Shown in pieces: positions 1 to 37,377 of a stretch of 37,377 bases of DNA. The translations under genes were made by a program, and so were the position numbers. The stretch lies in NCBI GenBank assembly GCA_000004985.1, contig GG739013.1; one strand, written 5' to 3'. Under the pieces are notes generated by a model. That model made no database searches and was not told where the DNA came from. It saw nothing but the letters and a program-made list of their open reading frames with translations. This DNA comes from Naegleria gruberi. Lineage: Eukaryota. Every line of letters starts with the position of its first letter. Position 1 is the stretch's first letter.

Positions 1-8
1 TAAAAAAG

Positions 9-61
9 GTAAGTTGATTTAATTTTTACAAATATAGAAAGTAACTATTATCATTCTGCAG
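9..61 (+). other. spliceosomal intron (53 nt) of RWP-RK-like gene
   Basis: GTAAGT donor at 9-14 and pyrimidine-rich ...cattctgCAG acceptor at 59-61. The frame-1 ORF otherwise hits TAA at 10-12. The upstream exon ends at nt 8, and the gene continues beyond the window start. Confidence 0.5.
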
Positions 62-324
62 AGATGGGTATTTCACGATGGCCATACAGAAGACTTGAAG
101 CTCTCAAACAAGAACTCCACGACATTGAAGAAAGAATCAAAAATGGTCAACATTCAATCCATCAAACCAACTTATTCGACATCTACTCAATTTTCCTCCT
201 CCCCAATTTCATCATCTCACCACCAACACCAACATCAGCAACTTTCCTTACAATTAGAAGAATCGATATTGAAGGGTTCTATCGAACTCATTCATCACAT
301 CCCAAATATTATTGTAAAACATAG
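62..324 (+). CDS. RWP-RK-like transcription-factor gene, partial 3' coding exon (5' end outside window)
   Basis: Translation ..(E)MGISRWPYRRLEALKQELHDIEERIKNGQ.. matches the C-terminal core of the RWP-RK domain (GI[ST]RWPxR[KR][IL], as in NIN-like and MID proteins) followed by coiled-coil-like heptads. Frame 1 stops at TAG 322-324. An overlapping frame-2 ORF stays open to TAA 392-394 and encodes an S/H/Q-rich tail (SSSPISSSHHQHQHQQLSLQLEES...NLLNL*), so the true 3' end may be 394 after a +1 shift. AATAAA lies at 457-462. Confidence 0.45.
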
Positions 325-972
325 CAATGAACATATTAAGGAAATTGCTAGAAAAACCCAAAGAATTTCCCTCTCTAATTTACTCAACCTGTAATTCTAC
401 TACCATTCCTCTGAATTGATTCATCCCGTTTCATTATTTCTACCCATTCCCATATTAATAAATTTAAATAGTTCGAGTTTACTGAAAATCTCTCTGAAAA
501 TGCGCCAATTTTGCGATCTACATAATTTACAGTGGAGAGTTCATGGTTTTTATTGGGAAGTCAAGATTCTGATTGGGTGAAGAGTTTCCTAATTCTTTCT
601 ATTCAGAGTTCTAGATAAAAACCTTGAACATTGGCTAAACATTCAGAAACCTTATTATTATTCAATATGTATCGAATTAAACTTGTTGAATTTACACTGT
701 CTATGAGGCAATGATTCTACTCTTCCTCGTACTCTGTGAAAGGTTTGTCCACGTATCTACTGCTGGATATTTAACTTGTTTCATTACAATCAATGAAGTA
801 TTGAAACATGTTGATTAGTGTGGAATTGAAAATGGCCACAAATGTCCAATTTTGAATTGGCTTTTGATTTTGATAAAAAACTCTTTAGAATTGGAAAGTA
901 ATCGACAATAGAAGACCTGAATTGACTTCTATTGATAGAAAATCCACAAAGACTAGATCTTCCCATATATGA

Positions 973-986
973 AAACGTGCACGTTT
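973..986. repeat. perfect 14-bp palindrome AAACGTGCACGTTT
   Basis: Self-complementary GC-richer island with an ACGT core, embedded in an AT-rich intergenic region about 240 bp upstream of ATG 1227. Confidence 0.6.
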
Positions 987-1226
987 GCGTGTTATCTAAA
1001 ATTGTTGAGTAAACCGAAGTAAGATTCGAAGAACGAATCGTTTCAAAGAAGAAAGTTGAGTTGGTTTTTGAAATTAATATATTGGAAACTGTAGTTTTAC
1101 AATGAAATCATTAAAAATCATTTGCACCATTTTGATCTACAGTAAAGAGTTAATTTAATTTGTTGAATTGTTAAAAAAACTGATGGACATGACAATTGTA
1201 ACATGAAAATAGTCCAGTAGCAAAAA

Positions 1227-1436
1227 ATGTCATCCATTCATCACAAAGACACACATCCACACTCTCTCAAGCAACTAGCCAATCAACCACCTCATCAAGT
1301 TGGCGAGAAGGAAATTGCAGCCCATCAAAATTCCATTAGCAAGGAAGGTCAAATTATCAAGGAAAGTATACGAAATTACAACAGTGGCAATGATGATCAG
1401 AATCGAGAAGACAAGAGATTACCAATGGCCAATTAA
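1227..1436 (+). CDS. hypothetical ORF (69 aa), possible 5' exon of the downstream NlpC/P60 gene
   Basis: True ATG in a caaaaaATG context. GC content and codon pattern look coding-like compared with the flanks. The product is hydrophilic with no recognisable domain. Frame 0 ends at TAA 1434-1436. Confidence 0.25.
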   Translation: MSSIHHKDTHPHSLKQLANQPPHQVGEKEIAAHQNSISKEGQIIKESIRNYNSGNDDQNREDKRLPMAN

Positions 1437-1564
1437 TTGGTTTGATCAAGATTTAATAGTGGCCAATGTTTTTCTGAATTTAAATCCAATGGAAGTTTTT
1501 CATCCACACAGTGGTTGTTTGATGGTTTGTAAGGATTGGAATCAGATTATTTGCAGTGCAGAAT
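1390..1564 (+). CDS. open frame running into the 50-N gap; candidate upstream exon of NlpC/P60 gene
   Basis: Only frame 1 is open across 1437-1564 (..WPINWFDQDLIVANVFLNLNPMEVFHPHSGCLMVCKDWNQIICSAE..). The in-frame ATG is at 1390; the track's M at 1300 is TTG. The ICSAE Cys sits about 30 codons upstream of the GD(I/L) motif, where the catalytic Cys of NlpC/P60 would be, but the match to DCSG is weak. Confidence 0.25.
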
Positions 1565-1614
1565 NNNNNNNNNNNNNNNNNNNNNNNNNNNNNNNNNNNN
1601 NNNNNNNNNNNNNN
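1565..1614. other. assembly gap (50 N)
   Basis: Run of exactly 50 N, a conventional unknown-size scaffold gap. It interrupts an open + frame. Confidence 0.95.
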
Positions 1615-1630
1615 ATTAGTAAGAATGTAA

Positions 1631-1660
1631 ATTGCTGCTGGTGATATTTTGTGGAGAGAA
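1631..1660 (+). CDS. NlpC/P60 peptidase gene, short internal exon (IAAGDILWRE)
   Basis: Phase-0 codons immediately upstream of the GTAAGT donor at 1661. IAAGDILWRE aligns with the GDLVFFR(A) strand that precedes the catalytic His in NlpC/P60. The 5' boundary is unresolved because an in-frame TAA sits at 1628-1630 with no AG acceptor in between. Confidence 0.5.
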
Positions 1661-1768
1661 GTAAGTAGTAAGAGTGAAAACAATTGTTCTGAACTCTAGC
1701 TCAATTATTATTAATATTAATATTTATATATTTATATTGAATGAAAATTGAAATTTTTGATTAATTAG
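1661..1768 (+). other. spliceosomal intron (108 nt), GTAAGT...TTAATTAG
   Basis: Canonical donor and acceptor, about 85% AT interior. Removing it fuses the two NlpC/P60 motif blocks in frame. Confidence 0.7.
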
Positions 1769-1888
1769 GGACATGTTGGCATGTATCTTGGCAATGGACA
1801 AGTGGTTAATGCTGAAAATGAAAAGAATGGTGTTAAAATCAGAACTTTTGCCAATTTCAGATATACCAAGATTTATAGAGTTCTTTAA
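1769..1888 (+). CDS. NlpC/P60 (C40) family cell-wall peptidase, terminal exon
   Basis: Translation GHVGMYLGNGQVVNAENEKNGVKIRTFANFRYTKIYRVL* ends at TAA 1886-1888. It is near-collinear with the C-terminus of bacterial NlpC/P60 hydrolases ([14 protein letters not shown]...GV.IS.L...YW..RY..ARRVL) and includes the catalytic His. AATAAA overlaps the stop. Confidence 0.8.
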   Translation, partial: GHVGMYLGNGQVVNAENEKNGVKIRTFANFRYTKIYRVL

Positions 1889-1893
1889 ATAAA
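1888..1893 (+). promoter_or_regulatory. polyadenylation signal AATAAA
   Basis: AATAAA overlaps the TAA stop of the NlpC/P60 gene. Confidence 0.5.
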
Positions 1894-1995
1894 AACTCAA
1901 TTTATCTACCAAAAGAGAGAACTAAATTCTTGGCCTGTTTGACAAGCTGTTGATAATGAGGCTGTTATAGAGCAAAATTTAAACTCAAATGTGAA

Positions 1996-2076
1996 GCAGG
2001 GGTTCCCGAGTGGTCAAAGGGGGTAGACTCAAGTTCTACTGCGCAAGCTTCGTGGGTTCAAATCCCACCTTCTGCA
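1996..2076 (+). tRNA. tRNA-Leu(CAA), type II, intronless
   Basis: Cloverleaf folded by hand. Acceptor stem GCAGGGG/CTTCTGC with two G-U pairs; 3-bp D stem CCC/GGG with an AGTGGTCAAAG-type loop. Anticodon stem GTAGA/TCTAC, loop CTCAAGT, anticodon CAA at 2030-2032. Long variable arm. T stem GTGGG/CCCAC with TTCAAAT loop (B box GGTTCAAATCC); discriminator A73 as expected for Leu. TTTT terminator at 2079-2082. Confidence 0.9.
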
Positions 2077-2078
2077 AA

Positions 2079-2082
2079 TTTT
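2079..2082 (+). terminator. Pol III T4 terminator
   Basis: TTTT two nt after the tRNA discriminator; a second T5 run lies at 2086-2090. Confidence 0.6.
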
Positions 2083-3011
2083 GTATTTTTCTCCTTCAAC
2101 TTTTTGCCCTCGTCTCCTTTTAATATATCATTGTCTTCAATATCATGTATAGCATCTACTCTGAAAATATTGTCTAATGATATAAAGTAGTCATCAAGAA
2201 ATTCAACAATGATTACAAGCACCTCAAAATCCGTAAAGAATTTTTGTAAATTCAAAAAAAATATTGAACCAATTCCAAAATCCTTTTGTGATAATGTTGC
2301 AGGACAATTAATGCAAATGAAACCTTACATCGCGATTGTAAAACATTCACAATTAGGAATGATAAAATCCAAAACTAATTAATAGTTCGTTCAATAATTA
2401 TTTCACCCTTTTGGAATTCGACAAACTGTTTGAGTTCATTGTATTTCCAATACTTTATACAATCGACAACTTTCTATCGGAATCTCACAACACATGAATG
2501 TATACAACATTAGTGAATTATCCAATTCCAAGCCCATTCACAAAATGAGAAAGAAAATTCAAATTAGCATTTAGAAGATTCACTTTTTTTAATTAATTGT
2601 TCTGAAAAGTCTTTTGGAAACTATTCGAAATTCCAAAATGTCGTATCAAGTTCAATAATTTGTCATCAAACAAGGATCCAAAATTAACACTTCAGGAATA
2701 AAACGAGTCTCTTCCGGAATATCAATGATATTCATCCCAGATTTCTATTCGAAAGGCTCTTTAATAACTCGTTACAAAATAGTATCTGAAAAATATTCAT
2801 GTGTTAACAGAACACCATAAAAAGAGATGATCCATGAAATACAAAACATAATGAAAGCACTCTAATGTTGAATTATTGTTGAATTGTACACCTTTCGAAT
2901 AGTATCAAACCTTTCGTCTACCATCTTGTTCACTTTTAAAAACACAGTAGACGAAACATGGATTACAACAATATAAGGATTCTGTTCAAAACATGGGTTT
3001 AGCATACTTTA

Positions 3012-6000
3012 NNNNNNNNNNNNNNNNNNNNNNNNNNNNNNNNNNNNNNNNNNNNNNNNNNNNNNNNNNNNNNNNNNNNNNNNNNNNNNNNNNNNNNNNN
3101 NNNNNNNNNNNNNNNNNNNNNNNNNNNNNNNNNNNNNNNNNNNNNNNNNNNNNNNNNNNNNNNNNNNNNNNNNNNNNNNNNNNNNNNNNNNNNNNNNNNN
3201 NNNNNNNNNNNNNNNNNNNNNNNNNNNNNNNNNNNNNNNNNNNNNNNNNNNNNNNNNNNNNNNNNNNNNNNNNNNNNNNNNNNNNNNNNNNNNNNNNNNN
3301 NNNNNNNNNNNNNNNNNNNNNNNNNNNNNNNNNNNNNNNNNNNNNNNNNNNNNNNNNNNNNNNNNNNNNNNNNNNNNNNNNNNNNNNNNNNNNNNNNNNN
3401 NNNNNNNNNNNNNNNNNNNNNNNNNNNNNNNNNNNNNNNNNNNNNNNNNNNNNNNNNNNNNNNNNNNNNNNNNNNNNNNNNNNNNNNNNNNNNNNNNNNN
3501 NNNNNNNNNNNNNNNNNNNNNNNNNNNNNNNNNNNNNNNNNNNNNNNNNNNNNNNNNNNNNNNNNNNNNNNNNNNNNNNNNNNNNNNNNNNNNNNNNNNN
3601 NNNNNNNNNNNNNNNNNNNNNNNNNNNNNNNNNNNNNNNNNNNNNNNNNNNNNNNNNNNNNNNNNNNNNNNNNNNNNNNNNNNNNNNNNNNNNNNNNNNN
3701 NNNNNNNNNNNNNNNNNNNNNNNNNNNNNNNNNNNNNNNNNNNNNNNNNNNNNNNNNNNNNNNNNNNNNNNNNNNNNNNNNNNNNNNNNNNNNNNNNNNN
3801 NNNNNNNNNNNNNNNNNNNNNNNNNNNNNNNNNNNNNNNNNNNNNNNNNNNNNNNNNNNNNNNNNNNNNNNNNNNNNNNNNNNNNNNNNNNNNNNNNNNN
3901 NNNNNNNNNNNNNNNNNNNNNNNNNNNNNNNNNNNNNNNNNNNNNNNNNNNNNNNNNNNNNNNNNNNNNNNNNNNNNNNNNNNNNNNNNNNNNNNNNNNN
4001 NNNNNNNNNNNNNNNNNNNNNNNNNNNNNNNNNNNNNNNNNNNNNNNNNNNNNNNNNNNNNNNNNNNNNNNNNNNNNNNNNNNNNNNNNNNNNNNNNNNN
4101 NNNNNNNNNNNNNNNNNNNNNNNNNNNNNNNNNNNNNNNNNNNNNNNNNNNNNNNNNNNNNNNNNNNNNNNNNNNNNNNNNNNNNNNNNNNNNNNNNNNN
4201 NNNNNNNNNNNNNNNNNNNNNNNNNNNNNNNNNNNNNNNNNNNNNNNNNNNNNNNNNNNNNNNNNNNNNNNNNNNNNNNNNNNNNNNNNNNNNNNNNNNN
4301 NNNNNNNNNNNNNNNNNNNNNNNNNNNNNNNNNNNNNNNNNNNNNNNNNNNNNNNNNNNNNNNNNNNNNNNNNNNNNNNNNNNNNNNNNNNNNNNNNNNN
4401 NNNNNNNNNNNNNNNNNNNNNNNNNNNNNNNNNNNNNNNNNNNNNNNNNNNNNNNNNNNNNNNNNNNNNNNNNNNNNNNNNNNNNNNNNNNNNNNNNNNN
4501 NNNNNNNNNNNNNNNNNNNNNNNNNNNNNNNNNNNNNNNNNNNNNNNNNNNNNNNNNNNNNNNNNNNNNNNNNNNNNNNNNNNNNNNNNNNNNNNNNNNN
4601 NNNNNNNNNNNNNNNNNNNNNNNNNNNNNNNNNNNNNNNNNNNNNNNNNNNNNNNNNNNNNNNNNNNNNNNNNNNNNNNNNNNNNNNNNNNNNNNNNNNN
4701 NNNNNNNNNNNNNNNNNNNNNNNNNNNNNNNNNNNNNNNNNNNNNNNNNNNNNNNNNNNNNNNNNNNNNNNNNNNNNNNNNNNNNNNNNNNNNNNNNNNN
4801 NNNNNNNNNNNNNNNNNNNNNNNNNNNNNNNNNNNNNNNNNNNNNNNNNNNNNNNNNNNNNNNNNNNNNNNNNNNNNNNNNNNNNNNNNNNNNNNNNNNN
4901 NNNNNNNNNNNNNNNNNNNNNNNNNNNNNNNNNNNNNNNNNNNNNNNNNNNNNNNNNNNNNNNNNNNNNNNNNNNNNNNNNNNNNNNNNNNNNNNNNNNN
5001 NNNNNNNNNNNNNNNNNNNNNNNNNNNNNNNNNNNNNNNNNNNNNNNNNNNNNNNNNNNNNNNNNNNNNNNNNNNNNNNNNNNNNNNNNNNNNNNNNNNN
5101 NNNNNNNNNNNNNNNNNNNNNNNNNNNNNNNNNNNNNNNNNNNNNNNNNNNNNNNNNNNNNNNNNNNNNNNNNNNNNNNNNNNNNNNNNNNNNNNNNNNN
5201 NNNNNNNNNNNNNNNNNNNNNNNNNNNNNNNNNNNNNNNNNNNNNNNNNNNNNNNNNNNNNNNNNNNNNNNNNNNNNNNNNNNNNNNNNNNNNNNNNNNN
5301 NNNNNNNNNNNNNNNNNNNNNNNNNNNNNNNNNNNNNNNNNNNNNNNNNNNNNNNNNNNNNNNNNNNNNNNNNNNNNNNNNNNNNNNNNNNNNNNNNNNN
5401 NNNNNNNNNNNNNNNNNNNNNNNNNNNNNNNNNNNNNNNNNNNNNNNNNNNNNNNNNNNNNNNNNNNNNNNNNNNNNNNNNNNNNNNNNNNNNNNNNNNN
5501 NNNNNNNNNNNNNNNNNNNNNNNNNNNNNNNNNNNNNNNNNNNNNNNNNNNNNNNNNNNNNNNNNNNNNNNNNNNNNNNNNNNNNNNNNNNNNNNNNNNN
5601 NNNNNNNNNNNNNNNNNNNNNNNNNNNNNNNNNNNNNNNNNNNNNNNNNNNNNNNNNNNNNNNNNNNNNNNNNNNNNNNNNNNNNNNNNNNNNNNNNNNN
5701 NNNNNNNNNNNNNNNNNNNNNNNNNNNNNNNNNNNNNNNNNNNNNNNNNNNNNNNNNNNNNNNNNNNNNNNNNNNNNNNNNNNNNNNNNNNNNNNNNNNN
5801 NNNNNNNNNNNNNNNNNNNNNNNNNNNNNNNNNNNNNNNNNNNNNNNNNNNNNNNNNNNNNNNNNNNNNNNNNNNNNNNNNNNNNNNNNNNNNNNNNNNN
5901 NNNNNNNNNNNNNNNNNNNNNNNNNNNNNNNNNNNNNNNNNNNNNNNNNNNNNNNNNNNNNNNNNNNNNNNNNNNNNNNNNNNNNNNNNNNNNNNNNNNN

Positions 6001-9000
6001 NNNNNNNNNNNNNNNNNNNNNNNNNNNNNNNNNNNNNNNNNNNNNNNNNNNNNNNNNNNNNNNNNNNNNNNNNNNNNNNNNNNNNNNNNNNNNNNNNNNN
6101 NNNNNNNNNNNNNNNNNNNNNNNNNNNNNNNNNNNNNNNNNNNNNNNNNNNNNNNNNNNNNNNNNNNNNNNNNNNNNNNNNNNNNNNNNNNNNNNNNNNN
6201 NNNNNNNNNNNNNNNNNNNNNNNNNNNNNNNNNNNNNNNNNNNNNNNNNNNNNNNNNNNNNNNNNNNNNNNNNNNNNNNNNNNNNNNNNNNNNNNNNNNN
6301 NNNNNNNNNNNNNNNNNNNNNNNNNNNNNNNNNNNNNNNNNNNNNNNNNNNNNNNNNNNNNNNNNNNNNNNNNNNNNNNNNNNNNNNNNNNNNNNNNNNN
6401 NNNNNNNNNNNNNNNNNNNNNNNNNNNNNNNNNNNNNNNNNNNNNNNNNNNNNNNNNNNNNNNNNNNNNNNNNNNNNNNNNNNNNNNNNNNNNNNNNNNN
6501 NNNNNNNNNNNNNNNNNNNNNNNNNNNNNNNNNNNNNNNNNNNNNNNNNNNNNNNNNNNNNNNNNNNNNNNNNNNNNNNNNNNNNNNNNNNNNNNNNNNN
6601 NNNNNNNNNNNNNNNNNNNNNNNNNNNNNNNNNNNNNNNNNNNNNNNNNNNNNNNNNNNNNNNNNNNNNNNNNNNNNNNNNNNNNNNNNNNNNNNNNNNN
6701 NNNNNNNNNNNNNNNNNNNNNNNNNNNNNNNNNNNNNNNNNNNNNNNNNNNNNNNNNNNNNNNNNNNNNNNNNNNNNNNNNNNNNNNNNNNNNNNNNNNN
6801 NNNNNNNNNNNNNNNNNNNNNNNNNNNNNNNNNNNNNNNNNNNNNNNNNNNNNNNNNNNNNNNNNNNNNNNNNNNNNNNNNNNNNNNNNNNNNNNNNNNN
6901 NNNNNNNNNNNNNNNNNNNNNNNNNNNNNNNNNNNNNNNNNNNNNNNNNNNNNNNNNNNNNNNNNNNNNNNNNNNNNNNNNNNNNNNNNNNNNNNNNNNN
7001 NNNNNNNNNNNNNNNNNNNNNNNNNNNNNNNNNNNNNNNNNNNNNNNNNNNNNNNNNNNNNNNNNNNNNNNNNNNNNNNNNNNNNNNNNNNNNNNNNNNN
7101 NNNNNNNNNNNNNNNNNNNNNNNNNNNNNNNNNNNNNNNNNNNNNNNNNNNNNNNNNNNNNNNNNNNNNNNNNNNNNNNNNNNNNNNNNNNNNNNNNNNN
7201 NNNNNNNNNNNNNNNNNNNNNNNNNNNNNNNNNNNNNNNNNNNNNNNNNNNNNNNNNNNNNNNNNNNNNNNNNNNNNNNNNNNNNNNNNNNNNNNNNNNN
7301 NNNNNNNNNNNNNNNNNNNNNNNNNNNNNNNNNNNNNNNNNNNNNNNNNNNNNNNNNNNNNNNNNNNNNNNNNNNNNNNNNNNNNNNNNNNNNNNNNNNN
7401 NNNNNNNNNNNNNNNNNNNNNNNNNNNNNNNNNNNNNNNNNNNNNNNNNNNNNNNNNNNNNNNNNNNNNNNNNNNNNNNNNNNNNNNNNNNNNNNNNNNN
7501 NNNNNNNNNNNNNNNNNNNNNNNNNNNNNNNNNNNNNNNNNNNNNNNNNNNNNNNNNNNNNNNNNNNNNNNNNNNNNNNNNNNNNNNNNNNNNNNNNNNN
7601 NNNNNNNNNNNNNNNNNNNNNNNNNNNNNNNNNNNNNNNNNNNNNNNNNNNNNNNNNNNNNNNNNNNNNNNNNNNNNNNNNNNNNNNNNNNNNNNNNNNN
7701 NNNNNNNNNNNNNNNNNNNNNNNNNNNNNNNNNNNNNNNNNNNNNNNNNNNNNNNNNNNNNNNNNNNNNNNNNNNNNNNNNNNNNNNNNNNNNNNNNNNN
7801 NNNNNNNNNNNNNNNNNNNNNNNNNNNNNNNNNNNNNNNNNNNNNNNNNNNNNNNNNNNNNNNNNNNNNNNNNNNNNNNNNNNNNNNNNNNNNNNNNNNN
7901 NNNNNNNNNNNNNNNNNNNNNNNNNNNNNNNNNNNNNNNNNNNNNNNNNNNNNNNNNNNNNNNNNNNNNNNNNNNNNNNNNNNNNNNNNNNNNNNNNNNN
8001 NNNNNNNNNNNNNNNNNNNNNNNNNNNNNNNNNNNNNNNNNNNNNNNNNNNNNNNNNNNNNNNNNNNNNNNNNNNNNNNNNNNNNNNNNNNNNNNNNNNN
8101 NNNNNNNNNNNNNNNNNNNNNNNNNNNNNNNNNNNNNNNNNNNNNNNNNNNNNNNNNNNNNNNNNNNNNNNNNNNNNNNNNNNNNNNNNNNNNNNNNNNN
8201 NNNNNNNNNNNNNNNNNNNNNNNNNNNNNNNNNNNNNNNNNNNNNNNNNNNNNNNNNNNNNNNNNNNNNNNNNNNNNNNNNNNNNNNNNNNNNNNNNNNN
8301 NNNNNNNNNNNNNNNNNNNNNNNNNNNNNNNNNNNNNNNNNNNNNNNNNNNNNNNNNNNNNNNNNNNNNNNNNNNNNNNNNNNNNNNNNNNNNNNNNNNN
8401 NNNNNNNNNNNNNNNNNNNNNNNNNNNNNNNNNNNNNNNNNNNNNNNNNNNNNNNNNNNNNNNNNNNNNNNNNNNNNNNNNNNNNNNNNNNNNNNNNNNN
8501 NNNNNNNNNNNNNNNNNNNNNNNNNNNNNNNNNNNNNNNNNNNNNNNNNNNNNNNNNNNNNNNNNNNNNNNNNNNNNNNNNNNNNNNNNNNNNNNNNNNN
8601 NNNNNNNNNNNNNNNNNNNNNNNNNNNNNNNNNNNNNNNNNNNNNNNNNNNNNNNNNNNNNNNNNNNNNNNNNNNNNNNNNNNNNNNNNNNNNNNNNNNN
8701 NNNNNNNNNNNNNNNNNNNNNNNNNNNNNNNNNNNNNNNNNNNNNNNNNNNNNNNNNNNNNNNNNNNNNNNNNNNNNNNNNNNNNNNNNNNNNNNNNNNN
8801 NNNNNNNNNNNNNNNNNNNNNNNNNNNNNNNNNNNNNNNNNNNNNNNNNNNNNNNNNNNNNNNNNNNNNNNNNNNNNNNNNNNNNNNNNNNNNNNNNNNN
8901 NNNNNNNNNNNNNNNNNNNNNNNNNNNNNNNNNNNNNNNNNNNNNNNNNNNNNNNNNNNNNNNNNNNNNNNNNNNNNNNNNNNNNNNNNNNNNNNNNNNN

Positions 9001-12000
9001 NNNNNNNNNNNNNNNNNNNNNNNNNNNNNNNNNNNNNNNNNNNNNNNNNNNNNNNNNNNNNNNNNNNNNNNNNNNNNNNNNNNNNNNNNNNNNNNNNNNN
9101 NNNNNNNNNNNNNNNNNNNNNNNNNNNNNNNNNNNNNNNNNNNNNNNNNNNNNNNNNNNNNNNNNNNNNNNNNNNNNNNNNNNNNNNNNNNNNNNNNNNN
9201 NNNNNNNNNNNNNNNNNNNNNNNNNNNNNNNNNNNNNNNNNNNNNNNNNNNNNNNNNNNNNNNNNNNNNNNNNNNNNNNNNNNNNNNNNNNNNNNNNNNN
9301 NNNNNNNNNNNNNNNNNNNNNNNNNNNNNNNNNNNNNNNNNNNNNNNNNNNNNNNNNNNNNNNNNNNNNNNNNNNNNNNNNNNNNNNNNNNNNNNNNNNN
9401 NNNNNNNNNNNNNNNNNNNNNNNNNNNNNNNNNNNNNNNNNNNNNNNNNNNNNNNNNNNNNNNNNNNNNNNNNNNNNNNNNNNNNNNNNNNNNNNNNNNN
9501 NNNNNNNNNNNNNNNNNNNNNNNNNNNNNNNNNNNNNNNNNNNNNNNNNNNNNNNNNNNNNNNNNNNNNNNNNNNNNNNNNNNNNNNNNNNNNNNNNNNN
9601 NNNNNNNNNNNNNNNNNNNNNNNNNNNNNNNNNNNNNNNNNNNNNNNNNNNNNNNNNNNNNNNNNNNNNNNNNNNNNNNNNNNNNNNNNNNNNNNNNNNN
9701 NNNNNNNNNNNNNNNNNNNNNNNNNNNNNNNNNNNNNNNNNNNNNNNNNNNNNNNNNNNNNNNNNNNNNNNNNNNNNNNNNNNNNNNNNNNNNNNNNNNN
9801 NNNNNNNNNNNNNNNNNNNNNNNNNNNNNNNNNNNNNNNNNNNNNNNNNNNNNNNNNNNNNNNNNNNNNNNNNNNNNNNNNNNNNNNNNNNNNNNNNNNN
9901 NNNNNNNNNNNNNNNNNNNNNNNNNNNNNNNNNNNNNNNNNNNNNNNNNNNNNNNNNNNNNNNNNNNNNNNNNNNNNNNNNNNNNNNNNNNNNNNNNNNN
10001 NNNNNNNNNNNNNNNNNNNNNNNNNNNNNNNNNNNNNNNNNNNNNNNNNNNNNNNNNNNNNNNNNNNNNNNNNNNNNNNNNNNNNNNNNNNNNNNNNNNN
10101 NNNNNNNNNNNNNNNNNNNNNNNNNNNNNNNNNNNNNNNNNNNNNNNNNNNNNNNNNNNNNNNNNNNNNNNNNNNNNNNNNNNNNNNNNNNNNNNNNNNN
10201 NNNNNNNNNNNNNNNNNNNNNNNNNNNNNNNNNNNNNNNNNNNNNNNNNNNNNNNNNNNNNNNNNNNNNNNNNNNNNNNNNNNNNNNNNNNNNNNNNNNN
10301 NNNNNNNNNNNNNNNNNNNNNNNNNNNNNNNNNNNNNNNNNNNNNNNNNNNNNNNNNNNNNNNNNNNNNNNNNNNNNNNNNNNNNNNNNNNNNNNNNNNN
10401 NNNNNNNNNNNNNNNNNNNNNNNNNNNNNNNNNNNNNNNNNNNNNNNNNNNNNNNNNNNNNNNNNNNNNNNNNNNNNNNNNNNNNNNNNNNNNNNNNNNN
10501 NNNNNNNNNNNNNNNNNNNNNNNNNNNNNNNNNNNNNNNNNNNNNNNNNNNNNNNNNNNNNNNNNNNNNNNNNNNNNNNNNNNNNNNNNNNNNNNNNNNN
10601 NNNNNNNNNNNNNNNNNNNNNNNNNNNNNNNNNNNNNNNNNNNNNNNNNNNNNNNNNNNNNNNNNNNNNNNNNNNNNNNNNNNNNNNNNNNNNNNNNNNN
10701 NNNNNNNNNNNNNNNNNNNNNNNNNNNNNNNNNNNNNNNNNNNNNNNNNNNNNNNNNNNNNNNNNNNNNNNNNNNNNNNNNNNNNNNNNNNNNNNNNNNN
10801 NNNNNNNNNNNNNNNNNNNNNNNNNNNNNNNNNNNNNNNNNNNNNNNNNNNNNNNNNNNNNNNNNNNNNNNNNNNNNNNNNNNNNNNNNNNNNNNNNNNN
10901 NNNNNNNNNNNNNNNNNNNNNNNNNNNNNNNNNNNNNNNNNNNNNNNNNNNNNNNNNNNNNNNNNNNNNNNNNNNNNNNNNNNNNNNNNNNNNNNNNNNN
11001 NNNNNNNNNNNNNNNNNNNNNNNNNNNNNNNNNNNNNNNNNNNNNNNNNNNNNNNNNNNNNNNNNNNNNNNNNNNNNNNNNNNNNNNNNNNNNNNNNNNN
11101 NNNNNNNNNNNNNNNNNNNNNNNNNNNNNNNNNNNNNNNNNNNNNNNNNNNNNNNNNNNNNNNNNNNNNNNNNNNNNNNNNNNNNNNNNNNNNNNNNNNN
11201 NNNNNNNNNNNNNNNNNNNNNNNNNNNNNNNNNNNNNNNNNNNNNNNNNNNNNNNNNNNNNNNNNNNNNNNNNNNNNNNNNNNNNNNNNNNNNNNNNNNN
11301 NNNNNNNNNNNNNNNNNNNNNNNNNNNNNNNNNNNNNNNNNNNNNNNNNNNNNNNNNNNNNNNNNNNNNNNNNNNNNNNNNNNNNNNNNNNNNNNNNNNN
11401 NNNNNNNNNNNNNNNNNNNNNNNNNNNNNNNNNNNNNNNNNNNNNNNNNNNNNNNNNNNNNNNNNNNNNNNNNNNNNNNNNNNNNNNNNNNNNNNNNNNN
11501 NNNNNNNNNNNNNNNNNNNNNNNNNNNNNNNNNNNNNNNNNNNNNNNNNNNNNNNNNNNNNNNNNNNNNNNNNNNNNNNNNNNNNNNNNNNNNNNNNNNN
11601 NNNNNNNNNNNNNNNNNNNNNNNNNNNNNNNNNNNNNNNNNNNNNNNNNNNNNNNNNNNNNNNNNNNNNNNNNNNNNNNNNNNNNNNNNNNNNNNNNNNN
11701 NNNNNNNNNNNNNNNNNNNNNNNNNNNNNNNNNNNNNNNNNNNNNNNNNNNNNNNNNNNNNNNNNNNNNNNNNNNNNNNNNNNNNNNNNNNNNNNNNNNN
11801 NNNNNNNNNNNNNNNNNNNNNNNNNNNNNNNNNNNNNNNNNNNNNNNNNNNNNNNNNNNNNNNNNNNNNNNNNNNNNNNNNNNNNNNNNNNNNNNNNNNN
11901 NNNNNNNNNNNNNNNNNNNNNNNNNNNNNNNNNNNNNNNNNNNNNNNNNNNNNNNNNNNNNNNNNNNNNNNNNNNNNNNNNNNNNNNNNNNNNNNNNNNN

Positions 12001-15000
12001 NNNNNNNNNNNNNNNNNNNNNNNNNNNNNNNNNNNNNNNNNNNNNNNNNNNNNNNNNNNNNNNNNNNNNNNNNNNNNNNNNNNNNNNNNNNNNNNNNNNN
12101 NNNNNNNNNNNNNNNNNNNNNNNNNNNNNNNNNNNNNNNNNNNNNNNNNNNNNNNNNNNNNNNNNNNNNNNNNNNNNNNNNNNNNNNNNNNNNNNNNNNN
12201 NNNNNNNNNNNNNNNNNNNNNNNNNNNNNNNNNNNNNNNNNNNNNNNNNNNNNNNNNNNNNNNNNNNNNNNNNNNNNNNNNNNNNNNNNNNNNNNNNNNN
12301 NNNNNNNNNNNNNNNNNNNNNNNNNNNNNNNNNNNNNNNNNNNNNNNNNNNNNNNNNNNNNNNNNNNNNNNNNNNNNNNNNNNNNNNNNNNNNNNNNNNN
12401 NNNNNNNNNNNNNNNNNNNNNNNNNNNNNNNNNNNNNNNNNNNNNNNNNNNNNNNNNNNNNNNNNNNNNNNNNNNNNNNNNNNNNNNNNNNNNNNNNNNN
12501 NNNNNNNNNNNNNNNNNNNNNNNNNNNNNNNNNNNNNNNNNNNNNNNNNNNNNNNNNNNNNNNNNNNNNNNNNNNNNNNNNNNNNNNNNNNNNNNNNNNN
12601 NNNNNNNNNNNNNNNNNNNNNNNNNNNNNNNNNNNNNNNNNNNNNNNNNNNNNNNNNNNNNNNNNNNNNNNNNNNNNNNNNNNNNNNNNNNNNNNNNNNN
12701 NNNNNNNNNNNNNNNNNNNNNNNNNNNNNNNNNNNNNNNNNNNNNNNNNNNNNNNNNNNNNNNNNNNNNNNNNNNNNNNNNNNNNNNNNNNNNNNNNNNN
12801 NNNNNNNNNNNNNNNNNNNNNNNNNNNNNNNNNNNNNNNNNNNNNNNNNNNNNNNNNNNNNNNNNNNNNNNNNNNNNNNNNNNNNNNNNNNNNNNNNNNN
12901 NNNNNNNNNNNNNNNNNNNNNNNNNNNNNNNNNNNNNNNNNNNNNNNNNNNNNNNNNNNNNNNNNNNNNNNNNNNNNNNNNNNNNNNNNNNNNNNNNNNN
13001 NNNNNNNNNNNNNNNNNNNNNNNNNNNNNNNNNNNNNNNNNNNNNNNNNNNNNNNNNNNNNNNNNNNNNNNNNNNNNNNNNNNNNNNNNNNNNNNNNNNN
13101 NNNNNNNNNNNNNNNNNNNNNNNNNNNNNNNNNNNNNNNNNNNNNNNNNNNNNNNNNNNNNNNNNNNNNNNNNNNNNNNNNNNNNNNNNNNNNNNNNNNN
13201 NNNNNNNNNNNNNNNNNNNNNNNNNNNNNNNNNNNNNNNNNNNNNNNNNNNNNNNNNNNNNNNNNNNNNNNNNNNNNNNNNNNNNNNNNNNNNNNNNNNN
13301 NNNNNNNNNNNNNNNNNNNNNNNNNNNNNNNNNNNNNNNNNNNNNNNNNNNNNNNNNNNNNNNNNNNNNNNNNNNNNNNNNNNNNNNNNNNNNNNNNNNN
13401 NNNNNNNNNNNNNNNNNNNNNNNNNNNNNNNNNNNNNNNNNNNNNNNNNNNNNNNNNNNNNNNNNNNNNNNNNNNNNNNNNNNNNNNNNNNNNNNNNNNN
13501 NNNNNNNNNNNNNNNNNNNNNNNNNNNNNNNNNNNNNNNNNNNNNNNNNNNNNNNNNNNNNNNNNNNNNNNNNNNNNNNNNNNNNNNNNNNNNNNNNNNN
13601 NNNNNNNNNNNNNNNNNNNNNNNNNNNNNNNNNNNNNNNNNNNNNNNNNNNNNNNNNNNNNNNNNNNNNNNNNNNNNNNNNNNNNNNNNNNNNNNNNNNN
13701 NNNNNNNNNNNNNNNNNNNNNNNNNNNNNNNNNNNNNNNNNNNNNNNNNNNNNNNNNNNNNNNNNNNNNNNNNNNNNNNNNNNNNNNNNNNNNNNNNNNN
13801 NNNNNNNNNNNNNNNNNNNNNNNNNNNNNNNNNNNNNNNNNNNNNNNNNNNNNNNNNNNNNNNNNNNNNNNNNNNNNNNNNNNNNNNNNNNNNNNNNNNN
13901 NNNNNNNNNNNNNNNNNNNNNNNNNNNNNNNNNNNNNNNNNNNNNNNNNNNNNNNNNNNNNNNNNNNNNNNNNNNNNNNNNNNNNNNNNNNNNNNNNNNN
14001 NNNNNNNNNNNNNNNNNNNNNNNNNNNNNNNNNNNNNNNNNNNNNNNNNNNNNNNNNNNNNNNNNNNNNNNNNNNNNNNNNNNNNNNNNNNNNNNNNNNN
14101 NNNNNNNNNNNNNNNNNNNNNNNNNNNNNNNNNNNNNNNNNNNNNNNNNNNNNNNNNNNNNNNNNNNNNNNNNNNNNNNNNNNNNNNNNNNNNNNNNNNN
14201 NNNNNNNNNNNNNNNNNNNNNNNNNNNNNNNNNNNNNNNNNNNNNNNNNNNNNNNNNNNNNNNNNNNNNNNNNNNNNNNNNNNNNNNNNNNNNNNNNNNN
14301 NNNNNNNNNNNNNNNNNNNNNNNNNNNNNNNNNNNNNNNNNNNNNNNNNNNNNNNNNNNNNNNNNNNNNNNNNNNNNNNNNNNNNNNNNNNNNNNNNNNN
14401 NNNNNNNNNNNNNNNNNNNNNNNNNNNNNNNNNNNNNNNNNNNNNNNNNNNNNNNNNNNNNNNNNNNNNNNNNNNNNNNNNNNNNNNNNNNNNNNNNNNN
14501 NNNNNNNNNNNNNNNNNNNNNNNNNNNNNNNNNNNNNNNNNNNNNNNNNNNNNNNNNNNNNNNNNNNNNNNNNNNNNNNNNNNNNNNNNNNNNNNNNNNN
14601 NNNNNNNNNNNNNNNNNNNNNNNNNNNNNNNNNNNNNNNNNNNNNNNNNNNNNNNNNNNNNNNNNNNNNNNNNNNNNNNNNNNNNNNNNNNNNNNNNNNN
14701 NNNNNNNNNNNNNNNNNNNNNNNNNNNNNNNNNNNNNNNNNNNNNNNNNNNNNNNNNNNNNNNNNNNNNNNNNNNNNNNNNNNNNNNNNNNNNNNNNNNN
14801 NNNNNNNNNNNNNNNNNNNNNNNNNNNNNNNNNNNNNNNNNNNNNNNNNNNNNNNNNNNNNNNNNNNNNNNNNNNNNNNNNNNNNNNNNNNNNNNNNNNN
14901 NNNNNNNNNNNNNNNNNNNNNNNNNNNNNNNNNNNNNNNNNNNNNNNNNNNNNNNNNNNNNNNNNNNNNNNNNNNNNNNNNNNNNNNNNNNNNNNNNNNN

Positions 15001-18000
15001 NNNNNNNNNNNNNNNNNNNNNNNNNNNNNNNNNNNNNNNNNNNNNNNNNNNNNNNNNNNNNNNNNNNNNNNNNNNNNNNNNNNNNNNNNNNNNNNNNNNN
15101 NNNNNNNNNNNNNNNNNNNNNNNNNNNNNNNNNNNNNNNNNNNNNNNNNNNNNNNNNNNNNNNNNNNNNNNNNNNNNNNNNNNNNNNNNNNNNNNNNNNN
15201 NNNNNNNNNNNNNNNNNNNNNNNNNNNNNNNNNNNNNNNNNNNNNNNNNNNNNNNNNNNNNNNNNNNNNNNNNNNNNNNNNNNNNNNNNNNNNNNNNNNN
15301 NNNNNNNNNNNNNNNNNNNNNNNNNNNNNNNNNNNNNNNNNNNNNNNNNNNNNNNNNNNNNNNNNNNNNNNNNNNNNNNNNNNNNNNNNNNNNNNNNNNN
15401 NNNNNNNNNNNNNNNNNNNNNNNNNNNNNNNNNNNNNNNNNNNNNNNNNNNNNNNNNNNNNNNNNNNNNNNNNNNNNNNNNNNNNNNNNNNNNNNNNNNN
15501 NNNNNNNNNNNNNNNNNNNNNNNNNNNNNNNNNNNNNNNNNNNNNNNNNNNNNNNNNNNNNNNNNNNNNNNNNNNNNNNNNNNNNNNNNNNNNNNNNNNN
15601 NNNNNNNNNNNNNNNNNNNNNNNNNNNNNNNNNNNNNNNNNNNNNNNNNNNNNNNNNNNNNNNNNNNNNNNNNNNNNNNNNNNNNNNNNNNNNNNNNNNN
15701 NNNNNNNNNNNNNNNNNNNNNNNNNNNNNNNNNNNNNNNNNNNNNNNNNNNNNNNNNNNNNNNNNNNNNNNNNNNNNNNNNNNNNNNNNNNNNNNNNNNN
15801 NNNNNNNNNNNNNNNNNNNNNNNNNNNNNNNNNNNNNNNNNNNNNNNNNNNNNNNNNNNNNNNNNNNNNNNNNNNNNNNNNNNNNNNNNNNNNNNNNNNN
15901 NNNNNNNNNNNNNNNNNNNNNNNNNNNNNNNNNNNNNNNNNNNNNNNNNNNNNNNNNNNNNNNNNNNNNNNNNNNNNNNNNNNNNNNNNNNNNNNNNNNN
16001 NNNNNNNNNNNNNNNNNNNNNNNNNNNNNNNNNNNNNNNNNNNNNNNNNNNNNNNNNNNNNNNNNNNNNNNNNNNNNNNNNNNNNNNNNNNNNNNNNNNN
16101 NNNNNNNNNNNNNNNNNNNNNNNNNNNNNNNNNNNNNNNNNNNNNNNNNNNNNNNNNNNNNNNNNNNNNNNNNNNNNNNNNNNNNNNNNNNNNNNNNNNN
16201 NNNNNNNNNNNNNNNNNNNNNNNNNNNNNNNNNNNNNNNNNNNNNNNNNNNNNNNNNNNNNNNNNNNNNNNNNNNNNNNNNNNNNNNNNNNNNNNNNNNN
16301 NNNNNNNNNNNNNNNNNNNNNNNNNNNNNNNNNNNNNNNNNNNNNNNNNNNNNNNNNNNNNNNNNNNNNNNNNNNNNNNNNNNNNNNNNNNNNNNNNNNN
16401 NNNNNNNNNNNNNNNNNNNNNNNNNNNNNNNNNNNNNNNNNNNNNNNNNNNNNNNNNNNNNNNNNNNNNNNNNNNNNNNNNNNNNNNNNNNNNNNNNNNN
16501 NNNNNNNNNNNNNNNNNNNNNNNNNNNNNNNNNNNNNNNNNNNNNNNNNNNNNNNNNNNNNNNNNNNNNNNNNNNNNNNNNNNNNNNNNNNNNNNNNNNN
16601 NNNNNNNNNNNNNNNNNNNNNNNNNNNNNNNNNNNNNNNNNNNNNNNNNNNNNNNNNNNNNNNNNNNNNNNNNNNNNNNNNNNNNNNNNNNNNNNNNNNN
16701 NNNNNNNNNNNNNNNNNNNNNNNNNNNNNNNNNNNNNNNNNNNNNNNNNNNNNNNNNNNNNNNNNNNNNNNNNNNNNNNNNNNNNNNNNNNNNNNNNNNN
16801 NNNNNNNNNNNNNNNNNNNNNNNNNNNNNNNNNNNNNNNNNNNNNNNNNNNNNNNNNNNNNNNNNNNNNNNNNNNNNNNNNNNNNNNNNNNNNNNNNNNN
16901 NNNNNNNNNNNNNNNNNNNNNNNNNNNNNNNNNNNNNNNNNNNNNNNNNNNNNNNNNNNNNNNNNNNNNNNNNNNNNNNNNNNNNNNNNNNNNNNNNNNN
17001 NNNNNNNNNNNNNNNNNNNNNNNNNNNNNNNNNNNNNNNNNNNNNNNNNNNNNNNNNNNNNNNNNNNNNNNNNNNNNNNNNNNNNNNNNNNNNNNNNNNN
17101 NNNNNNNNNNNNNNNNNNNNNNNNNNNNNNNNNNNNNNNNNNNNNNNNNNNNNNNNNNNNNNNNNNNNNNNNNNNNNNNNNNNNNNNNNNNNNNNNNNNN
17201 NNNNNNNNNNNNNNNNNNNNNNNNNNNNNNNNNNNNNNNNNNNNNNNNNNNNNNNNNNNNNNNNNNNNNNNNNNNNNNNNNNNNNNNNNNNNNNNNNNNN
17301 NNNNNNNNNNNNNNNNNNNNNNNNNNNNNNNNNNNNNNNNNNNNNNNNNNNNNNNNNNNNNNNNNNNNNNNNNNNNNNNNNNNNNNNNNNNNNNNNNNNN
17401 NNNNNNNNNNNNNNNNNNNNNNNNNNNNNNNNNNNNNNNNNNNNNNNNNNNNNNNNNNNNNNNNNNNNNNNNNNNNNNNNNNNNNNNNNNNNNNNNNNNN
17501 NNNNNNNNNNNNNNNNNNNNNNNNNNNNNNNNNNNNNNNNNNNNNNNNNNNNNNNNNNNNNNNNNNNNNNNNNNNNNNNNNNNNNNNNNNNNNNNNNNNN
17601 NNNNNNNNNNNNNNNNNNNNNNNNNNNNNNNNNNNNNNNNNNNNNNNNNNNNNNNNNNNNNNNNNNNNNNNNNNNNNNNNNNNNNNNNNNNNNNNNNNNN
17701 NNNNNNNNNNNNNNNNNNNNNNNNNNNNNNNNNNNNNNNNNNNNNNNNNNNNNNNNNNNNNNNNNNNNNNNNNNNNNNNNNNNNNNNNNNNNNNNNNNNN
17801 NNNNNNNNNNNNNNNNNNNNNNNNNNNNNNNNNNNNNNNNNNNNNNNNNNNNNNNNNNNNNNNNNNNNNNNNNNNNNNNNNNNNNNNNNNNNNNNNNNNN
17901 NNNNNNNNNNNNNNNNNNNNNNNNNNNNNNNNNNNNNNNNNNNNNNNNNNNNNNNNNNNNNNNNNNNNNNNNNNNNNNNNNNNNNNNNNNNNNNNNNNNN

Positions 18001-21000
18001 NNNNNNNNNNNNNNNNNNNNNNNNNNNNNNNNNNNNNNNNNNNNNNNNNNNNNNNNNNNNNNNNNNNNNNNNNNNNNNNNNNNNNNNNNNNNNNNNNNNN
18101 NNNNNNNNNNNNNNNNNNNNNNNNNNNNNNNNNNNNNNNNNNNNNNNNNNNNNNNNNNNNNNNNNNNNNNNNNNNNNNNNNNNNNNNNNNNNNNNNNNNN
18201 NNNNNNNNNNNNNNNNNNNNNNNNNNNNNNNNNNNNNNNNNNNNNNNNNNNNNNNNNNNNNNNNNNNNNNNNNNNNNNNNNNNNNNNNNNNNNNNNNNNN
18301 NNNNNNNNNNNNNNNNNNNNNNNNNNNNNNNNNNNNNNNNNNNNNNNNNNNNNNNNNNNNNNNNNNNNNNNNNNNNNNNNNNNNNNNNNNNNNNNNNNNN
18401 NNNNNNNNNNNNNNNNNNNNNNNNNNNNNNNNNNNNNNNNNNNNNNNNNNNNNNNNNNNNNNNNNNNNNNNNNNNNNNNNNNNNNNNNNNNNNNNNNNNN
18501 NNNNNNNNNNNNNNNNNNNNNNNNNNNNNNNNNNNNNNNNNNNNNNNNNNNNNNNNNNNNNNNNNNNNNNNNNNNNNNNNNNNNNNNNNNNNNNNNNNNN
18601 NNNNNNNNNNNNNNNNNNNNNNNNNNNNNNNNNNNNNNNNNNNNNNNNNNNNNNNNNNNNNNNNNNNNNNNNNNNNNNNNNNNNNNNNNNNNNNNNNNNN
18701 NNNNNNNNNNNNNNNNNNNNNNNNNNNNNNNNNNNNNNNNNNNNNNNNNNNNNNNNNNNNNNNNNNNNNNNNNNNNNNNNNNNNNNNNNNNNNNNNNNNN
18801 NNNNNNNNNNNNNNNNNNNNNNNNNNNNNNNNNNNNNNNNNNNNNNNNNNNNNNNNNNNNNNNNNNNNNNNNNNNNNNNNNNNNNNNNNNNNNNNNNNNN
18901 NNNNNNNNNNNNNNNNNNNNNNNNNNNNNNNNNNNNNNNNNNNNNNNNNNNNNNNNNNNNNNNNNNNNNNNNNNNNNNNNNNNNNNNNNNNNNNNNNNNN
19001 NNNNNNNNNNNNNNNNNNNNNNNNNNNNNNNNNNNNNNNNNNNNNNNNNNNNNNNNNNNNNNNNNNNNNNNNNNNNNNNNNNNNNNNNNNNNNNNNNNNN
19101 NNNNNNNNNNNNNNNNNNNNNNNNNNNNNNNNNNNNNNNNNNNNNNNNNNNNNNNNNNNNNNNNNNNNNNNNNNNNNNNNNNNNNNNNNNNNNNNNNNNN
19201 NNNNNNNNNNNNNNNNNNNNNNNNNNNNNNNNNNNNNNNNNNNNNNNNNNNNNNNNNNNNNNNNNNNNNNNNNNNNNNNNNNNNNNNNNNNNNNNNNNNN
19301 NNNNNNNNNNNNNNNNNNNNNNNNNNNNNNNNNNNNNNNNNNNNNNNNNNNNNNNNNNNNNNNNNNNNNNNNNNNNNNNNNNNNNNNNNNNNNNNNNNNN
19401 NNNNNNNNNNNNNNNNNNNNNNNNNNNNNNNNNNNNNNNNNNNNNNNNNNNNNNNNNNNNNNNNNNNNNNNNNNNNNNNNNNNNNNNNNNNNNNNNNNNN
19501 NNNNNNNNNNNNNNNNNNNNNNNNNNNNNNNNNNNNNNNNNNNNNNNNNNNNNNNNNNNNNNNNNNNNNNNNNNNNNNNNNNNNNNNNNNNNNNNNNNNN
19601 NNNNNNNNNNNNNNNNNNNNNNNNNNNNNNNNNNNNNNNNNNNNNNNNNNNNNNNNNNNNNNNNNNNNNNNNNNNNNNNNNNNNNNNNNNNNNNNNNNNN
19701 NNNNNNNNNNNNNNNNNNNNNNNNNNNNNNNNNNNNNNNNNNNNNNNNNNNNNNNNNNNNNNNNNNNNNNNNNNNNNNNNNNNNNNNNNNNNNNNNNNNN
19801 NNNNNNNNNNNNNNNNNNNNNNNNNNNNNNNNNNNNNNNNNNNNNNNNNNNNNNNNNNNNNNNNNNNNNNNNNNNNNNNNNNNNNNNNNNNNNNNNNNNN
19901 NNNNNNNNNNNNNNNNNNNNNNNNNNNNNNNNNNNNNNNNNNNNNNNNNNNNNNNNNNNNNNNNNNNNNNNNNNNNNNNNNNNNNNNNNNNNNNNNNNNN
20001 NNNNNNNNNNNNNNNNNNNNNNNNNNNNNNNNNNNNNNNNNNNNNNNNNNNNNNNNNNNNNNNNNNNNNNNNNNNNNNNNNNNNNNNNNNNNNNNNNNNN
20101 NNNNNNNNNNNNNNNNNNNNNNNNNNNNNNNNNNNNNNNNNNNNNNNNNNNNNNNNNNNNNNNNNNNNNNNNNNNNNNNNNNNNNNNNNNNNNNNNNNNN
20201 NNNNNNNNNNNNNNNNNNNNNNNNNNNNNNNNNNNNNNNNNNNNNNNNNNNNNNNNNNNNNNNNNNNNNNNNNNNNNNNNNNNNNNNNNNNNNNNNNNNN
20301 NNNNNNNNNNNNNNNNNNNNNNNNNNNNNNNNNNNNNNNNNNNNNNNNNNNNNNNNNNNNNNNNNNNNNNNNNNNNNNNNNNNNNNNNNNNNNNNNNNNN
20401 NNNNNNNNNNNNNNNNNNNNNNNNNNNNNNNNNNNNNNNNNNNNNNNNNNNNNNNNNNNNNNNNNNNNNNNNNNNNNNNNNNNNNNNNNNNNNNNNNNNN
20501 NNNNNNNNNNNNNNNNNNNNNNNNNNNNNNNNNNNNNNNNNNNNNNNNNNNNNNNNNNNNNNNNNNNNNNNNNNNNNNNNNNNNNNNNNNNNNNNNNNNN
20601 NNNNNNNNNNNNNNNNNNNNNNNNNNNNNNNNNNNNNNNNNNNNNNNNNNNNNNNNNNNNNNNNNNNNNNNNNNNNNNNNNNNNNNNNNNNNNNNNNNNN
20701 NNNNNNNNNNNNNNNNNNNNNNNNNNNNNNNNNNNNNNNNNNNNNNNNNNNNNNNNNNNNNNNNNNNNNNNNNNNNNNNNNNNNNNNNNNNNNNNNNNNN
20801 NNNNNNNNNNNNNNNNNNNNNNNNNNNNNNNNNNNNNNNNNNNNNNNNNNNNNNNNNNNNNNNNNNNNNNNNNNNNNNNNNNNNNNNNNNNNNNNNNNNN
20901 NNNNNNNNNNNNNNNNNNNNNNNNNNNNNNNNNNNNNNNNNNNNNNNNNNNNNNNNNNNNNNNNNNNNNNNNNNNNNNNNNNNNNNNNNNNNNNNNNNNN

Positions 21001-24000
21001 NNNNNNNNNNNNNNNNNNNNNNNNNNNNNNNNNNNNNNNNNNNNNNNNNNNNNNNNNNNNNNNNNNNNNNNNNNNNNNNNNNNNNNNNNNNNNNNNNNNN
21101 NNNNNNNNNNNNNNNNNNNNNNNNNNNNNNNNNNNNNNNNNNNNNNNNNNNNNNNNNNNNNNNNNNNNNNNNNNNNNNNNNNNNNNNNNNNNNNNNNNNN
21201 NNNNNNNNNNNNNNNNNNNNNNNNNNNNNNNNNNNNNNNNNNNNNNNNNNNNNNNNNNNNNNNNNNNNNNNNNNNNNNNNNNNNNNNNNNNNNNNNNNNN
21301 NNNNNNNNNNNNNNNNNNNNNNNNNNNNNNNNNNNNNNNNNNNNNNNNNNNNNNNNNNNNNNNNNNNNNNNNNNNNNNNNNNNNNNNNNNNNNNNNNNNN
21401 NNNNNNNNNNNNNNNNNNNNNNNNNNNNNNNNNNNNNNNNNNNNNNNNNNNNNNNNNNNNNNNNNNNNNNNNNNNNNNNNNNNNNNNNNNNNNNNNNNNN
21501 NNNNNNNNNNNNNNNNNNNNNNNNNNNNNNNNNNNNNNNNNNNNNNNNNNNNNNNNNNNNNNNNNNNNNNNNNNNNNNNNNNNNNNNNNNNNNNNNNNNN
21601 NNNNNNNNNNNNNNNNNNNNNNNNNNNNNNNNNNNNNNNNNNNNNNNNNNNNNNNNNNNNNNNNNNNNNNNNNNNNNNNNNNNNNNNNNNNNNNNNNNNN
21701 NNNNNNNNNNNNNNNNNNNNNNNNNNNNNNNNNNNNNNNNNNNNNNNNNNNNNNNNNNNNNNNNNNNNNNNNNNNNNNNNNNNNNNNNNNNNNNNNNNNN
21801 NNNNNNNNNNNNNNNNNNNNNNNNNNNNNNNNNNNNNNNNNNNNNNNNNNNNNNNNNNNNNNNNNNNNNNNNNNNNNNNNNNNNNNNNNNNNNNNNNNNN
21901 NNNNNNNNNNNNNNNNNNNNNNNNNNNNNNNNNNNNNNNNNNNNNNNNNNNNNNNNNNNNNNNNNNNNNNNNNNNNNNNNNNNNNNNNNNNNNNNNNNNN
22001 NNNNNNNNNNNNNNNNNNNNNNNNNNNNNNNNNNNNNNNNNNNNNNNNNNNNNNNNNNNNNNNNNNNNNNNNNNNNNNNNNNNNNNNNNNNNNNNNNNNN
22101 NNNNNNNNNNNNNNNNNNNNNNNNNNNNNNNNNNNNNNNNNNNNNNNNNNNNNNNNNNNNNNNNNNNNNNNNNNNNNNNNNNNNNNNNNNNNNNNNNNNN
22201 NNNNNNNNNNNNNNNNNNNNNNNNNNNNNNNNNNNNNNNNNNNNNNNNNNNNNNNNNNNNNNNNNNNNNNNNNNNNNNNNNNNNNNNNNNNNNNNNNNNN
22301 NNNNNNNNNNNNNNNNNNNNNNNNNNNNNNNNNNNNNNNNNNNNNNNNNNNNNNNNNNNNNNNNNNNNNNNNNNNNNNNNNNNNNNNNNNNNNNNNNNNN
22401 NNNNNNNNNNNNNNNNNNNNNNNNNNNNNNNNNNNNNNNNNNNNNNNNNNNNNNNNNNNNNNNNNNNNNNNNNNNNNNNNNNNNNNNNNNNNNNNNNNNN
22501 NNNNNNNNNNNNNNNNNNNNNNNNNNNNNNNNNNNNNNNNNNNNNNNNNNNNNNNNNNNNNNNNNNNNNNNNNNNNNNNNNNNNNNNNNNNNNNNNNNNN
22601 NNNNNNNNNNNNNNNNNNNNNNNNNNNNNNNNNNNNNNNNNNNNNNNNNNNNNNNNNNNNNNNNNNNNNNNNNNNNNNNNNNNNNNNNNNNNNNNNNNNN
22701 NNNNNNNNNNNNNNNNNNNNNNNNNNNNNNNNNNNNNNNNNNNNNNNNNNNNNNNNNNNNNNNNNNNNNNNNNNNNNNNNNNNNNNNNNNNNNNNNNNNN
22801 NNNNNNNNNNNNNNNNNNNNNNNNNNNNNNNNNNNNNNNNNNNNNNNNNNNNNNNNNNNNNNNNNNNNNNNNNNNNNNNNNNNNNNNNNNNNNNNNNNNN
22901 NNNNNNNNNNNNNNNNNNNNNNNNNNNNNNNNNNNNNNNNNNNNNNNNNNNNNNNNNNNNNNNNNNNNNNNNNNNNNNNNNNNNNNNNNNNNNNNNNNNN
23001 NNNNNNNNNNNNNNNNNNNNNNNNNNNNNNNNNNNNNNNNNNNNNNNNNNNNNNNNNNNNNNNNNNNNNNNNNNNNNNNNNNNNNNNNNNNNNNNNNNNN
23101 NNNNNNNNNNNNNNNNNNNNNNNNNNNNNNNNNNNNNNNNNNNNNNNNNNNNNNNNNNNNNNNNNNNNNNNNNNNNNNNNNNNNNNNNNNNNNNNNNNNN
23201 NNNNNNNNNNNNNNNNNNNNNNNNNNNNNNNNNNNNNNNNNNNNNNNNNNNNNNNNNNNNNNNNNNNNNNNNNNNNNNNNNNNNNNNNNNNNNNNNNNNN
23301 NNNNNNNNNNNNNNNNNNNNNNNNNNNNNNNNNNNNNNNNNNNNNNNNNNNNNNNNNNNNNNNNNNNNNNNNNNNNNNNNNNNNNNNNNNNNNNNNNNNN
23401 NNNNNNNNNNNNNNNNNNNNNNNNNNNNNNNNNNNNNNNNNNNNNNNNNNNNNNNNNNNNNNNNNNNNNNNNNNNNNNNNNNNNNNNNNNNNNNNNNNNN
23501 NNNNNNNNNNNNNNNNNNNNNNNNNNNNNNNNNNNNNNNNNNNNNNNNNNNNNNNNNNNNNNNNNNNNNNNNNNNNNNNNNNNNNNNNNNNNNNNNNNNN
23601 NNNNNNNNNNNNNNNNNNNNNNNNNNNNNNNNNNNNNNNNNNNNNNNNNNNNNNNNNNNNNNNNNNNNNNNNNNNNNNNNNNNNNNNNNNNNNNNNNNNN
23701 NNNNNNNNNNNNNNNNNNNNNNNNNNNNNNNNNNNNNNNNNNNNNNNNNNNNNNNNNNNNNNNNNNNNNNNNNNNNNNNNNNNNNNNNNNNNNNNNNNNN
23801 NNNNNNNNNNNNNNNNNNNNNNNNNNNNNNNNNNNNNNNNNNNNNNNNNNNNNNNNNNNNNNNNNNNNNNNNNNNNNNNNNNNNNNNNNNNNNNNNNNNN
23901 NNNNNNNNNNNNNNNNNNNNNNNNNNNNNNNNNNNNNNNNNNNNNNNNNNNNNNNNNNNNNNNNNNNNNNNNNNNNNNNNNNNNNNNNNNNNNNNNNNNN

Positions 24001-27000
24001 NNNNNNNNNNNNNNNNNNNNNNNNNNNNNNNNNNNNNNNNNNNNNNNNNNNNNNNNNNNNNNNNNNNNNNNNNNNNNNNNNNNNNNNNNNNNNNNNNNNN
24101 NNNNNNNNNNNNNNNNNNNNNNNNNNNNNNNNNNNNNNNNNNNNNNNNNNNNNNNNNNNNNNNNNNNNNNNNNNNNNNNNNNNNNNNNNNNNNNNNNNNN
24201 NNNNNNNNNNNNNNNNNNNNNNNNNNNNNNNNNNNNNNNNNNNNNNNNNNNNNNNNNNNNNNNNNNNNNNNNNNNNNNNNNNNNNNNNNNNNNNNNNNNN
24301 NNNNNNNNNNNNNNNNNNNNNNNNNNNNNNNNNNNNNNNNNNNNNNNNNNNNNNNNNNNNNNNNNNNNNNNNNNNNNNNNNNNNNNNNNNNNNNNNNNNN
24401 NNNNNNNNNNNNNNNNNNNNNNNNNNNNNNNNNNNNNNNNNNNNNNNNNNNNNNNNNNNNNNNNNNNNNNNNNNNNNNNNNNNNNNNNNNNNNNNNNNNN
24501 NNNNNNNNNNNNNNNNNNNNNNNNNNNNNNNNNNNNNNNNNNNNNNNNNNNNNNNNNNNNNNNNNNNNNNNNNNNNNNNNNNNNNNNNNNNNNNNNNNNN
24601 NNNNNNNNNNNNNNNNNNNNNNNNNNNNNNNNNNNNNNNNNNNNNNNNNNNNNNNNNNNNNNNNNNNNNNNNNNNNNNNNNNNNNNNNNNNNNNNNNNNN
24701 NNNNNNNNNNNNNNNNNNNNNNNNNNNNNNNNNNNNNNNNNNNNNNNNNNNNNNNNNNNNNNNNNNNNNNNNNNNNNNNNNNNNNNNNNNNNNNNNNNNN
24801 NNNNNNNNNNNNNNNNNNNNNNNNNNNNNNNNNNNNNNNNNNNNNNNNNNNNNNNNNNNNNNNNNNNNNNNNNNNNNNNNNNNNNNNNNNNNNNNNNNNN
24901 NNNNNNNNNNNNNNNNNNNNNNNNNNNNNNNNNNNNNNNNNNNNNNNNNNNNNNNNNNNNNNNNNNNNNNNNNNNNNNNNNNNNNNNNNNNNNNNNNNNN
25001 NNNNNNNNNNNNNNNNNNNNNNNNNNNNNNNNNNNNNNNNNNNNNNNNNNNNNNNNNNNNNNNNNNNNNNNNNNNNNNNNNNNNNNNNNNNNNNNNNNNN
25101 NNNNNNNNNNNNNNNNNNNNNNNNNNNNNNNNNNNNNNNNNNNNNNNNNNNNNNNNNNNNNNNNNNNNNNNNNNNNNNNNNNNNNNNNNNNNNNNNNNNN
25201 NNNNNNNNNNNNNNNNNNNNNNNNNNNNNNNNNNNNNNNNNNNNNNNNNNNNNNNNNNNNNNNNNNNNNNNNNNNNNNNNNNNNNNNNNNNNNNNNNNNN
25301 NNNNNNNNNNNNNNNNNNNNNNNNNNNNNNNNNNNNNNNNNNNNNNNNNNNNNNNNNNNNNNNNNNNNNNNNNNNNNNNNNNNNNNNNNNNNNNNNNNNN
25401 NNNNNNNNNNNNNNNNNNNNNNNNNNNNNNNNNNNNNNNNNNNNNNNNNNNNNNNNNNNNNNNNNNNNNNNNNNNNNNNNNNNNNNNNNNNNNNNNNNNN
25501 NNNNNNNNNNNNNNNNNNNNNNNNNNNNNNNNNNNNNNNNNNNNNNNNNNNNNNNNNNNNNNNNNNNNNNNNNNNNNNNNNNNNNNNNNNNNNNNNNNNN
25601 NNNNNNNNNNNNNNNNNNNNNNNNNNNNNNNNNNNNNNNNNNNNNNNNNNNNNNNNNNNNNNNNNNNNNNNNNNNNNNNNNNNNNNNNNNNNNNNNNNNN
25701 NNNNNNNNNNNNNNNNNNNNNNNNNNNNNNNNNNNNNNNNNNNNNNNNNNNNNNNNNNNNNNNNNNNNNNNNNNNNNNNNNNNNNNNNNNNNNNNNNNNN
25801 NNNNNNNNNNNNNNNNNNNNNNNNNNNNNNNNNNNNNNNNNNNNNNNNNNNNNNNNNNNNNNNNNNNNNNNNNNNNNNNNNNNNNNNNNNNNNNNNNNNN
25901 NNNNNNNNNNNNNNNNNNNNNNNNNNNNNNNNNNNNNNNNNNNNNNNNNNNNNNNNNNNNNNNNNNNNNNNNNNNNNNNNNNNNNNNNNNNNNNNNNNNN
26001 NNNNNNNNNNNNNNNNNNNNNNNNNNNNNNNNNNNNNNNNNNNNNNNNNNNNNNNNNNNNNNNNNNNNNNNNNNNNNNNNNNNNNNNNNNNNNNNNNNNN
26101 NNNNNNNNNNNNNNNNNNNNNNNNNNNNNNNNNNNNNNNNNNNNNNNNNNNNNNNNNNNNNNNNNNNNNNNNNNNNNNNNNNNNNNNNNNNNNNNNNNNN
26201 NNNNNNNNNNNNNNNNNNNNNNNNNNNNNNNNNNNNNNNNNNNNNNNNNNNNNNNNNNNNNNNNNNNNNNNNNNNNNNNNNNNNNNNNNNNNNNNNNNNN
26301 NNNNNNNNNNNNNNNNNNNNNNNNNNNNNNNNNNNNNNNNNNNNNNNNNNNNNNNNNNNNNNNNNNNNNNNNNNNNNNNNNNNNNNNNNNNNNNNNNNNN
26401 NNNNNNNNNNNNNNNNNNNNNNNNNNNNNNNNNNNNNNNNNNNNNNNNNNNNNNNNNNNNNNNNNNNNNNNNNNNNNNNNNNNNNNNNNNNNNNNNNNNN
26501 NNNNNNNNNNNNNNNNNNNNNNNNNNNNNNNNNNNNNNNNNNNNNNNNNNNNNNNNNNNNNNNNNNNNNNNNNNNNNNNNNNNNNNNNNNNNNNNNNNNN
26601 NNNNNNNNNNNNNNNNNNNNNNNNNNNNNNNNNNNNNNNNNNNNNNNNNNNNNNNNNNNNNNNNNNNNNNNNNNNNNNNNNNNNNNNNNNNNNNNNNNNN
26701 NNNNNNNNNNNNNNNNNNNNNNNNNNNNNNNNNNNNNNNNNNNNNNNNNNNNNNNNNNNNNNNNNNNNNNNNNNNNNNNNNNNNNNNNNNNNNNNNNNNN
26801 NNNNNNNNNNNNNNNNNNNNNNNNNNNNNNNNNNNNNNNNNNNNNNNNNNNNNNNNNNNNNNNNNNNNNNNNNNNNNNNNNNNNNNNNNNNNNNNNNNNN
26901 NNNNNNNNNNNNNNNNNNNNNNNNNNNNNNNNNNNNNNNNNNNNNNNNNNNNNNNNNNNNNNNNNNNNNNNNNNNNNNNNNNNNNNNNNNNNNNNNNNNN

Positions 27001-29089
27001 NNNNNNNNNNNNNNNNNNNNNNNNNNNNNNNNNNNNNNNNNNNNNNNNNNNNNNNNNNNNNNNNNNNNNNNNNNNNNNNNNNNNNNNNNNNNNNNNNNNN
27101 NNNNNNNNNNNNNNNNNNNNNNNNNNNNNNNNNNNNNNNNNNNNNNNNNNNNNNNNNNNNNNNNNNNNNNNNNNNNNNNNNNNNNNNNNNNNNNNNNNNN
27201 NNNNNNNNNNNNNNNNNNNNNNNNNNNNNNNNNNNNNNNNNNNNNNNNNNNNNNNNNNNNNNNNNNNNNNNNNNNNNNNNNNNNNNNNNNNNNNNNNNNN
27301 NNNNNNNNNNNNNNNNNNNNNNNNNNNNNNNNNNNNNNNNNNNNNNNNNNNNNNNNNNNNNNNNNNNNNNNNNNNNNNNNNNNNNNNNNNNNNNNNNNNN
27401 NNNNNNNNNNNNNNNNNNNNNNNNNNNNNNNNNNNNNNNNNNNNNNNNNNNNNNNNNNNNNNNNNNNNNNNNNNNNNNNNNNNNNNNNNNNNNNNNNNNN
27501 NNNNNNNNNNNNNNNNNNNNNNNNNNNNNNNNNNNNNNNNNNNNNNNNNNNNNNNNNNNNNNNNNNNNNNNNNNNNNNNNNNNNNNNNNNNNNNNNNNNN
27601 NNNNNNNNNNNNNNNNNNNNNNNNNNNNNNNNNNNNNNNNNNNNNNNNNNNNNNNNNNNNNNNNNNNNNNNNNNNNNNNNNNNNNNNNNNNNNNNNNNNN
27701 NNNNNNNNNNNNNNNNNNNNNNNNNNNNNNNNNNNNNNNNNNNNNNNNNNNNNNNNNNNNNNNNNNNNNNNNNNNNNNNNNNNNNNNNNNNNNNNNNNNN
27801 NNNNNNNNNNNNNNNNNNNNNNNNNNNNNNNNNNNNNNNNNNNNNNNNNNNNNNNNNNNNNNNNNNNNNNNNNNNNNNNNNNNNNNNNNNNNNNNNNNNN
27901 NNNNNNNNNNNNNNNNNNNNNNNNNNNNNNNNNNNNNNNNNNNNNNNNNNNNNNNNNNNNNNNNNNNNNNNNNNNNNNNNNNNNNNNNNNNNNNNNNNNN
28001 NNNNNNNNNNNNNNNNNNNNNNNNNNNNNNNNNNNNNNNNNNNNNNNNNNNNNNNNNNNNNNNNNNNNNNNNNNNNNNNNNNNNNNNNNNNNNNNNNNNN
28101 NNNNNNNNNNNNNNNNNNNNNNNNNNNNNNNNNNNNNNNNNNNNNNNNNNNNNNNNNNNNNNNNNNNNNNNNNNNNNNNNNNNNNNNNNNNNNNNNNNNN
28201 NNNNNNNNNNNNNNNNNNNNNNNNNNNNNNNNNNNNNNNNNNNNNNNNNNNNNNNNNNNNNNNNNNNNNNNNNNNNNNNNNNNNNNNNNNNNNNNNNNNN
28301 NNNNNNNNNNNNNNNNNNNNNNNNNNNNNNNNNNNNNNNNNNNNNNNNNNNNNNNNNNNNNNNNNNNNNNNNNNNNNNNNNNNNNNNNNNNNNNNNNNNN
28401 NNNNNNNNNNNNNNNNNNNNNNNNNNNNNNNNNNNNNNNNNNNNNNNNNNNNNNNNNNNNNNNNNNNNNNNNNNNNNNNNNNNNNNNNNNNNNNNNNNNN
28501 NNNNNNNNNNNNNNNNNNNNNNNNNNNNNNNNNNNNNNNNNNNNNNNNNNNNNNNNNNNNNNNNNNNNNNNNNNNNNNNNNNNNNNNNNNNNNNNNNNNN
28601 NNNNNNNNNNNNNNNNNNNNNNNNNNNNNNNNNNNNNNNNNNNNNNNNNNNNNNNNNNNNNNNNNNNNNNNNNNNNNNNNNNNNNNNNNNNNNNNNNNNN
28701 NNNNNNNNNNNNNNNNNNNNNNNNNNNNNNNNNNNNNNNNNNNNNNNNNNNNNNNNNNNNNNNNNNNNNNNNNNNNNNNNNNNNNNNNNNNNNNNNNNNN
28801 NNNNNNNNNNNNNNNNNNNNNNNNNNNNNNNNNNNNNNNNNNNNNNNNNNNNNNNNNNNNNNNNNNNNNNNNNNNNNNNNNNNNNNNNNNNNNNNNNNNN
28901 NNNNNNNNNNNNNNNNNNNNNNNNNNNNNNNNNNNNNNNNNNNNNNNNNNNNNNNNNNNNNNNNNNNNNNNNNNNNNNNNNNNNNNNNNNNNNNNNNNNN
29001 NNNNNNNNNNNNNNNNNNNNNNNNNNNNNNNNNNNNNNNNNNNNNNNNNNNNNNNNNNNNNNNNNNNNNNNNNNNNNNNNNNNNNNNNN
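3012..29089. other. assembly gap (26,078 N)
   Basis: Uninterrupted N run. The 8.7k-aa ORFs across it are translation artefacts. Confidence 1.
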
Positions 29090-29164
29090 TATAATAGTGC
29101 AGGTGATAGACCAGCAGCAACAGTTTCGAGATTGGTTAAATATTTACAAACAACCAAACAATAA
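29090..29164 (+). CDS. possible 3' end of a gene lying in the gap (..YNSAGDRPAATVSRLVKYLQTTKQ*)
   Basis: 25 sense codons emerge from the gap and end at TAA 29162-29164. AATAAA at 29159-29164 overlaps the stop, the same arrangement as at the NlpC/P60 gene. The visible piece is too short for any domain call. Confidence 0.25.
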   Translation, partial: YNSAGDRPAATVSRLVKYLQTTKQ

Positions 29165-29221
29165 ATAGCTAAAATATGTTTATTAAGGCGAAGTAAGGAA
29201 TGATAAATTCATTTGGTGTAA

Positions 29222-29279
29222 TCGGGCGTGGTATAGTGGTAGCATTCCAGACTGTCACTCTGGCGACCCGGGTTCAATT
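29222..29279 (+). pseudogene. tRNA-Asp(GUC)-like 5' fragment, truncated in the T arm
   Basis: TCGGGCG-TG-GTAT-AGTGGTA-GCAT-T-CCAGA-CTGTCAC-TCTGG-CGAC-CCGGG-TTCAATT gives acceptor 5' strand, D arm, a good anticodon stem-loop (anticodon GTC at 29254-29256) and T stem 5' strand plus T loop. No complementary T-stem 3' strand or acceptor 3' strand follows; instead there is TTATGTAGTTTTAGG with a T-run. Confidence 0.4.
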
Positions 29280-29522
29280 TTATGTAGTTTTAGGTTTTGG
29301 AAATTTTAAATGAAAATTTATGTTCCAGCCTTTGTGGTCAATAAATACTAATCGTATTTAATTATGAATTAAGAGTTGCTCCAGAGGATCATGAAATGTT
29401 ATATCATGATTAAATCCAATGGAAATGTTTGAATTCTTCATTCATAGAAGATGAAAAATGTGTTTAGGTGGTATTGTTGTTCTATTAATTAATAAAAATT
29501 GAAATTTAAGGTACCAATCTGC

Positions 29523-29729
29523 ATGTTCACAAATCCCCCATTCACAAACCATGGCTGGAAAGGAATGCAGCAATCATCTATGAACGAGGAAACCTACAGC
29601 GAAGCATGTTTCCAGTTCGATATCATGCTCAAGATATGTGACTACAGAGTCTTCATCTTGGTTAACCTCAAAGGTCAGATTGACTCAAAAAAGTCGAGTT
29701 TATGTATTCCTACAGAAAAGATCCTGTAG
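29523..29729 (+). CDS. hypothetical small ORF (68 aa from first ATG; the track's M at 29499 is TTG)
   Basis: About 42% GC against roughly 28% in the flanks, with mixed C-ending codons. MFTNPPFTNHGWKGMQQSSMNEETYSEACFQFDIMLKICDYRVFILVNLKGQIDSKKSSLCIPTEKIL*. No domain recognised; it could equally be an exon of a larger gene. Confidence 0.25.
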   Translation: MFTNPPFTNHGWKGMQQSSMNEETYSEACFQFDIMLKICDYRVFILVNLKGQIDSKKSSLCIPTEKIL

Positions 29730-29969
29730 AAGTACAGTCAATGGTTTTATCAATCTTGCATCCTCAATGATGTTATATCGGTTGTGAAAGTGAGAAATGT
29801 TGTGAGGAAAAGTTATGGTTAAAAAATTGGGAAAAATTAGAAGACATATTCAAGAAAATATTTGAATGAGTTGGAGAAACACAAGAAAATGATAAATAAC
29901 TAAAAAACGACCTTGTGTGATTATTGATCTATTCCCATCTGAAAATCAAGTTGGTTGGCCAAACATGAA

Positions 29970-30050
29970 GCAGGGGTTCCCGAGTGGTCAAAGGGGGTAG
30001 ACTCAAGTTCTACTGCGCAAGCTTCGTGGGTTCAAATCCCACCTTCTGCA
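29970..30050 (+). tRNA. tRNA-Leu(CAA), second copy, 81/81 identical to 1996-2076
   Basis: Same cloverleaf, anticodon CAA at 30004-30006. The 10 nt immediately 5' (caaaCAtgaa vs caaaTGtgaa) and about 25 nt 3' of the terminator are also conserved between copies. TTTT at 30053-30056. Confidence 0.9.
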
Positions 30051-30052
30051 GC

Positions 30053-30056
30053 TTTT
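30053..30056 (+). terminator. Pol III T4 terminator
   Basis: TTTT three nt after the tRNA 3' end. Confidence 0.6.
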
Positions 30057-30206
30057 GCTTCTTTCTCCCTCAATATTTTTGGTAAGACCACCAGTTTCCT
30101 ATTTTTATTGTTCGTATGACGTCTAGTTTCTATGGTAAAAGTTTGATTCAATTCCATCAAGGCTCTATGAAGATAATCAATAAAGATAACACTGACCTCA
30201 AATACT

Positions 30207-30418
30207 AGCAAATAATGTTTTAAACTTTTCATTTCCAGTAAAAATACCTTTAAAAATTTCAAACAAACCAAAGATTGAGAAACAGCCGCTCATAGTTATT
30301 CTCTGAATGAAATGCCTTCTAGGAGCTACAGATCCGCATTGTTACAGCCGAATAAGGTTTTTGTGAATGACAATATGGAGAACATTTTGGAAATGAAAAG
30401 TTTAAAACATTATTTGCT
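30207..30418. mobile_element. foldback / MITE-like element: perfect 31-bp terminal inverted repeats flanking a 150-bp non-coding core
   Basis: Left arm 30207-30237 AGCAAATAATGTTTTAAACTTTTCATTTCCA is the exact reverse complement of 30388-30418, checked base by base. The interior has no ORF. No target-site duplication is evident (flanks ..aatact / tttcaag..). It lies between tRNA-Leu copy 2 and the stop codon of the minus-strand gene at 30432. Confidence 0.55.
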
Positions 30419-30431
30419 TTTCAAGTTCTAT

Positions 30432-31241
30432 TTATTTCCACAGATTTTTCAATGGAAAATTAAATTCTTTCGATTTTTCTATTAGTGAATGAATGATTGA
30501 CTTGTCAATTGAATCATTTTTGATGAGAACTTGGAGTGGATCTACCCTTTCAAATAAGGATATAAAAAACAACAAATAAATTCCATTTTCTATTGATAGT
30601 AACTTATCTGAATATAATTTGATGAAATAGTCCATAATTGGATAGGATCTGTTCAATGTGTATACAAGTTGTGTTTTTTTGAACAATTGGAAATAATCTG
30701 GTAAGACTTTACACAATCTTTCCAATAGTGGGATTGTAAAATTGTTGGAAAGCAATAATTGGTCAAAATATCTTGGGACAGCAATCAATAAACACACTAT
30801 AGTTCTGTGGTTTGTTTGAATTTTGTAAGCACCAATCCATTTTAAATGATTTTCAAAGTAGGTCATATAAATTGACAGTTCCTTCTCCCGACATGCAAGT
30901 TCTGTATTCAATTCAAACCACCATGCACTCATCAATATTTTGATTCTGTGATAGTGAAACTTTTTCATTAGTACTTCTTTTTCATTTTGATTTTTTGGGA
31001 TAGTCTGAGATAGAATAATCAATTGTTGGCAATTTTCTTTTGGAAGTGGTATTTTGTTCCTTCTCACTCTTGACAATAAAACAAATTTAGGATTATTTGA
31101 CTCGGAGATCATTGATGTGAAGGCATTCAGTAAATCATTGGTAGTGATTAATTGATAAAATTGAGGTTCATTCTTCAAAAGTGTATGCAGTTCGGAAAAA
31201 GGCAAGAATTTCAATATTAAAGATAGTATTTCCGTGGTAAG
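30432..31241 (-). CDS. terminal coding exon (about 269 aa) of a minus-strand gene whose upstream exons lie in the 31294-35320 gap; alpha-helical protein of unknown function
   Basis: Continuous ORF ending at TAA (plus 30432-30434). There is no ATG at its 5' end: the track's M at 31214 is TTG. An in-frame TAG at plus 31242-31244 coincides with a ..tgtgtatttattatgtaacTAG acceptor, so the exon starts in phase 0 at 31241 (LTTEILSLILKFLPFSELHTLLKNEPQFYQL...NLWK*). A/T-biased codon usage throughout. Confidence 0.6.
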   Translation of the reverse strand, partial: LTTEILSLILKFLPFSELHTLLKNEPQFYQLITTNDLLNAFTSMISESNNPKFVLLSRVRRNKIPLPKENCQQLIILSQTIPKNQNEKEVLMKKFHYHRIKILMSAWWFELNTELACREKELSIYMTYFENHLKWIGAYKIQTNHRTIVCLLIAVPRYFDQLLLSNNFTIPLLERLCKVLPDYFQLFKKTQLVYTLNRSYPIMDYFIKLYSDKLLSIENGIYLLFFISLFERVDPLQVLIKNDSIDKSIIHSLIEKSKEFNFPLKNLWK

Positions 31242-31293
31242 CTAGTTACATAATAAATACACATTTTTTAATGTTGCGTAATCCTCCCAAAAG

Positions 31294-34200
31294 NNNNNNN
31301 NNNNNNNNNNNNNNNNNNNNNNNNNNNNNNNNNNNNNNNNNNNNNNNNNNNNNNNNNNNNNNNNNNNNNNNNNNNNNNNNNNNNNNNNNNNNNNNNNNNN
31401 NNNNNNNNNNNNNNNNNNNNNNNNNNNNNNNNNNNNNNNNNNNNNNNNNNNNNNNNNNNNNNNNNNNNNNNNNNNNNNNNNNNNNNNNNNNNNNNNNNNN
31501 NNNNNNNNNNNNNNNNNNNNNNNNNNNNNNNNNNNNNNNNNNNNNNNNNNNNNNNNNNNNNNNNNNNNNNNNNNNNNNNNNNNNNNNNNNNNNNNNNNNN
31601 NNNNNNNNNNNNNNNNNNNNNNNNNNNNNNNNNNNNNNNNNNNNNNNNNNNNNNNNNNNNNNNNNNNNNNNNNNNNNNNNNNNNNNNNNNNNNNNNNNNN
31701 NNNNNNNNNNNNNNNNNNNNNNNNNNNNNNNNNNNNNNNNNNNNNNNNNNNNNNNNNNNNNNNNNNNNNNNNNNNNNNNNNNNNNNNNNNNNNNNNNNNN
31801 NNNNNNNNNNNNNNNNNNNNNNNNNNNNNNNNNNNNNNNNNNNNNNNNNNNNNNNNNNNNNNNNNNNNNNNNNNNNNNNNNNNNNNNNNNNNNNNNNNNN
31901 NNNNNNNNNNNNNNNNNNNNNNNNNNNNNNNNNNNNNNNNNNNNNNNNNNNNNNNNNNNNNNNNNNNNNNNNNNNNNNNNNNNNNNNNNNNNNNNNNNNN
32001 NNNNNNNNNNNNNNNNNNNNNNNNNNNNNNNNNNNNNNNNNNNNNNNNNNNNNNNNNNNNNNNNNNNNNNNNNNNNNNNNNNNNNNNNNNNNNNNNNNNN
32101 NNNNNNNNNNNNNNNNNNNNNNNNNNNNNNNNNNNNNNNNNNNNNNNNNNNNNNNNNNNNNNNNNNNNNNNNNNNNNNNNNNNNNNNNNNNNNNNNNNNN
32201 NNNNNNNNNNNNNNNNNNNNNNNNNNNNNNNNNNNNNNNNNNNNNNNNNNNNNNNNNNNNNNNNNNNNNNNNNNNNNNNNNNNNNNNNNNNNNNNNNNNN
32301 NNNNNNNNNNNNNNNNNNNNNNNNNNNNNNNNNNNNNNNNNNNNNNNNNNNNNNNNNNNNNNNNNNNNNNNNNNNNNNNNNNNNNNNNNNNNNNNNNNNN
32401 NNNNNNNNNNNNNNNNNNNNNNNNNNNNNNNNNNNNNNNNNNNNNNNNNNNNNNNNNNNNNNNNNNNNNNNNNNNNNNNNNNNNNNNNNNNNNNNNNNNN
32501 NNNNNNNNNNNNNNNNNNNNNNNNNNNNNNNNNNNNNNNNNNNNNNNNNNNNNNNNNNNNNNNNNNNNNNNNNNNNNNNNNNNNNNNNNNNNNNNNNNNN
32601 NNNNNNNNNNNNNNNNNNNNNNNNNNNNNNNNNNNNNNNNNNNNNNNNNNNNNNNNNNNNNNNNNNNNNNNNNNNNNNNNNNNNNNNNNNNNNNNNNNNN
32701 NNNNNNNNNNNNNNNNNNNNNNNNNNNNNNNNNNNNNNNNNNNNNNNNNNNNNNNNNNNNNNNNNNNNNNNNNNNNNNNNNNNNNNNNNNNNNNNNNNNN
32801 NNNNNNNNNNNNNNNNNNNNNNNNNNNNNNNNNNNNNNNNNNNNNNNNNNNNNNNNNNNNNNNNNNNNNNNNNNNNNNNNNNNNNNNNNNNNNNNNNNNN
32901 NNNNNNNNNNNNNNNNNNNNNNNNNNNNNNNNNNNNNNNNNNNNNNNNNNNNNNNNNNNNNNNNNNNNNNNNNNNNNNNNNNNNNNNNNNNNNNNNNNNN
33001 NNNNNNNNNNNNNNNNNNNNNNNNNNNNNNNNNNNNNNNNNNNNNNNNNNNNNNNNNNNNNNNNNNNNNNNNNNNNNNNNNNNNNNNNNNNNNNNNNNNN
33101 NNNNNNNNNNNNNNNNNNNNNNNNNNNNNNNNNNNNNNNNNNNNNNNNNNNNNNNNNNNNNNNNNNNNNNNNNNNNNNNNNNNNNNNNNNNNNNNNNNNN
33201 NNNNNNNNNNNNNNNNNNNNNNNNNNNNNNNNNNNNNNNNNNNNNNNNNNNNNNNNNNNNNNNNNNNNNNNNNNNNNNNNNNNNNNNNNNNNNNNNNNNN
33301 NNNNNNNNNNNNNNNNNNNNNNNNNNNNNNNNNNNNNNNNNNNNNNNNNNNNNNNNNNNNNNNNNNNNNNNNNNNNNNNNNNNNNNNNNNNNNNNNNNNN
33401 NNNNNNNNNNNNNNNNNNNNNNNNNNNNNNNNNNNNNNNNNNNNNNNNNNNNNNNNNNNNNNNNNNNNNNNNNNNNNNNNNNNNNNNNNNNNNNNNNNNN
33501 NNNNNNNNNNNNNNNNNNNNNNNNNNNNNNNNNNNNNNNNNNNNNNNNNNNNNNNNNNNNNNNNNNNNNNNNNNNNNNNNNNNNNNNNNNNNNNNNNNNN
33601 NNNNNNNNNNNNNNNNNNNNNNNNNNNNNNNNNNNNNNNNNNNNNNNNNNNNNNNNNNNNNNNNNNNNNNNNNNNNNNNNNNNNNNNNNNNNNNNNNNNN
33701 NNNNNNNNNNNNNNNNNNNNNNNNNNNNNNNNNNNNNNNNNNNNNNNNNNNNNNNNNNNNNNNNNNNNNNNNNNNNNNNNNNNNNNNNNNNNNNNNNNNN
33801 NNNNNNNNNNNNNNNNNNNNNNNNNNNNNNNNNNNNNNNNNNNNNNNNNNNNNNNNNNNNNNNNNNNNNNNNNNNNNNNNNNNNNNNNNNNNNNNNNNNN
33901 NNNNNNNNNNNNNNNNNNNNNNNNNNNNNNNNNNNNNNNNNNNNNNNNNNNNNNNNNNNNNNNNNNNNNNNNNNNNNNNNNNNNNNNNNNNNNNNNNNNN
34001 NNNNNNNNNNNNNNNNNNNNNNNNNNNNNNNNNNNNNNNNNNNNNNNNNNNNNNNNNNNNNNNNNNNNNNNNNNNNNNNNNNNNNNNNNNNNNNNNNNNN
34101 NNNNNNNNNNNNNNNNNNNNNNNNNNNNNNNNNNNNNNNNNNNNNNNNNNNNNNNNNNNNNNNNNNNNNNNNNNNNNNNNNNNNNNNNNNNNNNNNNNNN

Positions 34201-35320
34201 NNNNNNNNNNNNNNNNNNNNNNNNNNNNNNNNNNNNNNNNNNNNNNNNNNNNNNNNNNNNNNNNNNNNNNNNNNNNNNNNNNNNNNNNNNNNNNNNNNNN
34301 NNNNNNNNNNNNNNNNNNNNNNNNNNNNNNNNNNNNNNNNNNNNNNNNNNNNNNNNNNNNNNNNNNNNNNNNNNNNNNNNNNNNNNNNNNNNNNNNNNNN
34401 NNNNNNNNNNNNNNNNNNNNNNNNNNNNNNNNNNNNNNNNNNNNNNNNNNNNNNNNNNNNNNNNNNNNNNNNNNNNNNNNNNNNNNNNNNNNNNNNNNNN
34501 NNNNNNNNNNNNNNNNNNNNNNNNNNNNNNNNNNNNNNNNNNNNNNNNNNNNNNNNNNNNNNNNNNNNNNNNNNNNNNNNNNNNNNNNNNNNNNNNNNNN
34601 NNNNNNNNNNNNNNNNNNNNNNNNNNNNNNNNNNNNNNNNNNNNNNNNNNNNNNNNNNNNNNNNNNNNNNNNNNNNNNNNNNNNNNNNNNNNNNNNNNNN
34701 NNNNNNNNNNNNNNNNNNNNNNNNNNNNNNNNNNNNNNNNNNNNNNNNNNNNNNNNNNNNNNNNNNNNNNNNNNNNNNNNNNNNNNNNNNNNNNNNNNNN
34801 NNNNNNNNNNNNNNNNNNNNNNNNNNNNNNNNNNNNNNNNNNNNNNNNNNNNNNNNNNNNNNNNNNNNNNNNNNNNNNNNNNNNNNNNNNNNNNNNNNNN
34901 NNNNNNNNNNNNNNNNNNNNNNNNNNNNNNNNNNNNNNNNNNNNNNNNNNNNNNNNNNNNNNNNNNNNNNNNNNNNNNNNNNNNNNNNNNNNNNNNNNNN
35001 NNNNNNNNNNNNNNNNNNNNNNNNNNNNNNNNNNNNNNNNNNNNNNNNNNNNNNNNNNNNNNNNNNNNNNNNNNNNNNNNNNNNNNNNNNNNNNNNNNNN
35101 NNNNNNNNNNNNNNNNNNNNNNNNNNNNNNNNNNNNNNNNNNNNNNNNNNNNNNNNNNNNNNNNNNNNNNNNNNNNNNNNNNNNNNNNNNNNNNNNNNNN
35201 NNNNNNNNNNNNNNNNNNNNNNNNNNNNNNNNNNNNNNNNNNNNNNNNNNNNNNNNNNNNNNNNNNNNNNNNNNNNNNNNNNNNNNNNNNNNNNNNNNNN
35301 NNNNNNNNNNNNNNNNNNNN
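31294..35320. other. assembly gap (4,027 N)
   Basis: Uninterrupted N run. The ORFs spanning it are artefacts. Confidence 1.
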
Positions 35321-35933
35321 TCTCAAATTCCAAAGTGACGGATTTCTTTGCAGAATCAATTTTGGTAATTCTGGCAGATGTGTTTTGGAAACAAGGAGCA
35401 TAGGACCAACTAATTGGCTTGCCATCAATTTTAGCATTTCCAATAAATGATGGAACCCAATTTCTTCTATGATCTGGAGGCATTGGATCTGAGCTACTTT
35501 TTCCAAATTGTGTCTTGATTGACTTGTTATTTTCTTTTGACAATTGCCACAATGCCTTCCAACTCATTCTCTTCATAGTTCTAGCAATTGATCTCGTTCT
35601 CACAAAATCACCCTTCCTTTCCACAAGCATGGTCTCCGTCTTGTGATAGAGTGATTCACTCTCAGTATAATATCCATTACTTGGTGATGCATAAATATTT
35701 CCTCTCTCGTGATGTTCTTTATGATGATGAATATTATTGTTACTATTCAATAATTGTTGGGTAAACTTATTAAAAGTTTCCTTGTTAGAAGTTACATAGG
35801 TGAGTGAAGCCTCTTCATGATGATGATCAAACATCGGAATGGTTAATTTTGCATTTACAATTACAATTGATAGAATCAATAGTACAATATTTATCCAATT
35901 ATAAATAATAAAATTCTTCCCCCGCAACATCAT
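35321..35933 (-). CDS. 5' part of a gene encoding a signal-anchor (type II membrane or secreted) protein; 3' part lost in the gap
   Basis: The first real ATG pair is revcomp 35931-35933 / 35928-35930 after an A-rich leader; the track's M at 36068 is TTG. MMLRGKN + FIIYNWINIVLLILSIVIV (19-aa hydrophobic segment) + NAKLTIPMFDHHHEE... then His-rich and K/S-rich hydrophilic sequence with no intron. The ORF is still open at the gap edge. The topology is typical of Golgi glycosyltransferases, but no catalytic motif was recognised. Confidence 0.55.
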
Positions 35934-36186
35934 CTCTCTCTTATATTGTATTAAAAAAGTGATGTTGTTGTTTTTTGCTTTGGAGTTTTTAAGATTTTTT
36001 TTAAAATTAGAATTGATTTGGATTCTTGAAGTTGTTTTACAAAATGGTTGTTGTAAAGTAGAGTCCAATTTAGCTGTTTGTATACAATGTGATATTTCAT
36101 ATATAGAGAATAAGGAATGTATTCAATAAAGATATTTTCCCATCCAGCAAGGAAACGAAAGATCTTGTGCTTGTGATTTAGTGGGG

Positions 36187-36192
36187 TTTATT
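36187..36192 (-). promoter_or_regulatory. polyadenylation signal (AATAAA on minus strand) for the kinase gene
   Basis: Plus-strand TTTATT lies 30 nt downstream of the kinase stop codon. Confidence 0.45.
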
Positions 36193-36221
36193 GCTAGTTC
36201 CGTAATTAATGTTTCCAATAA

Positions 36222-36652
36222 TTATTGAAGCTTTACATTTCTGAGATTTCCAATACTGGCTTGAACTAATTTACAATCTTCTTCAGAAATTGGAGTTAAA
36301 TGGTTTAAATTTGGATATCTTTTGTATTTGTTTGGATTTTCGTAATAATCATCAACTTCCTTATCAATAATTATTTTGGTTTTATCGTCTAAATCATTTG
36401 TTGTTGGTCTCTTTTCAAAGTCCTCTTCTAGCATTAAAGGAAGAACTCTTTTGATTGTTGCATTTTCAATTTCAAGTTCGTTCAAGCATTGAACTACATT
36501 CGAATGATTTTCTAAATTTCTTATTCGTTTTCTAGATAACACTTCCAACATTACTAATCCTAAAGAGTAAATGTCACTTTCTGGAGGTACTCTACCTGTA
36601 TAATTAATTCCTTGATATTCAAATGGAGTTCTTCTTTCACTCGATCTGTATC
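36222..36652 (-). CDS. protein kinase gene, last exon (subdomains VIII-XI plus C-terminal tail)
   Basis: (R)YRSSERRTPFEYQGINYTGRVPPESDIYSLGLVMLEVLSRKRI...EEDFEKRPTTNDL...NVKLQ*. DIYSLG matches the subdomain IX DxWSxG motif and KRPT matches subdomain XI. Stop TAA at plus 36222-36224. Strongly A/T-biased synonymous sites. Confidence 0.8.
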
Positions 36653-36702
36653 CTTTTACAATTATTGAAATTCAATTCATTGACCAGCTGAGAAATATTT
36701 AC
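36653..36702 (-). other. spliceosomal intron (50 nt), GTAAAT...TTGTAAAAG on minus strand
   Basis: The upstream exon frame hits TGA at plus 36677-36679 while the downstream exon is in a different frame. Removing these 50 nt joins ..DGTLLT|R|YRSSERR.. in phase 1. The size matches the 53-nt intron at 9-61. Confidence 0.6.
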
Positions 36703-36874
36703 TTGTCAACAAAGTGCCATCATATTGTAAATAACTTTTCATCTTCTCATCAAAATGGGAAAACTCTGTGGATGTTTCAAAATCAATAAAAAACCAATGA
36801 TTGTCATATTTCACAATATTTTCAGGTTTGATATCATTATGTGTCAAATCAGAAAGCTCTAAAAACCTGAGCAT
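36703..36874 (-). CDS. protein kinase gene, exon with catalytic loop and DFG-equivalent
   Basis: MLRFLELSDLTHNDIKPENIVKYDNHWFFIDFETSTEFSHFDEKMKSYLQYDGTLLT. HNDIKPEN corresponds to the HRDLKPEN catalytic loop (Arg replaced by Asn) and IDFE to DFG (Gly replaced by Glu). The 5' limit is uncertain: the ATG at 36872-36874 is internal to the domain, not the gene start. Confidence 0.6.
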
Positions 36875-36879
36875 GGTTA

Positions 36880-37176
36880 AGTCTGCGCGTCAATTTCTGC
36901 AGCTTTTTGAGGATTTTCTAATAAATCAGCTAGGCACTCTCCTCTTAGACTAATTGAAAAGTTTGCTTTTTGCCATACTGACAAATTTAAAAATTTAAAT
37001 GGTGGATGAGGTTCTTCTCTTTTCACAACGTATCTAATGCCATTAATCGAGCCATATTTAATCTTTGGATTATCTTGTATTGCTATTTCATAATCTTTTG
37101 AAAAGGAAACACGATTGGTTGATACGCTTGTTGGGAAACTAGTTGAGTTTTCTTTTCTTGTTAGGAGAGCTCGTAT
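36880..37176 (-). CDS. protein kinase gene, upstream coding segment (N-lobe to subdomain V), in a different frame from the catalytic-loop exon
   Basis: Open frame from TGA at 37177-37179 to TAA at 36877-36879: ..NRVSFSKDYEIAIQDNPKIKYGSINGIRYVVKREEPHPPFKFLNLSVWQKANFSISLRGECLADLLENPQKAAEIDAQT*. GECLADLL fits the subdomain V GSLxDLL motif. It abuts exon 36703-36874 with a -1 frame offset and no possible GT donor between them, so this is a frameshift rather than an intron. The 5' exon(s) with the Gly loop and VAIK lysine are not identified in 37177-37377. Confidence 0.4.
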
Positions 37177-37377
37177 TCATTTCTTGGGTTTGTTCGGTAG
37201 TGAGATATTTCACAACTTGAGCAACTTGTGGAAAGCATAAATTTGAAATTATGGAAACAAGATCTATACTTTGCTTTAGATTAAATTACTATAAGAACCA
37301 AAATATGTCAAAGTAAAAGCCAGCTTAATGTTTCATCAACAATACAGTGAACGCCAAACTCAATTACATTTCAGCTA

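What the first reader, a model, noticed from the sequence alone, without database searches (positions are those of the whole stretch)
30207..30418. Perfect 31-bp inverted repeats around a 150-bp core: foldback or MITE-like element lodged between a tRNA gene and a gene's stop codon
30207-30237 and 30388-30418 are exact reverse complements; a chance 31/31 match is essentially impossible. The 212-bp unit has no coding capacity. It begins 157 bp downstream of tRNA-Leu(CAA) and ends 14 bp from the stop codon of the minus-strand gene, inside its presumptive 3' UTR. In some protists, notably Dictyostelium, mobile elements insert at fixed distances from tRNA genes. I could not find a target-site duplication, so a long 3'-UTR hairpin or small-RNA precursor is an alternative reading. 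The transcribed RNA would form a 31-bp perfect stem.
Basis: seen in the sequence. Interest (0 to 1): 0.5.

Follow-up and report, generated by a model that had tools for sequence, protein, structure and literature searches.

The report
Lone 212-bp inverted-repeat unit, origin unresolved
A perfect 31-bp inverted repeat around a 150-bp spacer really does sit between a leucine tRNA gene and the end of a neighbouring gene in a Naegleria-like amoeba genome, but nothing available shows whether it is a small transposon or just a local hairpin, so it stays a modest curiosity.

Summary
Positions 30207-30237 and 30388-30418 are 31/31 complementary, with sharp ends and a 150-nt spacer. The unit starts 157 bp after tRNA-Leu(CAA) and ends 14 bp before the TAA of a minus-strand gene.

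What it is remains open. About 80% of the window is N, leaving 7.2 kb readable. The arm has no hit in three public DNA collections, and no orthologous locus could be fetched.

The neighbouring gene has two detectable relatives, the named one from Naegleria gruberi, so the host is a heterolobosean, not Dictyostelium.

- **For a MITE-like element:** the size, perfect terminal repeats, lack of coding capacity, and homology with the second tRNA-Leu locus that stops within about 5 bp of the unit's left edge.
- **Against a MITE-like element:** no target-site duplication (best 7/11), no second copy seen, and no match to the terminal motifs of the transposon superfamilies I know.
- **tRNA targeting:** the second, identical tRNA-Leu gene has nothing at the same offset, so this is not supported.
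- **Spacer:** it is not a structured RNA and matches no Rfam family.

Best guess is a young non-autonomous DNA-transposon-like insertion (0.4). A non-mobile local hairpin is close behind (0.35). Interest is low to moderate.

The parts
30207..30237 (.). Left (tRNA-proximal) arm of the inverted repeat, 31 nt, 23% G+C
   Evidence: 31/31 complementary, 0 of 100 shuffles match; composition.
30238..30387 (.). 150-nt spacer/core, 35% G+C (43-47% in the middle). No structure of its own and no known RNA family.
   Evidence: composition; folded alone, z = +2.55 (- strand) and +0.17 (+ strand); no Rfam match with E<1.
30388..30418 (.). Right (gene-proximal) arm of the inverted repeat, 31 nt
29970..30050 (+). 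tRNA-Leu(CAA), followed by a T4 run. Convergent with the neighbouring protein gene. The unit starts 157 bp after it.
   Evidence: ARAGORN; Rfam tRNA, 48.7 bits.
30051..30206 (+). 3' flank of the tRNA gene, paralogous to the flank of the second tRNA-Leu gene (2077-2232). The homology is strongest just before the unit and ends within about 5 bp of its left edge.
   Evidence: 52% ungapped identity for +30..+157 against 28 +/- 4% background; 28/40 in the last 40 nt (0 of 6627 other placements reach it), 13/31 in the arm (p=0.10), 9/30 beyond. (alignment).
30432..31264 (-). F-box-like gene. The F-box call is by eye only, with no Pfam match. ATG at 31264, stop TAA at 30434-30432. A 1-nt frameshift lies near 31233-31235. 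AATAAA at 30436-30431 overlaps the stop codon.
   Evidence: ORF and sequence; no Pfam match; only two homologues among 1.84 billion representatives; N. gruberi XP_002681992; the repaired N-terminus and the C-terminus align with the homologues.
1996..2076 (+). Second, identical tRNA-Leu(CAA) gene. It serves as a paralogous comparison site and has no inverted-repeat unit at +157.
   Evidence: One search found only degenerate 71%-complementary repeats there, no better than others in the island.
30250..30274 (+). 25-nt stretch of the core that matches the sense strand of the neighbouring CDS (30828-30804) at 22/25. Significance is marginal.
   Evidence: 2 of 300 shuffles reach the ungapped score; 8% of shuffles reach the score with gapped scoring.

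Best explanation
The unit is most likely a young, non-autonomous DNA-transposon-like insertion (MITE-like). It has two perfect 31-bp terminal inverted repeats around a non-coding 150-bp core. It lies in the 381-bp spacer between the 3' ends of a tRNA-Leu(CAA) gene and an F-box-like gene in a Naegleria-like heterolobosean genome.

The anatomy and the position are shown. Three steps are inferred:
- A transposase supplied in trans recognised the two arms and pasted the unit here.
- The arms are still identical because the event is recent.
- The unit has no function of its own.

If read-through transcription covers it, the RNA would form a 31-bp perfect duplex with a floppy 150-nt loop and would be a potential Dicer substrate. 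AATAAA overlaps the stop codon. If that hexamer is used as a poly(A) signal here, the mRNA would probably end at or inside the proximal arm, before the full hairpin is made.
For: - **Real, non-chance repeat:** perfect 31/31 arms with abrupt ends on both sides.
- **Arms only:** the whole signal lies in the arms. The core is no more structured than shuffles and matches no RNA family.
- **No coding capacity:** only short ORFs touch the unit.
- **MITE-like size and composition:** 212 bp with AT-rich arms.
- **Insertion-like discontinuity:** homology with the paralogous tRNA-Leu flank is 70% in the 40 nt up to the left edge and falls to background inside the unit.
- **Gene untouched:** the neighbouring gene keeps its native C-terminus 14 bp away.
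- **Arms younger than the neighbourhood:** the arms are 100% identical while the tRNA flanks have diverged to 52%.
- **Transposons exist in the lineage:** DNA transposons are reported in Naegleria (PMC6125883, PMC9587614).
Against: - **No target-site duplication:** there is no exact flank match of 2-12 bp. The best is 7/11, roughly p=0.02 before correcting for 11 lengths tried. A young insertion with perfect repeats should have a perfect duplication.
- **No Spy-type site:** Spy elements, which make no duplication, insert at AAA|TTT (PMC4122938). The left flank here ends in ACT.
- **No superfamily match:** from my own knowledge, the termini AGCAAAT...ATTTGCT fit no superfamily motif. The one partial fit is the RR...YY ends of Kolobok, and the required TTAA is absent.
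- **No second copy:** none is seen in the 7.2 kb readable or in any public collection searched.
- **Homology does not resume:** it is not found again on the right side of the unit, so the paralogous site is not a clean empty site.
- **Repeat-poor lineage:** Naegleria genomes carry 2.5-5.1% repeats (PMC6125883).
Confidence: 0.4

Rival explanations
1. A non-mobile local inverted repeat. A short inverted duplication arose in place, by template switching or fold-back repair, or it is kept perfect by templated correction between the arms. If it does anything, it acts as a hairpin at the shared 3' ends of two convergent genes. That could mean a transcription or 3'-end barrier, or a source of small RNAs from the 31-bp duplex.
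For: - The absence of any target-site duplication is what this model predicts.
- The unit lies exactly between two convergent 3' ends, 14 bp after a stop codon that is overlapped by AATAAA.
- There is a weak hint that paralogy continues into the first 20 nt of the left arm: 11/20, empirical p=0.018, chosen after the fact. The maximum-likelihood change point is 30227.
- The core shares 22/25 nt with the neighbouring CDS, which would fit a local origin.
- Only one copy is seen.
Against: - Identity over the whole left arm is not significant (13/31, p=0.10).
- The 25-nt match is not robust: 8% of shuffles reach it with gapped scoring.
- A selected RNA stem would normally tolerate wobbles, and its loop would not be 150 nt of unstructured sequence.
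- No other gene end in the readable window has a comparable hairpin.
- No conservation data could be obtained.
Confidence: 0.35
2. An assembly or sequencing artefact. The inverted copy of 31 bp would not exist in the real genome.
For: - The scaffold is poor: 80% N, with islands of 1.4-2.2 kb.
- At least two genes carry apparent 1-nt frameshifts.
- 31 is a common k-mer size in assemblers (my own knowledge).
Against: - The same assembly keeps two copies of an 85-nt exact repeat apart, so 31 bp is not its resolution limit.
- Both flanks are unique and biologically coherent right up to the arms: a paralogous tRNA flank on the left and an intact gene C-terminus on the right.
- Fold-back chimeras from amplification continue as a long inverted copy rather than stopping after 31 bp (my own knowledge).
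Confidence: 0.08
3. A mobile element that targets tRNA genes, inserting at a fixed distance downstream of them as in Dictyostelium.
For: The unit starts 157 bp downstream of a tRNA gene. Dictyostelid TRE3 and Skipper-2 elements sit roughly 100 bp (7-136 bp) downstream of tRNA genes (PMC5006619).
Against: - Those elements are non-LTR or LTR retrotransposons without terminal inverted repeats (PMC5006619).
- The host is a heterolobosean.
- The identical second tRNA-Leu gene has no unit at the same offset.
- The truncated tRNA-Asp-like fragment has none either.
Confidence: 0.03
4. A small structured RNA gene (snoRNA-like or other) carried in the spacer, with the long stem serving for its processing.
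For: The unit lies in a cluster of small-RNA genes: a tRNA-Asp-like fragment, U3 snoRNA and tRNA-Leu. The middle of the core is richer in G+C than its surroundings.
Against: - No Rfam family matches at E<1.
- The core folds no better than shuffles on either strand, and worse than shuffles on the minus strand.
- It shares no motif of 9 nt or more with the U3 upstream region.
Confidence: 0.03

Closest known systems
MITEs (miniature inverted-repeat transposable elements, non-autonomous class II transposons)
   Same: Length of about 200 bp, perfect terminal inverted repeats, no coding capacity, AT-rich ends, and a location in a short intergenic spacer next to a gene's 3' end.
   Different: No target-site duplication, no second copy demonstrated, and termini that fit no known superfamily motif. 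No MITE has been described in Naegleria in the searchable literature.
Spy transposons (PHIS superfamily), which insert without a target-site duplication (PMC4122938)
   Same: Terminal inverted repeats without any flanking duplication. The right flank begins with TTT.
   Different: Spy inserts precisely between AAA and TTT, and here the left flank ends in ACT. Spy is known only from invertebrates, and no transposase could be looked for here.
Dictyostelid tRNA-gene-targeting retrotransposons (TRE3, Skipper-2; PMC5006619)
   Same: Position roughly 100-150 bp downstream of a tRNA gene in a compact protist genome.
   Different: Those are retrotransposons several kb long without terminal inverted repeats. 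The host here belongs to a different supergroup. The paralogous identical tRNA gene is unoccupied.
Endogenous hairpin-RNA or inverted-repeat small-RNA loci
   Same: A perfect 31-bp duplex would form in any transcript that spans the unit. The literature search with 'Dicer' and 'small RNAs' returned papers that also mention Naegleria, but I did not read them, so whether Naegleria has RNAi machinery is unchecked.
   Different: The stem is short and the loop very long (150 nt) for such loci. No small-RNA data exist here. The stem has no other match in the window.
Kolobok DNA transposons, reported in Naegleria (PMC9587614)
   Same: Termini are 5'-RR ... YY-3' (here AG ... CT).
   Different: Kolobok makes TTAA duplications, and the flanks here are TACT and TTTC.

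Membership tests
MITE / non-autonomous cut-and-paste DNA transposon | Terminal inverted repeats | tested here: met
   31/31 complementary arms at the exact ends of the unit.
MITE / non-autonomous cut-and-paste DNA transposon | Target-site duplication directly flanking the repeats | tested here: not met
   No exact match for lengths 2-12. The best is 7/11 (CCTCAAATACT vs TTTCAAGTTCT). A TA...TT arrangement is one base short of a TA duplication.
MITE / non-autonomous cut-and-paste DNA transposon | Small size and no coding capacity | tested here: met
   212 bp; only 31-aa and 57-aa ORFs overlap it.
MITE / non-autonomous cut-and-paste DNA transposon | Multiple dispersed copies in the genome | not testable with these tools
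   Only 7.2 kb of the window is readable. There are no further copies there, 0 hits for the arm in the viral, metagenome and prokaryote-genome collections, and the source genome is not in the protein collection.
MITE / non-autonomous cut-and-paste DNA transposon | An empty site at a paralogous or orthologous locus | tested here: inconclusive
   The paralogous tRNA-Leu flank is homologous up to about 5 bp from the left edge, but homology does not resume on the right. The orthologous locus could not be fetched.
tRNA-gene-targeting retroelements of dictyostelids (TRE3 / Skipper-2) | Retroelement structure, and consistent occupancy at a fixed distance from tRNA genes | tested here: not met
   This is a 212-bp unit with terminal inverted repeats and no ORF. 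The second identical tRNA-Leu gene is unoccupied at the same offset. Family features are taken from PMC5006619.
Spy (transposons without target-site duplication) | Insertion exactly between host AAA and TTT | tested here: not met
   The flanks are ...ATACT | TTTCA.... The family feature is taken from PMC4122938.
Foldback elements | Long terminal repeats built of tandem subrepeats, with little or no spacer | tested here: not met
   The arms are 31 bp of unique sequence without subrepeats, and the spacer is 150 nt. The family definition comes from my own knowledge.
Known structured RNA families (Rfam 15) | Match to a covariance model | tested here: not met
   No match with E<1 in 30051-30440. 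The best is 16.6 bits, E=1.3, to an unrelated lncRNA model.
Hairpin-RNA / small-RNA precursor | Small RNAs mapping to the stem | not testable with these tools
   No expression data are available. Only the folding potential is shown.

The most novel reading that the evidence does not exclude
The unit is not a transposon but an endogenous hairpin module in the 3' region of the F-box-like gene. Read-through transcripts would form a 31-bp perfect duplex that is diced, and the loop would carry a 22/25-nt antisense match to the gene's own coding region. Together these would make a self-targeting, cis-encoded regulator in a heterolobosean. Alternatively, it could be the first member of a family of terminal-inverted-repeat elements in Naegleria that insert without a target-site duplication.
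Probability: 0.08. Interest if true: 0.5.

Novelty: new member of a known kind. Interest (0 to 1): 0.22.

Why it matters
If it is a MITE, it would be an early example of such an element in Heterolobosea, a repeat-poor and little-studied lineage. Its lack of a target-site duplication would then be worth a closer look. If it is a conserved hairpin, it would point to RNA-level control or transcription insulation between convergent Pol III and Pol II genes in Naegleria-like amoebae. In either case it is a single small locus with no sign of unusual biology so far.

Tried and rejected
- **Searching for copies of the arm.** An exact 24-mer of the arm gave 0 hits in viral contigs, metagenome contigs and genome contigs.
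- **Searching for relatives through the tRNA.** A 32-nt tRNA-Leu pattern in the metagenomes returned only two AT-rich tRNA-cluster contigs that look like giant viruses (L001, L002). They are not relatives of the window and carry no copy of the unit.
- **Word-indexed protein searches.** Searches with the neighbouring gene, the kinase-like gene and the 267-aa ORF all returned nothing.
- **Exhaustive protein search.** It found two homologues of the neighbouring gene. The N. gruberi locus is not on record. The Logan contig ends 56 bp after the gene. Conservation of the hairpin therefore could not be tested.
- **Ciliate genetic code.** Under table 6 the minus-strand frame stays open across the whole unit as far as the TGA at 30200-30198. 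I rejected this reading because all convincing ORFs lack internal TAA or TAG, and the homologue ends at the same C-terminus.
- **Degenerate copy of the unit downstream of the other tRNA-Leu.** Only 71%-complementary repeats occur there, no better than others in the same island.
- **Shared promoter motifs with the U3 upstream region.** None of 9 nt or more.
- **Gapped extension of the 25-nt core/CDS match.** Not significant.
- **Artefact at k-mer size 31.** Disfavoured, because an 85-nt exact repeat is kept as two separate copies in the same assembly.
- **Literature.** No paper in the searchable library describes MITEs in Naegleria.

Full report
**1.
The window is mostly masked or gap sequence: 30155 of 37377 bases are N. 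Four readable islands remain: 1-1564, 1615-3011, 29090-31293 and 35321-37377.

In the third island, 30207-30237 and 30388-30418 are 31/31 complementary with 150 nt between them. With up to three mismatches allowed, the arm occurs nowhere else in the window, and none of 100 shuffles gave a match. The repeat stops abruptly at both ends: T opposite T outside, G opposite T inside. The only other long exact repeat in the window is the 85-nt tRNA duplication.

The unit folds far better than shuffled controls, with RNA z = -6.2 and -4.9 and DNA z = -7.65. All of that comes from the arms. The 150-nt core alone folds no better than shuffles on the plus strand (z = +0.17) and worse than all 200 shuffles on the minus strand (z = +2.55).

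**2. The surroundings.**
The island carries a small-RNA gene cluster:
- a tRNA-Asp(GUC)-like fragment, truncated at its 3' end, starting at 29222 (20.2 bits, below threshold);
- a full-length U3 snoRNA at 29513-29741 on the minus strand (75.5 bits);
- tRNA-Leu(CAA) at 29970-30050 on the plus strand, followed by a T4 run.

The unit starts 157 bp after the tRNA. It ends 14 bp before the TAA (30434-30432) of a minus-strand ORF.

That ORF has no Pfam match and no hit in the word-indexed protein search. The exhaustive search found exactly two relatives among 1.84 billion representatives. One is Naegleria gruberi XP_002681992, at 45% identity. The other comes from an unnamed Logan contig, at 38% identity.

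Aligning the three proteins gives three results:
- The real start is the ATG at 31264.
- One base is missing near 31233-31235. With it restored, the N-terminus reads MCIYYVTSLPPEILSLIL against MSFCYLDVLPPEIITLIL.
- The stop codon is the native C-terminus.

The host is therefore a heterolobosean close to Naegleria. The genetic code is standard, because the convincing ORFs contain no internal TAA or TAG. The unit lies just past an intact gene end. AATAAA (30436-30431) overlaps the stop codon. If that hexamer is used as a poly(A) signal here, which I have not checked for Naegleria, cleavage would fall at or inside the proximal arm. This last step is inference.

**3. The comparison available inside the window.**
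A second, identical tRNA-Leu(CAA) lies at 1996-2076. At the same offset, the two 3' flanks are 52% identical without gaps from +30 to +157, against a background of 28 +/- 4%. No other diagonal between the two islands stands out.

Identity changes across the left edge of the unit as follows:

| Segment | Matches | How often other placements reach it |
|---|---|---|
| Last 40 nt before the unit | 28/40 | 0 of 6627 |
| Left arm | 13/31 | p = 0.10 |
| After the arm | 9/30 | background |

A change-point fit puts the end of homology at about 30227, with support from 30223 to 30243. That rests on 11/20 matches in the first part of the arm (p = 0.018, chosen after the fact). The strong homology visibly ends at ACCTCAAA (30195-30202).

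Homology does not resume to the right of the unit. This gives a discontinuity close to the left edge, as an insertion would produce, but not a clean empty site. The second tRNA-Leu gene has nothing comparable at +157, so fixed-distance targeting of tRNA genes is not supported.

**4. Tests of the transposon reading.**
Terminal repeats, size and lack of coding capacity fit. A target-site duplication does not:
- No exact flank match of 2-12 bp exists, and the best is 7/11.
- A TA...TT arrangement is one base short of a TA duplication.
- The flanks lack TTAA, the target of Kolobok and piggyBac (PMC9587614).
- The flanks lack AAA|TTT, the target of Spy (PMC4122938).

Copy number cannot be measured. 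There is no further copy in the readable 7.2 kb, none in the fetched loci and none in three public collections. Naegleria genomes are repeat-poor but do carry DNA transposons (PMC6125883). No Naegleria MITE is described in the searchable literature.

**5. Tests of the other readings.**
- **Structured RNA gene:** no Rfam match, an unstructured core and no motif shared with the U3 promoter region.
- **Local origin:** the core shares 22/25 nt with the sense strand of the neighbouring CDS. This is marginal: 2 of 300 shuffles reach the ungapped score, and 8% reach it with gapped scoring.
- **Artefact:** the scaffold is poor and at least two genes have apparent frameshifts. Even so, the assembly keeps two copies of an 85-nt exact repeat apart, and both flanks are coherent right up to the arms.

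**6. Verdict.**
The repeat is real and was made by a duplication-type event, not by chance. The evidence cannot separate a young MITE-like insertion from an inverted repeat formed in place.
- **MITE-like insertion (0.4):** favoured by the shape of the unit and by the homology break at its edge. It is weakened by the missing target-site duplication.
- **Inverted repeat formed in place (0.35):** favoured by the missing duplication and by the position between two convergent 3' ends. It has no positive functional evidence.
- **Artefact:** about 0.08.

The Dictyostelium-style tRNA-targeting idea is not supported. If the unit is a transposon, it is a new member of a known kind. Interest is low to moderate, and a search of the full source genome would settle the question quickly.

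Noticed in passing
window 1565-1614, 3012-29089, 31294-35320: About 80% of the window is N, in runs of 50, 26078 and 4027 bases. Only 7.2 kb can be read, so any statement about copy number or context inside the window is very limited.
   Followed up: yes
window 29513-29741 (-) and 29970-30050 (+): A full-length U3 snoRNA gene (75.5 bits) lies head-to-head with the tRNA-Leu(CAA) gene, 228 bp apart. From my own knowledge, this arrangement recalls the tRNA-linked small-RNA genes of trypanosomatids.
   Followed up: partly
window 29222-~29280 (+): A tRNA-Asp(GUC)-like sequence matches the tRNA model up to the T-loop and then breaks off (20.2 bits, below threshold). It is probably a truncated tRNA pseudogene at an old breakpoint.
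   Followed up: partly
window 1986-2232 vs 29960-30206: The two tRNA-Leu(CAA) genes are identical over 85 nt. Their 3' flanks stay about 52% identical without any indel for about 155 bp, while the upstream flanks are unrelated. This could be an old segmental duplication of the tRNA with its downstream flank, or a spacing-constrained downstream element.
   Followed up: partly
window 31233-31235 (-) and about 36880-36890 (-), also about 37140-37180 (-): There are apparent single-base frameshifts in the F-box-like gene and in a kinase-like gene. For the F-box-like gene, restoring one base gives LPPEIL, which matches the homologues. The cause could be sequencing errors in a low-quality scaffold or decaying pseudogenes.
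   Followed up: partly
window 36653-36684 (-): A candidate 32-nt GT...AG intron would join two reading frames of the kinase-like gene in frame.
   Followed up: no
window 30432-31264 (-); P0001, P0002: The neighbouring F-box-like protein belongs to a very narrow family. Only two homologues were found among 1.84 billion representative proteins: one from Naegleria gruberi and one on a Logan contig from run SRR25266766. The word-indexed search missed both.
   Followed up: yes
L001 1976-2037 and L002 1065-1132: The window's tRNA-Leu(CAA) is 94-96% identical over 62-68 nt to tRNAs in two AT-rich metagenome contigs that carry tRNA clusters. By eye, L001 also carries a papain-like protease coding region. 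These look like giant-virus fragments, which hints at tRNA exchange between such viruses and heterolobosean-like hosts.
   Followed up: no
window 30250-30274 vs 30804-30828: A 25-nt stretch of the spacer matches the sense strand of the adjacent coding region at 22/25. A transcript through the unit would therefore carry a short antisense match to its own CDS. Statistical support is marginal.
   Followed up: yes
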